A stretch of DNA of 64,000 bases, from assembly GCA_963664225.1 (NCBI GenBank), contig OY760937.1, positions 1,184,001-1,248,000 of the forward strand. The letters are read 5' to 3'. Positions 1 through 64,000 of this stretch are shown in pieces. Origin of the DNA: Verrucomicrobiia bacterium. GTDB lineage: Bacteria > Verrucomicrobiota > Verrucomicrobiia > Limisphaerales > UBA1319. Numbering within the stretch: position 1 is the stretch's first letter; the number at the start of each line of letters is the position of its first letter. A program made the position numbers and the translations under genes. The notes below the pieces were generated by a model. That model had not been told where the DNA came from. It worked only from the letters and a program-made list of their open reading frames with translations, and searched no databases.

Positions 1-1917
1 TTGTCCCGGACGCGTTTCGGCAAAGACATGGTTTTCTGGAATGCCCGCCTGGGCCGCAATGGCTTTTGCGGTGGCGGCATTGTCGCCAGTGACCATGTAG
101 ATTTCCTTGCCCATGCGCATCAACCGCTGCACGACCTCGGGGGTGCCGGGTTTGATGGCGTCCTTCAATGCGATCAAACCGAACAGTTGATCGTTGATGG
201 ACAAACCCAGAACGGTTGCGCCCTGGGAAGTCCAGGTGTTCATGAAACGTTGTGCGCCGGTAATATTGATTCCGGATTCCCCAAGCCAGCGCAACGAACC
301 CAGGCGAAGCATCGCGCCATTCAATGTGCCTGGTTCGGCCATGGTGGCCATTACGCCATCCCCTTTGACTTCGCGCCAATTTTCCAGATGGACCTCGGTG
401 TGGGTTCCCTGGGCGACGGCCTGGCTCAAGGGATGTTGGGAGGGCGCGCCCAGTGCGGCCGCCAGTTCAGACAGGGCAGGGGATCCGGCGGTTTCGATTC
501 CCAGACGTTCGCTGGCGGCGATGGAGAGCCGCCCCTGTGTCAGAGTGCCGGTTTTATCGAAAAGGACGGTTGTGATCGCACCGGATTTTTCCAGGGCGTT
601 GCCGTCGCGAATGAGGATGCCCCGTTCCGCTGCGGCATTGGCTCCAGCCATGATGGCCGCAGGTGTGGCCAACCCCATGGCGCAGGGACACGCCACGATG
701 AGCACACCGGCGAGGTGAATGAACGCGGCCGCCAGCGCGCCTTCGGGCAAATGCATGTGCCATAGCCAGGGCGCGAGCCACGCATGAACCGCCGTCGCTT
801 TTTCGTTCGATAAACCCCAGAAAAGCGCCGTGGCAATGGCGATGACGACCACTATGGGAACGAATACGCTGCTCACGCGGTCGGCGAGTTTTTGAATTTG
901 GGCGCGGCTGTTTTGCGCGCGCTCCACCGCGGCAATGATCTGGGCCAGGGCCGTGGTTTGGCCCATGCCGCTGACACGCGCCACGAGCCGTCCATTTTGA
1001 TTGATGGTCCCCGCATAAACCGCGCTTCCTTCGGTTTTTTCCACAGGCATCGATTCCCCGGTCAGCATCGATTCGTCCAGTGCTGAGGAGCCTTCGATGA
1101 TCTGGGCGTCCACGGGGACGCGATCCCCCGGTTTGAGCAGGATGCGTGTGCCGGTCATGAGTTCGCTCACCGGTATGACTTGTTCCTGATCCTTGTCGTC
1201 GAGCCGGCGGGCAGTGGGCGGAGCGAGGTTCAAGAGCTTGCTCAGGGCCGCTCCGGCGCGCGCGCTGACCAGGGATTCCATCCAATGGCCGGCGCTGATC
1301 AGCGTGATGATGGCGATGGATTCCATGAAGTAAAGGTGCTGCTGGGTTCCCGAAAAGAATCCCCACGCGCTGAATCCATAGGCGGCAGTGGAACCGAGCG
1401 ACACCAGGGTGTCCATGTTCGAATCGCCAATCTTCAGCTGGTTCCATGCGCCGATGTAGAATCGTCCGCCGCACAAAATCTGGACCGCCGAGGCGAGAAC
1501 GAATGTGCCCCAGAGAAACCAGGTCGTTTGTCCGACCCCCAGGACATGTTCCCCAAGCACGACAAATATCAACGCCGCACCGCCCAGGACGACATTGAAA
1601 CGCCACCCTTCCAAAGGGGACCACGCATGGGCCTCACCGACTTCACCGGTGGCTGTGGTTTCCTGAGCCTCGTATCCGGCGCTGACGACCGCGCTGATCA
1701 GTGCGGCGGCGTTGGGCGTCACCTGGGATTTCCAATGAATCAGGGCATGGTGATGATCCAAATCGACTTTGGCGGAAGCAACGCCATCGACGGCTTCGAG
1801 CGCTTCCCTGACATGTCGAACGCAATTCTGGCAGGTCATGCCCCCCACATTGACATGGGTTTCATGATCGCGGCGGGCATCCAATTGCGGCTCGGTTTGT
1901 AATTCCTGAGGTTGCAT
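1..1917 (-). CDS. copA: Heavy-metal (Cu+-type) translocating P1B-type ATPase, 3' end outside the window
   Basis: Manual minus-strand translation from ATG at 1917: MQPQELQ..., HMA motif GGMTCQNC, NMDTLVSLGS, ACPCA(MG) transmembrane motif (~680-693), FDKTGTL phosphorylation motif (~541-561). The frame is open to the window edge, so it is absent from the ORF track. Confidence 0.92.
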   Translation of the reverse strand, partial: MQPQELQTEPQLDARRDHETHVNVGGMTCQNCVRHVREALEAVDGVASAKVDLDHHHALIHWKSQVTPNAAALISAVVSAGYEAQETTATGEVGEAHAWSPLEGWRFNVVLGGAALIFVVLGEHVLGVGQTTWFLWGTFVLASAVQILCGGRFYIGAWNQLKIGDSNMDTLVSLGSTAAYGFSAWGFFSGTQQHLYFMESIAIITLISAGHWMESLVSARAGAALSKLLNLAPPTARRLDDKDQEQVIPVSELMTGTRILLKPGDRVPVDAQIIEGSSALDESMLTGESMPVEKTEGSAVYAGTINQNGRLVARVSGMGQTTALAQIIAAVERAQNSRAQIQKLADRVSSVFVPIVVVIAIATALFWGLSNEKATAVHAWLAPWLWHMHLPEGALAAAFIHLAGVLIVACPCAMGLATPAAIMAGANAAAERGILIRDGNALEKSGAITTVLFDKTGTLTQGRLSIAASERLGIETAGSPALSELAAALGAPSQHPLSQAVAQGTHTEVHLENWREVKGDGVMATMAEPGTLNGAMLRLGSLRWLGESGINITGAQRFMNTWTSQGATVLGLSINDQLFGLIALKDAIKPGTPEVVQRLMRMGKEIYMVTGDNAATAKAIAAQAGIPENHVFAETRPGQ

Positions 1918-2094
1918 CTGCTTGTATTGAAAATGCCTCATTTCCCAAGCGGCGCAAGAGGCAACGTCCGCGTTATCGGGGAAAGATCAAAAGGGGAACT
2001 TCGCGAGCCTTAATCTCCGGCCAAATCTAAAAATTCGCTGGCGGCGACTCCCTGAATTACGCTAGGCTGGAAGTCCGATTTCAAAATAAAACTT

Positions 2095-3549
2095 ATGGAA
2101 GCTACTGCTGATATTGCGTTGATCGGTTTGGCCGTCATGGGCCAAAACCTGGTTCTGAACATGAACGACCATGGATTCCGGGTGGCGGTGTTCAACCGGA
2201 CCGTGTCCAAAGTCGATGATTTTCTGGCCAACGAAGCCAAGGGAACCCCCATCATCGGGGCGCATTCCATTCCTGAATTAATCAGCCACCTCAAACGGCC
2301 CCGCCGGGTCATGATGCTCGTCAAGGCGGGCAAGGCCGTGGATGAATTCATCGAACAGTTGATCCCGCACCTCGAGCCCGGCGATATCATCATCGATGGC
2401 GGCAATTCCTTTTTCCAGGACACGATCCGCCGCACAAAATATGTCGAAAGCAAGGGATTGCTCTACATCGGCACGGGTGTTTCGGGCGGCGAGGAAGGGG
2501 CGCGTCGCGGTCCCTCGATGATGCCCGGCGGTTCGCCCGCCGCATGGCCGCATGTGAAGGGCATTTTCCAGGCCGTCTGCGCTAAAGTGGAGGATGGCAC
2601 GCCTTGTTGCGACTGGGTGGGTTCGGATGGCGCGGGTCATTTTGTGAAAATGGTTCACAACGGCATCGAATATGGCGACATGCAATTGATCGGTGAGGCC
2701 TATCATCTGTTGTCTGCCGGCCTGGGCATGACCGCGGAGGAAATGCACGCGGTGTTCGCTGAATGGAACGAGGGCGATCTGGATTCCTATCTCATCGAAA
2801 TCACCCGGGACATTCTCGGATTCAAGGACACCGACGGCGTCGCGATGGTGGACAAAATCCTGGACGCCGCCGGTCAGAAAGGCACGGGCAAGTGGACCGT
2901 GAATACGGCCCTGGACCTCGGAGCCCCGGTGACACTCATCAGCGAAGCGGTCTTTTCCCGATGCGTCTCGGCCATGAAGGAAGAGCGCGTTTCAGCAGCC
3001 CGCAAGCTCAAAGGCCCCCGCTCCAAAATTTCCGGCGACCGTGTCAAAATTGTGGAAGACATTCGCAAAGCCTTGTATGCCTCCAAGATCGTTTCCTACG
3101 CGCAGGGATTCATGATGATGCGGGATGCCGCGAAGGAATACGGATGGACGCTCAATAACGGGGGAATCGCCCTCATGTGGCGCGGCGGTTGCATCATTCG
3201 CAGCCGTTTCCTTGGCAAAATCAAGGAGGCCTATGATGGAAACTCGAAGCTCAACAGCCTTTTGCTGGACAGCTTCTTCAAACAGGCGATCAAGGACAGC
3301 CAGCGTTCCTGGCGCAATGTGGTCGCATTGGCCGTCAAAAAAGGAATCCCCGTGCCGGCGTTTTCCACGGCACTGGCCTTTTACGACGCCTACCGATGCA
3401 CGCGGCTGCCGGCCAATCTGCTCCAGGCGCAGCGGGATTATTTCGGCGCCCACACCTATGAGCGGGTGGACCAGCCGCGTGGAAAGTTTTTCCACACGAA
3501 CTGGACCGGCCACGGCGGCAATGTTTCGGCCAGCACTTACACCGCCTAA
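2095..3549 (+). CDS. gnd: 6-phosphogluconate dehydrogenase, NADP-dependent, decarboxylating
   Basis: [42 protein letters not shown] motifs; 484 aa. Confidence 0.97.
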
Positions 3550-3621
3550 ATCGGTTTTGAAGCTGAAACCGGGCGGACTGCCATGAGGGGTGGCGCCCGG
3601 AATTCTCGAGCCTGGAATTTT

Positions 3622-4500
3622 ATGAGCGACAGCATACAAGTATTGAAGGATCTCAAACCCAATCGGGAATTTTTCATTGGCATCGATTCAGACGGCTGCG
3701 TCTTCGATACAATGGAAACGAAGCACAAGGAATGTTTCGTTCCGATGTTCGTGAAATATTTCAACCTCCAGCCCGCCAGCAAATACGCGCGGGAGGCCTG
3801 GGATTTCGTGAATTTATATTCCAAGACCCGCGGAACCAACCGGTTTCCCGCGTTGGTACGTACGCTCCAATTGCTGCGTGAACGCCCCGAAGTGATCGCC
3901 CGCGGGGTGAAGACCATGGACACCAGCGCTCTTGAGGCCTGGGTGGAAAAGGAAAAAAAACTGACCAATTCCACGCTGGCCGAGGAAGTCAAAAACGGCA
4001 ACAAGGCCCTGGAACCGGTGTTGGAATGGTCCATCGCCGTCAATAAAATGATTGCCGACGTCGTCCATGGAGTTCCGCCCTTTCCGCTGTTCAAGGAAAG
4101 CCTGCAGAAAATGATTCAAAAGGCCGACGTGGTCATCGTTTCACAAACTCCCACCGAGGCGCTCCAGAGGGAATGGGTGGAACACGACATCGCCCGCTAT
4201 GTGCGAGCCATTGCGGGACAGGAGATGGGCACAAAGACCGACCACATCAAATGCGCTGCGGGCCGCAAGTATCCAGAGGGCAGGGTGCTGATGATCGGAG
4301 ACGCCCCGGGAGATTTCAAGGCCGCCAAGGCGAACAGCGCTTTGTTTTACCCGATCAATCCCGGACACGAGGAACAATCCTGGAAACGTTTTCACGACGA
4401 GGCGCTCGATCGTTTTTTCAATGGAACCTATGCCGGGGACTACGAGGTAAAACTGGTCAAGGAATTTGACAATTGTCTCCCGGAACGGCCCAACTGGTAA
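3622..4500 (+). CDS. HAD-superfamily hydrolase (phosphatase), substrate unknown
   Basis: Motif I DSDGCVFD, motif II S in VIVSQT, motif IV MIGDAPGD; ATG 3622 preferred over 3583. Confidence 0.85.
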   Translation: MSDSIQVLKDLKPNREFFIGIDSDGCVFDTMETKHKECFVPMFVKYFNLQPASKYAREAWDFVNLYSKTRGTNRFPALVRTLQLLRERPEVIARGVKTMDTSALEAWVEKEKKLTNSTLAEEVKNGNKALEPVLEWSIAVNKMIADVVHGVPPFPLFKESLQKMIQKADVVIVSQTPTEALQREWVEHDIARYVRAIAGQEMGTKTDHIKCAAGRKYPEGRVLMIGDAPGDFKAAKANSALFYPINPGHEEQSWKRFHDEALDRFFNGTYAGDYEVKLVKEFDNCLPERPNW

Positions 4501-4608
4501 ATGATCCGGCGGCGATGAAAAACGGGCGTTCGTCGGTAAAATACCTATTTGATCCGCATGTGGCAAATCTGCTGCCAAACCCGTTTTTATCGGCTTTTTC
4601 ACGTTTTT

Positions 4609-4938
4609 TTACCGGTCCGTTTCCTGTGTGATCCAGTCAAGATATCGCGCGTTGCCGCTGGCCAGAGGCAACGCGATGATTTCCGGCGTGTCGTAAGGAT
4701 GGTTCTTTAAAATCAACGTCTCCAATGACTTAAGTTTATTGGAAGTGGTCTTGAATAACACCAGCGCTTCTTTGGAACATTCCAATTTCCCTTTCCACCA
4801 GTAATGGGATTCGATTTTTGGAATCAGGTTGCCGCAAGCGGCAAGTCTTGCTTTTAAAACGACTTGTATCAGTTTACGCGCGCTCGTTAAATCGGGTGCG
4901 GTGACCATTACGATGCGGAAACTTCGTGCAGACTTCAT
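4609..4938 (-). CDS. cutA: Divalent-cation tolerance protein CutA
   Basis: LAACGNL, SHYWWKG, HPYDTPEIIAL, YLDWI; ~109 aa. Confidence 0.93.
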   Translation of the reverse strand: MKSARSFRIVMVTAPDLTSARKLIQVVLKARLAACGNLIPKIESHYWWKGKLECSKEALVLFKTTSNKLKSLETLILKNHPYDTPEIIALPLASGNARYLDWITQETDR

Positions 4939-5067
4939 CCTGGAATATGAAGCATCCGCACGGAATAACGTCAATTCCAATGCGATCTGCAAAGGGATTG
5001 TTGAATTGGTTGCTACTTGACGCATCGGACCGGCTGACGCACTAATCGGCGGTTATTTATTAATTCG

Positions 5068-6258
5068 ATGACTCAACGCCAGTTAAAGAACGGGTATTTT
5101 ACGCTCGAAGGCATCAATGCCTTCGCGACCGGATATTATTTAAATTATCTCTTTTTCCTTCTGCACGAACAATTTGGATTCGGCAACGCCAACAACTTAT
5201 GGGTGGCCGCGTTGAATGGATTCGTCTATATGGTTTCGGCCTGGTTTGGCGGGCGATTCGGTCAGCGTTTTGGCTACTTCACGGCTTTGAGGATCGGGTT
5301 CGGAGGAATGGCGCTGGCGATGATTTTGGGCAGTCAAATGGATACAGTGACAGGACATTGCGCAATCATGGTTTTCTGGACCCTGAGTTTGTGTTTCACC
5401 TGGCCCACGTTGGAGGCAATGGTCAGCGAAGGCGAAACCACCCGCGGGCTGCAAAAAATGATCGGCCTTTATAATGTGGTGTGGGCTGCGGGCAGCGCCT
5501 TTTCCTATTTCATGGGAGGCGCCATGTTGAAATACTTGGGAATGAAGAGTCTCTTCTGGTTGCCGCTGGCCATTCATCTCATTCAATTAATCATGGTGGA
5601 ATGGCTTCGGAACGCCAATACGCGCAAGCCGTTGCACATCGATGGAACTAATCATCAAAAAGGCGTTGTCAGCGTTCTCAACGATGCGCTCGGGGAAAAC
5701 GCTCACGGTCCGGCCTTTTTGCGGATGGCTTGGGTTGCCAATCCGTTCTCCTATGTGGCTGTAAACACAGTGGTTGCAGTTATTCCAAGCATTGCGCAAC
5801 GTTTCAATTTATCACTCACCATGGCGGGAGTTTTTTGTTCGATATGGTTTTTCGCGCGGCTGGCGTCGTTTTTTCTTTTTTGGGGGTGGTCCGGTTGGCA
5901 CTACCGGTTTGGCTGGTTGATCACCGCATATGGGCTGCTGGTGGGTAGTTTTTTCGGTCTATTAATGGCGCTCAATCTACTCGTGGTCATTGGTGTGCAG
6001 ATTGTTTTTGGTTTTGCGATCGGGCTCATTTATTATTCGTCGCTCTATTATTCAATGCATGTTGGTGCGACAAAAGGAGAGCATGGGGGATTTCACGAAT
6101 CGGCCATTGGCGCGGGGATTTTCGTAGGTCCGGCCATTGGATCGGGCGCCCTCTATTTGTTTCCTGGAAACGCCAATAGCAGCGCGTGGGCGGTGAGCGG
6201 TCTGTTGTTGATCGGGGGGGCGATGATCATGCTGATTCGCCTGCGCAATTCCAACTAA
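5068..6258 (+). CDS. MFS transporter
   Basis: 396 aa, two bundles of about six hydrophobic helices separated by a polar loop; GRFGQRFG resembles MFS motif A. Confidence 0.8.
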   Translation: MTQRQLKNGYFTLEGINAFATGYYLNYLFFLLHEQFGFGNANNLWVAALNGFVYMVSAWFGGRFGQRFGYFTALRIGFGGMALAMILGSQMDTVTGHCAIMVFWTLSLCFTWPTLEAMVSEGETTRGLQKMIGLYNVVWAAGSAFSYFMGGAMLKYLGMKSLFWLPLAIHLIQLIMVEWLRNANTRKPLHIDGTNHQKGVVSVLNDALGENAHGPAFLRMAWVANPFSYVAVNTVVAVIPSIAQRFNLSLTMAGVFCSIWFFARLASFFLFWGWSGWHYRFGWLITAYGLLVGSFFGLLMALNLLVVIGVQIVFGFAIGLIYYSSLYYSMHVGATKGEHGGFHESAIGAGIFVGPAIGSGALYLFPGNANSSAWAVSGLLLIGGAMIMLIRLRNSN

Positions 6259-6264
6259 CTCCAA

Positions 6265-7047
6265 CTAACCCTGCGCGGAAGGCTTGTTGTCGGCAGGGTT
6301 TGGGCTGGCAACTTTGCGTAACGCGCGTATCTGATCGCGTAAAACAGCCGCTTTTTCAAACTCCTGGGCGGCAATGGCCCTGCGCAGTCTTTTTTCCAAT
6401 TGATCCAGCTTGGATATCGGTTTGGATCTTTCAATCTGGCGCGCGAAAGTCTTTAGCGCGGTCAATGAACGTTCACGTTCGAAGGCATAGATCGCTTCCT
6501 CATTTTCAGGAAGTGTTTGAATTTCGATGCTGGCCTCGCCGATGATTTTCAGCGCGGTATCGAATTGGCCCGATTCCAATTCGCCCATGGCGCGGGCGCA
6601 TGCGCACATGCGCATCACATAGGGCCGCCATTGTTCGAGATAATTCTGGTCCTCGGCATTTTGCGCGTGGCGATGAACGAAATCGAAGAGTTGCAGATTG
6701 CGTTGGGTATCGCGAATGGTGCGAACCCAATCCTTGAGTTTGAAAAGGTTAACATAGCGATAATAATAAAGCATGCTTTCGGAAAACAACTCGGAACATT
6801 CTTCGGAGGGAATGGAAAACACTTTATTGCTGGCCGTCTGACGTGACAACTGGTAATCGAACATTGAATCATACCCATGCGGTTGCAAGCCGTCGGGGCG
6901 CCCATCCAGTTCGTATTGCTCAATTCCCAGTGGGAGTCGCACCTGCATGATTTCGCGGCCATCTCGTCCATGGTCGAGTCGGACATTGTCATCCGCGTCA
7001 TAAGGCCATGCCATCAATAATTGTCGTAAATCCACCGTATCGCTCAT
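6265..7047 (-). CDS. Conserved hypothetical protein with C-terminal UVR (UvrB/UvrC) coiled-coil motif
   Basis: C-terminal LEKRLRRAIAAQEFEKAAVLRDQIR is a UVR motif; the rest is not recognised. Confidence 0.75.
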   Translation of the reverse strand: MSDTVDLRQLLMAWPYDADDNVRLDHGRDGREIMQVRLPLGIEQYELDGRPDGLQPHGYDSMFDYQLSRQTASNKVFSIPSEECSELFSESMLYYYRYVNLFKLKDWVRTIRDTQRNLQLFDFVHRHAQNAEDQNYLEQWRPYVMRMCACARAMGELESGQFDTALKIIGEASIEIQTLPENEEAIYAFERERSLTALKTFARQIERSKPISKLDQLEKRLRRAIAAQEFEKAAVLRDQIRALRKVASPNPADNKPSAQG

Positions 7048-7184
7048 AATCCCATGGCACTATGGCACATCTGGTAGTGTTATCAAATTGGATTGCGAGC
7101 CCATAAGCTTCCCGGATTGAGGTAAAAGAAGCCGTGTGGTTTATTCTTTTTAAAACAGCCGGAATGTCGTCATAATGGAACGGT

Positions 7185-8186
7185 ATGAGATGTTTTGTCA
7201 CGGGCGCTACGGGGTTTGTCGGTGGAAATTTGGTGCGCGCATTGCTGGAGCAGGGGCACGAGGTGCGCGCATTAATGCGTCCAGGCAGTCGATCTTCGGC
7301 GCTAGATGCATTGGATTTCGAGCCAGTAGTTGGGGATGTGCTGGACAGAAATAGTTTGGGGATCGGTCTGGCGCGATGTGACTGGTGTTTTCATGTGGCG
7401 GCAAGCTACCATCTGTGGCTGCCCGATTATGCCTCGATGTACGCCTCGAACGTGGAAGGCACCCGCAATGTGATCGAGGCTGCGGCGATAGCGGGTTGTT
7501 CACGCATCGTTTATACGAGCACAGTGGGATGCATTGGACTTCCTCCGCGCATACAAGGACCCAATAACGGCGGTAATGAATATACGTCGCTTTTGCCCTC
7601 CCAACTGAGCAATCACTATAAACGCAGCAAGTGGCAGGCGGAACAGGTGGCCTTCGAATTGGCGGGAAAAGGTTTGCCGGTGGTGATTGTGAATCCCAGC
7701 ACGCCTGTTGGCCCTGGGGATGTGAAACCCACGCCTACCGGGAAGATCATTATCGATTTCATGCAGCGCAAAATGCCGGCATATCTGGAAACCGGCTTAA
7801 ACTGGGTCCACGTCCGCGATGTTGCCATGGGTCACATTCTTGCGGCTGAGAAAGGGCGCGTGGGAGATCGGTATATTCTCGGGAATGCAGAAGCAAATTG
7901 GACCTTGAAAGAAACCTTTGCAGTTCTCGAGGATTTGACCGGAATACCGGCGCCGCGAGTGCGCATTCCCTATTTGATTGCGTTAATGGCGGCCTACGTC
8001 GATGAAGCCAAATCTTCAGTGACAGGAAAATCCCCTCGTGCACCTCTGGGTGGAGTGCGAATGGCCCGATACAAGATGTTTTTTGATCCTTCTAAGGCGA
8101 TTCGGGAACTCGCTCTTCCACAAACACCGGCCCGCCAGGCATTAAAGGAGGCGGTGGAATGGTTCAAGAACGCTGGAATCGTCTGA
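7185..8186 (+). CDS. hpnA: Hopanoid-associated NAD-dependent sugar epimerase/dehydratase
   Basis: TGATGFVG, FHVAASYHLW, YKRSK, VNPSTPVGPGDVKPTPTG, YLETGLN typical of HpnA. Confidence 0.85.
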   Translation: MRCFVTGATGFVGGNLVRALLEQGHEVRALMRPGSRSSALDALDFEPVVGDVLDRNSLGIGLARCDWCFHVAASYHLWLPDYASMYASNVEGTRNVIEAAAIAGCSRIVYTSTVGCIGLPPRIQGPNNGGNEYTSLLPSQLSNHYKRSKWQAEQVAFELAGKGLPVVIVNPSTPVGPGDVKPTPTGKIIIDFMQRKMPAYLETGLNWVHVRDVAMGHILAAEKGRVGDRYILGNAEANWTLKETFAVLEDLTGIPAPRVRIPYLIALMAAYVDEAKSSVTGKSPRAPLGGVRMARYKMFFDPSKAIRELALPQTPARQALKEAVEWFKNAGIV

Positions 8187-8366
8187 GCCAACCGCTTTTG
8201 ACAGTGGCAGACTGACGTGCGCACAATCTGGTTTTTTAGCTCGGAAGATGGCGATGGATCGGTGGCTTGTTATTCATTGCGAGTCCTTTATGTTTCTTCA
8301 TGAGCGGTGCCTCCACCTTCCGTAACGCGCCTTCCTTCATGGATTATTTCCGAATTTTGAGCCATC

Positions 8367-8396
8367 TTGACATGGTAACGGTTGGGGTGCTAGCTT
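8367..8396 (+). promoter_or_regulatory. Putative sigma70 promoter for the HNH gene
   Basis: TTGACA(8367-8372)-N18-TAGCTT(8391-8396) with extended -10 TG. Confidence 0.5.
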
Positions 8397-8419
8397 ATGG
8401 CCCCTAACGGTTTGCCGTT

Positions 8420-9040
8420 ATGGGCTCCTTTTTACATACTCCTGTATTGGTGCTCAACCGCCTTTGGCAGGCGGTCAATGTATGCACCGCACGACGGGCT
8501 TTGGTTCTGCTTTTCCAAGGTCACGCGCAGGTTGTGTTCGGAGGTGCCGATGGGGACTTCCAGACTTACAACTTCAACCAGTGGCGTGACTTTTCCAGGC
8601 AGCAACCGCATCCGGAAAGCGTTTTTGCCATTTCGTTCCGGGTTCGGGTTCCACGGGTCATCATGTTGCTCGCTTTTGATCACATGCCCAAGAAAGAGGT
8701 CAAATTCACGCGCCATAACATTTTTGAACGAGATAAGAACACTTGTCAGTACTGCGGCAAGGTATTTGATCGGGCTGATTTGAATCTCGACCATGTGATT
8801 CCCAGGGATCGCGGCGGCCCAACGACTTGGGAAAATATCGTTTGCTCCTGCATTGAGTGTAACACGCTCAAGGCCAATAATTTGTATCAAGAGGTTGGCA
8901 TGCGATTGATCCGCAAGCCAAAACGCCCCAAATGGCGGCCATTCATCCAGATCAACATCGGCATTTCCTATCCGGAAAGTTGGAAGCATTTTATCGATAT
9001 TGCCTACTGGAATGTGGAAATCGGCGAGGAGGCGCGGTAA
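8420..9040 (+). CDS. HNH endonuclease (McrA/HNH_5-like)
   Basis: VLVLN N-terminus, RDKNTCQYCG, LDHVIPRDRGG, NIVCSCIECNTLK. Confidence 0.9.
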   Translation: MGSFLHTPVLVLNRLWQAVNVCTARRALVLLFQGHAQVVFGGADGDFQTYNFNQWRDFSRQQPHPESVFAISFRVRVPRVIMLLAFDHMPKKEVKFTRHNIFERDKNTCQYCGKVFDRADLNLDHVIPRDRGGPTTWENIVCSCIECNTLKANNLYQEVGMRLIRKPKRPKWRPFIQINIGISYPESWKHFIDIAYWNVEIGEEAR

Positions 9041-9136
9041 CGCCTTTTTTGCAGTGCGTTTGAGTGGTCTGCAAAACAGGGGGAATTATGTTGGCCATAA
9101 TCAAGAGACTTGCACGGAAATGGCGCTTTGATTTAG

Positions 9137-9170
9137 ATTGTCAACCATGAGTGATACGCAGATTGACAAT
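9137..9170. promoter_or_regulatory. BirA-type biotin operator overlapping the bioB start codon and putative -10
   Basis: ATTGTCAAC-N16-ATTGACAAT inverted repeat; matches the TGTnAAC-N(14-16)-GTTnACA form of BirA sites with one mismatch; putative promoter TTGCAC(9110-9115)-N18-TAGATT(9134-9139). Confidence 0.72.
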
Positions 9171-10178
9171 GGAGCCCATGCGCGGATTGACCGGCTGGGC
9201 CAGGAAGTTCTTCGCGGTGAGGCCATCAACCGGGAGGACGCCTTGTGGTTGCTGGATTTGGAGGACTCGGCCGATATCATGGACTTATTGGCTTGGGCGA
9301 ACCGGATCCGGCAGAAGCACCACGGCCACAAGGTTCATCTTTGTTCCATCGTGAATGTCAAATCGGGGGGGTGCTCTGAAAACTGCAAGTTCTGCGCGCA
9401 ATCGGCTTTTAACAAAACAGAGGTGGAACGTTATGGTTTCATTGAGGCCGAACCGATACTCAATGCCGCCGCGGAGGCGGGGCGCAACAGGGTAACAGGT
9501 CTGGGCATTGTTGCGGCGTGGAAGGGGTTGGAAGAGGGGCCGATTCTGGACGAGGTGTGCGATCGCCTGCGCGATATGTCCCGTGATGGAAATGCCCGTG
9601 CAGACGCCTCGTTGGGTTTGATCCGCAGCCAGGTCGTGGCTGACCGTCTCCGGGAGGCGGGCTGCGAGTGTTACAACCACAATTTGGAAACCTCACGGGA
9701 TTTTTATTCGCAGGTCTGCACGACGCACTCCTGGGAAGACCGCATCCAAACACTGGGATATCTTCGCAAGGCGGGCATCAAATTGTGTACCGGCGGCATC
9801 ATAGGCATGGGGGAGACGCGAGCGGACCGTTGCGACATGGCATTTGCCTTGCGCGAACAAAATCCGTTCATTGTGCCCATCAATATTCTAAATCCCATCC
9901 CGGGAACGCCGTTTGAAAAAGTGCCTCCCATAACACCTATGGAGGTCTTAAAGACGATTGCCAGCTTCCGATTTATCCTGCCCACGCAGCACATTACCAT
10001 TGCAGGAGGGCGTGTGGTGAATCTGCGGGATGTGCAACCTTTGGCGCTCATGGGCGGCGCAAGCGCGCTCATGGTGGGGAATTACCTCACCACGGTGAAT
10101 CAGCCGGTGGAAAAAGACCTTCAGATGCTCAAGGATTTGGATCTGGAGCCAATGGGGTTCGTTCAGACGGAAGGCTAA
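9147..10178 (+). CDS. bioB: Biotin synthase (radical SAM)
   Basis: CSENCKFCAQS radical SAM motif, YNHNLETS, CTGGIIGMGET, VPINILNPIPGTP, GNYLTT. Confidence 0.93.
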   Translation: MSDTQIDNGAHARIDRLGQEVLRGEAINREDALWLLDLEDSADIMDLLAWANRIRQKHHGHKVHLCSIVNVKSGGCSENCKFCAQSAFNKTEVERYGFIEAEPILNAAAEAGRNRVTGLGIVAAWKGLEEGPILDEVCDRLRDMSRDGNARADASLGLIRSQVVADRLREAGCECYNHNLETSRDFYSQVCTTHSWEDRIQTLGYLRKAGIKLCTGGIIGMGETRADRCDMAFALREQNPFIVPINILNPIPGTPFEKVPPITPMEVLKTIASFRFILPTQHITIAGGRVVNLRDVQPLALMGGASALMVGNYLTTVNQPVEKDLQMLKDLDLEPMGFVQTEG

Positions 10179-10277
10179 GCACCCGACGGCGGCAACGATC
10201 TAATCGTTGAAACAGTCAGGCCCGGTTTTCGACTGAGTGGATTTTTCGATGCAATCTGGTATGGGTGGTAGTGACAA

Positions 10278-11084
10278 ATGAGTGCCTCCGATACACGCAG
10301 TGGCCCGGTCAGACTGGGTCTGAATAAGAAGCATTACGCGGGAGAAACCGTCGCCATGCGAAAGGTCATCCCGGACGTGGTGGCTTCCGCGCGCGTGAAT
10401 GGTTGGTCCGTGGAATGGCTGCAAATATCGTCCGACTATGAACTGCCTGTATTGACTCGGGCATCTGATCAGGAGAAATCCAGGGTTTACATCTCGACCG
10501 GGATCCATGGGGATGAACCAGCCGGACCCCTGTCCATTCAAAGATTGATCGACGAAGACCAATGGCCTTCAACGGTCAGCCTGTGGGTGGTTCCCTGTCT
10601 GAACATGCGTGGATTTGAACTAAACCAGCGCGAAAACCCTGATGGCATTGATTTGAATCGGGATTACCGGCACCTCCAAACGGCGGAGGTGCGTGCGCAT
10701 CTTTCCTGGCTGGAGAAACAGCCGCCTTTTGATTTGTGTCTTTGCTTGCACGAGGACTGGGAGGCTGGAGGTTTCTACCTCTACGAACAGAATCCAGAGC
10801 GCCGTTTTTCGCTCGCGGAAGTCATGACCCAGCGCGTGACCGGGATATGTCCGGTGGACCCATCGCCGATGATCGAGAATCGTCCCGCCACCAACGGCGT
10901 CATTCGGCCCGATCTGGACATCAACAAACGTCCGCAATGGCCGGAAGCATTTTATTTGCTCATGAACAAGACGCGCCAAACTTACACCCTCGAGGCTCCA
11001 TCGGATTTTGCCTTGCCAGTGCGTGTGGCAGCGCTTGTCGCTGCCGTTCACGCCGCCGTAGATACCATTGCAGCCAGAGCTTGA
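10278..11084 (+). CDS. M14-family zinc metallopeptidase / AstE-like deacylase
   Basis: GIHGDEP (HxxE), DLNRDY, LHED, YTLEAP. Confidence 0.82.
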   Translation: MSASDTRSGPVRLGLNKKHYAGETVAMRKVIPDVVASARVNGWSVEWLQISSDYELPVLTRASDQEKSRVYISTGIHGDEPAGPLSIQRLIDEDQWPSTVSLWVVPCLNMRGFELNQRENPDGIDLNRDYRHLQTAEVRAHLSWLEKQPPFDLCLCLHEDWEAGGFYLYEQNPERRFSLAEVMTQRVTGICPVDPSPMIENRPATNGVIRPDLDINKRPQWPEAFYLLMNKTRQTYTLEAPSDFALPVRVAALVAAVHAAVDTIAARA

Positions 11085-11227
11085 TGGCGTGAGTTGGATT
11101 TTTGGATTCCTAAAATTCTTGAGCGAAGTTCGTTTTTCAATGGATTCATTATTCACGCTGGACATGGATACGTATCTATGGTTAACTGCATCCTAATAAG
11201 GACGATCCGGTTGCGATGCGACACACC

Positions 11228-11605
11228 ATGAAAAAGTTATTCATTATCATTGGATTGGCGCTGGTGGCCATTTTTGGAGGCTATGTGGCTCTGGGCACGG
11301 CGACCGCAGCAGCGCGTCCTCTGAAATTAGTCATCAAAGGAACCGAGGGTCAGAAATTCACGGGCTTCTATGTGGCGGATGGCATCACGAACTCTGTAAG
11401 TGCCGTCGCCCCGACAACCCTTGATTTTGAAGCCAGAAATGTGAACTTTGAATTTCGCCGGGAGGGTGGCGTTGGTGAGTTTCGTGTGGAGCTTTACGTG
11501 AATGATCAATGCCGGACCTCCACCATCAGTGATAAACAGAAATGCGTTCGCGGTGTGTTGAAATACACAAAATACTCGGAAAGTTACTCAGCCGAGGGCT
11601 TTTGA
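11228..11605 (+). CDS. Hypothetical exported or membrane-anchored protein, beta-strand rich
   Basis: MKKLFIIIGLALVAIFGG hydrophobic N-terminus; no family recognised; alternative start 11216. Confidence 0.6.
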   Translation: MKKLFIIIGLALVAIFGGYVALGTATAAARPLKLVIKGTEGQKFTGFYVADGITNSVSAVAPTTLDFEARNVNFEFRREGGVGEFRVELYVNDQCRTSTISDKQKCVRGVLKYTKYSESYSAEGF

Positions 11606-11730
11606 ATATCTTCTGCCAGGTGCATGACTGAATTCCGGGCGGGGTCCTGAGTGGCAAAAGTTCCAGAGTCTGATTGAATATTACGCGGGTCCTGTTTGAC
11701 ATTCATGGATGGGAATCGCATACAGCATCC

Positions 11731-12642
11731 ATGGAAAGCTCTCATCAGTGGAATCGGCGTGAATTTATCGGCTCATTGGCCGTCGCAGCTCCCGGTCTGG
11801 TCGCGTTGGCTGCCGCAGTCCCATCCTCCCCAACCATGTCACGATTTCAAATCGTTGCGTTTTCAAAGGCATTTCAGGAGTTGAATTTTGAGGATACGGC
11901 GGATTTGGTGGCGGAGGTCGGCTGGGACGGCATTGAGTGTCCTGTACGCCGTGGCGGTCATGTGTTGCCAGAACGGGTGGAGGATGACTTGCCGCGGTTG
12001 GTGGAGGCTCTGGCGAAACGTGGTAAAACAGCGCTGCATATTACGACTGACATCCTGGATGCCACGGATCCAATCCAACAGCGCGTGCTGCGAACCGCCA
12101 GTAAACTTGGGGTGCGTGTTTATCGGCTCTCCTGGTTTCAATATCGTCCTGGCATTCCGTTGCCACGGCAAATTGCGGAATGTCGCGCCCGGCTGAAGGA
12201 TTTGGCGGCGTTGAACAAGGAATTGGGCCTTTGCGGAGGATACCAGAATCATTCTGGCGCAAAAAATGTTGGCGCGCCCGTTTGGGACATTTACCAGATG
12301 CTGGAGGGATTCGATCCCAAGTATCTGGGTATTTGCTTCGATATCGGTCACGCAACGGTGGAGGGAGGCACTGCTTGGGCGTTGCATGCGCGTTTGATGG
12401 AGCCCCAGTTCAGCGCGGTGTATGTGAAGGACTTCACATGGCAGAAAAAATCCAAAGACTGGCAAACCGAATGGTGTCCATTGGGTGAGGGGATGGTCAG
12501 CCGCAGTTACTTCGATTGGCTGACAAAATCGTCCTATAAGGGAATCATTTCCCAGCACCATGAGTATCCGTTGGGCGCCATTCAGGAACGGGTGCAAGCC
12601 TTTAAGAAAGATTTGGTTACGCTTAAAGCCCTGCTGGCTTAA
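11731..12642 (+). CDS. Tat-exported sugar phosphate isomerase/epimerase (xylose-isomerase-like TIM barrel)
   Basis: NRREFI twin-arginine signal; GWDGIE, YQNHSG, FDIGHA, VKDF, QHHEY. Confidence 0.82.
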   Translation: MESSHQWNRREFIGSLAVAAPGLVALAAAVPSSPTMSRFQIVAFSKAFQELNFEDTADLVAEVGWDGIECPVRRGGHVLPERVEDDLPRLVEALAKRGKTALHITTDILDATDPIQQRVLRTASKLGVRVYRLSWFQYRPGIPLPRQIAECRARLKDLAALNKELGLCGGYQNHSGAKNVGAPVWDIYQMLEGFDPKYLGICFDIGHATVEGGTAWALHARLMEPQFSAVYVKDFTWQKKSKDWQTEWCPLGEGMVSRSYFDWLTKSSYKGIISQHHEYPLGAIQERVQAFKKDLVTLKALLA

Positions 12643-12736
12643 TGAAGGCAGGCCAGGCCGATCAAAACCAGACGCCCTCAAAAAAGAAGCCAACGCTTAT
12701 ACAAAATGAATGGGTTCGGTGTTTATTAGGTGAAGC

Positions 12737-13294
12737 ATGAACGACGACGTCTCGCCGCAATTGAACTGGTTGGAACGCTTGTATGAAGAACAAGCGACCA
12801 AGCTGGTTCTGTACGGTCGGGCGCTCGGATTAAGTCATTCTGAGTCGGAAGATGTTCTTCAAGAAGTATTTGTATCGCTAATAAAACGCGATTTGCCGCC
12901 TGAGCAACCGACCTTTTATTGTCTGCGCGCCGTCAGGAATCGTGCGCTGAACTACCGGCGATCATTGTGGCGACGGATTCAGCGTGAACTGGAGTCGGCG
13001 GGCTGGTTTGAGACAAACTCTGATGAATTTGAACAGGAAAAGGCGGCCATGCGGTGTCTGGCGAACCTGCCAATGGAACAACGGGAAACGATCGTTTTAA
13101 AAATCTGGCATGGATACACTTATGAAGACATTGGACGGCTTTTGGAGGTTTCCCCAAACACCATTGCGGGGCGTTATCGTTACGGACTGCAAAAAATGAG
13201 AACCGTCTTGAAAGGATGGAATTATGAACGAATCGAATTTCGAGGAGAATCGACTGAAACAGTGGATTCCACGATCAACATCCCCACAACTTAA
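12737..13294 (+). CDS. ECF-type RNA polymerase sigma factor
   Basis: Region 2 EDVLQEVF...RNRALN; region 4 LPMEQRETIVLKIWHGYTYEDIG..SPNTIAGRYRYG. Confidence 0.9.
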   Translation: MNDDVSPQLNWLERLYEEQATKLVLYGRALGLSHSESEDVLQEVFVSLIKRDLPPEQPTFYCLRAVRNRALNYRRSLWRRIQRELESAGWFETNSDEFEQEKAAMRCLANLPMEQRETIVLKIWHGYTYEDIGRLLEVSPNTIAGRYRYGLQKMRTVLKGWNYERIEFRGESTETVDSTINIPTT

Positions 13295-13685
13295 AAACCG
13301 CATTTTTAATACATCGCGCGTCGAGGAGAGTCAGTATGACAGTGCCACGGAGATGCCCAAACAGATTTGGGGCGTTTCGGAGGCCCGCCCGCGCGTGATA
13401 TCCTTATATCGATGGCTGGCACCGGCTTTGGGCATGGCATTTGTATTCATGCTGGCGGTTCGACAGAGCGATTTGGGACCGGAAGGCGTCGTTATAGACC
13501 AGTACAGCCGCAACATGACTGGGATGAAGCATGGGAATGCCGGTTGGGATTATCTGGAGACCTCAGCGGAGCACACAATGCTCAACCATTTGCCACCGAT
13601 GATTTTTGAATCGACAAACGTGAGGGCATCCTCTTTTAGTATAGCCTCTTTTCTGCTGTTAAATACCAACGGACTGAAACGTTAA
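13224..13685 (+). CDS. Putative single-pass anti-sigma factor
   Basis: Overlaps the ECF 3' end; short soluble N-terminus followed by one TM (WLAPALGMAFVFMLAV). Confidence 0.55.
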   Translation: MNESNFEENRLKQWIPRSTSPQLKNRIFNTSRVEESQYDSATEMPKQIWGVSEARPRVISLYRWLAPALGMAFVFMLAVRQSDLGPEGVVIDQYSRNMTGMKHGNAGWDYLETSAEHTMLNHLPPMIFESTNVRASSFSIASFLLLNTNGLKR

Positions 13686-13689
13686 AGCC

Positions 13690-16600
13690 ATGAGTAATGA
13701 AAAGTTAAAGTCGCCCAAGCCGACAACTTCGGGAACGACACCCGCCGCCGCCACCAACGGCACGGCGTTCGTCAAGCATCCGGCCCCCTTGTACCGATCG
13801 ATCGATTGGCTGACCTTTGCGCTAACCACGCTTCTGACGTTTCTAGCCTATTATTACACGCTGGCGCCGGATTTGACTTTGGAGGACTCGGGTGAACTGG
13901 CCGTGGGATCGTTTTATGCGGGCGTGCCGCATCCCCCGGGCTACCCTGTTTGGACCATTTTTACGTGGTTGTTCACGGTGTTGGTGCCCATTTCGAACAT
14001 TGCGTGGCGCGTGGCGTTGGCATCTGCGGTGGCAGCCTCGGTGGCCTGCGGTTTGCTGGCCTTGATGGTGTCCCGCGGCAGCAGCATGATGATTGAAGGA
14101 ATCTCCGACTTTAAGAACATCGAGAAAAAGTGGGAGAACGGGTTGTGCGTGGTGGCCGGTTTTGTTGCGGGCTGCCTTCTGGCGTTCAACGGCTTTTATT
14201 GGAGTCAGGCGGTCATTGTCGAGGTGTATTGCTTTGGGGTGCTATCGCTGATGGGGGTGCTGTGCTGTTTGCTGCGCTGGGTTTATGCGCCGCACCAGTA
14301 TCGCTATCTTTACATCGCGGCGTTGCTCTTCGGCATTTGTTTTACCAATCACCAGACGCTGCTCGTGGCGGCGATGGGCATTGAGGTGGCTGTTTTGGCG
14401 GTGAACCCCAAACTCGGGCGCGACCTGTTCCTTTTTAACAGCATTGTTTATTGCCTGGGTCTCTATGGAAAATACTCAGGCTCCATCGGAGCGTTCGATG
14501 CAAACCTGCCGTTGTTCGCCATTTACAATGCCATTGGGGTGTGGTCAGTGGCAACGGCACTGTGGTATTCGCTGAAGACAGACTGGACTGCGAAGCTTAA
14601 AATCGTGGGAGTTTTGCTGGGGGCTAATGTGCTGGCCTGGATTCTTTACATGATGTCCCATTCCCAGGGGAATCTCTCCGAGGCTTCACACACGATGTTG
14701 CTTTTGCTCATCAATGCCCTTGGTTTTGCATTGCTCTACGCTTTCTATGCCCTGTCTGGAAAGGCGGAGCGGTTGTTTACCGAGTGGAAACCGATGTTGA
14801 TTCTGGCCGGGGCGTGGGCGATTGGCGCGGGTTTCTATTTTTACATGCCGCTGACCTCGATGACCAATCCGCCAATGAACTGGGGCTATCCGCGCACGTT
14901 TGATGGTTTCCTGCATGCGCTGTCCCGGGGGCAATACGAGCGCACTAATCCGACCAACGACATATTCAAGTTTGTGGATCAAGTCCGCATGTTTTTTGAA
15001 GGTGCCACAGAAGAATTCAGCTTTGTGTACCTGCTCTTCGCCATTGTTCCTTTTCTGTTCTACAAAAAGTTACAGAAGCGCGAACGGTCTTGGATGATCG
15101 GGTTGGCGGCGATATTCCTGTTCCTGGGCTTTCTGCTGCTGATCCTGCTCAATCCTGGTACCGACAAACAGAGCCGCGATCTTAACAAGGTGTTTTTCAC
15201 CGCCTCGTATGCGATCATCGCCATTGGGGTGGGGTATGGGTTGACCTTTGTGGGTTGCTTGCTGGCGACCCAGTATGAGAAGTATCGGGAATGGGCGCTA
15301 TATGCAGCAGCGGGGGCGGGTGGCATGGCAGTCTATTCGCTGGCCAAAACGATGCAGGAGGTGGTTAATCCGTTGCTGGTCTATACGGCGATCTTCGGAG
15401 TCGCGCTGTCTGTCATGGCCGTTATCGCCCTGTTTTTCTCCCGCAAGAAAGCGCCCATGATCTGTTTACTGGCCATCTATGCGGCCATGCCGATTCATTC
15501 CATCACCGCGCACTGGTCTGACAATGAGCAGCGGGGGCATTTGTTCGGTTTTTGGTTTGGGCATGACATGTTCACACCACCGGACTTCGGTAAAGCCGGC
15601 CAGTTTTATCCCAAAATGGACAGGGATGCGATTCTGTTTGGCGGAACCGATCCGGGCCGGTTTTGTCCGACCTATATGATCTTCTGCGAGAGTTTTATCC
15701 CGCCGCAAAAAAGGCGCGATCCGGATTTTGACCGTCGTGACGTTTATCTCATCACGCAGAACGCGCTGGCAGACAGCACGTATCTCAATTACATCCGGGC
15801 CCATTACAACCGTAGCACACAGGTGGATTCCCCGTTTTTTCAGGAGATGTTTCGCTCACGGAATGAAAAGGAAGCCAACGTGACGACCAACCTTTTGGCC
15901 CGCATGGTTGGGCCGCTGGATCGGTTCTTCACCAGTTATGGAAAGAAAGTGGAGGATCGCCGACGCAAGGAGGGGGTCTATCCGCCCGTGGAAATTCACA
16001 CCCCCACGGTTGAGGAATCCAAAAAATGCTTTGAGGATTACATCAACGACGCCCAACACAGGTTGATGGCCAATCAATTGGAACCTGGGGAAGATGTGCG
16101 GATCGTCGAGGGCCGCGTACAGGTTTCGGGGCAGGTCTCGGTGATGCAGATCAACGGGTTGCTGACCAAAGTCATCTTTGACAACAATCCGACGAATGAA
16201 TTTTATGTGGAGGAAAGCTTCCCGCTCAAGTGGATGTATCCACACCTGAGTCCGTTCGGGATCATTATGAAACTCAATCGGCAGCAGGTGCCGGAATTCA
16301 CCGAGGCGATGGTGAAGAAAGACCATGACTTTTGGAGTCTTTATACTGAACGTCTTTGTGGGAATTGGATCACCTACGACACACCGGTGAAGGAGATTTG
16401 CGATTTTGCCGATCGGGTCTATCGACACATGGATTACCGGGGATACAAGGGGGATCGAAAGTTCGTGCGTGATAACGACGCGCAAAAAGCTTTTTCGAAA
16501 CTGCGCAGCGCCCAGGCGGGACTCTATGCCTGGCGCATCAATGCGGTTAAACCTGGTTCCCCGGAGCAGGCGCGAATGCTCAAGGAGGCGGATTTCGCAT

Positions 16601-17538
16601 TCAAACAATCCTTTGCCTTTTGCCCCTACAGCCCTGAAGCGGTGTTCCGCTATATCAACCTTTTGGCAACCACTCAGCGGATCGAGGATGCCTTGCTGAT
16701 TGCGGAAACCTGCCAGAAGTTTGATCCCGAGAATAAGGGCGTAAACGATCTGGTAAACCAATTGACGAATATCAAACAGAGTGGTGGGGCTGCCGCCGCC
16801 GCCGCCGCCGCCGCTGCGGCTGCCAATCCTCTGGCGCAATTGGAACAGCAATATGAGACCAATCCGGGGAATTCGCAGGTGGCCCTGACCCTCGCCAACG
16901 CTTATCTCCAGCGGCAGCAGACCAACCGGGCAAACGCCTTATTCGATCAGGCCATCAATCTGATGCTGCCCAAGTTTCGGACCAACCCGGCCGATGCCAA
17001 TACCGCGTTTCTTCTGGCCCAGGCGTATCAGAGCCGTCAGATGAAAGCCGAGGCAGTCTCCGTTCTCGACAAATTGATCGCCCAGCTTGAGCCATTGTGC
17101 GCGACCAACAGCACGAACGACTCGCTGGCGTTTAATCTGGTGCAGGCTTACGTCTTCCGCCAGAAGACGCCTCCCGCCATCGCCCTGCTGGACCGCATGA
17201 TCGCACCGGAGAAGGTGAGCACCAGCACATTGATGGGAGCGGCGCAGTTTTACGCGCAGTTGGGAAGCGTGCCCAAGCTTGAGTTGACCCTTCAGAAACT
17301 GGTTAAGATGGTGCCAGATAATGCGGAAGCCTGGTATGACCTGGCGGCCCTGCAGGCCGTTCAGAACAAAAATACCGAAGCGATTCAGTCCCTGGCCCAT
17401 TCCATTGATCTCAGCAACAAGCGTGCGGAAAAACAGCCGGGATCGAAAGATTTGAGTCAATTGGCCGCCTCGGATCCGCGATTGCAGAATTTGCGGCAAA
17501 TGCCTGAGTACAAAAAAATCGTTAAATCTCCGAAATAA
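13690..17538 (+). CDS. DUF2723 (TMEM260-like) multi-pass GT-C glycosyltransferase with C-terminal TPR-like repeats
   Basis: TLAPDLTLEDSGEL...GVPHPPGYP N-terminal signature, EVY, NHQT, more than 12 TM segments, soluble C-terminal region with TPR-like repeats; 1282 aa. Confidence 0.82.
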   Translation: MSNEKLKSPKPTTSGTTPAAATNGTAFVKHPAPLYRSIDWLTFALTTLLTFLAYYYTLAPDLTLEDSGELAVGSFYAGVPHPPGYPVWTIFTWLFTVLVPISNIAWRVALASAVAASVACGLLALMVSRGSSMMIEGISDFKNIEKKWENGLCVVAGFVAGCLLAFNGFYWSQAVIVEVYCFGVLSLMGVLCCLLRWVYAPHQYRYLYIAALLFGICFTNHQTLLVAAMGIEVAVLAVNPKLGRDLFLFNSIVYCLGLYGKYSGSIGAFDANLPLFAIYNAIGVWSVATALWYSLKTDWTAKLKIVGVLLGANVLAWILYMMSHSQGNLSEASHTMLLLLINALGFALLYAFYALSGKAERLFTEWKPMLILAGAWAIGAGFYFYMPLTSMTNPPMNWGYPRTFDGFLHALSRGQYERTNPTNDIFKFVDQVRMFFEGATEEFSFVYLLFAIVPFLFYKKLQKRERSWMIGLAAIFLFLGFLLLILLNPGTDKQSRDLNKVFFTASYAIIAIGVGYGLTFVGCLLATQYEKYREWALYAAAGAGGMAVYSLAKTMQEVVNPLLVYTAIFGVALSVMAVIALFFSRKKAPMICLLAIYAAMPIHSITAHWSDNEQRGHLFGFWFGHDMFTPPDFGKAGQFYPKMDRDAILFGGTDPGRFCPTYMIFCESFIPPQKRRDPDFDRRDVYLITQNALADSTYLNYIRAHYNRSTQVDSPFFQEMFRSRNEKEANVTTNLLARMVGPLDRFFTSYGKKVEDRRRKEGVYPPVEIHTPTVEESKKCFEDYINDAQHRLMANQLEPGEDVRIVEGRVQVSGQVSVMQINGLLTKVIFDNNPTNEFYVEESFPLKWMYPHLSPFGIIMKLNRQQVPEFTEAMVKKDHDFWSLYTERLCGNWITYDTPVKEICDFADRVYRHMDYRGYKGDRKFVRDNDAQKAFSKLRSAQAGLYAWRINAVKPGSPEQARMLKEADFAFKQSFAFCPYSPEAVFRYINLLATTQRIEDALLIAETCQKFDPENKGVNDLVNQLTNIKQSGGAAAAAAAAAAAANPLAQLEQQYETNPGNSQVALTLANAYLQRQQTNRANALFDQAINLMLPKFRTNPADANTAFLLAQAYQSRQMKAEAVSVLDKLIAQLEPLCATNSTNDSLAFNLVQAYVFRQKTPPAIALLDRMIAPEKVSTSTLMGAAQFYAQLGSVPKLELTLQKLVKMVPDNAEAWYDLAALQAVQNKNTEAIQSLAHSIDLSNKRAEKQPGSKDLSQLAASDPRLQNLRQMPEYKKIVKSPK
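16789..16824 (+). repeat. (GCC)7 trinucleotide run inside a 12-Ala linker
   Basis: gct (gcc)7 gct gcg gct gcc read directly. Confidence 0.9.
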
Positions 17539-17560
17539 TATCGTTTCATTAACGCATTTA

Positions 17561-17607
17561 CCCCTCGGGGATTTAACTTTCTATTTTGAATCCCGGAGGG
17601 GCTTTTT
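17561..17607 (+). terminator. Probable intrinsic terminator of the ECF/DUF2723 operon
   Basis: CCCCTCGGGGATT...AATCCCGGAGGGG stem followed by CTTTTT. Confidence 0.6.
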
Positions 17608-17761
17608 GCGTCAATCCGTTGGTGGTATTGAAACCGTTCACCGGCATTGAGCCAGTTTCTTATAATTAACGATGAAATGCACACGAAGCGGTGGAATTCA
17701 TCGCAACTGGACAATTCCAGCGGTGTTATGTATGGCAGTAACGTGAATTGAAGGATTAAGC

Positions 17762-18685
17762 ATGAAATGGAAAATGAATTGGATGGCGGCGCTATTGTTG
17801 GCCATGGTGATGGCAGGGGCGAGCGCGTTTGCGCAAGAGGGGCCAAAAACGGTGCCCAGCGACGTCGAGCTTGTTTCTGACGTTGTCTTTGGGAAGGGGG
17901 GCGATCGGGATTTGAAGATGCACATTCTCAAGCCCAAAAAAGCAATCGAGGAACCGATGCCGGTGGTGGTGTTTATTTTTGGCGGGGCGTGGAGGACCGG
18001 GAGCAGGGATGCCGGCATCAAGCCGCTGTCGGCTCTGGCGCAAAAAGGGTATTTTTGCGTTAGCATTGAATATCGTTTCAGCCAGGAGGCGCTTTTCCCG
18101 GCGCAATTGGAGGATGTCAAATGCGCGATCCGGTTTCTCCGCTCGAAGGCCGCCGAATACCACATTAACCCGGATAAAATCGGGGTGTGGGGTCAGTCAT
18201 CCGGTGCATATCTGGCCGTGATGCTGGGCACGACAGGAGATATGAAGGATTTTGAAGGCAAGGGCGGGGCAACTGAGTTTTCCAGTCGGGTAAATGCCGT
18301 TGTGGATTGGTTTGGACCGACAGATTTTACCAAAATGGATGTAGCGGGAAGCAAAATGAAGCATGACCCCGCGGATTCGCCGGAGTCGCGGTTGATCGGC
18401 GGCGCCATTCAGGAGAACAAAGACAAGTGCGCGAAAGCCAGTCCGCTGACCTATGTGACCAGTGATGATCCGCCTTTCTTGATCATGCATGGAGACCGCG
18501 ACCCGGTGGTGCCCTACAATCAAAGTGAGTTGTTGGTGGCAGCCTTGAAGAAGGCCAAAGTGAAGTGCGTGTTTGAACCGGTTCCAGGCGGCGGTCATGG
18601 TTTTGTAGGACCGCAACACGAGAAAAAAGTGCTCGCGTTTTTTGACGAGCAATTGCGCGGCATCAAACCAAAAGCAAAGGAATAA
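17762..18685 (+). CDS. Secreted alpha/beta hydrolase (BD-FAE-like carbohydrate esterase)
   Basis: Signal peptide ending AFA-Q; FGGAW oxyanion loop, GQSSG nucleophile, HGDRDPVVP, GGGHG. Confidence 0.85.
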   Translation: MKWKMNWMAALLLAMVMAGASAFAQEGPKTVPSDVELVSDVVFGKGGDRDLKMHILKPKKAIEEPMPVVVFIFGGAWRTGSRDAGIKPLSALAQKGYFCVSIEYRFSQEALFPAQLEDVKCAIRFLRSKAAEYHINPDKIGVWGQSSGAYLAVMLGTTGDMKDFEGKGGATEFSSRVNAVVDWFGPTDFTKMDVAGSKMKHDPADSPESRLIGGAIQENKDKCAKASPLTYVTSDDPPFLIMHGDRDPVVPYNQSELLVAALKKAKVKCVFEPVPGGGHGFVGPQHEKKVLAFFDEQLRGIKPKAKE

Positions 18686-18787
18686 CCTTTTGTTCGGGCC
18701 CGCCGGGACCTTTAAAGAATTCCGGACTGTTTGTCATGTGCCGCAAGTCGCTCACTGCGGCACTTTTTATGGCCTGTTGAAACAATG

Positions 18788-18822
18788 AAAAAGGGCTGTG
18801 GTTTCGCAACAGCAGCCCTTTT
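18788..18822. terminator. Bidirectional intrinsic terminator between convergent esterase and NYN genes
   Basis: AAAAAGGGCTG...CAGCCCTTTT hairpin with A and T tails. Confidence 0.75.
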
Positions 18823-18845
18823 ATATGTGACACGGTTTGGACGTT

Positions 18846-19640
18846 CTAGTCCATGGAACGAACGGTAAAACCTCCAGATTTTTCGTCAGCGTCGAGTTTT
18901 AATAAACCTCGTTTTTCTGCTTCAATGAGGAGGTCATTAAATGAACGGAATCCATAGGCGCGTTCATTGAACCCGGGATTGCGGCGTCGGATCGCTTGCT
19001 TGATCATGGACCCCCATGTGCGATCGTCTTCGCTCCGTTCGTCAGTAAGATCTTCAAGCGTCTCGACCACAAGATCCAAAGCGTCGGCCAGGGAAGGACC
19101 TTTGGAATCTCCCTTTGCAGTAGGAGACACAGCCGGGCGTGGACGGCGGTTTTTCGAAGTTTCGGCCCGCACCAGATCGTCGTAAAAAATAAACTCGTCG
19201 CAATTATTGAGAAACAAATCGCTGGTCGAATTTTTCACTCCCACTCCAATAACCTTTTTGGCGTTTTCCCGTAATTTGCTCACCAGGGGCGAAAAGTCGG
19301 AGTCCCCGCTCAGGATGACAAAGGTATCGACGTGGCCCTTGGTGTAGCACAAATCCAGGGCATCGACGACCATGCGGATGTCGGCGGAGTTTTTGCCGGA
19401 CTGGCGAACGTGCGGTATTTCAATCAGCTCGAATGCGGCCTCGTGCAGGTCGCGCTTGAACTCCTTATAGCGGTCGAAATCGCAATAAGCTTTTTTGACG
19501 ACGATATGCCCTTTGAGCAGGAGGCGCTCGAGCGTTTTGTGGATGTTGAATCGGGGGAAATGGGCATCGAGAGCCCCCAGGGCGATGTTCTCCAGATCGA
19601 GGAAAACCGCCATCGTTGTATTTGTTTCTTGAGCGCTCAT
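18846..19640 (-). CDS. NYN-domain (LabA/DUF88-like PIN fold) protein with C-terminal OST-HTH/LOTUS domain
   Basis: FLDLENI, GKNSADI, SGDSDF, CDEFIFYD; C-terminal PGFNERAYGFRSFNDLL. Confidence 0.88.
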   Translation of the reverse strand: MSAQETNTTMAVFLDLENIALGALDAHFPRFNIHKTLERLLLKGHIVVKKAYCDFDRYKEFKRDLHEAAFELIEIPHVRQSGKNSADIRMVVDALDLCYTKGHVDTFVILSGDSDFSPLVSKLRENAKKVIGVGVKNSTSDLFLNNCDEFIFYDDLVRAETSKNRRPRPAVSPTAKGDSKGPSLADALDLVVETLEDLTDERSEDDRTWGSMIKQAIRRRNPGFNERAYGFRSFNDLLIEAEKRGLLKLDADEKSGGFTVRSMD

Positions 19641-19783
19641 ATCATTAATAACTTAAAATACCACAGCGGAGTGGAAATTGCATTGGAAAAATGAAGCTTG
19701 CGCCGATTCGGCTGATCTTGACCATGCAACCACGGTTGTGGCCAACTAAACAACCAAACGATCGGGATCAAAGTTCAGTGCGG

Positions 19784-20770
19784 CTAATCGTAGCGGATGC
19801 CGCATTGAGCGCGGATTTCATCACTGACTTGGGTCATCGACAAGCTGAGATCCAGCGGCATCAGGACGCTTTCCAGCTTGTTTTGCGCGAGACAATTCAT
19901 GACCTCCTGGATTTCAAATTGGAACCCGTTTCCCTCATAAGGTTCCGCGAGAATCCGTGAAGCACCCGAATTCGGACTCACGGTAAGCGATTGGGCTTTA
20001 TACCAGGGACGGTCGAGTGACAGTGTTCCCTTGGAGCCGATGATTTCAGCGGTCAGCGGGGTGTTGGCCTCAACGCTGGAGAGAATATTGGCCATGCGGC
20101 CCTGTTTGTAAAAGAGCAGGGCGTTTATGGACACATCCGCGCCGGTGCTGCATAAGTGGGCGAAGGCTTTGACCTCGTCCGGCTGCCCAAAAAGGAGCAG
20201 CGCCAGAAACAGCGGGTAAACGCCGACATCCAGCAGGGATCCACCGCCCAGCTTCAAATCGTAAATCCGGTTGGCGGGATCGAACTTGAAGAGGGTTCCA
20301 AAATCAGCTCTGAGGTATTTCAGTTCGCCAATTTCTCCCGACTGGAGGAGTTCGAGCGCTTTGCGGGTGGCGGGCAGAAACCGTGTCCACATGGCTTCCA
20401 TAAGAAAGACACGGTGCCTTCGGGCGGTGTCGATCATGCTCCGCGCCTGGGCTTGACTCAGCGCAATGGGTTTCTCGCAGAGGACCGCTTTGCCGGCGCT
20501 GAGGCAGAGTTGGGCGTGTTCCTGATGAAGCGCGTGAGGTGTGGCGATGTAGACCGCATCCACGGCAGGATCGTTGGCCAGGGCATCATAACTGCCGTAA
20601 TGAACCGGAATGGAGAAACGCCTGGCAAAGGCCTCAGCTCGGGCCGGATCCCTCGAAGCCACAGCGTGCAATTGGGCTTGGGGAAGCTCACAAGCCGCGG
20701 TGGCAAAACGTTCCGCGATATTGCCGGGCCCCAGGATGCCCCAGCGCCAGCGTTTGTCTGTGGCGTTCAT
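19784..20770 (-). CDS. Gfo/Idh/MocA family oxidoreductase
   Basis: WGILGPGNIA, YIATPH, CEKP, EAMWTRF, GGSLLDVGVY. Confidence 0.92.
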   Translation of the reverse strand: MNATDKRWRWGILGPGNIAERFATAACELPQAQLHAVASRDPARAEAFARRFSIPVHYGSYDALANDPAVDAVYIATPHALHQEHAQLCLSAGKAVLCEKPIALSQAQARSMIDTARRHRVFLMEAMWTRFLPATRKALELLQSGEIGELKYLRADFGTLFKFDPANRIYDLKLGGGSLLDVGVYPLFLALLLFGQPDEVKAFAHLCSTGADVSINALLFYKQGRMANILSSVEANTPLTAEIIGSKGTLSLDRPWYKAQSLTVSPNSGASRILAEPYEGNGFQFEIQEVMNCLAQNKLESVLMPLDLSLSMTQVSDEIRAQCGIRYD

Positions 20771-20820
20771 TGGCTGGTTTTCGCGTGGTGGTTGGTCAGA
20801 TAGGTTCGACTCAGGGCCTT

Positions 20821-22299
20821 TCAGTGGGTGGGTTCTGCAAAGACGCTAATTTCGGAGAGCGCAGGGCAGGCTGCGGCCTTGAGAATACGCAAGCGAATGC
20901 GGTCCGATGCCATGAATTGGGAGCGAACAAGCCGCTGGTTGCCGATGCTGGTGCCTTTGAAAAACTCGCGCCATTGCCCATCCTGCCAGGAGTCGAGAGC
21001 GAAGGCATCGATGCGTTGACCCAGGGGCGTGTATTCACGCAAGCGCACCACATTGAAGGAGACCGGTTTTTTGAAACGAATGACCAGTTCCGGGGTGGTC
21101 ACATCATCATCCGTGGCCCAGTAGGTGTCGCGTTTATTGTCGTGCAAACGGTCGGGGCTGAAGATCGGGTCGCGCCCGCGCACATTGCTGGCCTCGAACT
21201 TCGCGTTTTTGGCGAGATTATTGGCGAAGGTGGCATCGAGGATTTTGCGAAACTCGCGCAGCGTGCTGACATCGTTTGAATGAATCTGGCCGCGACGATC
21301 GGGCGGCATGTTTAAGTTGAGGCAGCAGCCCCGGCCCACAGAGGCATAATATATTTTCAGCAATTGATCGGCGGTTTTAACGGCAGCGTCTTCTTTCGCG
21401 TGGTAGAACCAGCCGGGACGAATGGAGACATCGCATTCAGCGGGCAGCCATTGGTCGCCATTGCGTTCGCCGGAGTTCAGACCTTCCGAGGGTCCTCCGG
21501 GATAGCGGCCTTCCATTTTCATGGTGGACCAGCACGGATCGCCTGCCATACCCGCTTCGTTGCCGACCCATCGAAAATCAGGTCCGCCGTCGCTGAACAT
21601 CACGGCGTTGGGCTGCATCTCGCGAACGATTTTCCATGTGTTTGCCCAATCGTAATAAGTGCGGTTGTCGATGCGGCGCATTTCACGGGCGCCGCCATAA
21701 TAGCCATCGCCGCCGTTGGCGCCATCGAACCAGACGGTAAATACCTCGCCGTAGTTGGAAAGCAGTTCCCGCAGTTGGTTCCGATAATAAGTGATGTAAG
21801 CGGGGGTGGAGTAATCCTTGTTATTGCGATCCCAGGGTGAAAGATAAACACCGAATTTGAGCCCGTATTTGTGGCAGGCATCGGAAAGCTCGCGGACCAC
21901 ATCGCCCTTGCCGTTTTTCCAGGGACTGTTCTTGACCGAGTGCTCCGTATATTTGCTGGGCCACAGGCAAAAGCCATCGTGGTGCTTGCAGGTGAGGACA
22001 AGCCCCTTCATTCCCGCTTCTTTTGCGGTTTTCGCAATTTGATTGGCGTTGAAATCAGTGGGATTAAAGACCGATTCCGGTTCGTCGCCGTATCCCCATT
22101 CCTTATCGGTGAAAGTGTTCACGGTAAAATGCACGAACCCATAGAATTCCATTTCGTGCCAAAGTTGCTGACGGTGCGTGGGCAGCGGGCCGTAGGGCAG
22201 GGGCGCGGGCGTGGCGGCTCGGGCTTTGAATGGGGCAATAGACAGGCTGGTCAGAATGCAGACTGATGAAATAATCTTGGCTAGGTTCACAGTGTTCAT
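20821..22299 (-). CDS. Alpha-L-fucosidase (GH29) with signal peptide and C-terminal F5/8-type-C-like domain
   Basis: FVHFTVNTF, KHHDGFCLWPS, YLSPWD, WFDGA nucleophile, ECDVSIRPGWFYH. Confidence 0.92.
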   Translation of the reverse strand: MNTVNLAKIISSVCILTSLSIAPFKARAATPAPLPYGPLPTHRQQLWHEMEFYGFVHFTVNTFTDKEWGYGDEPESVFNPTDFNANQIAKTAKEAGMKGLVLTCKHHDGFCLWPSKYTEHSVKNSPWKNGKGDVVRELSDACHKYGLKFGVYLSPWDRNNKDYSTPAYITYYRNQLRELLSNYGEVFTVWFDGANGGDGYYGGAREMRRIDNRTYYDWANTWKIVREMQPNAVMFSDGGPDFRWVGNEAGMAGDPCWSTMKMEGRYPGGPSEGLNSGERNGDQWLPAECDVSIRPGWFYHAKEDAAVKTADQLLKIYYASVGRGCCLNLNMPPDRRGQIHSNDVSTLREFRKILDATFANNLAKNAKFEASNVRGRDPIFSPDRLHDNKRDTYWATDDDVTTPELVIRFKKPVSFNVVRLREYTPLGQRIDAFALDSWQDGQWREFFKGTSIGNQRLVRSQFMASDRIRLRILKAAACPALSEISVFAEPTH

Positions 22300-22450
22300 G
22301 GCATGTCAGGTCATACGGCCGGTGTTCCGACCGATTCAGGGCTCGGTGGATATCATGGAGGAATGGGTCCGATGCGTCAACGGCGCAAAAGGAGGCGAAA
22401 GCGCGAATTTCCTTTCGACCTTGGCGAATGTTTTTTCTACAGTTCGGTCG

Positions 22451-25075
22451 ATGGCAGGCGATGGACAGTTGACACCCATGATGGCGCAGTACCGGCAAAT
22501 CAAGGCCGGTCTGCCGAAGGATGCCCTGTTGCTGTTTCGGCTGGGCGATTTTTACGAGATGTTTTTCGAGGACGCCCTGGCGGCATCGCAATTGCTGAAT
22601 CTGGCGCTCACCAAGCGCGGCACCACGCCCATGTGCGGCATTCCCTATCATGCGGCGCCGGGCTACATCTCCCGCCTGCTCAAAGCAGGCCGAAAAGTCG
22701 CGATGTGCGATCAGATGGAGGAGCCGCGTCCGGGACAATTGGTCAAGCGGGAGGTGACCCAAATCTTAAGCCCGGGAACGCATTTTGACGAGCGGATGCT
22801 TCGGGCTGAGCAAAACAACTACCTGGCCACCGTATATGCCCGGGGGACGTTGTTTGGGCTGGCCTTTGTCGATTTAACCACCGGCGATTTTTGCACCACC
22901 GAGGTGGACGGGGAGCCCGCCCTGCTTGCGGAATTGGAACGCCTGAGGCCGGCGGAGATTGTCCTGCCCACGGAGCAGGCGGCGGCAATAAGAAAACTGG
23001 GCTGCGGTTCTGCAATCGTCAGCGAATATGACGATTGGGTCTTCGCCCCGGAAACCGCGCAGTTCACCTTGAGAGACCATTTTGGAGTGGCCTCGCTGGA
23101 TGGATTTGGATTGAAGGATCATACAGCGGCTGTGGGGGCGGCCGGTGGCGCGGTTCATTATTTAGCGCAGCATTTGCGTCGCGATATTGCTCATTTGACG
23201 AGGATCTCATTTTATCGATCCTCGGAATTTTTGGTGCTCGATGCGACCACGCTCCGGAATCTGGAGATCCTGGAACCGCTTCACCGGGATGCGCCCGCGC
23301 CATCCTCTTTGTATGGAGCGATGCAGCGGACCATGACTCCCATGGGCGCGCGGCGGCTGCGGGACTGGCTCTCGCAACCCCTGGCCTCAGTGGCTGCTAT
23401 CCGGCGTCGGCAGGAGGTGGTCCGCATGTGGCTGGAGGCTGGCGGACTGCTCGATCGGTTCCGCCTGGAATTAAAAGAGGTGCGTGATCTGGAGCGAACG
23501 TTGAGCCGGTTAAGCGCGGGCGGGGGAAATGCGCGCGATATGGCGGCGTTACGCCTGGCCTTGGAGCGGTTGCCAGCCTTGCGGGACTTGCTCGCCGAGT
23601 TGGGCGCGATGCCCAGTCCGGTGAAGGACGCCCCACTGCTTGGCCTGCCTGTTCCGCCCAACGCGGACAATGCGGGTCCGCGCGATGAAAATGGAATTTC
23701 GGGTTCTCAAGCGTCCGCGCCTTGCCGTGACGGGCTTCTGCATGAATTAACCGCTCAGATTGTGCCGTTGCCGGAATTGGTCGATCTGATTCAAAGGACG
23801 ATTTGCGATGAGCCGCCGATTGCCATTAAGGAAGGCGGGATGATTCGGGACGGATTTGACGCCGCGCTGGACGAGCTGCGAATGGCCTCGCGCGGCGGCA
23901 AGGACTGGATTGCGAAATTACAGCAGCAGGAAATCGAGCGCACCGGGATCAGTTCCCTCAAAATCCGGTTCAATTCCGTATTTGGATATTTCATCGAAAT
24001 CACAAAATCCAACCTGGATAAGGTGCCCGAGCAATACATTCGCAAGCAGACCATCGCCAATGGTGAGCGGTATATCACACCCGAGTTAAAAGAGGTGGAA
24101 GGGAAAATTCTGGGCGCGGACGAACGGGCCACGCAGCGGGAATACGATCTCTTTTTGCAGCTCCGTGAGGCGGTCCTGGAGCGAATGGGTGAGATTCAAA
24201 AGACAGCGCAGGGACTGGCCCAATTGGATGTGCTGGCGGGTTTTGCCGAGACCGCGCGTCTATACAACTTCTGCATGCCGGAAATTGGCGAGGCGGGGGT
24301 AATCCATATTCGCGACGGGCGGCATCCTGTGCTGGAGCAGGTGCCGGGCGGCGAACGTTTCGTGCCCAATGACACCGACCTGGACGCGGTGGCCCACCAG
24401 ATTGTTCTGATCACTGGGCCCAATATGGCGGGCAAGAGCACCTACCTGCGGCAAGTTGCCTTGCTGGTGTTGCTGGCCCACACGGGCAGTTGCATTCCCG
24501 CGGCGGAGGCGAGAATCGACCTTGTGGATCGCATCTTCACGCGCATCGGGGCGAGCGACGATCTGTCCCGGGGCCAATCCACATTCATGGTTGAAATGAG
24601 CGAGACCGCCAATTTGTTGAACAACGCGTCATCAAAGAGTTTGATTGTTCTCGACGAAATTGGCAGGGGCACCAGCACGTTCGATGGCCTGAGCCTGGCG
24701 TGGTCCATTGTGGAGCATCTGCACAACCAGGTGGGCGCAAAGACCCTGTTTGCCACGCATTACCATGAACTGACCGAGTTGTCCGGACGGCTGGCCCGAT
24801 TGGTGAATTGCAATGTGGCGGTGCGTGAATGGAACGATCAGATCATTTTCTTGCGCAAGATTGTATCGGGCGGCACGGATAAAAGCTACGGCATCCAGGT
24901 GGCGCGTTTGGCCGGCGTGCCACGGGAGGTCGTTGAGCGCGCCAAAGTCATTTTGCGGAATCTTGAAGAATCCGAACTGACGCCCGAGGGCAACGTGCGT
25001 GCCGCTTCGCGACATCGGGCGGAGCGGGAGAAACTAAAAAATCTGCCTCCCGCAAGTCAACTGGACTTATTTTGA
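22451..25075 (+). CDS. mutS: DNA mismatch repair protein MutS
   Basis: LTPMMAQY, GDFYEMF, TGPNMAGKST, STFMVEM, DEIGRGTST, C-terminal QLDLF clamp-binding motif; ATG 22451 preferred over 22211. Confidence 0.97.
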   Translation: MAGDGQLTPMMAQYRQIKAGLPKDALLLFRLGDFYEMFFEDALAASQLLNLALTKRGTTPMCGIPYHAAPGYISRLLKAGRKVAMCDQMEEPRPGQLVKREVTQILSPGTHFDERMLRAEQNNYLATVYARGTLFGLAFVDLTTGDFCTTEVDGEPALLAELERLRPAEIVLPTEQAAAIRKLGCGSAIVSEYDDWVFAPETAQFTLRDHFGVASLDGFGLKDHTAAVGAAGGAVHYLAQHLRRDIAHLTRISFYRSSEFLVLDATTLRNLEILEPLHRDAPAPSSLYGAMQRTMTPMGARRLRDWLSQPLASVAAIRRRQEVVRMWLEAGGLLDRFRLELKEVRDLERTLSRLSAGGGNARDMAALRLALERLPALRDLLAELGAMPSPVKDAPLLGLPVPPNADNAGPRDENGISGSQASAPCRDGLLHELTAQIVPLPELVDLIQRTICDEPPIAIKEGGMIRDGFDAALDELRMASRGGKDWIAKLQQQEIERTGISSLKIRFNSVFGYFIEITKSNLDKVPEQYIRKQTIANGERYITPELKEVEGKILGADERATQREYDLFLQLREAVLERMGEIQKTAQGLAQLDVLAGFAETARLYNFCMPEIGEAGVIHIRDGRHPVLEQVPGGERFVPNDTDLDAVAHQIVLITGPNMAGKSTYLRQVALLVLLAHTGSCIPAAEARIDLVDRIFTRIGASDDLSRGQSTFMVEMSETANLLNNASSKSLIVLDEIGRGTSTFDGLSLAWSIVEHLHNQVGAKTLFATHYHELTELSGRLARLVNCNVAVREWNDQIIFLRKIVSGGTDKSYGIQVARLAGVPREVVERAKVILRNLEESELTPEGNVRAASRHRAEREKLKNLPPASQLDLF

Positions 25076-25278
25076 AATTCGCTTGCCCAATGCATGACCT
25101 GGCGCATATTGTTTTATGTATTGTGCGCGGCGAAAAGGATTTGGAGGCCGTGTAGGTTGGCGCGAAATCGAGAGATGCGCTCCGGGCGGATGTGAATTGG
25201 CTGCTGCCCGAATCTCGTGGCGCAACGCTCTTGGGAGTCCATTCCATAAGAGCGGGAAGTGCTTCATAATAAACGGTC

Positions 25279-25354
25279 GGGCGATTGGCGCAGCGGTTAG
25301 CGCGTCTGCTTTACACGCAGTAGGTCGGGGGTTCAAATCCCTCATCGCCCACCA
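25279..25354 (+). tRNA. tRNA-Val (anticodon TAC)
   Basis: Acceptor GGGCGAT/ATCGCCC, anticodon loop TTTACAC, GTTCAAATC T-loop, encoded CCA; 76 nt. Confidence 0.96.
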
Positions 25355-25383
25355 CTCCAATCCGTTAATATAATCGAGGTGTT

Positions 25384-25704
25384 ATGGAAACATATTTCAA
25401 AAACATGACGGCAGAGGAAGGAACCAAGGAAAAATTATTCCACGACCTGAAGATTTTACTTCAGGACGGTCAAACTCTGGTGGCGGCCAGGGGCAGTGAC
25501 CTGGCACAGAAATCCAAGGAAGAGCTGAAGGAACTGGCGGCTCGTTTGAAGACGGTTTGCGGCCGGATTAAGGATCAATCGGTCAACTGCGCGAAAACGA
25601 CCGACCAAGCCATCCGGGCGCATCCGTATCGGTCGCTGATGATCGCATTTGCCGTTGGAGTAGTGGCCGGGGTCGTTTTGCAGAGGAGATGCCGGAAGGA
25701 TTAA
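25384..25704 (+). CDS. DUF883 / ElaB-YqjD family tail-anchored protein
   Basis: TDQAIRAHPYRSLMIAFAVGVVAGVVLQRR C-terminal signature; GAGG SD upstream. Confidence 0.85.
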   Translation: METYFKNMTAEEGTKEKLFHDLKILLQDGQTLVAARGSDLAQKSKEELKELAARLKTVCGRIKDQSVNCAKTTDQAIRAHPYRSLMIAFAVGVVAGVVLQRRCRKD

Positions 25705-26609
25705 TCCGCTCCGGGAGACGGGGTTGTTCTGCGGGGTTGGTTTGGTCGAATTCCATTCAAGGGCAGTGCTATCGAGTCGTAAACCTGTTGCACCGCAGAG
25801 AGTCCATGGACCGATTCGAGTCTTCTCAGAATGAAATGGCCCCGAGCCATCTTTTGGAAATGGTTCATAAACAACAAGTTGATGGCTGAACCCGTCGTGG
25901 CGCCAATCAGCGGAACGGCCTTGGCCGCAAGCTGTTCCGAAACGAGTATTCCGAATTTGGAGGCGATGCCGCTGATGAGTCGGACCATGACGGGAGCGGT
26001 CTCCTCCAGAATACCCTTGCGCGTGAAATGGATGGCGGCGTCTGAAATGGACTTGGCCAGGGTGGCGCGCACGACCCAATAACCGTTTTCTGCCGCATCG
26101 TCCGATGTGGTGTTACCACCCAGTGCAAAGACTTCCATGCAGGCGAGCCGGGTCTGAATGTCGGTCAGGTCGTGTTGCTCACTTCTGGCGATGTCGGCAA
26201 TGGAGCGCAGGATGAGCGTGGTGGAAATGGGGAGCTCAATGGCGACTGCTGCGAAGCCAAAAGCGCCACCAATAGCCCCGGAGGTTCCTGTTAGAACCTT
26301 ATGCAGGCGATCCGAGGAAGGCTTCCAGGCGGGGTTTCCCATGGACTTGACTGCCAGCTTTAAAGCCGCTTTCAGAGAAGATTGAGTTGTCTTGTGGACC
26401 ACATCACGCCATCCTGTGGGCATTCTTTGGAACAGGGATTCGATGGGAGCGCCAATCAGATGGGCCATGCGCGCTGTCAGATCGGGGGTTTCGAGGAGAA
26501 ATTTTGCGTGCGCCAGACTTTCCCAGTCCCGTGGCGGGAGGCTGGGCAGGCCTGTGGAGCCTGTGGCAACAGGCTTGAAGGCTGTCAGAGCGGTTTGGTC
26601 CGGCATCAT
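25701..26609 (-). CDS. EcsC family protein
   Basis: GAIGGAFG, ELPISTTLILRSIADIAR, VPLIGA, GHFILRRLE. Confidence 0.8.
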   Translation of the reverse strand: MMPDQTALTAFKPVATGSTGLPSLPPRDWESLAHAKFLLETPDLTARMAHLIGAPIESLFQRMPTGWRDVVHKTTQSSLKAALKLAVKSMGNPAWKPSSDRLHKVLTGTSGAIGGAFGFAAVAIELPISTTLILRSIADIARSEQHDLTDIQTRLACMEVFALGGNTTSDDAAENGYWVVRATLAKSISDAAIHFTRKGILEETAPVMVRLISGIASKFGILVSEQLAAKAVPLIGATTGSAINLLFMNHFQKMARGHFILRRLESVHGLSAVQQVYDSIALPLNGIRPNQPRRTTPSPGAD

Positions 26610-26742
26610 ATTCTATTGCGGGAAATGTATTTATCCTGCGTTGTAAGATGTCACAATAGACGGCAAATGGCAAAATTGTTACAGCTTTCGCTTGCCAAAA
26701 CTGGCTGGCTGCCTAGATTTGGCGACTCGTTTAGTAATTTTT

Positions 26743-27096
26743 ATGAAGTACAGCGATTTTAATGCTTTCTTGGCCATGGCGCCGGCACAACCAGCCGGCA
26801 CCGCACCCAACCCCACTGGACAAATGCTCCAGATGCTGGGGACGTTGCTCTTTTTTGGCGTGGTGATGTATTTTGTGATGATTCGTCCGCAGCAAAAGAA
26901 GGCCCGCGAGCATGAAAACATGCTCAAGACCATGAAGTCGGGCGATAAAGTGATGACCTCCGGCGGAATTCTGGGTGTGATTGTGGCGGTTAAGGATAAA
27001 ACCGTATCCCTGCGATCGGCGGATACCAAATTGGAAGTTTTAAAGTCGGCGGTGACAGAAATAATTGAGCGTTCTGGCGGTTCGAGTGAATCCTAA
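26743..27096 (+). CDS. yajC: Preprotein translocase subunit YajC
   Basis: YFVMIRPQQKK, GDKVMTSGGILG. Confidence 0.93.
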   Translation: MKYSDFNAFLAMAPAQPAGTAPNPTGQMLQMLGTLLFFGVVMYFVMIRPQQKKAREHENMLKTMKSGDKVMTSGGILGVIVAVKDKTVSLRSADTKLEVLKSAVTEIIERSGGSSES

Positions 27097-27120
27097 ACCT
27101 ACGAAATAGGAAATAGTGGC

Positions 27121-29646
27121 ATGAAGAGAAACAATACCTGGAGATGGTTGTTCGTGATTTTTCTCACAGTCTGGGCACTGCGCGAATTATATCCTCCCAC
27201 GGACCAGAATTTGATCACGGTCTTTCAGACTCGTGCGGTGGGCACGGACACGAATTTTACGGCAATCGTAAATCGTGCGCTGGATTTGCAGAAGCGGCTG
27301 CCAGACCGTAGCTATGGAAACCTGATGGAGGCCATTGGCACCAATAGCGTCGCGCAATACTTCCCTGGCTTTAATGTGACCAATGAGCTGGACCCCACCC
27401 GGGTGGTCCTGAACCGTTTGCAGAAAGAGGCGGCGGGCAAGATCAAGTTGGGCTTGGATTTGCGCGGTGGCACATCGTTTCTCGTGGAAATGGAAACGAA
27501 CCGGTTTGGCGCGACCACGGACAAGGACCGCGCTCTGGCCCAAGCCGTGGAAGTGCTGCGCAAACGCGTGGACAAGTTGGGCGTTTCAGAACCCTTAATC
27601 CAACCTTCCGGTAATAATCGCATTACGATCGCATTGCCGGGATTGACCGACGAAGAGAACGAAAGCGCGCGGCGCCAGATTGAAAAGGCGGCCTTCCTCG
27701 AATTTCGAATGGTCCATCCGGACAGTGTGGAGTATATCGAACAGGGAATTCCCGCTCCTGGTTATGAAATTCTAAAGCAAAAGGCCAAGCGTGGCGACAC
27801 ACGCAGCGCGGTCATTTCCTACCTGGTGAAGATCAAAGCGGAGCAGGGACTCACAGGCAAAAACATCAAATACGCCACGGTGGCGCGTCATCCGGTCTCC
27901 AACCAGCCTGAGATTCATTTCACTTTCGATGACGATGGAGCAAAGAAATTCGCCGATCTTACGCGGGAATACAGTCCGCAAGGAAACAAATATTACCAAC
28001 TGGCCATCGTTCTGGATGGCGAGCTGTATTCGGCGCCGCGAATCATGGGCGAAATTCCGGGCGGCAGCGGCACCATTTCAGGGGAGTTCGATGTGCAGGA
28101 GGCTTTTGAACTGGCTAATGTGCTGGAAAATCCGCTGGAGGCTCCCGTCAAAATCGTGGAGGAACGTCGCGTGGATCCTTCACTGGGCAAGGACTCGATC
28201 CATAGCGGATTAATGTCGGCAGTCATTGGAACGGTGGCCGTCTGCGTGTTCATGATCGTCTATTACATGTTCGCCGGATTGGTGGCTAACGTGGCATTGG
28301 CTTTGAATATCGTCATTTTGCTCGGAGTGATGTGCTACGTGGGAACCACGCTGACAATACCGGGTATTGCCGGTGTCGTGCTCACGATCGGTATGGCGGT
28401 GGATGCCAACGTGCTTATTTACGAGCGCATTCGTGAGGAGCTCGCGGCGGGCAAATCCATGCGGGGCGCTCTGTCGGCCGGTTATGACAAGGCATTTGGA
28501 ACCATCTTCGACTCGAACCTGACGACGCTCATTTCATCCGTGATTCTTATTTACATGGGCACAGGTCCGGTCAAGGGCTTCGGCGTGACGCTGACCATCG
28601 GTATCACGGTGAGCATGTTCACGGCACTGGTGGTCACACGGTTGATTTTTGACTGGCTCCTGGAGAAGGGCATGGTTACGAAACTGCCGATGCTTCACCT
28701 CGTGAAGGGCGAGAAATACGATTTCATGCGCTATGCCAAGATGGCGTTCATCACTTCATGGGCGTTGATCGTTGTGGGTTGTGGCTACGGAATCATACGC
28801 GGCAGTGATACGCTGGGCGTTGATTTTCGCGGTGGTGACGATCTGACACTCCAGTTTGCCCAAAAAGTCGAAGTGGACAAGCTTCGCGATGCGGTGAAGA
28901 AAGCCGGTGCAAACGATTCGCTGATCCAGTACCAGCGCAATATCGCCGTGGGCAAGGAAAACCTCCGAATCACGGTTCCATTCGATATGGGATCCAAAGT
29001 GGAGGCCTCTCTGAAGACCCAATTTCCAGCCTCCAAATTTGAGCGTCTTTCGTTGGACAAGGTGGGGCCAACCATTGGAAAGGAGATTCTGAAGTCCGCG
29101 ATCGTGGCAGGCTTGCTGGCGCTCTTCGGTATTCTCATTTACGTGGCGATGCGCTATGAGTTTTCGTTCGCAGTGGGCGCTGTGTTGGCCATTATTCATG
29201 ATATTCTCATGACGATGGGTTGGTTCTGTCTCTCAGGTCGGGAATTCAGCGCTTTAACCGTTCCGGCCATTCTGACCATCATCGGTTTCTCAATCAACGA
29301 CACGATCGTTATCTTCGATCGTATTCGCGAAGACTTGAAGCTGGGGGTTAAGGGCACCTTTACTGAGGTGATGAACAAAGCGTTGAATCAAACCCTGAGC
29401 CGGACGATTATCACGTCAGGAACGGTGTTTCTGTCCACCCTATCATTGTATTTGTTCGGTGGCGGCGTGATCAACGACTTTGCCTTCACGTTCCTGGTGG
29501 GTATTATCACAGGCACCTACTCCAGTATCTACATTGCCAGCGCGATTGTCTTGTGGTGGCACAAAGGCCAACGGCCCATGGACAGCACGCAATTGATCGT
29601 TCAGGAGGACACCGCTCCGACTAAGGCGTTTCCAACAAAGGCATAG
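27121..29646 (+). CDS. secDF: Fused protein translocase subunit SecDF
   Basis: LGLDLRGG, GMAVDANVLIYERIREE, GVDFRGG, GFSINDTIVIFDRIRE. Confidence 0.95.
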   Translation: MKRNNTWRWLFVIFLTVWALRELYPPTDQNLITVFQTRAVGTDTNFTAIVNRALDLQKRLPDRSYGNLMEAIGTNSVAQYFPGFNVTNELDPTRVVLNRLQKEAAGKIKLGLDLRGGTSFLVEMETNRFGATTDKDRALAQAVEVLRKRVDKLGVSEPLIQPSGNNRITIALPGLTDEENESARRQIEKAAFLEFRMVHPDSVEYIEQGIPAPGYEILKQKAKRGDTRSAVISYLVKIKAEQGLTGKNIKYATVARHPVSNQPEIHFTFDDDGAKKFADLTREYSPQGNKYYQLAIVLDGELYSAPRIMGEIPGGSGTISGEFDVQEAFELANVLENPLEAPVKIVEERRVDPSLGKDSIHSGLMSAVIGTVAVCVFMIVYYMFAGLVANVALALNIVILLGVMCYVGTTLTIPGIAGVVLTIGMAVDANVLIYERIREELAAGKSMRGALSAGYDKAFGTIFDSNLTTLISSVILIYMGTGPVKGFGVTLTIGITVSMFTALVVTRLIFDWLLEKGMVTKLPMLHLVKGEKYDFMRYAKMAFITSWALIVVGCGYGIIRGSDTLGVDFRGGDDLTLQFAQKVEVDKLRDAVKKAGANDSLIQYQRNIAVGKENLRITVPFDMGSKVEASLKTQFPASKFERLSLDKVGPTIGKEILKSAIVAGLLALFGILIYVAMRYEFSFAVGAVLAIIHDILMTMGWFCLSGREFSALTVPAILTIIGFSINDTIVIFDRIREDLKLGVKGTFTEVMNKALNQTLSRTIITSGTVFLSTLSLYLFGGGVINDFAFTFLVGIITGTYSSIYIASAIVLWWHKGQRPMDSTQLIVQEDTAPTKAFPTKA

Positions 29647-29655
29647 GGCTGATCG

Positions 29656-30597
29656 ATGCTCGAACCCGTTCAAATAGGCTTACGGCACTGGATTGGGTTC
29701 GTTGTTTGCATTCTTCTATTTCTGGCACTCGACCTGGGCGTGTTTCACAAACGCGCCCATGTCGTTCGTTTTCGTGAGGCGCTGCTCTGGACCACTTTCT
29801 GGTTTCTGCTCGCCATGCTCTTTGCTTGGAGCCTGGTCCCCAAAATGGGTCGCGAGCATGCGTTGGAATTTGTGACGGGCTACATCATCGAACTTTCGTT
29901 GTCCATGGACAATGTGTTCGTGATCGCCTTGATCTTCTCCTTTTTCCGCGTGCCAGCCCAATATCAGCACCGGGTACTATTTTGGGGAGTGCTTGGAGCG
30001 TTGATTATGCGAGGCGTGATGATCGGGTTGGGAACCGCCTTGATTGTTGAATTTCACTGGATCCTTTATGTCTTCGGAGCTTTTTTGGTGTTCAGTGGCA
30101 TCAAAATGTTGCGCACCAAGGAAGAAGGGGTGCACCCTGACAAAAATCCGATGGTTCGATTGGCCCGTGCCGCTTTCCCGATGACGTCCGAATTTGACGG
30201 CCAACGTTTTGTGACGCACCGCGATGGACAGGTTTTGTTTACGCCAATGGTGCTGGTACTGGTGATGGTGGAAACCACAGACTTGGTATTCGCGCTGGAT
30301 TCCATACCAGCGATTTTTGCGGTCACCCAGAATCCGTTTATTGTGTTCACCTCGAACGTATTCGCGATTTTGGGCTTGCGATCTCTCTACTTTGTCCTGG
30401 CAGGCGCGCTGAAATATTTTCGGTATTTGAAAGCCGGGTTATCGGTGGTTCTCGTGTTTATCGGCTTGAAGATGTTGGTGGCCAAATGGGTGGGAGATTT
30501 TTCTGCGGCATGGTCGCTGGCCGTCGTGGGCTTGATCATCGTGGGTTCAATAGTATTATCACTGTGGGCCGCCTGGCGTGAAAATCGTCGGGCTTGA
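29656..30597 (+). CDS. terC: TerC/Alx family membrane protein
   Basis: ELSLSMDNVFV, QHRVLFWG, ETTDLVFALDSIPAI, SNVFAILGLRSLYF. Confidence 0.92.
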   Translation: MLEPVQIGLRHWIGFVVCILLFLALDLGVFHKRAHVVRFREALLWTTFWFLLAMLFAWSLVPKMGREHALEFVTGYIIELSLSMDNVFVIALIFSFFRVPAQYQHRVLFWGVLGALIMRGVMIGLGTALIVEFHWILYVFGAFLVFSGIKMLRTKEEGVHPDKNPMVRLARAAFPMTSEFDGQRFVTHRDGQVLFTPMVLVLVMVETTDLVFALDSIPAIFAVTQNPFIVFTSNVFAILGLRSLYFVLAGALKYFRYLKAGLSVVLVFIGLKMLVAKWVGDFSAAWSLAVVGLIIVGSIVLSLWAAWRENRRA

Positions 30598-30721
30598 CGG
30601 TTCCCTGCCTGTAAAACACCTTTGTCAGTGTGCAAACCTGGGGCATCATATTTCAGCCTGCGTTGGTTATTCGGTCCGAGTCACTTATGCGGATTCATAA
30701 TATTCTCTTTCGTGCGGCGTC

Positions 30722-32470
30722 ATGAAGTTCCGATGGTCATTGGCATTGCCGGAACCTGCTTCAACCCGGGTCCTTGCCGCCGAACTGGGCATTTCGCCGA
30801 TGCTCGCGCAGTGCCTGATTAATCGCGGATTTCGAACCCTTAAAGAAGCTCAGGACTTTCTCGATCCCCGACTCAAGCGACTCTCGGATCCATTTTTACA
30901 TCCGGGAATGAGCGCTGCGGTGGATCGACTCTACGCCGCGAAGGTCAATGGCGAACTTGTCTTGATTTTCGGTGATTACGACGTGGACGGCGTGACTTCG
31001 ACCGCCATTTTGCTGGAGGTTTTCAAGGCCTTGGGAATTCAAGTGGCGCATTACCTGCCCAATCGCCAGAACGATGGGTATGGGTTGAACCAGGAAACGG
31101 TGAGTCGTTGTTTGCAGCGTTATCCTGCCGGGCTCCTGCTCGCTGTGGATTGCGGCAGCACCGCCACGGCAACCATCCAGTGGCTTGGGGAGCAGGGGGT
31201 CGATGTGGTGGTGCTCGATCATCATCAATTATCCGTGCCTCCGCCACCGGCCCTGGCGCTCGTGAATCCGCTGCTGGGAAGAGCAATTCGAAACGACCAG
31301 AGCACCTTGCTGGAGGAGAATCCATGTTCGGCGGGTTTGGCGTTCAAGTTGGCCCATGCGCTCATGAAACGCGGGCGCGAGTTGGGCGTGGCTGCGGCGC
31401 AAACCTTTGATCTAAAATCGCTTTTGGACTTGGTGGCACTTGGCACCATAGCGGACTTGGTGCCGCTGACAGGCGAGAACCGGATTTTTGCTTCCGCTGG
31501 ATTGAAGTGTCTGGATACCACAACGCGACCAGGCCTGAAGGCGTTGAAGGAGGTGTCGCAATTGGATGGCGCCATCGACGTTCACGGCGTTGGTTTCCAA
31601 CTCGCCCCGCGACTGAATGCCGCAGGCAGATTGGCGGACGCGGACGTGGCATTGAGATTGTTACTATGCTCGGAAGCTGGCGAAGCCTCAAAATTGGTTT
31701 CGTTACTCGATTCCAGCAACCGGGAGCGGCAGGACATTGAGCGGGACATCACCAGCGAAGTGGTCAAAACTGTTCAATCCAGATTCAATTCTGATACGGA
31801 CTATGCCATTGTCGAAGGCCATCAGAATTGGCACGTCGGCGTGGTGGGCATCGTGGCGGCCCGTGTGATGCGCCAGTTTTATCGACCCACGATTATTTTA
31901 GGGGGGGATTCCGGGGAATGGCGGGGTTCCGGCAGAAGCATTGAGGGTTTTGACCTGGCAGCCGCCTTGAGCGCCTGCGGTGAAGTTTTGCTCCGGCACG
32001 GCGGTCATGCCATGGCTGCCGGCCTGTCGGTTCGGTCTGATCGCGTGGATGAACTTCGCATTCGACTTAACGCATTCGCCCGCGAAAGCATTGCGCCGGA
32101 GCTGTTGCGACCCCAATTGGAGATCGATGCCGAGGTGCAATTGTCGGAAATGACCCTGGACCTTATTGAGGAATTGCGCGCGCTCGAGCCGGTGAGCCAC
32201 GGGAATCGCGGTGTCAGATTTGTGGTGCGCGGGGTGCGCTGCCAGCGTCCGCCTGTGAAGCTTGGGAAGGAACGCCAGCATTTGAAACTGTGGGTTACAG
32301 ACGGCAAAGTGACCCGGGAAACCTTGTGGTGGAATGCTGGTGACGCGCGGATCCCGGACGGGACGTTTGACCTTGCCTTTGTGCCGGAAATAAACGAATT
32401 CAACCGTCGGCGCACGGTAAATCTCAAATTGTTGGATTGGCAGCCGACTGGAGTTGCGCTCAACACATAA
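30722..32470 (+). CDS. recJ: ssDNA-specific exonuclease RecJ
   Basis: GDYDVDG, VDCG, DHH, GTIADLVPL, PRLNAAGR, GGHAMAAG. Confidence 0.96.
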   Translation: MKFRWSLALPEPASTRVLAAELGISPMLAQCLINRGFRTLKEAQDFLDPRLKRLSDPFLHPGMSAAVDRLYAAKVNGELVLIFGDYDVDGVTSTAILLEVFKALGIQVAHYLPNRQNDGYGLNQETVSRCLQRYPAGLLLAVDCGSTATATIQWLGEQGVDVVVLDHHQLSVPPPPALALVNPLLGRAIRNDQSTLLEENPCSAGLAFKLAHALMKRGRELGVAAAQTFDLKSLLDLVALGTIADLVPLTGENRIFASAGLKCLDTTTRPGLKALKEVSQLDGAIDVHGVGFQLAPRLNAAGRLADADVALRLLLCSEAGEASKLVSLLDSSNRERQDIERDITSEVVKTVQSRFNSDTDYAIVEGHQNWHVGVVGIVAARVMRQFYRPTIILGGDSGEWRGSGRSIEGFDLAAALSACGEVLLRHGGHAMAAGLSVRSDRVDELRIRLNAFARESIAPELLRPQLEIDAEVQLSEMTLDLIEELRALEPVSHGNRGVRFVVRGVRCQRPPVKLGKERQHLKLWVTDGKVTRETLWWNAGDARIPDGTFDLAFVPEINEFNRRRTVNLKLLDWQPTGVALNT

Positions 32471-32481
32471 TATTTTTTCGC

Positions 32482-33162
32482 ATGGTATCTGCAATCATTG
32501 TCGCGGCAGGCAGGGGCACACGCATGGGACCGCTTGTCGATAAACTGTTTTTGGAGGTCGGCGGCAGGCCCATCGTCGCACACACCTGGCAGCGGTTTGA
32601 GGATGCCGATTGCATCGATGAGATTGTTCTCGTGGTGCGGGCTGGAATGGAGACCGATTTTGAAATCCTCGCCAAAAAGTATGGTTTCAAAAAGCCATAC
32701 CGCATGATCGAAGGTGGCAGGGAGCGTCAGGATTCCGTTTGGAACGGTATAAATGCCGTTTCCAGCGAATGCAAGGTGGTGGCCATTCAGGATGGCGCGC
32801 GACCTTGCACGACCCCCGGGCACATTGCCGAGGTGGTGCGCGCTGCACGAGAAACAGGGGCCGCCGTGGCGGCGCAGCGTGTGACAGATACCGTCAAAGA
32901 GTCCGGGGATGGCGTGAACATTTTGCGCACGGTGGATCGGTCCAGGCTCTGGTCGGTGCAGACGCCGCAGGCTTTTCGTTTGGAGGTGATACGCCGGGCG
33001 CTTTCGGCCGTGCGGGATCAGGGAATGGCCGTTACGGATGATACGGCAGCCTGTGAGACGATTGGTCAGGCAGTCCGGCTGGTGGAGGGCAAGGCTCCAA
33101 ATCCAAAAGCCACATCTCCGGCGGATCTTCCTTTCCTCGAGGTTGTTCTGCGTGCGTTTTAA
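32482..33162 (+). CDS. ispD: 2-C-methyl-D-erythritol 4-phosphate cytidylyltransferase
   Basis: AAGRGTRMG, GGRERQDSV, DGARP, VQTPQAF, TDD. Confidence 0.92.
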   Translation: MVSAIIVAAGRGTRMGPLVDKLFLEVGGRPIVAHTWQRFEDADCIDEIVLVVRAGMETDFEILAKKYGFKKPYRMIEGGRERQDSVWNGINAVSSECKVVAIQDGARPCTTPGHIAEVVRAARETGAAVAAQRVTDTVKESGDGVNILRTVDRSRLWSVQTPQAFRLEVIRRALSAVRDQGMAVTDDTAACETIGQAVRLVEGKAPNPKATSPADLPFLEVVLRAF

Positions 33163-33333
33163 TCGGATGCGTTGTTGTTGTGCGCGAATGCAGGCGATCG
33201 GTTGATTGGGCGCACCTAACGTGCAGCCTTAATTCCCTTTAAAAAGACGTGTAATTAATGGAAATTCGTTTTAGCGTCGCCAATGCACTGCAAAAGGATT
33301 GCATTTGAGAACTGACCGATTCACTTTCAAGAT

Positions 33334-33708
33334 ATGACTAGCCCTCTGGCATTGATGGTATATGAGAACCTGCTTCCCGGCAGCCAATTGGCCGACCGGA
33401 TGAAGGAGCAGGGGTATCGTGTCATTGTGCGCGCCGGGAGCGAGGGATTGGTGGAGCAGGCGGTCCAGGAGATGCCGCTGGTCGTCATTATGGATCTCGC
33501 GAGCAAGCAGGGGGATTTGTGTCCGGCCATACGGGAATTAAAATCCAATCCGGCCACAAACCATATTCCGGTGCTGGCTTTTTCAAACAATCAAAACATC
33601 TCCCTGCAAACCGCTGCGAGTGAGGCGGGCGCGGCCATGGTCGCAAGCGATCAGGCGATTCTGGCTCAATTGCCGGCCCTGTTGGAGCAATTGTTGCGGG
33701 TCGAGTAG
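33334..33708 (+). CDS. Stand-alone receiver (CheY-like) domain protein, atypical
   Basis: 124 aa; VVIMDL, IRELKSNPATNHIPVLAFS receiver-fold pattern. Confidence 0.72.
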   Translation: MTSPLALMVYENLLPGSQLADRMKEQGYRVIVRAGSEGLVEQAVQEMPLVVIMDLASKQGDLCPAIRELKSNPATNHIPVLAFSNNQNISLQTAASEAGAAMVASDQAILAQLPALLEQLLRVE

Positions 33709-33728
33709 AGCGGAATCAATCCGCAATC

Positions 33729-34604
33729 TCAATGAGCGGTGTTCACGGTTTGCCGACGGTATGCCCGGGGTGATACACCCGCAATCTTTCGAAATTGGCG
33801 TGTGAAGTAATTGCTATCGCTAAAACCCACCTTGAAGGCGATTTCGGTCACACTATCGCTGGTGCCGCGTAACAAGTTGATGGCACGGTTGATGCGCAGT
33901 TGAATGAGGTAAGCGATGGGGGTGTAATCCGTGGCTGCCCGGAAGGTCCGCAGGAAGCTGCGTTTGGACATCCCGGATTTTTTGGCCAGATCGTCCAGAT
34001 TGATCGGCTTTTCATAATTTGTTTCCAGGTGGGTGATCGTTTCCGCGATCCGCAGTAGTGCGCGCGAATCGGGATTGCGACTCTGGCTGTAGCAGCGGGA
34101 CAGAAATCCGATGATCTGCATGAACAGTGCCGTGGCCATGAAGCCAAAACCGGAGGTTCGATGCTTTAATTCCAGGTCGAGTTGATCCATCAGCCCTGTG
34201 ACAATTCCCAATTCCTGCGGGGAGAGGTGCAGACGACTCTTGAATTGATGACGCTTTCTCCAGGCTGGTTCGAGGGTGAACAAGGCGTGGTATCCCGCCA
34301 GGCTTGGGAGGTCGGCAAGTTCCATCCTGAGTTTTTTTGGCTGGAACAGGATATTGATGAGGCAGAGGTTCTGCATCTCGTCATAGTGATGCGGGCGGTT
34401 GCCGCTGATCACGAAAACATCGCCTGCCGCCAGAGGCCAGGATTCGGCGCCGGTCACATGCAATCCCTTGCCGCCGGTCACCAGAACCAATTCGGAAAAT
34501 TCATGGGCATGAGGGCCGAAGGGTTCCTGCGGTTGACGTCGCTCAACCGTGATGGGAAAGCCATCAGCGTGAAACCACTCGCTGGTTTTTAGAATGCGGT
34601 GCAT
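33729..34604 (-). CDS. AraC-family rhamnose regulator (RhaS/RhaR-like)
   Basis: N-terminal cupin HAHEFSELV; C-terminal SVTEIAFKVGFSDSNYFTRQFRK; divergent from rhaA. Confidence 0.88.
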   Translation of the reverse strand: MHRILKTSEWFHADGFPITVERRQPQEPFGPHAHEFSELVLVTGGKGLHVTGAESWPLAAGDVFVISGNRPHHYDEMQNLCLINILFQPKKLRMELADLPSLAGYHALFTLEPAWRKRHQFKSRLHLSPQELGIVTGLMDQLDLELKHRTSGFGFMATALFMQIIGFLSRCYSQSRNPDSRALLRIAETITHLETNYEKPINLDDLAKKSGMSKRSFLRTFRAATDYTPIAYLIQLRINRAINLLRGTSDSVTEIAFKVGFSDSNYFTRQFRKIAGVSPRAYRRQTVNTAH

Positions 34605-34656
34605 AAATGGAGGGCGGGGCCCAGTCCGGACTTGTAACGGACCCGTTGCGCCATTG

Positions 34657-34721
34657 ATGGCCAAATAATCCTGATTTATGGCACGATTGTCAAGGACGTC
34701 CCCGGTACGATTCCCTAGATT
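34657..34721 (+). promoter_or_regulatory. Putative AraC-type tandem binding site overlapping the -35 of the rhaA promoter
   Basis: Direct repeats with 21-bp period, ATGGCCAAATAATCCTGATTT / ATGGCACGATTGTCAAGGACG, ending 17 nt upstream of TAGATT (34716-34721). Confidence 0.5.
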
Positions 34722-34765
34722 AGCCACTCAGCAAACGAAACCCATCAACAACGAAATAACAATTT

Positions 34766-36034
34766 ATGTCGAACCCGAAGAATATTGAGCAGGCTTACGA
34801 CTTGGCAAAGGAACGGTATGCGGAACTGGGGGTTAATACCGAGAAGGCCTTGAAACAGATCGCGGCAGTGGCCATTTCCTTGCATTGCTGGCAGGGGGAC
34901 GATGTGGGTGGGTTTGAGAACGCGGGCAGCGAGCTGGGTGGCGGTCTGGCGGTTACTGGGAATTATCCCGGCAAGGCGCGGACACCCGAGGAATTGAGGG
35001 CGGACGCGGGCAAGGCCCTGTCGCTCATTCCAGGCAAACACCGTTTCAATCTTCATGCGTGCTATGCGGAAACCGGCGGCAAAAAGGTGGATCGCGATGC
35101 CATGGGGCCTGAACATTTCAAGAACTGGATCGCCTGGGCCAAAGCCGAGAAGTTGGGTCTGGACTTCAATCAAACCTACTTCGCCCATCCCAAGGCCGCA
35201 GATGGTTTGACACTGGCGCATCCGGACAAGGCCATTCGCAAGTTTTGGGTGGACCATGGTATTCGCTGCCGCGAGATTGGTGCCGCCTTTGGCAAAGCCC
35301 TTGGAAAAAGCTGCCTCACGAACCTTTGGATTCCTGATGGCATGAAGGACACCCCGGCTGACCGGTTTGCTCCTCGCCAGCGCTTGCTGGAGTCTTTGGA
35401 CGCGATCTTCGAGAAAAAAATCGATCCCAAGCTCAATGTGGATTCGATTGAGGGCAAGCTTTTCGGCATCGGTTCCGAGTCCTATGTTGTGGGCTCGCAC
35501 GAGTTTTATCTGGGATATGCGGTGAGCCGCAAGAAACTCGTGACGTTGGATACCGGCCATTACCATCCCACGGAATCCGTTGCGGACAAAATCACCTCCG
35601 TCTTCATGTATCTGGATGAAATTTCCCTGCATGTGAGCCGCGGCGTGCGCTGGGATAGCGACCATGTGGTGACGTTGACGGACGAGTTGCAGGCTCTGGC
35701 GCAGGAGTTGGTCTGGGGTGGTTATTTGGGTCGGACGCGCATCGGTTTGGATTACTTCGACGCGAGCATCAATCGTGTGGCGGCCTGGGTCATTGGCACC
35801 CGCAACATGCTCAAGGCCCTGTTGATGGCGATGGTGGCCCCTGCGGATAAAATCCGGAAAGCCGAAATTGCCGGTGATTTCACCTCGCGTCTGGCGCTCC
35901 AGGAGGAAAGCAGAACCCTCCCGTTTGCGGCAGTCTGGGATTATTACTGCATGAAGACCGGCGTGCCCGTCGGCGAGGCGTGGCTGTCGGAAGTCAAGCA
36001 GTATGAAAAGGACGTGCTGTCCAAGCGCCAATAA
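34766..36034 (+). CDS. rhaA: L-rhamnose isomerase
   Basis: [60 protein letters not shown]. Confidence 0.97.
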
Positions 36035-36076
36035 GGCGCGAAATCCTGCTGCGAACAACTTTAAAAAGGAGCATCC

Positions 36077-37228
36077 ATGAATCCCGTTGCGGAGGCATCG
36101 GCAAATCCGGCCCTGGGCGTAATGATTTTCGCCTTGGGCGGTCTGGCAGGCGCGGTTTTTTACCTGCCCTTTAAAAAGGTCAAGGCATGGGCCTGGGAAA
36201 GCTACTGGCTTGTCTATGCCGTGTTCGGTCTGGTGATTGTGCCCTGGGTCCTTGCCTTGAGCACGTCGCCCAATCTGATGGCGGTGCTCAAGGGCGCCCC
36301 TTCAAAGGATCTGGCCTATTGCTACCTGTGCGGTGCGATGTGGGGGGTTGGAGGATTGACCTGGGGCCTGATGATTCGCTACCTCGGCGTGGGCCTGGGC
36401 CTGGCCATTGGATGCGGCTTATGCTCGGCCGCTGGCACCCTGGTTCCTAAGATGCTCAAGGGCGAGTTCGGCCAGCTTTTTGAAACCAACGCGGGGATTG
36501 CATCCCTGGTCGGCGTGGCCATCTCCCTGGTGGGTATTGTTGGGGTCGGCATGGCCGGCATGTCCAAGGAGAAGGAATTGTCCGAGGAGGAAAAGAAAAA
36601 GGCCGTGGCGGAATTCGATTTCAAAAAGGGAATTCTGGTCGCGGTTTTCTCCGGCCTGATGAGCTCTGGAATGGGCTTTGGATTGCAGGGCGGGGGAAGC
36701 CTCGAGGTTCTGGCGCAAACAACCGCGCCCGTGACCTCGGCCACTTGGAAGGGCATGCCGGTGCTGGTGGTGGTTTTGCTGGGTGGTTTTACCATCAACT
36801 TCCTGTGGTGCCTTTTCTTGAATTTCAAAAACAAGACCGCAGGGGATTACTTAAAAGCGGGCGCGCCATTGGCGGGCAACATTGTTTTTGCCGGATTGGC
36901 AGGTGCCATCTGGTGCGCACAGTTTATTTGCTTCAAAACCGGCGAACCTGCCATGGGCTCGATGGCCTATGTGGGTTGGGCGGTGTTAATGGCTACTGCA
37001 ATCCTGTTCAGTACCTTGCTGGGGATCTTCCTGGGCGAGTGGAAGGGAACGAGCAATCGCACCAAGTCCTTGCTGGCAGGCGGGCTTGCCATGCTGGTGG
37101 TATCTTCGGTGGTGGCTGGCTATAGCAGCTATCTGGGACAGGATAAAACCGGATTGGATAAGGCAGCGAAATCCCTGGAACAGGTGGTTCCGGCGGTTCA
37201 AAATGCCGTTCCAGCCCCTGCAAAATAA
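36077..37228 (+). CDS. rhaT: L-rhamnose/proton symporter
   Basis: FYLPFKKVKAWAWESYW, WGVGGLTWGL, FKKGILVA, LGEWKG; follows rhaA; AGGAG SD. Confidence 0.9.
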   Translation: MNPVAEASANPALGVMIFALGGLAGAVFYLPFKKVKAWAWESYWLVYAVFGLVIVPWVLALSTSPNLMAVLKGAPSKDLAYCYLCGAMWGVGGLTWGLMIRYLGVGLGLAIGCGLCSAAGTLVPKMLKGEFGQLFETNAGIASLVGVAISLVGIVGVGMAGMSKEKELSEEEKKKAVAEFDFKKGILVAVFSGLMSSGMGFGLQGGGSLEVLAQTTAPVTSATWKGMPVLVVVLLGGFTINFLWCLFLNFKNKTAGDYLKAGAPLAGNIVFAGLAGAIWCAQFICFKTGEPAMGSMAYVGWAVLMATAILFSTLLGIFLGEWKGTSNRTKSLLAGGLAMLVVSSVVAGYSSYLGQDKTGLDKAAKSLEQVVPAVQNAVPAPAK

Positions 37229-37246
37229 ACAACATTGTTTCAATCG

Positions 37247-37269
37247 CGCCCCTGTAAAAGGGGCGTTAT
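37247..37269 (+). terminator. Hairpin after rhaT (weak terminator or mRNA stabiliser)
   Basis: CGCCCCT-GTAAA-AGGGGCG followed by TTATTGTT. Confidence 0.45.
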
Positions 37270-37341
37270 TGTTCCATGTTATGAAGAATTTAGTTCAATA
37301 TTCAGTGCCCTCGGCATGCCAAAAGCAATCCGATTGATCCT

Positions 37342-38058
37342 ATGACAGTTTCGTTATTCATCCCTTGTTTCATCGATATGTGCTTTCCCAAGGTCGGGAT
37401 CAGCATGGTAAAGATTCTCGAAAAACTCGGGCATAAAGTGGCCTGTCCGGAAGCCCCTGCGTGCTGCGGTCAGCCAGCCTTTAACACTGGGTATTGGGAT
37501 GAAAGTCGCGACACGGCCATCAAGGTCATTGAGCAATACAAGGATGCCGAAGTGGTGGTCATCGCTTCGGGGTCCTGTGGGGCGATGATGAAAGTGTTTT
37601 ACCCTGAATTATTTGCTCAGACCAAATACGCCGAAGACGCGAAGGCCATGGCCGCCAAGTGTTTTGAATTCTCCAGTTTTTTGGTCAATCGCCTTGGAGT
37701 CAGCGATCTGGGAGCGAGTTTTCCCGCCAAGGTCACATTCCACGATGGCTGCCATGGTTTGCGGGAATTGAAGTGCAAGAAGCCGCCGCGTGTGTTGATG
37801 GAAAAAGTCAAAGGCCTGGAGTTGGTTGAAATGGACGCCGCCGAAGTATGTTGCGGATTTGGAGGGACGTTCTCGGCCAAGTTTCCGATGATTTCCACCG
37901 CCATGGGCGAGGTCAAGTGCGACTCGGCCAAGGCCACTCAGGCCGAGTATATCGTTTCCAACGATTCAAGCTGCCTGATGCATATCCAGGGGCTTCTGGA
38001 CCGGCGGGGCAGCAAGCTTAAAACCATTCACCTGGCGGAAATCCTGGCGCAATCATGA
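37342..38058 (+). CDS. lutA: L-lactate utilisation Fe-S protein A (LutA/LldE/YkgE)
   Basis: Two CCG domains: CCGQPAFNTG, FHDGCH, CCGFGGTF, SCLMHI. Confidence 0.9.
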   Translation: MTVSLFIPCFIDMCFPKVGISMVKILEKLGHKVACPEAPACCGQPAFNTGYWDESRDTAIKVIEQYKDAEVVVIASGSCGAMMKVFYPELFAQTKYAEDAKAMAAKCFEFSSFLVNRLGVSDLGASFPAKVTFHDGCHGLRELKCKKPPRVLMEKVKGLELVEMDAAEVCCGFGGTFSAKFPMISTAMGEVKCDSAKATQAEYIVSNDSSCLMHIQGLLDRRGSKLKTIHLAEILAQS

Positions 38059-39449
38059 ATGCCATCGCTCATCAATTTAAAGATCAGGCCACCAGGTTGA
38101 CCAGTGACCTGCGCCATCGGGAGTTAATCCAGACCGCGCTGGGCAAATACGCCATCGTTAGGGACAAGAAGATCGCCCTGTTCAAGGATTGGCAGGGCGC
38201 CCGTCAAAAAGCCTCGGAAGTTAAATGGAATGCGGTCAACCACCTGGACGAATATCTGGTGGAGTTCACCAAAAAATTGGAGGCCCGCGGTACCGTGGTT
38301 CACTGGGCCAGCACCGCCGGTCAGGCGCGGGAGATCATTACTGGGATTGTCAAAGCGAAGAACGCCCGGTCAGTCATCAAGTCCAAGTCCATGACCAGCG
38401 AGGAAATTCACCTCAACGACGCCCTGGAAAAAGAAGGCGTGGAAGTGGTGGAATCCGATTTGGGCGAATTCATCGTCCAATTGCGCCACGAGGCTCCTTA
38501 TCACATCGTCTTTCCGGCAATGCACCTGGACCGAAAGGATATCAGTGAATTGTTTACCCGGGAGTTGAAAAGCGCTCCGACCAGCAGTCCGGAAGAATTG
38601 ACGATGATTGCGCGGGGCGTGCTGCGACAAAAATATGTAAAGGCGGATGTCGGGATCACCGGGGCGAACTTCGCGATCGCTGAAACCGGGATGATTTCCA
38701 TCACGGAAAACGAAGGCAACGCCCGTCTGACGGCGGCATTGCCCAAGGTGATGATCACTCTTATAGGCTTGGAAAAAGTGTTGCCGAAGCTGGAGGATCT
38801 GGCTTTGTTCCTGCCCATGCTTGCAACGGTGGGCGCGGGTCAGACAATCAGCGGTTACAACACCATGTATGGAGGCCCCCGTCAGAAAGGGGAGGCCGAT
38901 GGTCCTGAGGAATTTCATGTGGTGCTCCTGGATAATCAGCGCGTCGCGTTGCTGGCGGATGCCGAGCAGCGGGACATTCTGCATTGCATACGGTGCGGAG
39001 CCTGCCTGAACGTTTGTCCCATCTACCGGAATGTGGGAGGTCACACCTATGGCACGACTTACTGCGGACCAATTGGGGCGGTGCTGACACCCCATTTGCG
39101 CGGATTGAAGGATTGGAAACATTTGTCCTACGCATCGTCCTTGTGCGGGGCGTGCACCGAGGGCTGCCCGGTCAAGATCAACCTGCATCATCATCTGCTT
39201 CAAACCCGGCGCAATAGCGGCTCGCAAAATCCGGTCTGGTGGCAAAAGATCGCGTTTAAATTATTTGCTCCGGTGGCCAATGGCCGCTTCCTCTGGTCGA
39301 TGGCCACACGCCTGGGCCGCGTGGGACAGATATTCCATCCATTGGTGAAAGGAACCCGCCTGGATCCCGCCTATGCATGGACCAAAACCCGCGAGACCCC
39401 AAAAATCGCGCCTCAAAGTTTTAAAGAATGGTGGAGACAGCACAAATGA
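38055..39449 (+). CDS. lutB: L-lactate utilisation Fe-S protein B (LutB/LldF/YkgF)
   Basis: KSKSMTSEEI, ENEGNAR, CIRCGACLNVCP, SSLCGACTEGCP; ATGA overlap with lutA. Confidence 0.92.
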   Translation: MNAIAHQFKDQATRLTSDLRHRELIQTALGKYAIVRDKKIALFKDWQGARQKASEVKWNAVNHLDEYLVEFTKKLEARGTVVHWASTAGQAREIITGIVKAKNARSVIKSKSMTSEEIHLNDALEKEGVEVVESDLGEFIVQLRHEAPYHIVFPAMHLDRKDISELFTRELKSAPTSSPEELTMIARGVLRQKYVKADVGITGANFAIAETGMISITENEGNARLTAALPKVMITLIGLEKVLPKLEDLALFLPMLATVGAGQTISGYNTMYGGPRQKGEADGPEEFHVVLLDNQRVALLADAEQRDILHCIRCGACLNVCPIYRNVGGHTYGTTYCGPIGAVLTPHLRGLKDWKHLSYASSLCGACTEGCPVKINLHHHLLQTRRNSGSQNPVWWQKIAFKLFAPVANGRFLWSMATRLGRVGQIFHPLVKGTRLDPAYAWTKTRETPKIAPQSFKEWWRQHK

Positions 39450-40132
39450 GCGAAAGAGAGAATATACTGGCCCGGATTCGTGAAGCCTTGGTGATACCGG
39501 CGCACAAACCGGTTCGTTCTGTGCTGCAAAACGGAAAGGACGCCGCGCCGGAAACCGGGAATGGTTATGCGGCGTTTCTGCCCATGGCTGCGACGGGCTT
39601 TGATGACCAACAGAAGCAGTTTCAGTTGAATGCCGCGGACTTGAAAGCGGAGTTTCACCTTCTGGAAAATGCAGCCGACGCGGCCGCCGCGCTGGCGAAA
39701 ATAAGCCTCGAAGAAGGTTGGAAGAAAGTCGCCACCCATCATGGTGAGTTGACCCTCCCTGCGTGCAAGGCGCTTGGCTTGCCCACCCTGATTGTTGACG
39801 ATGCTTTCGACAAAAATGAGTTGGAGGCTTCCGACGCGGGGATAACCGAATGTGACGCCCTCGTGGCGCAAACGGGTTCGGTGTTGGTGACCAGCCGCAG
39901 CGCGGGGGGACGCGCGTTATCGGTATTGCCTCCGCATCACGTCGTCCTGGCGCGCCGCGACCAGATGGTGTCCGATCTGCCGGCTGCTTTTGCGCTGTTA
40001 AAAGCCCGGTATGGCGCCGATTTCCCCAGCATGATTTCCTTTATCACCGGTCCGAGCCGGACAGGAGATATCGAGCGCATCCTGGTTTTGGGCGCGCATG
40101 GGCCTAGGAAATTGACGATTCTTTGTTTTTAA
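39446..40132 (+). CDS. lutC: L-lactate utilisation protein C (LutC/LldG/YkgG)
   Basis: LVAQTGSV, GRALSVLPPHH, FITGPSRTGDIE..LVLGAHGP; ATGA overlap with lutB. Confidence 0.9.
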   Translation: MSERENILARIREALVIPAHKPVRSVLQNGKDAAPETGNGYAAFLPMAATGFDDQQKQFQLNAADLKAEFHLLENAADAAAALAKISLEEGWKKVATHHGELTLPACKALGLPTLIVDDAFDKNELEASDAGITECDALVAQTGSVLVTSRSAGGRALSVLPPHHVVLARRDQMVSDLPAAFALLKARYGADFPSMISFITGPSRTGDIERILVLGAHGPRKLTILCF

Positions 40133-40242
40133 CCGGCTTCCACGTCTTTCGGACTGGGCCAAATCCACAAATCCAATCTGCAGGCAGTGACCGAGCTAAG
40201 ATTAGCGTTGCACGCAGCAACGGGTCCGGGCAAGAAAAGGCC

Positions 40243-40599
40243 ATGATCTATGTGTGGGCGGCGTTGATTGGGCTTTTAAGTGGCGTAGCCAGCGGTTTGT
40301 TCGGCGTGGGCGGAGGCATCATCATGGTGCCTGCCATGATGTTCTTCATGGGATTGCCCATTCATGTGGCCGTTGGAACCTCTCTTGCGGTGATTATTCC
40401 CACAGCCTTGATGGGGACCTACAAACACAACCTTCAGCATAACATCGATTGGTTTGTCGCCTTGAGCCTGGCGCCGACCGCGATTTTGGGTGGTTTCCTG
40501 GGCGCGCATTTGACGACGTTGATTTCAGCAAACAGCCTGAAACGGGCCTTCGGTGGGGTGCTTTTGGCGGTGGGTGTCAAATTATTGTTTTTCAAGTAA
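40243..40599 (+). CDS. Half-size TauE/SafE (TSUP) family membrane protein
   Basis: SGLFGVGGGIIMVP, AVGTSLA; 118 aa, about 4 TM. Confidence 0.8.
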   Translation: MIYVWAALIGLLSGVASGLFGVGGGIIMVPAMMFFMGLPIHVAVGTSLAVIIPTALMGTYKHNLQHNIDWFVALSLAPTAILGGFLGAHLTTLISANSLKRAFGGVLLAVGVKLLFFK

Positions 40600-40646
40600 G
40601 CGGTCCGTGCCCGCTGTGTTACCTTTGAAAAAAGTTGAATTGGGGC

Positions 40647-40688
40647 TTGATCTTTGCCCGAACCGGCTCCATAAGTTTTTAAAACTTA
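40647..40688 (+). promoter_or_regulatory. Putative ferredoxin promoter with overlapping 8-1-8 palindrome
   Basis: TTGATC-N17-CATAAG; TAAGTTTT-T-AAAACTTA at 40672-40688. Confidence 0.45.
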
Positions 40689-40702
40689 ATACGCGAGAAA
40701 TT

Positions 40703-40936
40703 ATGGCTGATAAAGCGAACAAATATCCAAACAATGTGAGCGGAAAGTACTACGTGGACAATCAATGCATTGACTGCGATCTTTGCCGCGAGACCGCTCC
40801 TCAGAATTTTACACGCAACAACGACGGGGGTTACTCATTTGTTTCCAAGCAACCCTCAACCCCTGAGGAAGAGGCGCAATGCAAGGAAGCCAAGGAAGGC
40901 TGCCCCGTTGAAGCAATCGGCAACGATGGTCAATAG
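40703..40936 (+). CDS. Single-cluster [4Fe-4S] ferredoxin
   Basis: CIDCDLC...GCPVEAIG; 77 aa. Confidence 0.92.
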   Translation: MADKANKYPNNVSGKYYVDNQCIDCDLCRETAPQNFTRNNDGGYSFVSKQPSTPEEEAQCKEAKEGCPVEAIGNDGQ

Positions 40937-40988
40937 TAGCCGTAGCCTTTGTAGCGCTTGAAGCGCTTATTATCGTTCCTTTTGGAAT

Positions 40989-41020
40989 AAACCGCGGGCT
41001 TGTTTAAACCTGCGGTTTTT
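40989..41020 (+). terminator. Intrinsic terminator after ferredoxin (possibly bidirectional with prfC)
   Basis: AAACCGCGGG-N10-CCTGCGGTTTTT. Confidence 0.7.
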
Positions 41021-41100
41021 CTGTACAGATCGCCAACAGCGGCCGATTGCTCTATGCCCTGATCGGCGTGGCTGATGTTATCGTTAAATAACCTGCTCGG

Positions 41101-42729
41101 TTATTGGTCTTTGCTTTTGGCGGCAACCTCGGCTTCAATTTTTTCAGGCGCGAGTTTTGCGATCTCAATTTTTGGATTGGTTTGTTGGAAATAGGCGGCT
41201 GACCAATCGTTGGCGAATAATATCACCGTGTTGTCATCGCTGTCTTTGGCAATCCGGGAGCCGGTGGGTAACTGGAGATGATCGCACTGCTCGTCAGTCA
41301 TGGTGCGCGGCAGCCAGCGGATCACAGTCCAGGGTGCGGCTTCCAGCCGCGATTCGGCGCCGTACTCGGAAAGCAGTCGGAATTGGACCACCTCAAATTG
41401 CAGTGGACCGACTGCGGCGAGCAGGGGAACTTTAACGGTGGCATCCTTCAAGTGAAGGATTTGAATCACACCCTCCTGGAGCAATTGTTCCAGACCCTGA
41501 CGGAATTGTTTGTATTTTCCGGTATTCGGATTGTGCAGGTAGGAAAAACTCTCCGGCGTGAACCGTGGAATTTCCTTATAGAATATGGTGGGATCTTCGG
41601 ACAGGGTATCGCCAATGCCGAACTCATCGTGTCCTACCAGCCCGACAATATCGCCTGGGAATGCTTCATCCACGGTCTCACGGTCTCGGGCAAAAAGTTT
41701 GTGTGAATTGGACAGGCGCACTTTCTTGCCGGTGCGCGTGTGGGTGGCGGTCATGTCGCGCTCAAAACGACCGGAACAAATGCGCAGAAATGCGATGCGA
41801 TCCCGGTGTTTGGGATCCATGTTCGCCTGGATTTTAAAGATGAATCCGGAAAAAATGGGATCCTCCGGGGAGATGATTCCCTGGGTGACTTTGCGCGGAC
41901 GCGGCGCTGTGCTATATTTCAAGAAGTTGTCCAACAACATTTGAACCCCGAAATTATTTGTCGCGCTTCCGAAGAAGACCGGTGTCAATTGGCCCTCCAG
42001 AACCGCCTGGGCGTCAAATTCCGCACCGGCCAGTTCCAGCATGCCCAGTTCTTCAGTGACCTTTAGAAACACATCCTCGTCCATGCGCTGGCGCACCTCG
42101 GGATCGGTGAGCGAGGCGATGGAGACAGGCGCCCGGTAGGCGCCGCCGGCGGTGCGTTCGAAAAAGTGGGCCTGACGATTCAGCCGGTCATAGACACCCT
42201 TGAAATCCACGCCGGCTCCCAGCGGCCAATTCATGGCGAAGGATTTGATCTGGAGAACGCTCTCCAATTCATCAAGCAAGTTCAATGGCTCCCGGGTGGG
42301 TCGGTCGCATTTGTTCATGAACGTGAAGATCGGCACGTGTCTCTGACGGCAAACCTCGAAGAGTTTGAGGGTCTGGCTTTCGATGCCTTTGCCCGCGTCG
42401 ATGATCATGACAGCCGCGTCCACAGCGGTCAAAACGCGATAGGTGTCCTCGGAGAAATCCTTGTGGCCGGGAGTGTCGAGCAGGTTGATGCGGTATCCGC
42501 TGTAATCGAACTGCAAGGCGGTGGAGCTGATGGAGATTCCGCGTTTGCGTTCCAATTCCATCCAGTCCGACGTGGTGGCGCGCTCCTGCTTTCGGGCGGA
42601 GACGGAACCCGCCAGCTGCACGGCGCCGCCGTACAGAAGCAGCTTCTCAGTCATCGTCGTCTTGCCCGCATCCGGGTGAGAGATGATGGCAAAAGTGCGG
42701 CGCTTTTCTATTTCGTTTTGAATATTCAC
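41101..42729 (-). CDS. prfC: Peptide chain release factor 3
   Basis: RRTFAIISHPDAGKTT, DTPGHKDFSEDTYR, FKIQANMDPKHRDRIAF; GTG start at 42729 inferred. Confidence 0.96.
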   Translation of the reverse strand: MNIQNEIEKRRTFAIISHPDAGKTTMTEKLLLYGGAVQLAGSVSARKQERATTSDWMELERKRGISISSTALQFDYSGYRINLLDTPGHKDFSEDTYRVLTAVDAAVMIIDAGKGIESQTLKLFEVCRQRHVPIFTFMNKCDRPTREPLNLLDELESVLQIKSFAMNWPLGAGVDFKGVYDRLNRQAHFFERTAGGAYRAPVSIASLTDPEVRQRMDEDVFLKVTEELGMLELAGAEFDAQAVLEGQLTPVFFGSATNNFGVQMLLDNFLKYSTAPRPRKVTQGIISPEDPIFSGFIFKIQANMDPKHRDRIAFLRICSGRFERDMTATHTRTGKKVRLSNSHKLFARDRETVDEAFPGDIVGLVGHDEFGIGDTLSEDPTIFYKEIPRFTPESFSYLHNPNTGKYKQFRQGLEQLLQEGVIQILHLKDATVKVPLLAAVGPLQFEVVQFRLLSEYGAESRLEAAPWTVIRWLPRTMTDEQCDHLQLPTGSRIAKDSDDNTVILFANDWSAAYFQQTNPKIEIAKLAPEKIEAEVAAKSKDQ

Positions 42730-43015
42730 AGCAAAAACCAATGTATCAAAGAACGGGCAGTTTAACCGACGCGGGCCGCAGCGCAAGCGGGCATTCTTGC
42801 CGATGAAAAAGTTCCCAACCAATGAAAGCCGCAATGATGCAAAGTATTAGCGCAGGTGCTTCCTTATGCAGGAAGGAGGTTGAATGAAAAATTCTTATTT
42901 AAAAATATTTGGCTCGTGGATGCAAATTTAGTTGCTCCACAGCGGGAATGAATTTAGAGAATAGCGAGATACCCTTAAACGGGTGATGTGGACCGAGCAA
43001 TCGCGGTGTGTAAAC

Positions 43016-46000
43016 ATGATAAGCAACGAGAAGCAATCGACGGAACCGGAACAGCGACGGACGAACAAGGCGCCTGGCAAGCAGGGGCTATACGATCCGC
43101 AGTTCGAACATGATGCCTGCGGCGTGGGATTCGTGGTGCACGCCAAGGGCGTGAAGTCACATTCCATTGTCAAACAGGCTTTGACGGTGTTGACCAATTT
43201 ACGTCACCGCGGCGCGTGCGGCTGTGAGAATAACACCGGTGATGGCGCAGGCATTCTGATGCAGATGCCCCATGAGTTTTTGAAGGGGGCGTGCTCGGAA
43301 GTGGGGATCAACCTGCCTGAATACAAGCAGTATGGGACTGGATTGGTATTTCTTCCTGTTGAGGCCAAGGCTCAGGCAAAATGCCGCAAAATAATGGGGG
43401 ATATCGTTGCTGACGAAGGGCAAACGCTGATCGGGTGGCGTATCGTGCCGGTCAATAACGCCTCTTTGGGACAGACTGCGAGGGATTGCGAGCCGGTATT
43501 CGAGCAGGTATTCGTGGGCCGGAATCCAGACATCAAGGACGACCTCGCGTTCGAGCGGAAACTTTACGTGATTCGGCGACGGGCTGAAAATGCCCTTCGT
43601 TACGGCGGTATGGAAGGCTGCGATGAGTTTTACATGCCCAGCCTTTCGTATAAAACATTGATATACAAGGGCATGCTCATGGCCGAACAGCTTGAGGATT
43701 ATTTCCCGGAGCTGATGGACCCGGCAATGGAGAGCGCGCTGGCCCTGGTGCATTCCCGCTTCAGCACGAACACGTTCCCCAGTTGGGCGCGCGCGCATCC
43801 TTATCGTTATTGCGCGCATAATGGCGAAATCAACACCCTGCGCGGCAACATCAACTGGATGCATGCCCGTCAGGCGATGCTTAAATCCGACCTGTTTGGT
43901 GAGGATTTGAAGAAGCTTTTGCCGGTCGTCTGCACCGATGGAAGCGATTCGGCCATGTTCGACAACTGCCTTGAATTCCTCGTCCTCTCAGGCCGGTCGT
44001 TGCCGCACGCCATCATGATGATGATTCCCGAGCCGTGGTCCAATCACGAAACCATGAGCGAGGACAAGAAGGCCTTCTACGAGTTCCACAGTTGTTTGAT
44101 GGAGCCTTGGGATGGTCCGGCGTCCATTGCGTTTACGGATGGTGTCAAGATCGGTGCGGTATTGGATCGCAATGGATTGCGCCCGTCACGTTATTACGTC
44201 ACCAAGGACGATCTGGTGATCATGGCTTCGGAAGTGGGAGTTCTGGACATACCGGCCGAGCGGATTTTGCTTAAAGGCCGTCTGCAGCCCGGCCGTATGT
44301 TCCTGGTGGACACTGAAGAGGGCCGGATCATTGCCGATGAAGAATTAAAGGGCCAGATGGCGGTCGAAAAACCGTACAAGGAATGGCTGAAAAAGCATCT
44401 GGTGCCCCTTGAGAAATTGCCCCCGGCGGCTGGGATGGTGGAACCGGGGCATGACTCAGTGCTGCAGCGTCAGCAGGCCTTTGGATATTCCTATGAAGAC
44501 CTGCGCATTCTCATGTCCCCAATGGCGCGCACGGGTGTGGAGGCTTTGGGCGCCATGGGTAACGACACGCCGCTGGCCGTGTTGTCCAACCGGCCGCGGT
44601 CGCTTTACGATTACTTTAAGCAATTGTTTGCCCAGGTCACCAATCCGCCGATTGACGCGATTCGCGAGGAACTCGTCACTTCCACGCTGACCACCATTGG
44701 TTCGGAGCGAAATTTGATCGATCCGGTGGCTGAGAGTTGTCACTTGATCAAGCTCAAGTATCCGGTGCTCTCGAATGAGGAATTCGCGCGGCTGGCACAT
44801 ATCAGCCAGCCTGGATTCAAAGCCGCAACGATTCCGATCCTGTTCAAGGCTGCCGAGGGTGGCGAGGGAATGGCCAGTGCAATGGAGGAGATTTATCTCC
44901 AGGCGGATCGCGCCATCAAGGACGGGGCAAACATCCTGATTCTCTCGGATCGGGGGATGAACCGTGAAATGGCCTCGATTCCCGCGTTGCTGGCGGTGGC
45001 GGGCTTGCACCATCATCTCATCCGTAATGAAACACGCACCCGCACCGGGCTTTTGCTGGAGTCGGGCGAACCGCGCGAACCGCACCATTTTTCGCTGTTG
45101 ATCGGCTACGGCGTTGGCGCCATCAATCCGTATCTCGCCTTTGAAACACTTGATGACATGATCCGCGAAGGGATGCTTCCGGGCCTCAAGCACGAGGACG
45201 CCGTCAAGAATTACATCAAGGCGGTCGTCAAGGGAGTCATTAAATCGACTTCCAAAATGGGCATCTCCACTATTCAGAGCTACCGTGGCGCGCAAATCTT
45301 CGAAGCCATCGGCCTGAATCACACGGTCGTGGACAAGTATTTCACGGGAACACCATCACGCATTGAAGGGGTTGATTTGGGCACGATTGCCAGGGAGGTC
45401 CTGATCCGTCACGAACAGGCGTTTCCAGCGCGTCCCATGGAGAATAACGCACTGGATGCGGGCGGTCAGTACCAGTGGCGCAGCGATGGCGAATACCATC
45501 TTTTCAATCCAGACACGATTTATAAGCTCCAACTGGCTTGCCGGACCAACAGCGCTCAAATGTTCAAGGAATACTCCAGCCTGGTGAACGATCAGGCGAA
45601 GCATCTTTGCACATTGCGCGGTTTGTTTGGATTCAAATTCGCCCCACATCCGGTTCCCTTGGAAGAGGTGGAGCCGGTCGAGGCCATTATGAAACGGTTC
45701 AAAACCGGGGCGATGTCCTACGGTTCGATCAGCAAGGAAGCGCATGAAACGCTCGCCATTGCGATGAACCGTATCGGTGGCAGGAGCAACACCGGCGAAG
45801 GCGGCGAAGACCCGAAACGCTATCTGCCGCAATCCAATGGGGATTCTCTTAACAGTGCCATCAAACAAGTGGCTTCCGGTCGGTTTGGTGTGACCAGCCT
45901 CTACCTCGTCAACGCCAGGGAACTGCAGATCAAGATGGCCCAGGGCGCCAAACCGGGCGAAGGCGGTCAATTGCCGGGGCAAAAGGTATATCCTTGGATT

Positions 46001-47653
46001 GCCAAAGTGCGGCATTCCACACCGGGCGTGGGTTTGATTTCCCCGCCGCCGCATCATGATATTTATTCGATCGAGGATCTGGCTGAATTGATCCATGACC
46101 TGAAGAACGCCAACATGGGCGCGCGCATTAACGTCAAGCTCGTCGCCGAGGTTGGTGTGGGCACGGTCGCCGCAGGCGTGGCCAAAGCGCATGCGGATGT
46201 GGTCCTGATCAGCGGCCATGACGGCGGCACGGGCGCGTCCCCGCTGGCCAGCATCAAACACGCGGGCATCCCGTGGGAATTGGGTCTGGCGGAAACCCAT
46301 CAGACCCTGTTACTGAACAATCTGCGCAGCCGCATTGTGGTGGAAACCGATGGCCAGTTAAAAACAGGCCGGGATGTGGTCATCGCCTGCCTGCTGGGCG
46401 CGGAGGAATTTGGTTTCGCCACGGCCCCGCTGGTCGTCTTGGGATGCATCATGATGCGGGTATGTCATTTGAACACCTGCCCGGTGGGGGTGGCCACGCA
46501 GGACGAACATCTGCGCAAGAATTTCAACGGCAAAGCCGAGTATGTCGTGAATTTTATGCGTTTTATCGCTCAGGAAATGCGGGAATTGATGGCGCAGCTT
46601 GGCTTTAGGACAATCAACGAGATGGTCGGCCATCTCGAATGCCTCGAAGTCAAAAAGGCTGTCGATCACTGGAAGGCCAAGGGCCTTGATTTTAGCAAAG
46701 TTCTGCACCAGCCCATCGTGGGTCCCGAAGTGGGAACCTATTGCCAGATCCGTCAGGATCATGGTTTGGATAAATCGATGGATCAGCAGTTTCTGCTCAA
46801 GCTCTGCGCTCCCGCCCTGGAAAAGGGCGAACCGGTGCGCGCGGTTCTGCCCATTCGCAACAGTAACCGGGTGGTCGGCACGATTCTCGGCAGCGAGGTC
46901 ACCCGCCGGTATGGTGCTGCCGGCCTGCCGCAGGACACGATCCGGCTGCATTTCAAGGGTTCGGCCGGACAGAGTTTCGGCGCCTTTGTGCCCAACGGAG
47001 TCACGATGATTCTCGAGGGTGATGGCAACGACTATGTCGGCAAGGGCTTGTCGGGCGGTAAAATCATTCTTTATCCGCCGCAAGGATCCACGTTTTTACC
47101 GGAAGAGAATATCATTGCCGGAAATGTGGCACTGTATGGCGCAACCAGCGGTGAGGCTTACATCGGAGGCATGGCGGGCGAACGCTTTGGCGTGCGTAAC
47201 AGCGGCGTCCATGCCGTCGTGGAGGCCGTGGGCGATCACGGCTGCGAGTATATGACCGGTGGCCGCGTCGTGGTACTTGGTATGACCGGTCGAAATTTTG
47301 CAGCCGGCATGTCGGGCGGTGTGGCCTATGTCCTGGACGAAGTCGGTGATTTCAGCAGCCGCTGCAACCTGCAGATGGTGGGGCTGGATCGCATTCAAAC
47401 CCCGCAGGAAGCCGAAGAAGTGCGGCAATTGATCCAGCATCACGCCGAATACACGAAGAGCCAGAAGGCGTGGAGGATTTTGGCGCTCTGGGAGGAGTAT
47501 GTTCCAAAATTCGTCAAGGTCATGCCCAACGATTACAAACGGGTTCTGGAGACTTTGCAAAAGGTCAAGGAAAGCGGCTTAACCGGTGATGAGGCTGAGA
47601 TGGAAGCTTTCAAGGTCAACGCCAAAGACCTGGCTCGAGTGGGTGGCAGCTAG
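43016..47653 (+). CDS. gltB: Glutamate synthase large subunit
   Basis: EHDACGVGF propeptide/Cys1, [47 protein letters not shown]-terminus. Confidence 0.98.
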
Positions 47654-47689
47654 AGAAATGCTGAAAAACTTTATTATTGGAGAATTGAA

Positions 47690-49171
47690 ATGGGAAAGCC
47701 GACAGGATTTTTAGAGTATTTTCGCGAGGTGCCCGCGGATCGTGCGCCTCAGGAGCGCATCCGCGATTGGAAGGAATATCACCTGCACATGCCCGAGGAC
47801 GATCTGCGCAAACAAGGCGCCCGTTGCATGGATTGCGGGACGCCGTTCTGCCATACGGGCATGCTGCTGGCGGGCATGGCTTCGGGCTGCCCCATCAATA
47901 ACCTCATTCCTGAGTGGAATGACCTGGTTTTTCGCGGCCTGTGGCGGGAGGCTCTGGATCGGCTCCACAAAACGAATAACTTCCCCGAGTTCACCGGTCG
48001 GGTGTGTCCGGCTCCCTGCGAGGGCGCCTGCAATCTGGGTTTGATCGAAAAGCCGGTGACGATCAAAAACATCGAGTGTTCGATCATCGACAGGGCTTTT
48101 GCCGAAGGCTGGGTTCAATCGGAAACGCCGATTAAAAGAACAGGCAGGAAAGTCGCCGTGGTGGGTTCCGGCCCGGCGGGCCTGGCCTGCGCCGAGCAAT
48201 TGAACAAGGCGGGTCATCAAGTCACCGTTTTTGAACGCGCGGATCGTATTGGCGGTTTGCTCATGTACGGCATTCCGAACATGAAACTGGACAAAGCCGT
48301 CGTGCAGCGCCGGGTCGATCTGATGGCGAAGGCGGGTATTGAATTCGTCACAAAGACAGAGGTCGGCGGGAATTATCCGGCCGAGAATTTGTTAAAGCAA
48401 TTCGATGCCGCCGTTTTGTGCGGTGGAGCGACCAAGCCGCGTGATTTGAACGTGGAGGGCCGACATCTCAAGGGCGTCCATTTTGCAATGGAATTTCTCA
48501 CCGCCAATACCAGGAGTCTGTTGGATGGGGGACAGTTCAATCCACCCATCTCCGCAACTGGCAAAAATGTGGTCGTGATTGGTGGCGGCGACACCGGCAC
48601 GGACTGCGTGGGAACCTCGATGCGCCATGGATGCCGCAGTCTGGTTCAGTTGGAGATCATGCCTCAGCCGCCCATGGAACGGACGAAGGACAATCCGTGG
48701 CCGCAATGGCCCAAGGTCTATAAAATGGATTATGGCCAGGAAGAAGCCGCTGCGGCCTATGGAGCCGATCCGAGGGTTTATCTGGTGACCACCAAGAAAT
48801 TCTTGGGAGACGAATCCGGGGCTGTCACCGGTGTTCAAACCGTTCTTGTGCAGTGGATCAAGGATGACAAGGGCCGGTTTATGCCCAAGGAAGTTGCGGG
48901 CAGTGAAAAGGTCATTCCGGCGGAGTTGGTGCTTCTGGCAATGGGTTTTCTGGGGCCTGAAGACACGCTGCTCCAGCCCCTGGGAATCATCCGTGATGAG
49001 CGTTCGAACGCGAAGGCGGCTCACGGTAAGTTCGCAACGAATTTGAAGGGCATTTTTGCGGCGGGCGACATGCGGCGTGGTCAGAGCCTTGTGGTCTGGG
49101 CGATCAACGAGGGTCGCGGCGCTGCCAGGGAATGCGATCGTTTTCTCATGGGTGGCACGCAATTGCCATAG
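47690..49171 (+). CDS. gltD: Glutamate synthase small subunit
   Basis: [52 protein letters not shown]. Confidence 0.97.
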
Positions 49172-49220
49172 CCAGAAAGTGCGGGGCCGCCGCTTTGAAG
49201 GGAGGCGGCCTTGAATTGTC

Positions 49221-49267
49221 AGCGTCCGGTTGAAGAATTCTTTTTTAACGCCGGACGCTTTTCTTTT
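49221..49267 (+). terminator. Intrinsic terminator after gltBD
   Basis: AGCGTCCGG...CCGGACGCT followed by TTTCTTTT; a second hairpin GGCCGCC...GGCGGCC lies just upstream (~49185-49210). Confidence 0.65.
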
Positions 49268-49277
49268 GCAAATGGCC

Positions 49278-49306
49278 ATGACATTGGTTGGGCGTCTTCG
49301 TATAAT
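49278..49306 (+). promoter_or_regulatory. Putative sigma70 promoter giving a leaderless tyrA transcript
   Basis: ATGACA-N17-TATAAT, ATG 6 nt downstream, no SD. Confidence 0.6.
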
Positions 49307-49312
49307 TTGGAC

Positions 49313-50203
49313 ATGCTATTCCAGAAAATCACCCTGATTGGAGTTGGGTTGCTGGGCGGTTCACTGGGACTTGCGGTGAAGCAGAAAGGCCTGGCGGAAA
49401 AAATCGATGGGTATGTGCGCCGCACGGCCAGTATTGCGGAGTGTATCAGCATGGGTGTGGTGGACCATGCCACGCGGGATTTGCAGCGAGCCGTCGAAAA
49501 CGCCGATCTGGTCGTCCTTTGCACACCGATTTCCCGAATGCGGGCGCTGGTTGAGCAAATGTTGCCGGCGCTCAAACAGGGCGCCATCGTCACGGATGTG
49601 GGCAGTGTGAAAGAATCAGTGGAAGAGGAGTTGGAACCCATCGTAAACCGGACCGGAGCCCATTTTGTCGGAAGTCATCCAATGGCCGGTGCGGAAAAGA
49701 TCGGGGTCAGCGCGGCGCGTGTCGACTTGTTTGAGGGATGTCACTGCGTGGTGACGCCCACGAAGCACTCGGATGCCGGGGCCGTGGACAAGGTGGAATT
49801 ATTCTGGCAATGCGTGGGCGCGCGCGTTTTGCGACTCTCACCCGGGGCTCATGATGAATTGGTGAGTCGGTCGAGTCATTTGCCCCACATCGTTGCTGCG
49901 GAATTGGCCAATTATGTCTTAAGTCCGGCCCATCCCAAAGAGCAGGCGCTGGTCTGCGCATCCGGCTTTCGGGATACAACCCGCATTGCCTCGGGTTCAC
50001 CGGAGATGTGGAAGGATATTGCCTTGGGCAATCGCGCCAATTTATCCCGCGCGCTGAGAGTGTTCATTGACGATTTGGAGGAGTTTCAAATTGCGCTCGC
50101 CAATCAGGATGAGGCTTCAATTCTGGAATTTTTTGAGAAGGCAAAGTCGCGCCGCGATCACTGGGTCGGTCGCAACGAGCCTTCCTCGGGAGAAACGGTC
50201 TAG
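49313..50203 (+). CDS. tyrA: Prephenate/arogenate dehydrogenase
   Basis: IGVGLLGGS, DVGSVK, HPMAGAE, SHLPH, GFRDTTRIA. Confidence 0.93.
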   Translation: MLFQKITLIGVGLLGGSLGLAVKQKGLAEKIDGYVRRTASIAECISMGVVDHATRDLQRAVENADLVVLCTPISRMRALVEQMLPALKQGAIVTDVGSVKESVEEELEPIVNRTGAHFVGSHPMAGAEKIGVSAARVDLFEGCHCVVTPTKHSDAGAVDKVELFWQCVGARVLRLSPGAHDELVSRSSHLPHIVAAELANYVLSPAHPKEQALVCASGFRDTTRIASGSPEMWKDIALGNRANLSRALRVFIDDLEEFQIALANQDEASILEFFEKAKSRRDHWVGRNEPSSGETV

Positions 50204-50208
50204 CCATC

Positions 50209-51525
50209 ATGGGACTGCCTGACGTCATTTCAATCCATCCGCCATCCCGTCCGGTCACAGCCGGCATTAGTGTCCCCGGCTCCAAAAGCATCACGAACCG
50301 GGCATTGATTCTGGCGGCGCTGGCTTCCGGACGCACCGTGTTAAGGGGTGCGCTTTGGAGCGATGATACGCAGGTGATGGTGGATTGCCTCCGAATCCTG
50401 GGGTTTGGAATTCAGGTTGAACCGGATTCTCTCGTGGCCTGCAATCGCACCATCGTCATTGATGGCTTGGCGGGACGGGTTCCACCGGGCGGCACACGGG
50501 AGAAACCCGTTGAATTATTTGTTGGAAACGCAGGCACCGCGGCCCGTTTTTTGGCGGCCATGCTTTGTCTCGGATCTGGAGTTTACAGATTGCATGGCGT
50601 GGCCCGGATGCATGAGCGTCCGCAAAAGGCTTTGTTCGAAGCCTTGCGCCAGTTGGGCTATCGCATCGAATCAACCCAGGACAAACTCCCGGCATTGATT
50701 CACGGTGCGGGACCGCTTCCCGGAGATTGTTCGGTCAGTGTGATGGAGAGTTCTCAATTCGCATCAGCCCTTTATCTGGCATCGGAAAACGGCCATTGGC
50801 GGGTGAAAACGACTGGGGATAATGACGAGGAATCGCGCTATGTCACGATGACCACGCAAATGTTGAAAAGCTTTCCACGCGCAGGCGGAGATTTTGTGGT
50901 GGAACCGGATGCCTCCAGTGGCAGCTATTTTCAGGCGGCCCATATCTTGATGAATTTGGCGGGCCTTTCGCGGAATGAGAACACGGTCTTGGAAGACGCC
51001 CCTTTCTCGGATATCCATGTGGCACAATGGCCGGTTTCGGGCTGGCAGATTGACGCGGCTTTTGCAAATTTCTGGCCTCTCCCGGACCATGTCTCCCGCC
51101 AGCGCGACTTGGGCGACAGCATTTTGACGGCGATGATTTTGGCGCCCTTTGGATCCAAGGTGACGCGCTTTGAGGATCTGGGACGCCTTCGCGTGCAGGA
51201 ATGCGAAAGGGTTGCCGCCATGCGCACGGAATTGACGCGTTGTGGCGCGCGCGTGGAGGAGGCCGGTGATACGCTGTCCGTCTGGCCATCCAAAATGCAC
51301 GGAGCGCAAGTCGAAACCTATGGGGATCATCGCATGGCCATGTGCTTTGCCACACTGGGATTGGTGGTTCCGGGTATGCGCATCCTTGATCCCGCCTGCG
51401 TGAAGAAGACGTTTCCCAACTTTTTTCAGATACTCGCCTGCAAGCCGCCCAGCGGATTGGGCGCAACAATTTTCAACGCTCGAACGGGCCTGATATTGTC
51501 AGAGGAAGATTTATTTGCTCAATAA
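50209..51525 (+). CDS. aroA: EPSP synthase (3-phosphoshikimate 1-carboxyvinyltransferase), divergent
   Basis: PGSKSITNRAL, GNAGTAARF, SSQFAS, EPDASS, DHRMAM, KKTFP. Confidence 0.9.
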   Translation: MGLPDVISIHPPSRPVTAGISVPGSKSITNRALILAALASGRTVLRGALWSDDTQVMVDCLRILGFGIQVEPDSLVACNRTIVIDGLAGRVPPGGTREKPVELFVGNAGTAARFLAAMLCLGSGVYRLHGVARMHERPQKALFEALRQLGYRIESTQDKLPALIHGAGPLPGDCSVSVMESSQFASALYLASENGHWRVKTTGDNDEESRYVTMTTQMLKSFPRAGGDFVVEPDASSGSYFQAAHILMNLAGLSRNENTVLEDAPFSDIHVAQWPVSGWQIDAAFANFWPLPDHVSRQRDLGDSILTAMILAPFGSKVTRFEDLGRLRVQECERVAAMRTELTRCGARVEEAGDTLSVWPSKMHGAQVETYGDHRMAMCFATLGLVVPGMRILDPACVKKTFPNFFQILACKPPSGLGATIFNARTGLILSEEDLFAQ

Positions 51526-51526
51526 C

Positions 51527-52189
51527 ATGCAAGAACCGATTGTGATTGCCATCGATGGCACCAGTGCCAGCGGCAAGAGCACCAATGCGAAATTGGTGGC
51601 TGCCGCCATGGGTTTCACCTATGTGGATACGGGGGCGATGTATCGCACCCTGGCTTGGTATTGTTTGAAGAACAATATCAGTGTCGATGATGGCCAGGCG
51701 GTCGCCAATGCTTGTCGGCGTTGGAAGACCAAACTGGTTTGCGAGGCTAGGCAGGTGAGACTTTTGGTCGATGGCTACTATCCGGCAACCGAAATCCGGA
51801 CCTCCGAAACGAGCGCCGCCGTGGCTCGAGTGGCCGCAGTTCCCAAGGTGCGGGAGTGGATGAAGAAGAAGCAGCGCGAATGCGCTCTCTTCGGCGATCT
51901 GGTGATGGAAGGCCGGGATATTGGTTCCAATGTGTTTCCCGAAACCGATTATAAATTCTACCTCGATGCAACCTTGGGTGAACGTTCCAGACGGCGCGAA
52001 GCCGAAGGCGTGCTTGAAAATCTGGCCGAACGCGATAAACGGGACAGTCAACGGGCGACCGCTCCATTAATGATCCCGCTGGGGGCCATGGTGATCAATA
52101 ACTCCGACATGACTTCGGAGCAAACGAGCGCATTGATCATTGCCGAGATGAAACGTCGGTTGACCGCGGAGGGAGGCCGCTCCCGGTGA
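51527..52189 (+). CDS. cmk: Cytidylate kinase
   Basis: IAIDGTSASGKST, DTGAMYR, VMEGRDIG, RDKRDSQR. Confidence 0.94.
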   Translation: MQEPIVIAIDGTSASGKSTNAKLVAAAMGFTYVDTGAMYRTLAWYCLKNNISVDDGQAVANACRRWKTKLVCEARQVRLLVDGYYPATEIRTSETSAAVARVAAVPKVREWMKKKQRECALFGDLVMEGRDIGSNVFPETDYKFYLDATLGERSRRREAEGVLENLAERDKRDSQRATAPLMIPLGAMVINNSDMTSEQTSALIIAEMKRRLTAEGGRSR

Positions 52190-52836
52190 GTAGGGGCATG
52201 AACTTGAGTTACACGATCGGGTGGCATTGCTTTCGCGCCATTTTGCTCGTGTACTTTCGATGGAAAACATACAACTATGAGCGTGTTCCGCTAACCGGTC
52301 CGGTCATTCTCGCCTCCAGCCACACCAGTTTTCTCGATCCACCCCTGGTGGGGGTGGCCATTCACCGGACCATCAATTATCTCGCTCGCGAGTCCCTCTT
52401 CCGATTTCCGATCATGGGGTGGGTATTGCGTTCGTGGAGTTGCGTTCCGGTGAATCGGGAAGGTGGAGGCGCTTCCGGTCTTAGGGCGATTCTGGATCGC
52501 CTGCACCGCGGAGGAGCTATTTTACTGTTTCCTGAAGGCACCCGATCCCCTGATGGAAAGCTGCAACAGGCCCGTGCCGGCGTGGGTTTAACGGTCATCA
52601 AATCCAGCGCTCCAGTCATTCCTGTGCGGGTGTTTGGCACTTATGAGGCGTATGGCAGGCATATGGTAATTCCCAGGCCCTACCGGGTCGCCGTCAAATA
52701 TGGCCACCCATTGGATTTCAAGGCCCTTCGGGCGGAAGCGGCGGTATGCGATAAACCGCGTTTAAAGGCGATTCACCAACAGGTGGCCGATGAAATCATG
52801 GCGGCGATCGCCGCCTTGCAGCCCGGATGGGATTGA
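52186..52836 (+). CDS. plsC: 1-acyl-sn-glycerol-3-phosphate acyltransferase
   Basis: HTSFLD (HX4D), FPEGTRS; GTGA overlap with cmk. Confidence 0.88.
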   Translation: MSRGMNLSYTIGWHCFRAILLVYFRWKTYNYERVPLTGPVILASSHTSFLDPPLVGVAIHRTINYLARESLFRFPIMGWVLRSWSCVPVNREGGGASGLRAILDRLHRGGAILLFPEGTRSPDGKLQQARAGVGLTVIKSSAPVIPVRVFGTYEAYGRHMVIPRPYRVAVKYGHPLDFKALRAEAAVCDKPRLKAIHQQVADEIMAAIAALQPGWD

Positions 52837-52920
52837 CTGGAGCTGCTCCAAATAGAGGTTCAAGCAGGGCGTGCAGTCAGCCGCCGTCCGTGATCAGGAC
52901 GCACATCAATGCGGTCCTTT

Positions 52921-53565
52921 GTATGATCGGGTCGGGTGCCAGGGATTTCGCCCCGGCACCCTCCCACACCACCGGACGTGCGGTTTTCTCGCATCCGGCG
53001 GTTGGAACATTCAGAGTTCTTCCTTCCCAGTCGTGCAGACATGTGACCCCGGAATACTTCGACGGGTTGGGCGCTTCCAGCGTTGGGCCCGCCGTTTGCC
53101 AGTGCCAGGATGGTAACCGTAATTGTTGCGTCCTGTTGCTTCATTCCATCACTCGTCCTCATGTCCAACGCCTTGGTTGGCTCCGTTTGTTCCTTCGGCC
53201 CTTCGCTCCTCCCGGCTTTCACCGGGCCTCATCACTACTATGGCCTCTGCTGACTTCTGTCCCGCTCTCACGGGACAGATCTCTCTGGGTCGGTATTGAC
53301 TCTGTCGGCGCGCGCCGCCGGGCTCTACCTGATGCGTTTGGATGACCTTTGGGTTTCGCCGTTACTCGCCAGCTAACCCACGCACCCGGCCTCACTGCCC
53401 GTTCGTGTTCCTACGGTCGCGCCTTTGCTCTCGGCCCTTTCGCGTCCGACCCTCGCGGATCGAACCTGGCCTACCGCTACGGTTGGCGTCACCGCCCCCG
53501 TTGGGCTCCTTTCATCCCAATAGATCCAATACCTGCCAGACACACGAGTCCCGGCTTCAGCCGGG
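52921..53565 (+). repeat. REP-like palindromic element split by the intron (left piece 52921-52925, right piece 53546-53565)
   Basis: Removing the intron rejoins GTATG|GAGT-CCCGGC-TTCA-GCCGGG: a short conserved-looking foot plus GC hairpin, with no poly-T tail. Confidence 0.6.
52926..53545 (-). mobile_element. ORF-less class IIC group II intron (620 nt)
   Basis: Minus strand: 5' GUGUG; IIC-type DII/DIII junction AGAAGUCAGCAGAGGCCAUAGUAG...AGCGAAGGGCCGAA; DV ACCGCCGGAUGCG-AGAAAAC-CGCACGUCCGGUGGU with CGC triad (52968-53002); DVI stem with A at -7 (52932) and 3' end CCGAU; no RT ORF fits in the ~190-nt DIV. Confidence 0.9.
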
Positions 53566-53650
53566 GCGGCCATCGCATCGCAGAAGCGCTGGAAGTCGGC
53601 CATCCCCTCGAAATTCAAATTCCCGCTGAATGCTCCCCCCATCTTCCGTG

Positions 53651-53746
53651 CAACCCGGAACGGGTTGTAATCATTCAGACCCGGGTTGCCCGCCGAGGGC
53701 TACCCGGGGTCCCACGTCCCTCAGAAGTCCAACGCTGTAGGCGTTG
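53651..53746. repeat. Cluster of three short palindromes (second REP/BIME-like unit)
   Basis: CAACCCG-GAA-CGGGTTG; CCCGGGTTGCCC-GCCGA-GGGCTACCCGGG; CAACGC-TGTAG-GCGTTG. Confidence 0.6.
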
Positions 53747-53821
53747 AATCAAATCCCATTCCCATCTGACTAGCGTTTATCAATTGTCAATTATCCATTC
53801 ATCATTCCCATTATCCATTCA

Positions 53822-54808
53822 TCAAGGAGCGTCCTGATCCAATTCCGAGGTTTTCATTTGAGCGGCCTCGAGCTTTATGTAATTAAGGAGGACGGGGGCA
53901 AGAATCATTCCCGTAATGCCCATGAGCCTTTCACCGACAATCAATCCAATAAGCGTGAGCCAGACCGGGTTGTTGATCCGTTCCCCAATGATTTTGCTGT
54001 TCAGAAAATACTCAAGTTTGTGAATCGTGATCAGGAAGGCCAGAGCCCAAAGAGCCAGGTTGGGGCTGACCGTGAAAGCGACACCGACGATGATTGAATT
54101 GCTGATCAAATTCCCGGCAATGGGTACCAATCCACAAAAGAACGTGGTGAGAATGACCAATGGGCCGAAAGGAAGGTGCGCGATCAGGATAAATATTGAG
54201 GTTAATCCGGTATTGATGGTGGAAATTGTTAATTGGGCGCCCATCACGGTTTCGAAGGATTCGTAAAGAGCGCGAAATCGATTGGCAATCTCGCTGGATG
54301 AGGCGGTATAAATATTGTTCTTGATCCGATAATTTCTACGGTTCAGATCCATCGCGGGACTTAGAAAAATGCTCACCGAGCCAACGATGCCGATAAGCAG
54401 AAATACGCATTGTTTTGCAGTCGCTTTGGCAAAGACAAAGATACTTAAGAACTGAAGCTCATTCTTCGCGTAATCCATGGTGAATGCCTTCAAGCTGATC
54501 ATATCCGTGAATGGAAGTTCCATTCCATGATCGCTGGCGAATTGGATGATCAAGGGAACTGCGGTGGCAAAAACCTTTGGCAACGTCTTTGCCGCATGAT
54601 CCACAAAATAAATCATCAGCGCGCCAACGATCGTAACGATGGCAATGTAGGCGCTGATGGTCAGCCACTTGTAACGCAATACCGTCAGTTTATTGAGGAC
54701 AAAGTAGCAAAACAGGGTGGTGATCAATAGCGTGCCCAACCCTCCCCATCCTGCGAGAACCAGAACTGCCCCGAGCAAAATATATGAGTTGCGCTTCGAC
54801 GATGTCAT
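53822..54808 (-). CDS. AI-2E family transporter
   Basis: Multi-TM; AQLTISTINT, LVPIAGNL, IHKLEYFLNSKIIG, GMILAP. Confidence 0.85.
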   Translation of the reverse strand: MTSSKRNSYILLGAVLVLAGWGGLGTLLITTLFCYFVLNKLTVLRYKWLTISAYIAIVTIVGALMIYFVDHAAKTLPKVFATAVPLIIQFASDHGMELPFTDMISLKAFTMDYAKNELQFLSIFVFAKATAKQCVFLLIGIVGSVSIFLSPAMDLNRRNYRIKNNIYTASSSEIANRFRALYESFETVMGAQLTISTINTGLTSIFILIAHLPFGPLVILTTFFCGLVPIAGNLISNSIIVGVAFTVSPNLALWALAFLITIHKLEYFLNSKIIGERINNPVWLTLIGLIVGERLMGITGMILAPVLLNYIKLEAAQMKTSELDQDAP

Positions 54809-54927
54809 TGCAGGCCGACTGTAGCATAGTGGCTTTGCAAAAACAATGAAATGTGGTCCGCTTGCAGGAATCAGGGACCGCCAGCGCACTGTAAGACGTT
54901 TGACATAAACAGTTAATGGGGTTTTGA

Positions 54928-56940
54928 TTACTCCTCTGACTGGCTTAGGCGCGCCAGGACGCTCAAGTCCTCCAGGGTTGTCGTGTCACCCTTGATTTCC
55001 GAGCCTGAGGCAATTTGCTTGAGCAGACGCCGCATAATCTTGCCGGACCGGGTCTTTGGCAGTGCTTCGGCAAATCGCATATCGTCAGGTTTGGCAAAGG
55101 CTCCGATTTCCCGGCTCACATGTTGACGCAATTCATCCCGAAGTTGTTGTGTCGCTTTAATGCCGGTTTTCAGCGTCACAAATGCGACTAAGGCTTGGCC
55201 TTTCAGATCGTCCGGTCTGCCGACAACGGCGGCTTCAGCTACTTTCTGGTTGCCCACCAGCGCGCTCTCGATTTCCGAGGTGCCGATCCGGTGACCGGCG
55301 ACATTGAGAACATCGTCGATGCGTCCCATGATCCAGAAATAACCGTCCTTGTCCCTGCGGCAGCCGTCCCCCGTGCAATATGCGTGGGCTACCTCATTCC
55401 AATACATCTCGCGGTATCTTTTTGGATCACCCCACAAACCGCGCAACATGCTTGGCCAGGGCTTTCGAATAACCAGTTTTCCACCTGTGTCAGCGGGCAC
55501 GGATTGCCCCTTGTCGTTCACGACATCGGGCAGGATTCCAAAGAAAGGTAGTGTGGCGGTGCCCGGTTTGGTGGGGATCGCGCCGGGCAGGGGTGAAATC
55601 ATGATGCTGCCGGTTTCTGTCTGCCACCACGTATCGACGATCGGGCAATGGCTCCCGCCAATGACCCGATGATACCACATCCAGGCCTCGGGATTGATCG
55701 GCTCGCCCACAGACCCCAGTAAACGCAGGGAGCTGAGATCATGTTTTGCAGGCCATTGTTCACCCCATTTCATGAAGGCGCGGATGGCCGTGGGAGCCGT
55801 GTAAAGTATCGTGACTCCATACTTTTCGATAATGCGCCAGAATCGATCGGGTTCGGGGAAATTGGGCGCCCCTTCATACATGAGCGTTGTCGCGCCGTTG
55901 GCCAGAGGCCCATAGACAACATAACTGTGCCCGGTCACCCAACCAATGTCCGCAGTACACCAGAAGAGGTCGGTGTCTTTGAGATCGAAAACGTATTTGG
56001 AGGTCATTTTTGCCCCCAACAGATAGCCTGCTGTGGTGTGAAAGACCCCCTTGGGTTTACCGGTGGAACCGCTGGTATAAAGAATAAAGAGCGGATCCTC
56101 ACTATTCATCTTTTCCGCCGGGCATTCCGCATTCACATATTCGAGTTCGCGATGCCACCATACATCCCGGCCTTCCTCGATATGGATTTCGTTGTAAGCC
56201 CGGCGCAATACAATGACCTTCTCAACGGATTTTCCCAGCAACCGGTCGTCTGCATCCGTCAATTTGAGGGCGTCATCCACATTCTTCTTGAGTTGCACAA
56301 TCGAGCCCCTCCGAAAACTCCCGTCCGCGGTGACGACGACACGGGCTGAACAGTCATGGACGCGATCAGCCACGGATTGAGCGCTGAAACCGCCAAAAAC
56401 AACCGAGTGAATCGCTCCAATGCGTGCGCAGGCCAGCATGGCGATCGCGGCCTCGGGAACCATGGGGAGATAGATGATGACGCGGTCGCCTTTCTTGACG
56501 TTATTTCGTTTGAGAACGTTGGCGAAACGGCAAACCTCGCGGTGCAACTGTTTATAGGTGATCACCCGTTGCTCACCCGGTTTGCTGACGGAGTCGGGTT
56601 CGCCTTCCCAGATAATGGCAGCCTTGTTCGCGGTGGCGGTATTCAGATGGCGATCCAGGCAATTGAAAGCGGCGTTCAACCGCCCACCATCAAACCAGCG
56701 CGCAAAGGGTTCTTTCCATTGGAGAACTTTGTTCCATGGCTTGCTCCACACCAACTCGGCTTTGGCATGACGTGCCCAGAATCGCTCCGGCTGTCGAATG
56801 GATTCCTGATACATCCGGCGGTATTGCTCCAACGATTGAATATGGGCCGCGGCGGAGAACGCTTTGGATGGCTTGAAGATCCGTTTTTCCTGGAGGACAG
56901 ACTCGATGCCGTGAAACTCGGGGTTATTTTGGTAACTCAT
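54928..56940 (-). CDS. acs: Acetyl-CoA synthetase
   Basis: [37 protein letters not shown]. Confidence 0.97.
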
Positions 56941-57133
56941 ATCCGTGACATGCTTTGATTCCAAAAAACGCTAATGCAAGTAATAAGATAAACTACACTT
57001 AGTAATCGCATCCAATTTATAATTGTCAATGGACGCTTGCGGTGGAATTGGAGGCTGGGAATTTCCGCTTGCCGTTGTCTGGCTGCAAGGCCACATTGAA
57101 ATGAGTCGAGCATGTAGAGATTCAGAGCAAGAT

Positions 57134-58360
57134 ATGGCAAATTCAGCGTCAGAAGCGTCGTCCAAGATCAACCTCCGCCGTCCAGACATCATGGAAGCGG
57201 TGCAAGCCCAGGTGCTTTCGCATTACCGAAGCGAACTTGTGGATCGGATTCGCGCCAAGGGCCGTTTATTGGCAGCCAACGGTTTGACCGTGAAGCTGGC
57301 CAAGGAGTTCGGTTTTTGCTACGGGGTGGAGCGCGCCATCGATCTGGCCTATGCCGCTCGAAAAGTGTTCCCAGACCAGCCGATTTACATCCTGGGCGAG
57401 ATTATTCATAACCCCGAGGTGAACGATCAGATTCGAGGCATGGGGATTAAGTTCCTTTCCGGAAAGGAAAAAACAGCCGATTTGGAGGATTTGCATGAAG
57501 GCGACCTGGTCATTATTCCCGCCTTTGGCGCTGACATGGCGACGATGCAGAGACTTCAAGCCAAGGGTTGCCGGTTCGTCGATACGACTTGTGGGGATGT
57601 GATGAGCGTGTGGAAACGCGTGCGGCAGTATGCGGGTGATTCGTTTACGAGCATCATTCATGGCAAGGCATGGCACGAGGAAACCAAGGCGACCAGTTCG
57701 CGCGCGATAGCTCATGGTCGGGGGCGTTACCTGGTGGTCTTCACTCTTGAGGAAGCCGATTGCGTTTGCGATTACATCGTTCGCGGGGGGCAGAAGCAGA
57801 TGTTTTTGGACAAATTCAAAGGGGCTTATTCCCCTGGATTCGATCCCGACACGGATTTAAAGGCCATCGGCGTGGCCAATCAAACCACCATGTTGAGGGG
57901 CGAAACCGAGGAGGTTCAGCGCCGCCTGCGTGCCGCCATGATTGAGAGATTTGGGGCAGGGGAGCTTGCCCAGCATTTTCGCTCGTTCGACACGATTTGT
58001 GGCGCGACTCAGGATCGGCAGGATGCCCTCCAAAAGCTTTTGGCCGACCCTCTGGACCTGTTGATTGTGATCGGAGGGTATAACTCTTCGAATACCTCGC
58101 ACCTGGCCGAAATGGGCGAGGCCAAACTGCCAACCTATTTCATCAAGAACGCCTCCAAAATGGTGTCGGACGATTTGATCCAGCACTATAATTTGCATTT
58201 GCAGCAGGAAATCGAGACACGGGGATGGTTTCCCTCCAAGGAGATGATTGTCGGAATCACTGCTGGCGCCTCCTGTCCGAACAATTTGATTGAAGACGTC
58301 ATTCGCCGATTGTTCGAGCTGCGCAACGTGTCAGCACACGAGGTTTTGGAGAAGAACTAG
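57134..58360 (+). CDS. ispH: 4-hydroxy-3-methylbut-2-enyl diphosphate reductase
   Basis: FGFCYGVERA, IIHNP, DTTCGDV, NQTTM, TICGATQDRQ, SSNT, TAGASCP. Confidence 0.95.
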   Translation: MANSASEASSKINLRRPDIMEAVQAQVLSHYRSELVDRIRAKGRLLAANGLTVKLAKEFGFCYGVERAIDLAYAARKVFPDQPIYILGEIIHNPEVNDQIRGMGIKFLSGKEKTADLEDLHEGDLVIIPAFGADMATMQRLQAKGCRFVDTTCGDVMSVWKRVRQYAGDSFTSIIHGKAWHEETKATSSRAIAHGRGRYLVVFTLEEADCVCDYIVRGGQKQMFLDKFKGAYSPGFDPDTDLKAIGVANQTTMLRGETEEVQRRLRAAMIERFGAGELAQHFRSFDTICGATQDRQDALQKLLADPLDLLIVIGGYNSSNTSHLAEMGEAKLPTYFIKNASKMVSDDLIQHYNLHLQQEIETRGWFPSKEMIVGITAGASCPNNLIEDVIRRLFELRNVSAHEVLEKN

Positions 58361-58423
58361 CAGGCGACCATCGCGTAAAATGCGCGCATTCGGTTCCAAT
58401 AATTATTAATTAACAGGATAAAC

Positions 58424-59593
58424 ATGCCTTGCACCCGGGATCAGTTGGAAGCCGCCGAGAAAACGCGCCTTGCGCGATACGCGCAATTCAGCGCTGAGAC
58501 CAGGGGTCGGAAATATGAGGAACCTCCTGCCGATTGGCGCACGCATTACCAGCGGGATCGCGACCGGGTGATCCATTCGCGCGCATTTCGCCGTCTCGAA
58601 TATAAGACCCAGGTGTTTCTTAATGGCAGCGGAGATCATTTGCGCACGCGGCTCACGCACACGATGGAGGTCACAGCCATTGCGCGAAATATTGCCCGCG
58701 CGCTGGGTTTGAATGAGGACCTCACCGAGACGATCGCCCTGGCCCACGATTTGGGCCATTCGCCCTTTGGCCACAAGGGCGAGGACGCGCTCAACCGGTT
58801 GATGAAAACCCACGGGGGGTTTGAGCACAACCGCCAGAGTCTTCGCATCGTCGAGGAATTGGAGCAGAAGTATCCAGGATTTCCCGGCCTGAATTTGACC
58901 TGGGAAACGCGTGAAGGACTCATCAAGCACGACACGGCCTATGATCGGCCGGCCATTGAAAAGGATTTTGTCGCTCCCTGCGCTTCGTTGGAGGCCCAAG
59001 TGGCGAATCTGGCCGATGAAATTGCCTATTACAGTCATGATCTGGACGATGGGCTGGACGCGGGCTTCCTCGACGAAGCCAGGCTGCATGACGAAGTGCG
59101 AATTTGGCGGGATGCCGCCGATTCGGTGAAACGGGAATACGGCGATCTGCCGGAGGAATGCCGGCGGTATTTTATTATCCGCTGTGTCATTGATGGGCAG
59201 GTGCGGGATGTCGTTTATACTGCGGAGCGGCAGATTGCGGATGCGGGCATAAATTCCGCGGACGACGCCCGGCGGCAGCCGCAACCGTTGGTGCGTTACA
59301 GCCCGGAACGCGCGGAATTGAATTTGGAGCTGCGGCGCTACTTATATCGCAACCTGTATTACAACCCCGTGGTGCATGAGCCAAACATGCAGGCCGTGCG
59401 ATGTCTGGAGCAATTATTTGAGTATTATTTGGAGCATACTGGAGAAATGGGCGATTTTGCGCAGCAACGACTTGCAAAGGTGGGATTGCACCGGGCGGTG
59501 TGCGATTACATGGCCGGAATGACCGATCGCTACCTCATCATTGAGCATCAGCGTTTGCTGGGCGGCCTGGCCACCTCCAGGTCGCAACCGTAA
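58424..59593 (+). CDS. dgt: Deoxyguanosinetriphosphate triphosphohydrolase (HD family)
   Basis: QRDRDRVIHS..FRRLEYKTQV, RTRLTH, HDLGHSPFGH, FEHNRQ, DEIAY..HDLDD, MTDRY. Confidence 0.93.
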   Translation: MPCTRDQLEAAEKTRLARYAQFSAETRGRKYEEPPADWRTHYQRDRDRVIHSRAFRRLEYKTQVFLNGSGDHLRTRLTHTMEVTAIARNIARALGLNEDLTETIALAHDLGHSPFGHKGEDALNRLMKTHGGFEHNRQSLRIVEELEQKYPGFPGLNLTWETREGLIKHDTAYDRPAIEKDFVAPCASLEAQVANLADEIAYYSHDLDDGLDAGFLDEARLHDEVRIWRDAADSVKREYGDLPEECRRYFIIRCVIDGQVRDVVYTAERQIADAGINSADDARRQPQPLVRYSPERAELNLELRRYLYRNLYYNPVVHEPNMQAVRCLEQLFEYYLEHTGEMGDFAQQRLAKVGLHRAVCDYMAGMTDRYLIIEHQRLLGGLATSRSQP

Positions 59594-59644
59594 ATGCGTG
59601 GAATTATCAGTTGCACTGGCTCGGTCCTATTTTATAGTTCCCCA

Positions 59645-59848
59645 ATGACGATGAGACGCAGAGTTGGATGGTTGATGCTGGCTTTAGGCCTGCCGCTGTT
59701 GGTTACGGGATGCGGCGGGTTTCACGGTTCGCAGGGAATTTCACCGGCTACCTTTCTGGCGCCGGGGGCGGTGGAGAACTCGCGTCCCGTGGTTTTGACG
59801 GTTCCGGAACCTCAGATGGCAGCCAATACCGCAAGTCCGATCCAATAA
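59645..59848 (+). CDS. Small putative lipoprotein
   Basis: MTMRRR + hydrophobic core + LVTG-C lipobox; TTGCAC-N16-TATAGT ends 6 nt before the ATG; stop 13 nt before hpnH. Confidence 0.62.
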   Translation: MTMRRRVGWLMLALGLPLLVTGCGGFHGSQGISPATFLAPGAVENSRPVVLTVPEPQMAANTASPIQ

Positions 59849-59861
59849 CCTTTTCTTAATT

Positions 59862-61214
59862 ATGCGTTTTCCATTGGCCCTGACGGTCAAAATTGCCCGT
59901 CATATCATCAAACACAAACTTCTGCGCACGCCCAAATTCGCCTTGGTGCTGCAGTTGGAGCCGTTGCATACCTGCAATCTGACCTGTACCGGCTGCGGTC
60001 GCATTCGGGAATATTCCACCAGTTTGAAGGATGTCATGTCGCTGGAGGATTGCCTGGGCTCGGCGCAGGAATGCGATGCGCCCATGGTTTCAATATGCGG
60101 CGGCGAGCCTCTCATTTACCCCCAGATTGAGGCGCTGGTCGAAGGTATCCTTAATCAGGGGCGGATTGTTTACATCTGCACCAACGCCGTGTTCATGCGG
60201 CGCAAAATGCGCGATTATCTGGCCGCTGTTTATGGGCCGGATCAGGAGCCGTTGCTCAAGGATTTGCAGGCGGAACAGTTGATCACGGAGAAGGAGGCCG
60301 CCGAAATCCGCAAAGGTAAATCGGATGGCAAGCCCGTCATTCGTCCCTCGAAGTGGATGTATTGGAACGTCCATGTCGATGGCCTGGAATACACCCACGA
60401 CCTGATCGTCGAGCGGGAAGGGGTGTTCAAGGAATGTGTTGCCGCCGTGAAAATGGCCAGGAAACTTGGCTACCAGGTGGCCACCAACACGACGGTTTAC
60501 AGGGAAACGGACGTGCGGGAAATCGAGCAGATGTTCGAGTTTTTCTCCTGGCTCGGTGTCGATGGACATACGATTTCGCCCGGTTATGATTTTGATGCCG
60601 CCAAGCTGGACATGGCCAAAAGGCTGGGCAAAAATCCGGCTGACTTTTTCCTCACACGCGCCATGACCCATCAGAAGTTTGCTCAGATTCAGGAGTGGGG
60701 TCGGAAATTTACAATTTTTGGAACGCCGGTTTATCAGGAATTCTTGCAGGGCAAACGGGATTTGACCTGCACGGCCTGGGCCATTCCCACGCGCAATGTG
60801 CGCGGCTGGAAAGCCCCGTGCTATTTGATGACAGACGGGCACTACGCCTCCTACAAGGAGATGCTGACCCAGGTGAAGTGGGAAAAATACGGAGTCGTGG
60901 GCGGGGTCGCAAGGGATCCGCGATGCGAGAACTGCATGGTTCACTGCGGCTACGATCCCAGCGGCGCGTTGGGCACCAATTACCAGTCCGGCGATACATG
61001 GAAGAACATCCGATACAATTTCGGCGCGCGCCCCAAACCATTCGCTGAGGGTGGACAGGTCCAGGCCTTCAACGGTTTTTCAATCGGAAAGGGTCATCTG
61101 GCGCAAGCCAGGGCGGCAATCAAGCCGTCGGACGCTTCCGGGGGATGCTGCGGAACGGCGGACACGCAGGAGCGGAGCGCCTTGTTGAGCCAGATCGATA
61201 CCAGGAAGAAATAA
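59862..61214 (+). CDS. hpnH: Adenosyl-hopene transferase HpnH-like radical SAM protein (DUF3463)
   Basis: KFALVLQLEPLHTCNLTCTGC, SICGGEPL, CTAWAIPTRN..GWKAPCYL, DPRCENCMVHCGY. Confidence 0.88.
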   Translation: MRFPLALTVKIARHIIKHKLLRTPKFALVLQLEPLHTCNLTCTGCGRIREYSTSLKDVMSLEDCLGSAQECDAPMVSICGGEPLIYPQIEALVEGILNQGRIVYICTNAVFMRRKMRDYLAAVYGPDQEPLLKDLQAEQLITEKEAAEIRKGKSDGKPVIRPSKWMYWNVHVDGLEYTHDLIVEREGVFKECVAAVKMARKLGYQVATNTTVYRETDVREIEQMFEFFSWLGVDGHTISPGYDFDAAKLDMAKRLGKNPADFFLTRAMTHQKFAQIQEWGRKFTIFGTPVYQEFLQGKRDLTCTAWAIPTRNVRGWKAPCYLMTDGHYASYKEMLTQVKWEKYGVVGGVARDPRCENCMVHCGYDPSGALGTNYQSGDTWKNIRYNFGARPKPFAEGGQVQAFNGFSIGKGHLAQARAAIKPSDASGGCCGTADTQERSALLSQIDTRKK

Positions 61215-61256
61215 TTCCAGCAGGCATTAATCATTAGGCATTAGTCACTAATTAAC

Positions 61257-62690
61257 ATGAAATCGCTTTTTTTGAGTCCGCCTTCGTTTGATGGGTTTGA
61301 TGGCGGCGCCGGGTCTCGTTACCAGGCGCGGCGCGAGATCCGCTCGTTCTGGTACCCCACCTGGCTGGCCCAGCCCGCGGCCCTCGTGCCCGGCAGCAAG
61401 CTCATGGATTGCCCGCCGCATGACATCGACGTGCCGACCTGTCTGGCCGAGGCAAAGAATTACGATCAAATCATCATTCACACTTCCACGCCCTCGTTGA
61501 AGAACGATTGCAAGGTGGCCGAGGCGATCAAGGCCCAGAAACCTTCCACTCAAATAGGTTTTGTCGGAGCCCATGCCGCCGTGCTCCCGGTGGAAACCCT
61601 CAAGGCCTCTCCGGCCATCGATTGGGTCGGTCGCAAGGAGTTTGATTACACCTGCAAGGAAGTGTGCGAAGGCCGTCCGCTCTCCGAAGTTCGGGGCCTT
61701 TCCTACCATTCAGAGGGAAAGATTATCCATAATCCCGAGCGCGAGTTGATCGCAAATATGGATGACCTGCCCTGGGTGACCGATGTTTACAAGCGCGACC
61801 TCCAAATCGAAAAATATTCGATCGGCTATTTAAAGGATCCTTATCTGTCTTTTTACACGGGACGCGGCTGTCCTGCTCAGTGTATTTTCTGCCTCTGGCC
61901 CCAGACCATTGCCGGCCATAAATATCGGGTCCGCTCGCCGGAAAATGTCGCGGCGGAAATGGCGCACGCTCAGAAATTGTTTCCGCAGGTGAAGGAATTC
62001 TTTTTCGACGACGACACGTTCACCGCGAATCTGCCGCGCGCCCGCGAGATCGCCAAAAAACTCAAGCCATTGGGCATGACCTGGTCCTGCAACAGCCGGG
62101 CCAACGTCAATTACGAGACGCTCAAGTTGATGAAGGATTGCGGCCTGCGCCTCCTTCTGGTCGGTTATGAGTCTGGCAATCAGGATATCCTCAATCGCAT
62201 CAAAAAAGGCATTGATATCGAGGAAGCCCGCCAATTTACCAAACACTGCCGTGACTTGGGCATCATGATTCATGGCACGTTCATTCTTGGACTGCCCATC
62301 GAGACGCCGGAAACGATCGAGCAGACCATTCGATTTGCCATTGAGCTGGACGTCTTCAGCATCCAGGTCTCCCTGGCCGCGCCGTATCCGGGCACCGAGC
62401 TCTACGAGTTGGCGCGCCAGAATGGATGGTTTTCAAAGAAGGACAAGTCGGCCGTCATTCACAGCGACGGCATTCAGACCTCCGCGCTGGAGTATCCAGG
62501 GTTGAGCAAGGAGGAGATATTCGAAGCGGTTGAGAAGTTTTACAACCGTTTCTATTTCCGGCCGCGCCCCATTTTGCGGATCATCAAAACCATGCTTCAG
62601 GACAAGGGCGTTTGCGTGCGACGTCTGCGCGAGGGATACGAATTTTTTAAATTCATGGCCCAGCGCAAAAACGACCTGGCTTCCGCTTAA
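61257..62690 (+). CDS. hpnJ: Hopanoid biosynthesis radical SAM protein HpnJ
   Basis: PPSFDGFDGGAGSRYQARRE..SFWYPTWLAQPAA, GRGCPAQCIFCLWPQT, FFDDDTF, QVSLAAPYPGT. Confidence 0.93.
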   Translation: MKSLFLSPPSFDGFDGGAGSRYQARREIRSFWYPTWLAQPAALVPGSKLMDCPPHDIDVPTCLAEAKNYDQIIIHTSTPSLKNDCKVAEAIKAQKPSTQIGFVGAHAAVLPVETLKASPAIDWVGRKEFDYTCKEVCEGRPLSEVRGLSYHSEGKIIHNPERELIANMDDLPWVTDVYKRDLQIEKYSIGYLKDPYLSFYTGRGCPAQCIFCLWPQTIAGHKYRVRSPENVAAEMAHAQKLFPQVKEFFFDDDTFTANLPRAREIAKKLKPLGMTWSCNSRANVNYETLKLMKDCGLRLLLVGYESGNQDILNRIKKGIDIEEARQFTKHCRDLGIMIHGTFILGLPIETPETIEQTIRFAIELDVFSIQVSLAAPYPGTELYELARQNGWFSKKDKSAVIHSDGIQTSALEYPGLSKEEIFEAVEKFYNRFYFRPRPILRIIKTMLQDKGVCVRRLREGYEFFKFMAQRKNDLASA

Positions 62691-62747
62691 GCCCTGCATG
62701 GAAGCGGATCATGATGGCAACGCACAACGGCATTGACCGCATTAACC

Positions 62748-63920
62748 ATGGCCATATCTAACCCACCCATGGAAACGCCTCTTGTCCAGAACGACAGGAA
62801 GTCCGAAGGCTTTCGGCCGGTCGCGCGTCCCCAAAAGGGCTTCATGAAATTGCTCGGTGAGGTGCTGCAGCATGGGGGGCCGGGTTATCTACAATTTGCC
62901 ATCACCAATATTTGCAATGCCCGCTGCGATTTCTGCAATTTTGCTGTCGATAAATTCGATCCCAAGGCACGCCGCAGTGTGACGTTGGCTCAGGCGCGCG
63001 ATGTGATCGATATCGCCGTGCGCAATCAGATCGGCTACATGCTTTTTGTGGGGGGGGAGCCGCTCGCGCACAAGGATTTGCCCGCCATGGTGCGCTACTG
63101 CGCCCAACAGGGCATATCCCCCATGGTCTGCACCAATGGCTCGCTGTGGAACGACGATAACATGCGCGAACTCGCCCGGTGCGGCCTGGCCAGTGTCATC
63201 ATGTCCATCGACTCCCACGAAGTCTCCCGGCACGAGGCCAACCGGGGCCTGCCTGATGTGTGCCGCAAAATCCAGCGCGCCAATACGGTGTTTCGGGAAT
63301 TGGGGATACAGACCACCGCCAGTGTCACCGTCAGTAAATTGATCGATGATTATCAAAAACTTCCTGGCTTTCTCCAAAGCCTCGGTTTTACGAGCTGCAC
63401 TTTCAGCTATCCGCTCACCACGCTCGAGTCCAGCTATTTAAGCTTCAGCGATTCCAAGCTGGTCAGTTATACCGCTGATGAACTCATTGCCGTCTTCGAT
63501 AAAATCAAGTCGATCAAGAAACACCAGAATTTCCAGATCGTGAACCCGTCGGAATCCCTTTCCGACATGCAGCGGCACTTGCGCAAGGAACCGGAGAAAT
63601 TCGGTTGCCTTGGAGGCCATAAATATTTCTATCTGGATTGGAACCTCAATTTGTACCGCTGCCATTATTGGAATAAACCGATGTGCAGCATTTATGAGTT
63701 TGACCAATCCAAACTCATCAGGGACGGCTGCACCAAATGCATGATCGATTGCTATCGCGATCCCAGTGTCATGCAATCCATCGCTGTCAACCTCAGTGAC
63801 GCTTACCATCACGTGAAGCGGGGCAGGCTCATCGCCGCCGCCGGGGATATTTTTAATCGTCGCAACGTGACCTCTCTCAAAGCCATTTGGGAGGAGCGTA
63901 AATGGATTCGCGAGGTTTGA
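62748..63920 (+). CDS. Radical SAM protein with Cys-rich (SPASM/twitch-like) C-terminus, function unknown
   Basis: CNARCDFC, GGEPL, CTNG; C-terminal CLGG..YRCH..CS..CTKCMIDC; start uncertain (62733, 62748 or 62769). Confidence 0.82.
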   Translation: MAISNPPMETPLVQNDRKSEGFRPVARPQKGFMKLLGEVLQHGGPGYLQFAITNICNARCDFCNFAVDKFDPKARRSVTLAQARDVIDIAVRNQIGYMLFVGGEPLAHKDLPAMVRYCAQQGISPMVCTNGSLWNDDNMRELARCGLASVIMSIDSHEVSRHEANRGLPDVCRKIQRANTVFRELGIQTTASVTVSKLIDDYQKLPGFLQSLGFTSCTFSYPLTTLESSYLSFSDSKLVSYTADELIAVFDKIKSIKKHQNFQIVNPSESLSDMQRHLRKEPEKFGCLGGHKYFYLDWNLNLYRCHYWNKPMCSIYEFDQSKLIRDGCTKCMIDCYRDPSVMQSIAVNLSDAYHHVKRGRLIAAAGDIFNRRNVTSLKAIWEERKWIREV

Positions 63921-64000
63921 TCCCGGTTGTTCCTGACAGTCTTTGAAGTCTTCACCGCTGCGAGGCCGTGAGATCTCACTCCCCTCGATTCTTTGGTCCC

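Follow-up and report, generated by a model that had tools for sequence, protein, structure and literature searches.

What serves a bacterial group II intron that carries no open reading frame (ORF), and where does such an element come from? The question is raised by a 64,000-nt stretch of a bacterial genome (genome 1184001-1248000; hereafter the window), in which a first-pass annotation made from the letters alone had placed an ORF-less group IIC intron of 620 nt between a plsC gene and an AI-2E gene. In the accessible text of two surveys, bacterial ORF-less introns are described as rare and as accompanied, nearly always, by a related intron of the same genome that encodes an IEP (PMC4424553, PMC3245105). 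We analysed the anatomy of the intron, its copies in the genome, its insertion sites and the history of its parts.

A complete group IIC intron without an ORF

The minus strand of the window, from 53545 down to 52926, holds a full-length group II intron of 620 nt without an ORF, as confirmed by several lines of evidence (Table 1). Both Rfam models that the first-pass annotation had named for a check, Intron_gpII and group-II-D1D4, match above their gathering thresholds: RF02001 (group-II-D1D4-3) scores 84.7 bits (gathering 32) at 53462-53294, corresponding to intron 84-252, and RF00029 (DV/DVI) scores 44.7 bits (gathering 40) at 53003-52926. The intron ends were set by comparison with empty paralogous sites. 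By direct reading, the 5′ GUGUG at 53545 and the 3′ AU at 52927-52926, which fit the GUGYG and AY termini conserved in group II introns, are the same in all four genomic copies. In the MFE fold, the 620 nt form six domains in succession; the energy of the fold is -264.5 kcal/mol (z = -6.98), and none of 20 shuffles folds as well. In addition, compensatory changes are found in 50 of the 80 predicted DI-DIII pairs in an alignment of 13 sequences (the intron and 12 relatives).

Group IIC introns are marked by a domain V (DV) triad CGC instead of AGC and by a ribozyme of about 400-450 nt without domain IV (DIV). Here the CGC of DV aligns to the AGC of the RF00029 consensus, and 430 nt (620 - 190) lie outside DIV. 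The branch point is presumed to be an A that is bulged in domain VI (DVI), at window position 52932 (intron 614, -7 from the 3′ end). The assignment to group IIC stands, together with the features that the first-pass annotation had listed: the CGC triad and 2-nt bulge of DV, the A at -7 in DVI, a DIV of about 190 nt and the remaining listed sequence features were all found in place on the minus strand.

Relative to the full-length copy described below, the ORF-less intron has no disabling change in its ribozyme. Six-frame translations of DIV do not match any of the RTs of the genome. The window had also been said to lack an RT, and a tblastn search of genome 1184001-1248000 with the IEP of the full-length copy (E<=1e-5) indeed detects no relative of the family's RT. 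Pfam agrees with both neighbouring genes as first proposed.

Table 1. Features of the intron locus (window positions)
Feature	Position	Intron position	Strand	Evidence
Acyltransferase (PlsC-like) gene, convergent	52186..52836		+	PF01553, 88.2 bits
ORF-less group IIC intron	52926..53545		-	Rfam, fold, three genomic copies
Domain VI	52929..52965	~580-618	-	RF00029, fold
Domain V, CGC at catalytic-triad position, 2-nt bulge	52969..53001	~544-578	-	RF00029 alignment
Domain IV without ORF, 190 nt	53004..53193	353-542	-	fold, leader alignment
Domain III	53197..53245	301-349	-	MFE fold, covariation
Domain II	53252..53283	263-294	-	MFE fold, covariation
Domain I	53284..53540	6-262	-	MFE outer helix, RF02001, covariation
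EBS1 (GAGU); terminal loop GC-NNNN-AA, loop 53362-53369	53364..53367	179-182	-	
IBS1 (ACUC), last 4 nt of 5′ exon	53546..53549		-	pairs 4/4 with EBS1
Target hairpin CCCGGC-UGAA-GCCGGG in 5′ exon	53550..53565		-	sequence reading
Dispersed ~220-nt repeat, 3′ end supplies target hairpin	53546..53766		-	BLAST
AI-2E family transporter gene, upstream of intron, same orientation	53822..54889		-	PF01594, 55.8 bits

Sequencing runs exclude an assembly collapse

The first-pass annotation had allowed for the case that the ORF is missing through an assembly collapse. This can be ruled out, because short-read contigs from two DNA-type runs (X1 and X2) span both DIV junctions: a 252-nt contig equals window 52975-53226 with 0 differences, at a depth of 25.7 vs 12.6 for the flank in X1 and 55.9 vs 21.8 in X2 (2.0-2.6 times). 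Further X1 and X2 contigs span both intron ends. The assembly may itself derive from these two runs, which are therefore a check on it and not independent biology.

Relatives of the intron are also found in two other runs. A contig from an activated-sludge RNA library (X20) has the ORF-less type of DIV, with 7 differences over 239 nt, 6 of them in DIV, and a contig of run X22 is of the ORF-bearing type. The evidence from all four runs consists of contigs, which report presence and neither transcription nor splicing; among them there is no contig that skips 52926-53545, and the RNA-library contigs end short of the exons.

Three ORF-less copies and one full-length partner

The first-pass annotation had suggested a search for sister copies and for an RT-bearing parent. 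In this genome, which is one contig of 5.78 Mb, we found three ORF-less copies, namely A in the window, B at 3175532-3176151 and C at 1795259-1795878. Copy B is identical to A and copy C differs from it at 2 positions, and the three lie at unrelated loci. We also found a single full-length copy (FL) of 1879 nt at genome 2134364-2136242. Compared with A, it is 98.6% identical in intron 1-358 and 98.8% identical in intron 537-620. As to a leading or lagging strand bias, the cumulative GC skew climbs monotonically over the whole contig, with no turning point.

The ORF of FL (FL 536-1786) encodes an uninterrupted protein of 416 aa with a YADD motif, an intact RT/maturase that matches TIGR04416 (group II RT/maturase) with 404 bits and contains the Pfam domains RVT_1 and GIIM. 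Pfam finds no endonuclease domain in it. Its best match among solved structures is the GsI-IIC RT (6ar1), with 484 bits vs 125 bits for LtrA. Based on this match and on its domains, the IEP would belong to the class C lineage, an assignment that applies to the full-length partner alone. Among genomes, the nearest relatives come from MAGs of Acidobacteriota and Verrucomicrobiota (58-77%), with Bacillota next (~50%).

Because the ribozyme core of FL is about 99% identical to that of the ORF-less copies, we infer that its IEP is their helper in trans. Alternatively, the ORF-less copies could be served by another resident RT, by host factors or by self-splicing alone. The genome is rich in candidates, with 33 domain V matches, including an 18-copy intron family and also a 4-copy family whose RTs would come into question, and at least 23 RT genes besides that of FL. 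Furthermore, the available text of PMC2882425 describes 'driver' IEPs of relaxed specificity in T. elongatus, and the ORF-less DIV is strongly unlike the leader of its presumed cognate. Nevertheless, the closest of the remaining RTs are just 36% and 32% identical to the FL IEP. Their introns have no RF02001 match, all 4 matches in the genome being from the A/B/C/FL family, and the near-identical cores point to the cognate FL copy. We therefore regard service by another agent as very unlikely and retain the FL IEP as the probable helper.

Insertion at repeat-borne hairpins

All four copies are inserted 4 nt past a hairpin, and the first base of the 3′ exon is C in each. The site of copy A reads CCCGGC-TGAA-GCCGGG-ACTC, that of copy C GCCGGC-TGAAA-GCCGG-GACTC and that of copies B and FL GCCGGTC-AGGA-GACCGGC-GCTC, with the intron directly after the last base. 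A hairpin precedes the insertion in 18 of 18 cases (the 4 genomic copies and 14 related full-length introns examined). Over 12 distinct intron/site combinations, EBS1 and IBS1 pair at 46 of 48 positions compared to 25.4 +/- 3.8 after permutation, and 46 was reached by 0 of 2000 permutations. Each of the ORF-less copies pairs at 4 of 4 positions. Insertion shortly beyond a DNA hairpin, with an IBS1 of 3-4 nt and no requirement for pairing of the EBS2 type, is characteristic of class C introns. A second GAGU, at intron ~243-246, was rejected as EBS1: it does not covary with the 5′ exon, whereas loop 179-182 does.

EBS1 is also where the relatives in the RNA-library and X22 contigs depart from copy A. 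Both are changed exactly within it, at 53364, 53366 and 53367; to judge by the sequence, this hints at retargeted variants.

According to the accessible literature, the targets described for class C introns are rho-independent terminators. The hairpins found here are located in dispersed and tandem repeats and are not followed by a T-run; the sequence continues instead as ACTC/CATAC or GCTC/CGAAG (the slash marks the insertion point), and by this criterion they are not rho-independent terminators. A terminator is the usual and not the obligatory target for class C, since IIC introns that target attC exist. The group IIC-attC introns, as described in the consulted portion of PMC3001079, are likewise a class C lineage on a repeated non-terminator hairpin. 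Their targets are the attC sites of integrons, whereas those found here are, as far as seen, not attC and belong to repeats that include 85-nt tandem arrays.

The targets fall into two types. Type 1 is the dispersed repeat upstream of copy A (~220 nt; 69 BLAST matches in the genome), whose exact motif occurs 17 times, with 13 empty sites in which CAT follows. Among the 90 hairpins of type 2, 57 run on into GCTCCG, and the empty sites number about 83; many stand in tandem repeats with a unit of 85 nt or 76 nt, of which one array holds up to 18. Neither the repeat in the window nor the target repeat arrays correspond to an Rfam family. The two repeat families offer about 95 empty target hairpins, just 2 sites of each type are occupied, and against the empty sites the intron boundaries are exact to the base.

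Could the element be an immobile intron that only splices, or a decaying relic, its three copies having arisen through duplication of host DNA? All copies do lie in repeat-rich DNA, and the evidence for their mobility comes from sequence. The repeats that flank them, however, are 75-94% alike, compared to 99.7-100% for the introns, and the sequence flanking A downstream is unique. The higher identity of the introns indicates that they are recent insertions in older repeats and not passengers of duplications. The base-exact boundaries, the complete EBS1-IBS1 pairing of each copy and the ribozyme free of disabling changes also speak against a relic. Duplication of an immobile intron is accordingly the least probable of the explanations that we weighed, and we take the copies to be probable products of mobility.

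The ORF-less DIV is a diverged pre-ORF leader

The lineage-specific part of DIV covers 53010-53187 (178 nt). By BLAST, this segment (intron 359-536) has no match in FL, in the rest of the genome or in 101 fetched loci. Foreign or filler DNA was considered as its source and rejected, as Smith-Waterman comparison, shuffles and a leader alignment identify it as a diverged, colinear homologue of the pre-ORF leader. Colinear local alignments between this DIV and a leader, at scores reached by at most 2 of 100 shuffles, were obtained for 7 of 26 family DIVs: L028 (z = 8.4), L037 (7.5), L025, L071, L026, L027 and FL (z = 2.7). The remaining family DIVs gave 2 marginal matches that are not colinear and 17 that do not rise above shuffles.

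The multiple alignment spans the whole leader up to a conserved Shine-Dalgarno/ATG block, after which the ORF-less form joins the last ~7 nt of DIV. The leader of FL is also 178 nt long and just 10 nt follow its ORF, from which we conclude that the deletion took out almost exactly the ORF. On these alignments, the ORF-less DIV is best read as the pre-ORF leader of the family with the ORF removed almost exactly.

Of 34 consensus pairs of the family leader, the ORF-less form keeps 26 and FL 28, with 21-33 in the others. Folded alone, DIV does no better than shuffles (z = -0.91). In a comparison with the ORF-less DIV of an intron in the genome of another family (G135), which is ~30% diverged, 51 of 51 predicted pairs are kept, 12 via changes on both sides and 3 via a one-sided change, while controls in which the partners were slid by 1-3 columns have 0-1 double changes and 33-43% of cells that pair. 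Because the pairs were both predicted from and counted on these two sequences, the percentage paired is inflated. DIV appears to be conserved as a structured module, and the likeliest role for it, by analogy, would be that of a maturase anchor, as attributed to DIVa in other group II introns (PMC2882425, in the part available).

A peptide encoded in DIV was considered too. The open frame 53222->52860 was rejected as a candidate because its ATG is not conserved in G135, and the six variant sites of the RNA-library contig in DIV fall on codon positions 2, 1, 1, 2, 3 and 1, without third-position bias.

DIV and the ribozyme core have different histories

We searched for this DIV in 400 other genomes of the order and found one full-length match, in G135, and one 30-nt match (G396). 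No genome among 400 others sampled across the phylum has the DIV type, and in metagenome contigs neither a 24-nt nor a 20-nt exact word from DIV has any match. The G135 element is a complete ORF-less intron of 626 nt with a hairpin target of its own, EBS1/IBS1 UAGG/CCUA and the same deletion junction as A, and its core is close to that of none of the full-length copies found in that genome (71-75% identical). G135 is a MAG (75% complete, 6% contamination); contamination from a close relative of our genome is argued against by the core, which is just 68% identical.

The identity of copy A to its relatives changes from domain to domain. For DI-DIII, it is 98.9% to FL, 67.9% to G135 and 75.8% to L028; for DIV, the corresponding values are 42.1%, 70.5% and 52.7%, and for DV-DVI 97.6%, 81.0% and 75.9%. 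Between A and G135, DIV is therefore about as conserved as DI-DIII, while between A and FL it is by far the most diverged part. FL on its own is coherent, with the L028/L025 group indicated alike by the leader (64-65%), by the core (74-76%) and by the IEP (76-77%). It is this coherence that makes the ORF-less element the chimera: an old ORF-less DIV in a resident core. In addition, A and G135 have in common the junction variants GAAGGA and CCAACC, both of which FL lacks, and this locates the points of exchange within the conserved block at either end of DIV. The case for the chimera draws on one outside genome (G135) and one RNA-library contig (X20).

A second ORF-less candidate, an element of ~529 nt in G007 (L010), was rejected as a relative, since everything from the 3′ half of DI to DIII is missing from it; its sequence marks it as a defective deletion product of different origin.

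The simplest account of the ORF-less copies would be a recent deletion derivative of the resident FL, without recombination, in the pattern of TeI3 or B.c.I7. The cores that are ~99% identical, the equal leader lengths of 178 nt and the removal of almost exactly the ORF would all fit. Such a derivative should however share its leader with FL, and the two leaders are 42% identical next to a core at 98.9%. The same DIV and junction occur in G135 at 70.5% identity, and the genome itself contains a relic (5031161-5031249, 92% identical) that already has the ORF-less type of junction. A recent simple deletion is hence quite improbable, about as much so as service by another RT.

These results modify one proposal of the first-pass annotation, which had described a MITE-like, non-autonomous element that kept its catalytic core after losing the ORF. 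The copies, the full-length helper and the EBS1-IBS1 pairing agree with it. The ORF loss, on the other hand, was not a recent local event, as DIV is an old, diverged ORF-less module that is also found in the genome of another family.

A proposed model for a trans-served chimeric intron

Taken together, we consider it likely that this group IIC intron is non-autonomous and served in trans, and that it is a chimera in which an old ORF-less DIV is combined with the resident core. The intron would be transcribed with its upstream DNA, and read-through from the AI-2E gene is possible; the interval 52700-54000 contains 0 terminator-like sites, and hence none between that gene and the intron. The 416-aa RT/maturase of FL would then bind the ORF-less RNA in trans, splice it and form an RNP with it. 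That the resident IEP binds this DIV, the canonical maturase anchor, is an assumption of the model, given that identity to the leader of the helper itself is only 42%.

The RNP would reverse-splice into single-stranded hairpin targets, and the intron would subsequently be copied back to DNA. Such a pathway, reverse splicing at single-stranded hairpin targets followed by DNA copying, is described for class C in the accessible part of PMC12584367. The target, of a kind usual for class C introns, is a DNA hairpin followed by a 4-nt IBS1 that pairs with EBS1, and by a C as the first base of the 3′ exon.

An older ORF-less copy and FL may together have given rise to the chimera, whether by homologous recombination, by gene conversion or by template switching of the RT. 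The core of the chimera would have been taken from the resident FL, or homogenised with it, by exchange at the DIII/DIV and DIV/DV junction blocks.

More tentatively, and at somewhat less than even confidence, we propose that the 178-nt ORF-less DIV is a long-lived, constrained module that recombines between cores at the DIII/DIV and DIV/DV blocks, and that a non-autonomous lineage thereby re-fits itself to the resident autonomous class C intron.

Comparison with known ORF-less and class C introns

Group II introns without an ORF form a known, rare kind of element, and the one described here is another member. Its class C anatomy, the location of its target hairpins in repeats and the disagreement in history between DIV and core set it apart. 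No natural class C intron lacking its ORF was met in a full-text literature search; an earlier report may exist.

The closest parallels are found in two systems, which we compare as far as the accessible text of their reports extends. TeI3 of T. elongatus, trans-mobilised by TeI4 IEPs (Mohr et al. 2010, PMC2882425), likewise occurs as ORF-less copies beside ORF-containing ones, with a single old ORF deletion in DIV common to the ORF-less copies and with good EBS/IBS pairing. The T. elongatus introns are EcI5-related, with D and En domains in the IEP, and are not class C, in contrast to the present case. TeI3 keeps remnants of both ORF termini, whereas here little remains beyond the leader and the ATG. 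The hairpin targets and the separate histories of ORF-less DIV and core also set our element apart from TeI3.

B.c.I7 of Bacillus cereus E33L (Tourasse & Kolsto 2008, PMC2504315) also consists of 3 near-identical ORF-less copies and 1 complete copy, and trans-activation by the complete copy has been proposed. Its ORF loss was nearly precise too, leaving 13 bp of the start and 28 bp of the end. B.c.I7 resembles a recent deletion of the resident intron, while the 42% identity of DIV to the resident leader indicates an older lineage here.

Among class C introns, GsI-IIC (Geobacillus stearothermophilus), B.h.I1 and O.i.I1 have the same insertion at hairpins, short EBS1-IBS1 pairing and small ribozyme, based on the consulted portions of PMC12584367 and PMC4748821. 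GsI-IIC-type introns and the partner IEP found here are alike in having no endonuclease domain. In these portions, the three introns carry an ORF and the ORF-less forms are engineered constructs, unlike the natural ORF-less copies of this genome.

Significance

With one helper, three passengers, about 95 empty hairpins and a compact 620-nt class C ribozyme, this genome offers a clean natural system. Questions that can be addressed with it include trans-mobilisation, the parts of DIV needed by a class C maturase and the replacement of terminators by repeat hairpins.

In the accessible text of PMC4424553, ORF-less derivatives are suggested not to last long. In T. elongatus, small size is thought to favour the proliferation of ORF-less introns (PMC2882425, in the part available). 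To judge by DIV and core, which do not share one history, non-autonomous introns may survive in the long term by recombining with local helpers. If DIV is indeed a module that moves between cores, its lineage would gain, with each resident core, compatibility with the resident IEP and target specificity, which would resemble the way SINEs borrow LINE tails. ORF-less bacterial introns would then persist across family-level divergence and would not be short-lived dead ends, with a bearing on the evolution of a shared, trans-acting splicing apparatus.

Target repeats of the intron

The ORF-less group IIC intron in the window borders a dispersed repeat of ~220 nt, whose 3′ end is the type-1 target hairpin. 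Some copies of this repeat are clustered in the genome (for example at 619341-622531 and 1960184-1964318), and the repeat has no family in Rfam.

The type-2 repeats, the second family of intron insertion sites, form tandem arrays in this genome, with up to 18 units per array. Units are 85 nt long, except in one array where they are 76 nt, and their length is no multiple of 3. Each is closed by the hairpin GCCGGTC(A/T)GGAGACCGGC, with GC(T/A)C next, and the tandem units matched no Rfam family. These array units are type-2 intron targets; the occupied targets are solitary copies only.

Repeats and other features in the window and the genome
Feature	Position	Strand	Location or context	Evidence
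~220-nt dispersed repeat	window 53546-53766		between AI-2E gene and intron	BLAST, 69 matches in genome
tRNA gene	window 25279-25351	+	unrelated to intron	RF00005, 69.2 bits
1.19-kb repeat	positions 192-1379 of genome stretch 1793759-1797378		upstream of copy C by ~120 nt
Type-2 tandem array	genome 1989000-1991000 (extracted stretch)		tandem units
Type-2 tandem array	genome 3271764-3273207		tandem units
Type-2 tandem array	genome 3241774-3242538		tandem units
Type-2 tandem array	genome 3292315-3292991		tandem units
Type-2 tandem array	genome 505642-506068		tandem units
Type-2 tandem array	genome 1978640-1979248		tandem units

Group II introns across the genome

Across the whole genome we found 33 domain V matches, which fall into a family of 18 identical copies, families of four and three copies, and singles. 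The genome also has at least 23 further reverse transcriptase genes, whose products share 32-36% identity with the intron-encoded protein of the window's intron family.

Two paralogous empty sites (genome 2138232/3 and 2140605/6, flank identity 93-95%) are located near the full-length, RT-bearing copy. The region around this copy is locally repeated (genome stretch 2132000-2143000). The 1.19-kb repeat upstream of copy C, another ORF-less copy, is probably an insertion sequence and has four more copies in the genome with 93-99% identity.

Cumulative GC skew climbs almost monotonically across the 5.78-Mb contig, from a minimum at 20 kb to a maximum at 5.77 Mb. As there is no V shape over the whole contig, the skew gives no placement of the origin and terminus.

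Related introns and EBS1 variants

In a same-family genome (G007, contig C97), deletion has reduced a related intron to ~529 nt: it retains the 5′ half of DI, remnants of the leader and ORF start, DV and DVI, and lacks the remainder of DI as well as DII and DIII. A Bryobacterales MAG has part of the intron core a second time, directly 3′ of the DV of a full-length copy (locus positions 929-3041). This partial core matches intron positions 134-353 at 81%, and the arrangement could reflect tandem or nested insertion.

Related introns in runs X20 and X22, RNA libraries of two other studies, differ from the window exactly at EBS1 (53364-53367), reading GUGC and UAGC compared to GAGU in the window. 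The GCAC form of the type-2 repeat is common in this genome and would pair with a GUGC EBS1.

Follow-up and report, generated by a model that had tools for sequence, protein, structure and literature searches.

The window analyzed here is a 64,000-nt stretch of a Verrucomicrobiia genome (G000), which lies on a single 5.78-Mb contig. Within it, a group II intron occupies the convergent intergenic gap between genes for an AI-2E family transporter and an acyltransferase. The features of this region, in window coordinates, are:

52186..52836, plus strand: acyltransferase gene, downstream of the intron and convergent with it (ORF; Pfam PF01553, 88.2 bits)
52921..52925, minus strand: 3′ exon, beginning with CAUAC, of which the initial C is the presumed IBS3 (C also in the other copies)
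52926..53545, minus strand: ORF-less group IIC intron, 620 nt (Rfam RF02001 and RF00029; near-identical genomic copies)
52926..53003, minus strand: intron D5/D6 (RF00029, full model, 44.7 bits; gathering score 40)
53010..53187, minus strand: D4 segment of 178 nt, intron positions 359-536, absent from the copy that bears an intron-encoded protein (IEP) (pairwise alignment)
53294..53462, minus strand: intron D1-D4 core (RF02001, 84.7 bits; gathering score 32; model positions 1-170 of 170)
53364..53367, minus strand: EBS1 GAGU, positions 3-6 of the D1 terminal loop (Rfam alignment)
53546..53549, minus strand: IBS1, the terminal tetranucleotide of the 5′ exon, ACUC (complementary to EBS1; covariation in relatives)
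53550..53565, minus strand: target hairpin in the 5′ exon, with a 6-bp stem and a 4-nt loop, part of repeat family 1 (sequence, RNAfold)
53546..53624, minus strand: family-1 module upstream of the insertion point (blastn of the 300-nt upstream flank)
53650..53759, minus strand: module X, a palindromic module that is also multicopy and belongs to the mosaic cluster that includes family 1 (blastn, dozens of genomic matches)
53822..54889, minus strand: AI-2E family transporter gene, upstream of the intron and co-oriented with it (ORF; Pfam PF01594, 55.8 bits)

All group II ribozyme domains (D1-D4 core, D5, and D6) were found in the window copy by Rfam. The intron begins with GUGUG at 53545 and ends at 52926 on the minus strand, and neither the ORF list nor pairwise alignment revealed an RT-maturase ORF within its 620 nt. 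EBS1 is displayed in an 8-nt loop on a 4-bp stem, which is nested in a further stem (<<<<________>>>> in the Rfam model). On the exon side, the arms of the target hairpin are at 53565-53560 and 53555-53550 and its loop at 53559-53556 (minus strand); in the RNAfold prediction, the stem stops 4 nt short of the insertion site. An earlier, sequence-only reading of this DNA had located the hairpin, ACUC, CAUAC, and GAGU, all of them correctly to the base on the minus strand. It had also paired GAGU with ACUC as EBS1 and IBS1, which is borne out by the position of the loop in the Rfam model and by covariation in relatives, and had described the target as lacking a U tail. Indeed, a pattern scan found no terminator-like site in 52700-53950 and no U tail at the target hairpin, i.e., the window target does not have the combination of stem-loop and U tract that defines an intrinsic terminator. 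Four public contig sets were compared over 52700-53800: X1 and X2 contain the occupied junctions, and none of the four was reported to have a joint that skips 52926-53545.

A blastn search of the window intron against the contig yielded three near-identical ORF-less copies and one copy that encodes a 416-aa RT-maturase, plus two short partial 3′ intron fragments (G000 5031161-5031249 and 3429273-3429331). The four copies, in contig coordinates, are:

1236926-1237545, minus strand: copy A, the window copy, 620 nt
3175532-3176151: copy B, 620 nt, 100% identical to A
1795259-1795878: copy C, 620 nt, 99.7% identical to A (2 of 620 positions differ)
2134364-2136242: copy D, IEP-bearing, 1879 nt, matching intron positions 1-358 and 537-620 at ~98.7%

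The IEP of copy D contains RVT_1 and GIIM domains (TIGR04416 at 404 bits), and its best match in the PDB is the GsI-IIC RT (2.8e-144); no endonuclease or other further domain was matched in its 416 aa. Because copy D encodes an endonuclease-less IIC RT-maturase, we assign the lineage to class C (IIC) and consider the window copy a non-autonomous derivative. The ORF-less form is not a simple deletion of the resident copy D, as 178 nt of its D4 (positions 359-536) have no counterpart there; by blastn, this segment has no genomic match besides the ORF-less copies themselves.

All four copies are inserted at the same offset behind a hairpin (4 nt from hairpin end to site in three of them; the predicted fold of copy C pairs through IBS1), and in all four the first base of the 3′ exon is C. 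The order of elements defines two groups. In copies A and C, a hairpin with a 5-6-bp stem is followed by ACUC, the intron, and CAUAC (family 1), while in copies B and D, GTAA and a hairpin with a 7-bp stem are followed by GCUC, the intron, and CGAAG (family 2). The sister copies are thus not found behind terminators with unrelated flanks, in line with the sequence-only reading: C shares family 1 with the window copy, and B and D are both in family 2.

We considered whether the intron owes its copies not to retrohoming but to passive multiplication of the repeat unit that carries it, through recombination or the action of RAYT. The repeats have themselves been amplified in tandem (see below), and the surroundings of copy D are part of a larger duplicated segment. 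However, copies A, B, and C are 99.7-100% identical, whereas their flanks are only ~80-90% alike; we therefore interpret them as separate recent insertions that were not co-amplified. The copies are also spread over two unrelated families, no array unit contains the intron, and copy D's site has duplicated paralogues without an intron. These paralogues are the empty family-2 sites at 2138211 and 2140584, whose flanks equal those of copy D over the 30 nt that precede and the 25 nt that follow the insertion point, which shows that insertion was precise and without target duplication. Altogether, co-amplification is a highly improbable explanation of the four copies, and we continue with separate insertion events.

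The window target belongs to a repeat with many unoccupied copies, as the sequence-only reading had expected of the rejoined site. A genome scan for the family-1 hairpin followed by ACUC gave 20 exact-pattern copies, 18 of which are unoccupied, and the reversed-pattern control gave no matches. The 18 empty sites continue with CATAC (12), CAAAC (4), or CATGC (2), so the first base is C in every one. At up to two mismatches, family 1 comprises 32 copies, including stem variants with compensating changes. Nine of these 32 are inside an open frame of at least 200 codons, versus 86% of the genome; this open-frame test is a crude ORF proxy, and we applied it with the same threshold to family 2.

The sequence upstream of the intron is itself repetitive. 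When the 300-nt upstream flank was searched by blastn, its positions 222-300 recurred at four other places (81-87% identity), and its last 19 nt recurred exactly at about a dozen places. The 250 nt upstream in the window form a mosaic of module X, then a short module, then family 1, and the identical module order is found after another Y1 gene (G000 3202504-3202957). There, a family-1 copy lies ~260 nt after the gene, and module X flanks the gene in inverted orientation (G000 3202083-3203060). A family-1 21-mer was also detected in three genomes from other families of the same order, with five, two, and one copies. In G012, five copies of family-1-like 21-mers occur together with intron D5/D6 pieces at 90-95% identity; the three stretches examined in this genome contained no D1-D4 match.

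Family 2 is larger and differs in its organization. The genome scan found 63 copies of its hairpin followed by GCUC, 61 of them unoccupied; CGAAG follows in 47 of the 61 empty sites, and the first base is C in 60. Taken together, the two families provide at least 79 exact empty sites. Allowing up to two mismatches, there are 98 family-2 copies in 25 clusters, mostly tandem arrays with an 85-bp period, which run head-to-tail on a single strand per array and reach 18 units (Tandem Repeats Finder gave 18.1 units of 85 nt with 95% matches for one array). A CRISPR interpretation of these arrays was ruled out, as conservation (95%) extends over the entire unit and variable spacers are absent. A family-2 22-mer occurs 68 times in G000 (reversed control, 0) and was absent from the 20 relatives searched. 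In the open-frame test, 17 of the 98 copies were inside a frame, versus the same 86% of the genome. Rfam assigned no family at gathering score to either the 85-bp array or the family-1 cluster.

The sequence-only reading had also suggested looking for a linked RAYT gene, and such a link was found for family 2 but not for the family of the window copy. Among the nine Y1_Tnp (PF01797) matches in the genome is a 269-aa RAYT ORF (G000 3015632-3016438, minus strand; NCBIfam REP_Tyr_transpos NF047646, 99 bits with a cut-off of 80). Its sole relative in the PDB is E. coli TnpA-REP (4ER8, 3e-9), and the alignment includes the HUH and Tyr regions. This ORF is flanked by six family-2-type hairpins, five upstream and one downstream, all GTAA-tagged and all on the strand of the gene (direct, not inverted), which carry ACUC or UCUC rather than GCUC. 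The RAYT association thus holds for family 2 only, while family 1 is part of a mosaic beside another Y1 gene, and family 1 has no GTAG-like tag on the side where family 2 has GTAA. Both families are short, GC-rich, multicopy palindromes in extragenic locations, which are features of REP sequences. Other REP/RAYT features are a conserved GTAG tag 5′ of the palindrome and inverted (REPIN/BIME) pairing, for which family 2 has GTAA and a head-to-tail arrangement instead. Accordingly, “REP-like” fits both families, and “RAYT-linked” strictly applies only to family 2. The earlier statement that the insertion splits the REP foot was loosely worded, since the GTAG-like tag of family 2 is on the other side of the hairpin.

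Could these hairpins be functional tail-less terminators that happen to be repeated, so that the intron is still terminator-homing? IIC introns are classically found after terminators, according to the available text of PMC12584367, and copies A and C are ~100-280 nt downstream of co-oriented ORFs. But the window region is devoid of terminator-like sites, and neither family 1 nor family 2 has a U tract. Moreover, as many as 18 units of family 2 are lined up head-to-tail in arrays, hairpins of the family-2 type flank a RAYT gene, and family 2 is missing from the 20 relatives searched, as expected for a mobile repeat and not for a conserved signal. We consider tail-less terminators very unlikely, and in what follows treat both families as REP-like repeats.

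To place the intron among its relatives, we surveyed other genomes. Sixty other genomes of the same order were sampled, and 9 contain related intron sequence (10 of 61 including G000). Among species-level genomes, we found at least 609 relatives of the IEP; those most similar to it (58-77% identity) come from Verrucomicrobiota and Acidobacteriota MAGs. The 5′ boundary could be placed in 26 of the 33 closest loci, giving 30 sites with our own four copies. The predicted hairpin ends 0-7 nt before the insertion site in all 30, and the last six exon nt include at most two U in all 30. Loop positions 3-6, the EBS1, vary among the introns and match each intron’s own last four exon nt: the 15 distinct EBS1/IBS1 combinations have a mean of 3.67 of 4 pairs versus 2.46 ± 0.22 when shuffled, a value that 0 of 10,000 shuffles reached (five relatives were left out of the combinations, as the loop pattern gave no EBS1). 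In G000, EBS1 GAGU makes four Watson-Crick pairs with ACUC (family 1), and three Watson-Crick pairs plus G-U with GCUC (family 2). A 4-nt complement by itself is expected by chance; the EBS1 assignment goes beyond chance because EBS1 covaries with the last four exon nt across relatives.

Multicopy targets are not restricted to G000. With the 60 nt of 5′ exon next to each related intron as query, searches of the genomes that carry these introns gave at least 65 matches in G061, at least 57 in G048, at least 40 in G064, at least 38 in G062, and 6 in G049, while G063 and G065 each had one match. The intron-flanking 5′ exon is therefore multicopy in five of the seven other genomes tested and single-copy in two. 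Many of the repeat copies in G061 and G048 are arranged in close inverted pairs. For G048, an alignment was made of 10 empty copies together with three occupied junctions, one at the 5′ end and two at the 3′ end of the intron. Exon sequence at the 5′ junction makes up one half of the repeat and that at the 3′ junctions the other, and the intron is located between two hairpins. The IBS1 position reads GCCA in 6 of the 10 empty copies, the exact complement of EBS1 UGGC, which had been read from the loop alignment before the empty copies were aligned. G048 provides a second, independent case in which both the repeat and EBS1 are different. A RAYT link was dropped for G048: one of five Y1-type loci has a repeat nearby, compared to ~0.5 expected by chance, and this locus, with the repeat ~150 nt upstream, is possibly broken by an internal TAG. 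The relative in G009, which belongs to the same taxonomic family as the window genome, follows a classical terminator with a U tail, and its EBS1 is A-rich to match.

Sequences such as that in G009 raise the question of whether an ordinary IIC intron simply takes any stable stem-loop with a matching tetramer, so that REP-like repeats are merely the commonest such sites and EBS1 has not been shaped by them. The family-1 and family-2 hairpins differ in both stem and loop, and two structurally different hairpins in use fit generic shape recognition equally well as specialization. We counted candidate targets in the genome as perfect hairpins (stem of at least 5, loop of 3-8) followed by [AG]CTCC. 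There are 408, of which 88 (22%) are in the two families and 320 outside both, 25 of the latter with stems of at least 7 bp. Placement of all four insertions in the families has a probability of (88/408)^4 = 0.002 under equal use, with a target definition that was made post hoc. Generic stem-loop use is also consistent with the small number of insertions, only four, and with the single-copy exons in two of the seven other genomes. Against it stand the exclusive use of the families by 4/4 insertions when they hold 22% of candidate sites, the different EBS1 of G048 that exactly complements the consensus of a different repeat, the multicopy exon in five of seven genomes, and the U tail in 0 of 30 sites examined. 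On balance, we think such opportunism unlikely, though more plausible than the other two alternatives, and favor an EBS1 fitted to the repeats. Occupancy is low in either case: four insertions stand against at least 79 exact sites that are empty, so the intron cannot be called aggressive.

Our preferred interpretation, which we regard as probable, is that the window holds a non-autonomous group IIC intron that retrohomed into a REP-like extragenic palindromic repeat. The homing to a REP-like repeat proposed in the sequence-only reading is supported on both counts that could have told against it, the copy number of the rejoined site and the location of the sister introns; its further proposal, that the lineage was retargeted from terminators, would be an inference about the direction of change. 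In the available text of PMC10190682 and PMC12584367, the IIC RNP is described as recognizing a structured ssDNA stem-loop by shape, together with a 4-bp EBS1-IBS1 helix and one IBS3 base. This known mechanism most likely applies here; the hairpin, the pairing, and the covariation have all been demonstrated. The ribozyme would be transcribed by read-through from the co-oriented upstream AI-2E transporter gene, and the RT-maturase of copy D would presumably bind the ORF-less intron in trans. The D4 segment of the ORF-less copies is not derived from copy D, hence trans-mobilization by the IEP of copy D is an assumption. The RNP would then read a single-stranded DNA stem-loop by its shape, the 4-bp EBS1-IBS1 helix, and IBS3 (C), and reverse splice directly after IBS1, with priming possibly at replication forks. 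The cumulative GC skew of the contig shows a near-monotonic rise with a flat middle and no clear origin or terminus. In this mechanism, the EBS1 of the intron would be tuned to the conserved bases behind the hairpins of two repeat families, and in a related genome, a different EBS1 would be tuned to a different repeat.

A broader hypothesis is that there is a clade of IIC introns in soil and sludge Verrucomicrobiota and Acidobacteriota that has moved off terminators and lives, as a parasite on another parasite, on host-specific REP/RAYT-type repeats, with EBS1 co-evolving with the repeat consensus of each host and ORF-less forms spreading in trans through arrays that offer safe sites. We hold this only tentatively, at slightly less than an even chance.

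Several group IIC introns, including B.h.I1, GsI-IIC, and the E.r. intron, insert after intrinsic terminators. Like these, the introns described here combine a compact ribozyme with an endonuclease-less RT-maturase (in copy D, nearest to the GsI-IIC RT among solved proteins); they insert immediately 3′ of a DNA stem-loop and use a 4-bp EBS1-IBS1 helix plus a single-base IBS3. Unlike in the terminator-associated introns, the target has no U tract and is part of multicopy REP-like repeats, a GC-rich IBS1 follows the stem without a gap, and the window copy lacks an ORF. A second group, for which S.ma.I2 is the type example, consists of the IIC-attC introns. Similar to these, we find a IIC sub-lineage whose target is not a terminator but a repeated and structured site within another genetic element. 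The IIC-attC class is named as that of integron introns in the available text of PMC7923331; in contrast, the sites here are not attC sites but are in tandem arrays, whose 85-bp period is too short to accommodate gene cassettes, and in cassette-free mosaic clusters, and the linked gene is a RAYT rather than an integrase.

Our searches found one printed precedent for group II introns in REP sequences. In P. putida KT2440, two of nine copies of a group II intron are listed as REP-associated in a table of Tobes and Pareja 2006 (PMC1525189). That case likewise has a mobile element landing in REP sequences, but it involves a minority of copies and the available part of the source gives no mechanism, whereas here the association comprises 4/4 copies with a matched EBS1 and is replicated in other genomes. 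Our literature search, which missed several key IIC papers, found IIC homing into REP/RAYT repeats nowhere beyond this 2006 table. GTAG-tagged palindromic repeats associated with RAYT/TIRYT were described by Di Nocera et al. 2013 (PMC3733652), the available text of which has no mention of introns. As far as that text describes them, those repeats are also short GC-rich extragenic palindromes, which occur in tandem with flanking DNA and around a Y1 (RAYT) gene; in G000, however, the tag is GTAA instead of GTAG, and the flanking copies are direct instead of inverted.

ORF-less group II introns are mobilized in trans in Thermosynechococcus. The same has been described for Trichodesmium dnaN, in the available text of PMC12584367. 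As in these systems, several ORF-less copies outnumber one ORF-bearing copy, and the ribozyme parts are near-identical. The Thermosynechococcus and Trichodesmium introns are IIB/CL, whereas those of G000 are IIC, and the D4 of the ORF-less copies has a 178-nt segment without a counterpart in copy D.

The mechanism itself is the known IIC rule of a DNA stem-loop plus a short IBS1, and the outcome is expected from shape-based targeting. What is new is that all copies are in two repeat families, that EBS1 is, in two genomes, tuned to the consensus of the repeat, that the ORF-less form is predominant, and that related introns across two phyla have tail-less multicopy targets. By fitting four loop bases to another repeated element, a retroelement that reads DNA shape plus four bases can gain dozens of landing sites that are harmless and renew themselves. 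Two classes of selfish DNA, IIC introns and REP/RAYT repeats, are connected in this way, and the accepted list of IIC targets (terminators and attC) becomes wider. A wider list matters for annotating introns and their boundaries in GC-rich soil bacteria without U-tailed terminators. The EBS1/target combinations (GAGU with ACUC/GCUC, and UGGC with GCCA in G048) are natural pairs from which rules of structured-DNA recognition may be worked out. Finally, the repeats and introns disrupt short-read assemblies, and the intron copies of G048 end contigs.

The 620-nt ORF-less group IIC intron (window 52926-53545, minus strand) carries a 178-nt stretch of domain 4 (window 53010-53187, minus strand) that has no match in the resident IEP-bearing copy, and outside the ORF-less copies nothing similar was found in the genome. 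ORF-less introns also occur in the related genome G049, where ORF-less IIC introns of ~600 nt number eight or more in the stretches examined (L047-L055), with ribozyme parts identical among them. The EBS1 of these introns is ACAA and their 5' exons end in UUGU. No IEP-bearing copy was seen within these G049 stretches.

Shorter intron-derived sequences were found on C1, the 5.78-Mb contig of the window's own genome (G000), as two solo 3' fragments:

C1 5031161-5031249: solo D5/D6 fragment, 92% identity
C1 3429273-3429331, minus strand: solo D5/D6 fragment, 85% identity

Either 5' truncation during insertion or deletion may account for them. The first lies right beside a copy, in inverted orientation, of the mosaic cluster's other palindromic module (window 53650-53759). 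In another genome, G056, an intron-like miniature element of ~320 nt lies on contig C63 (L044, about 405-723); it combines the 5' end with a portion of D1 and with D5/D6, is preceded by a hairpin, and scores 38.1 with RF00029, slightly under the gathering threshold of 40.

Both hairpin repeat families that serve as intron targets in this genome also occur within larger tandem repeats. The family-2 hairpin, together with a second stem, is part of each unit of head-to-tail arrays, one of which spans C1 3271747-3273279 (L002 248-1780). Further head-to-tail arrays and the higher-order repeats that bear family-1 hairpins are as follows:

C1 1978640-1979269: family-2 array
C1 1989504-1990460: family-2 array
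C1 3241769-3242554: family-2 array
C1 3292310-3293007: family-2 array
C1 1960461-1964543: family-1 higher-order repeat, period ~817 bp
C1 3669992-3671779: family-1 higher-order repeat, period ~595 bp

The family-2 unit is 85 bp long across the arrays, except in one array where it is 76 bp, and the 85-bp unit reaches up to 18 copies per array at 95% identity; a search of 20 relatives did not find it. Each unit of the family-1 repeats includes two hairpins ~243 nt apart.

The palindromic module at window 53650-53759 is itself multicopy, with dozens of copies, some of them arrayed with periods of ~237 and ~615 bp. Inverted copies of this module (within C1 3202083-3203060) bound a transposase gene:

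C1 3202504-3202957: Y1 transposase gene, 150 aa

This layout resembles that of a TIRtron/REPtron.

Unrelated to the intron finding, the window also contains a tRNA gene:

window 25279-25351: tRNA gene (RF00005, 69.2 bits)

Across the whole genome, cumulative GC skew lacks the usual V shape and instead rises near-continuously, flattening at ~1.5-3.7 Mb.
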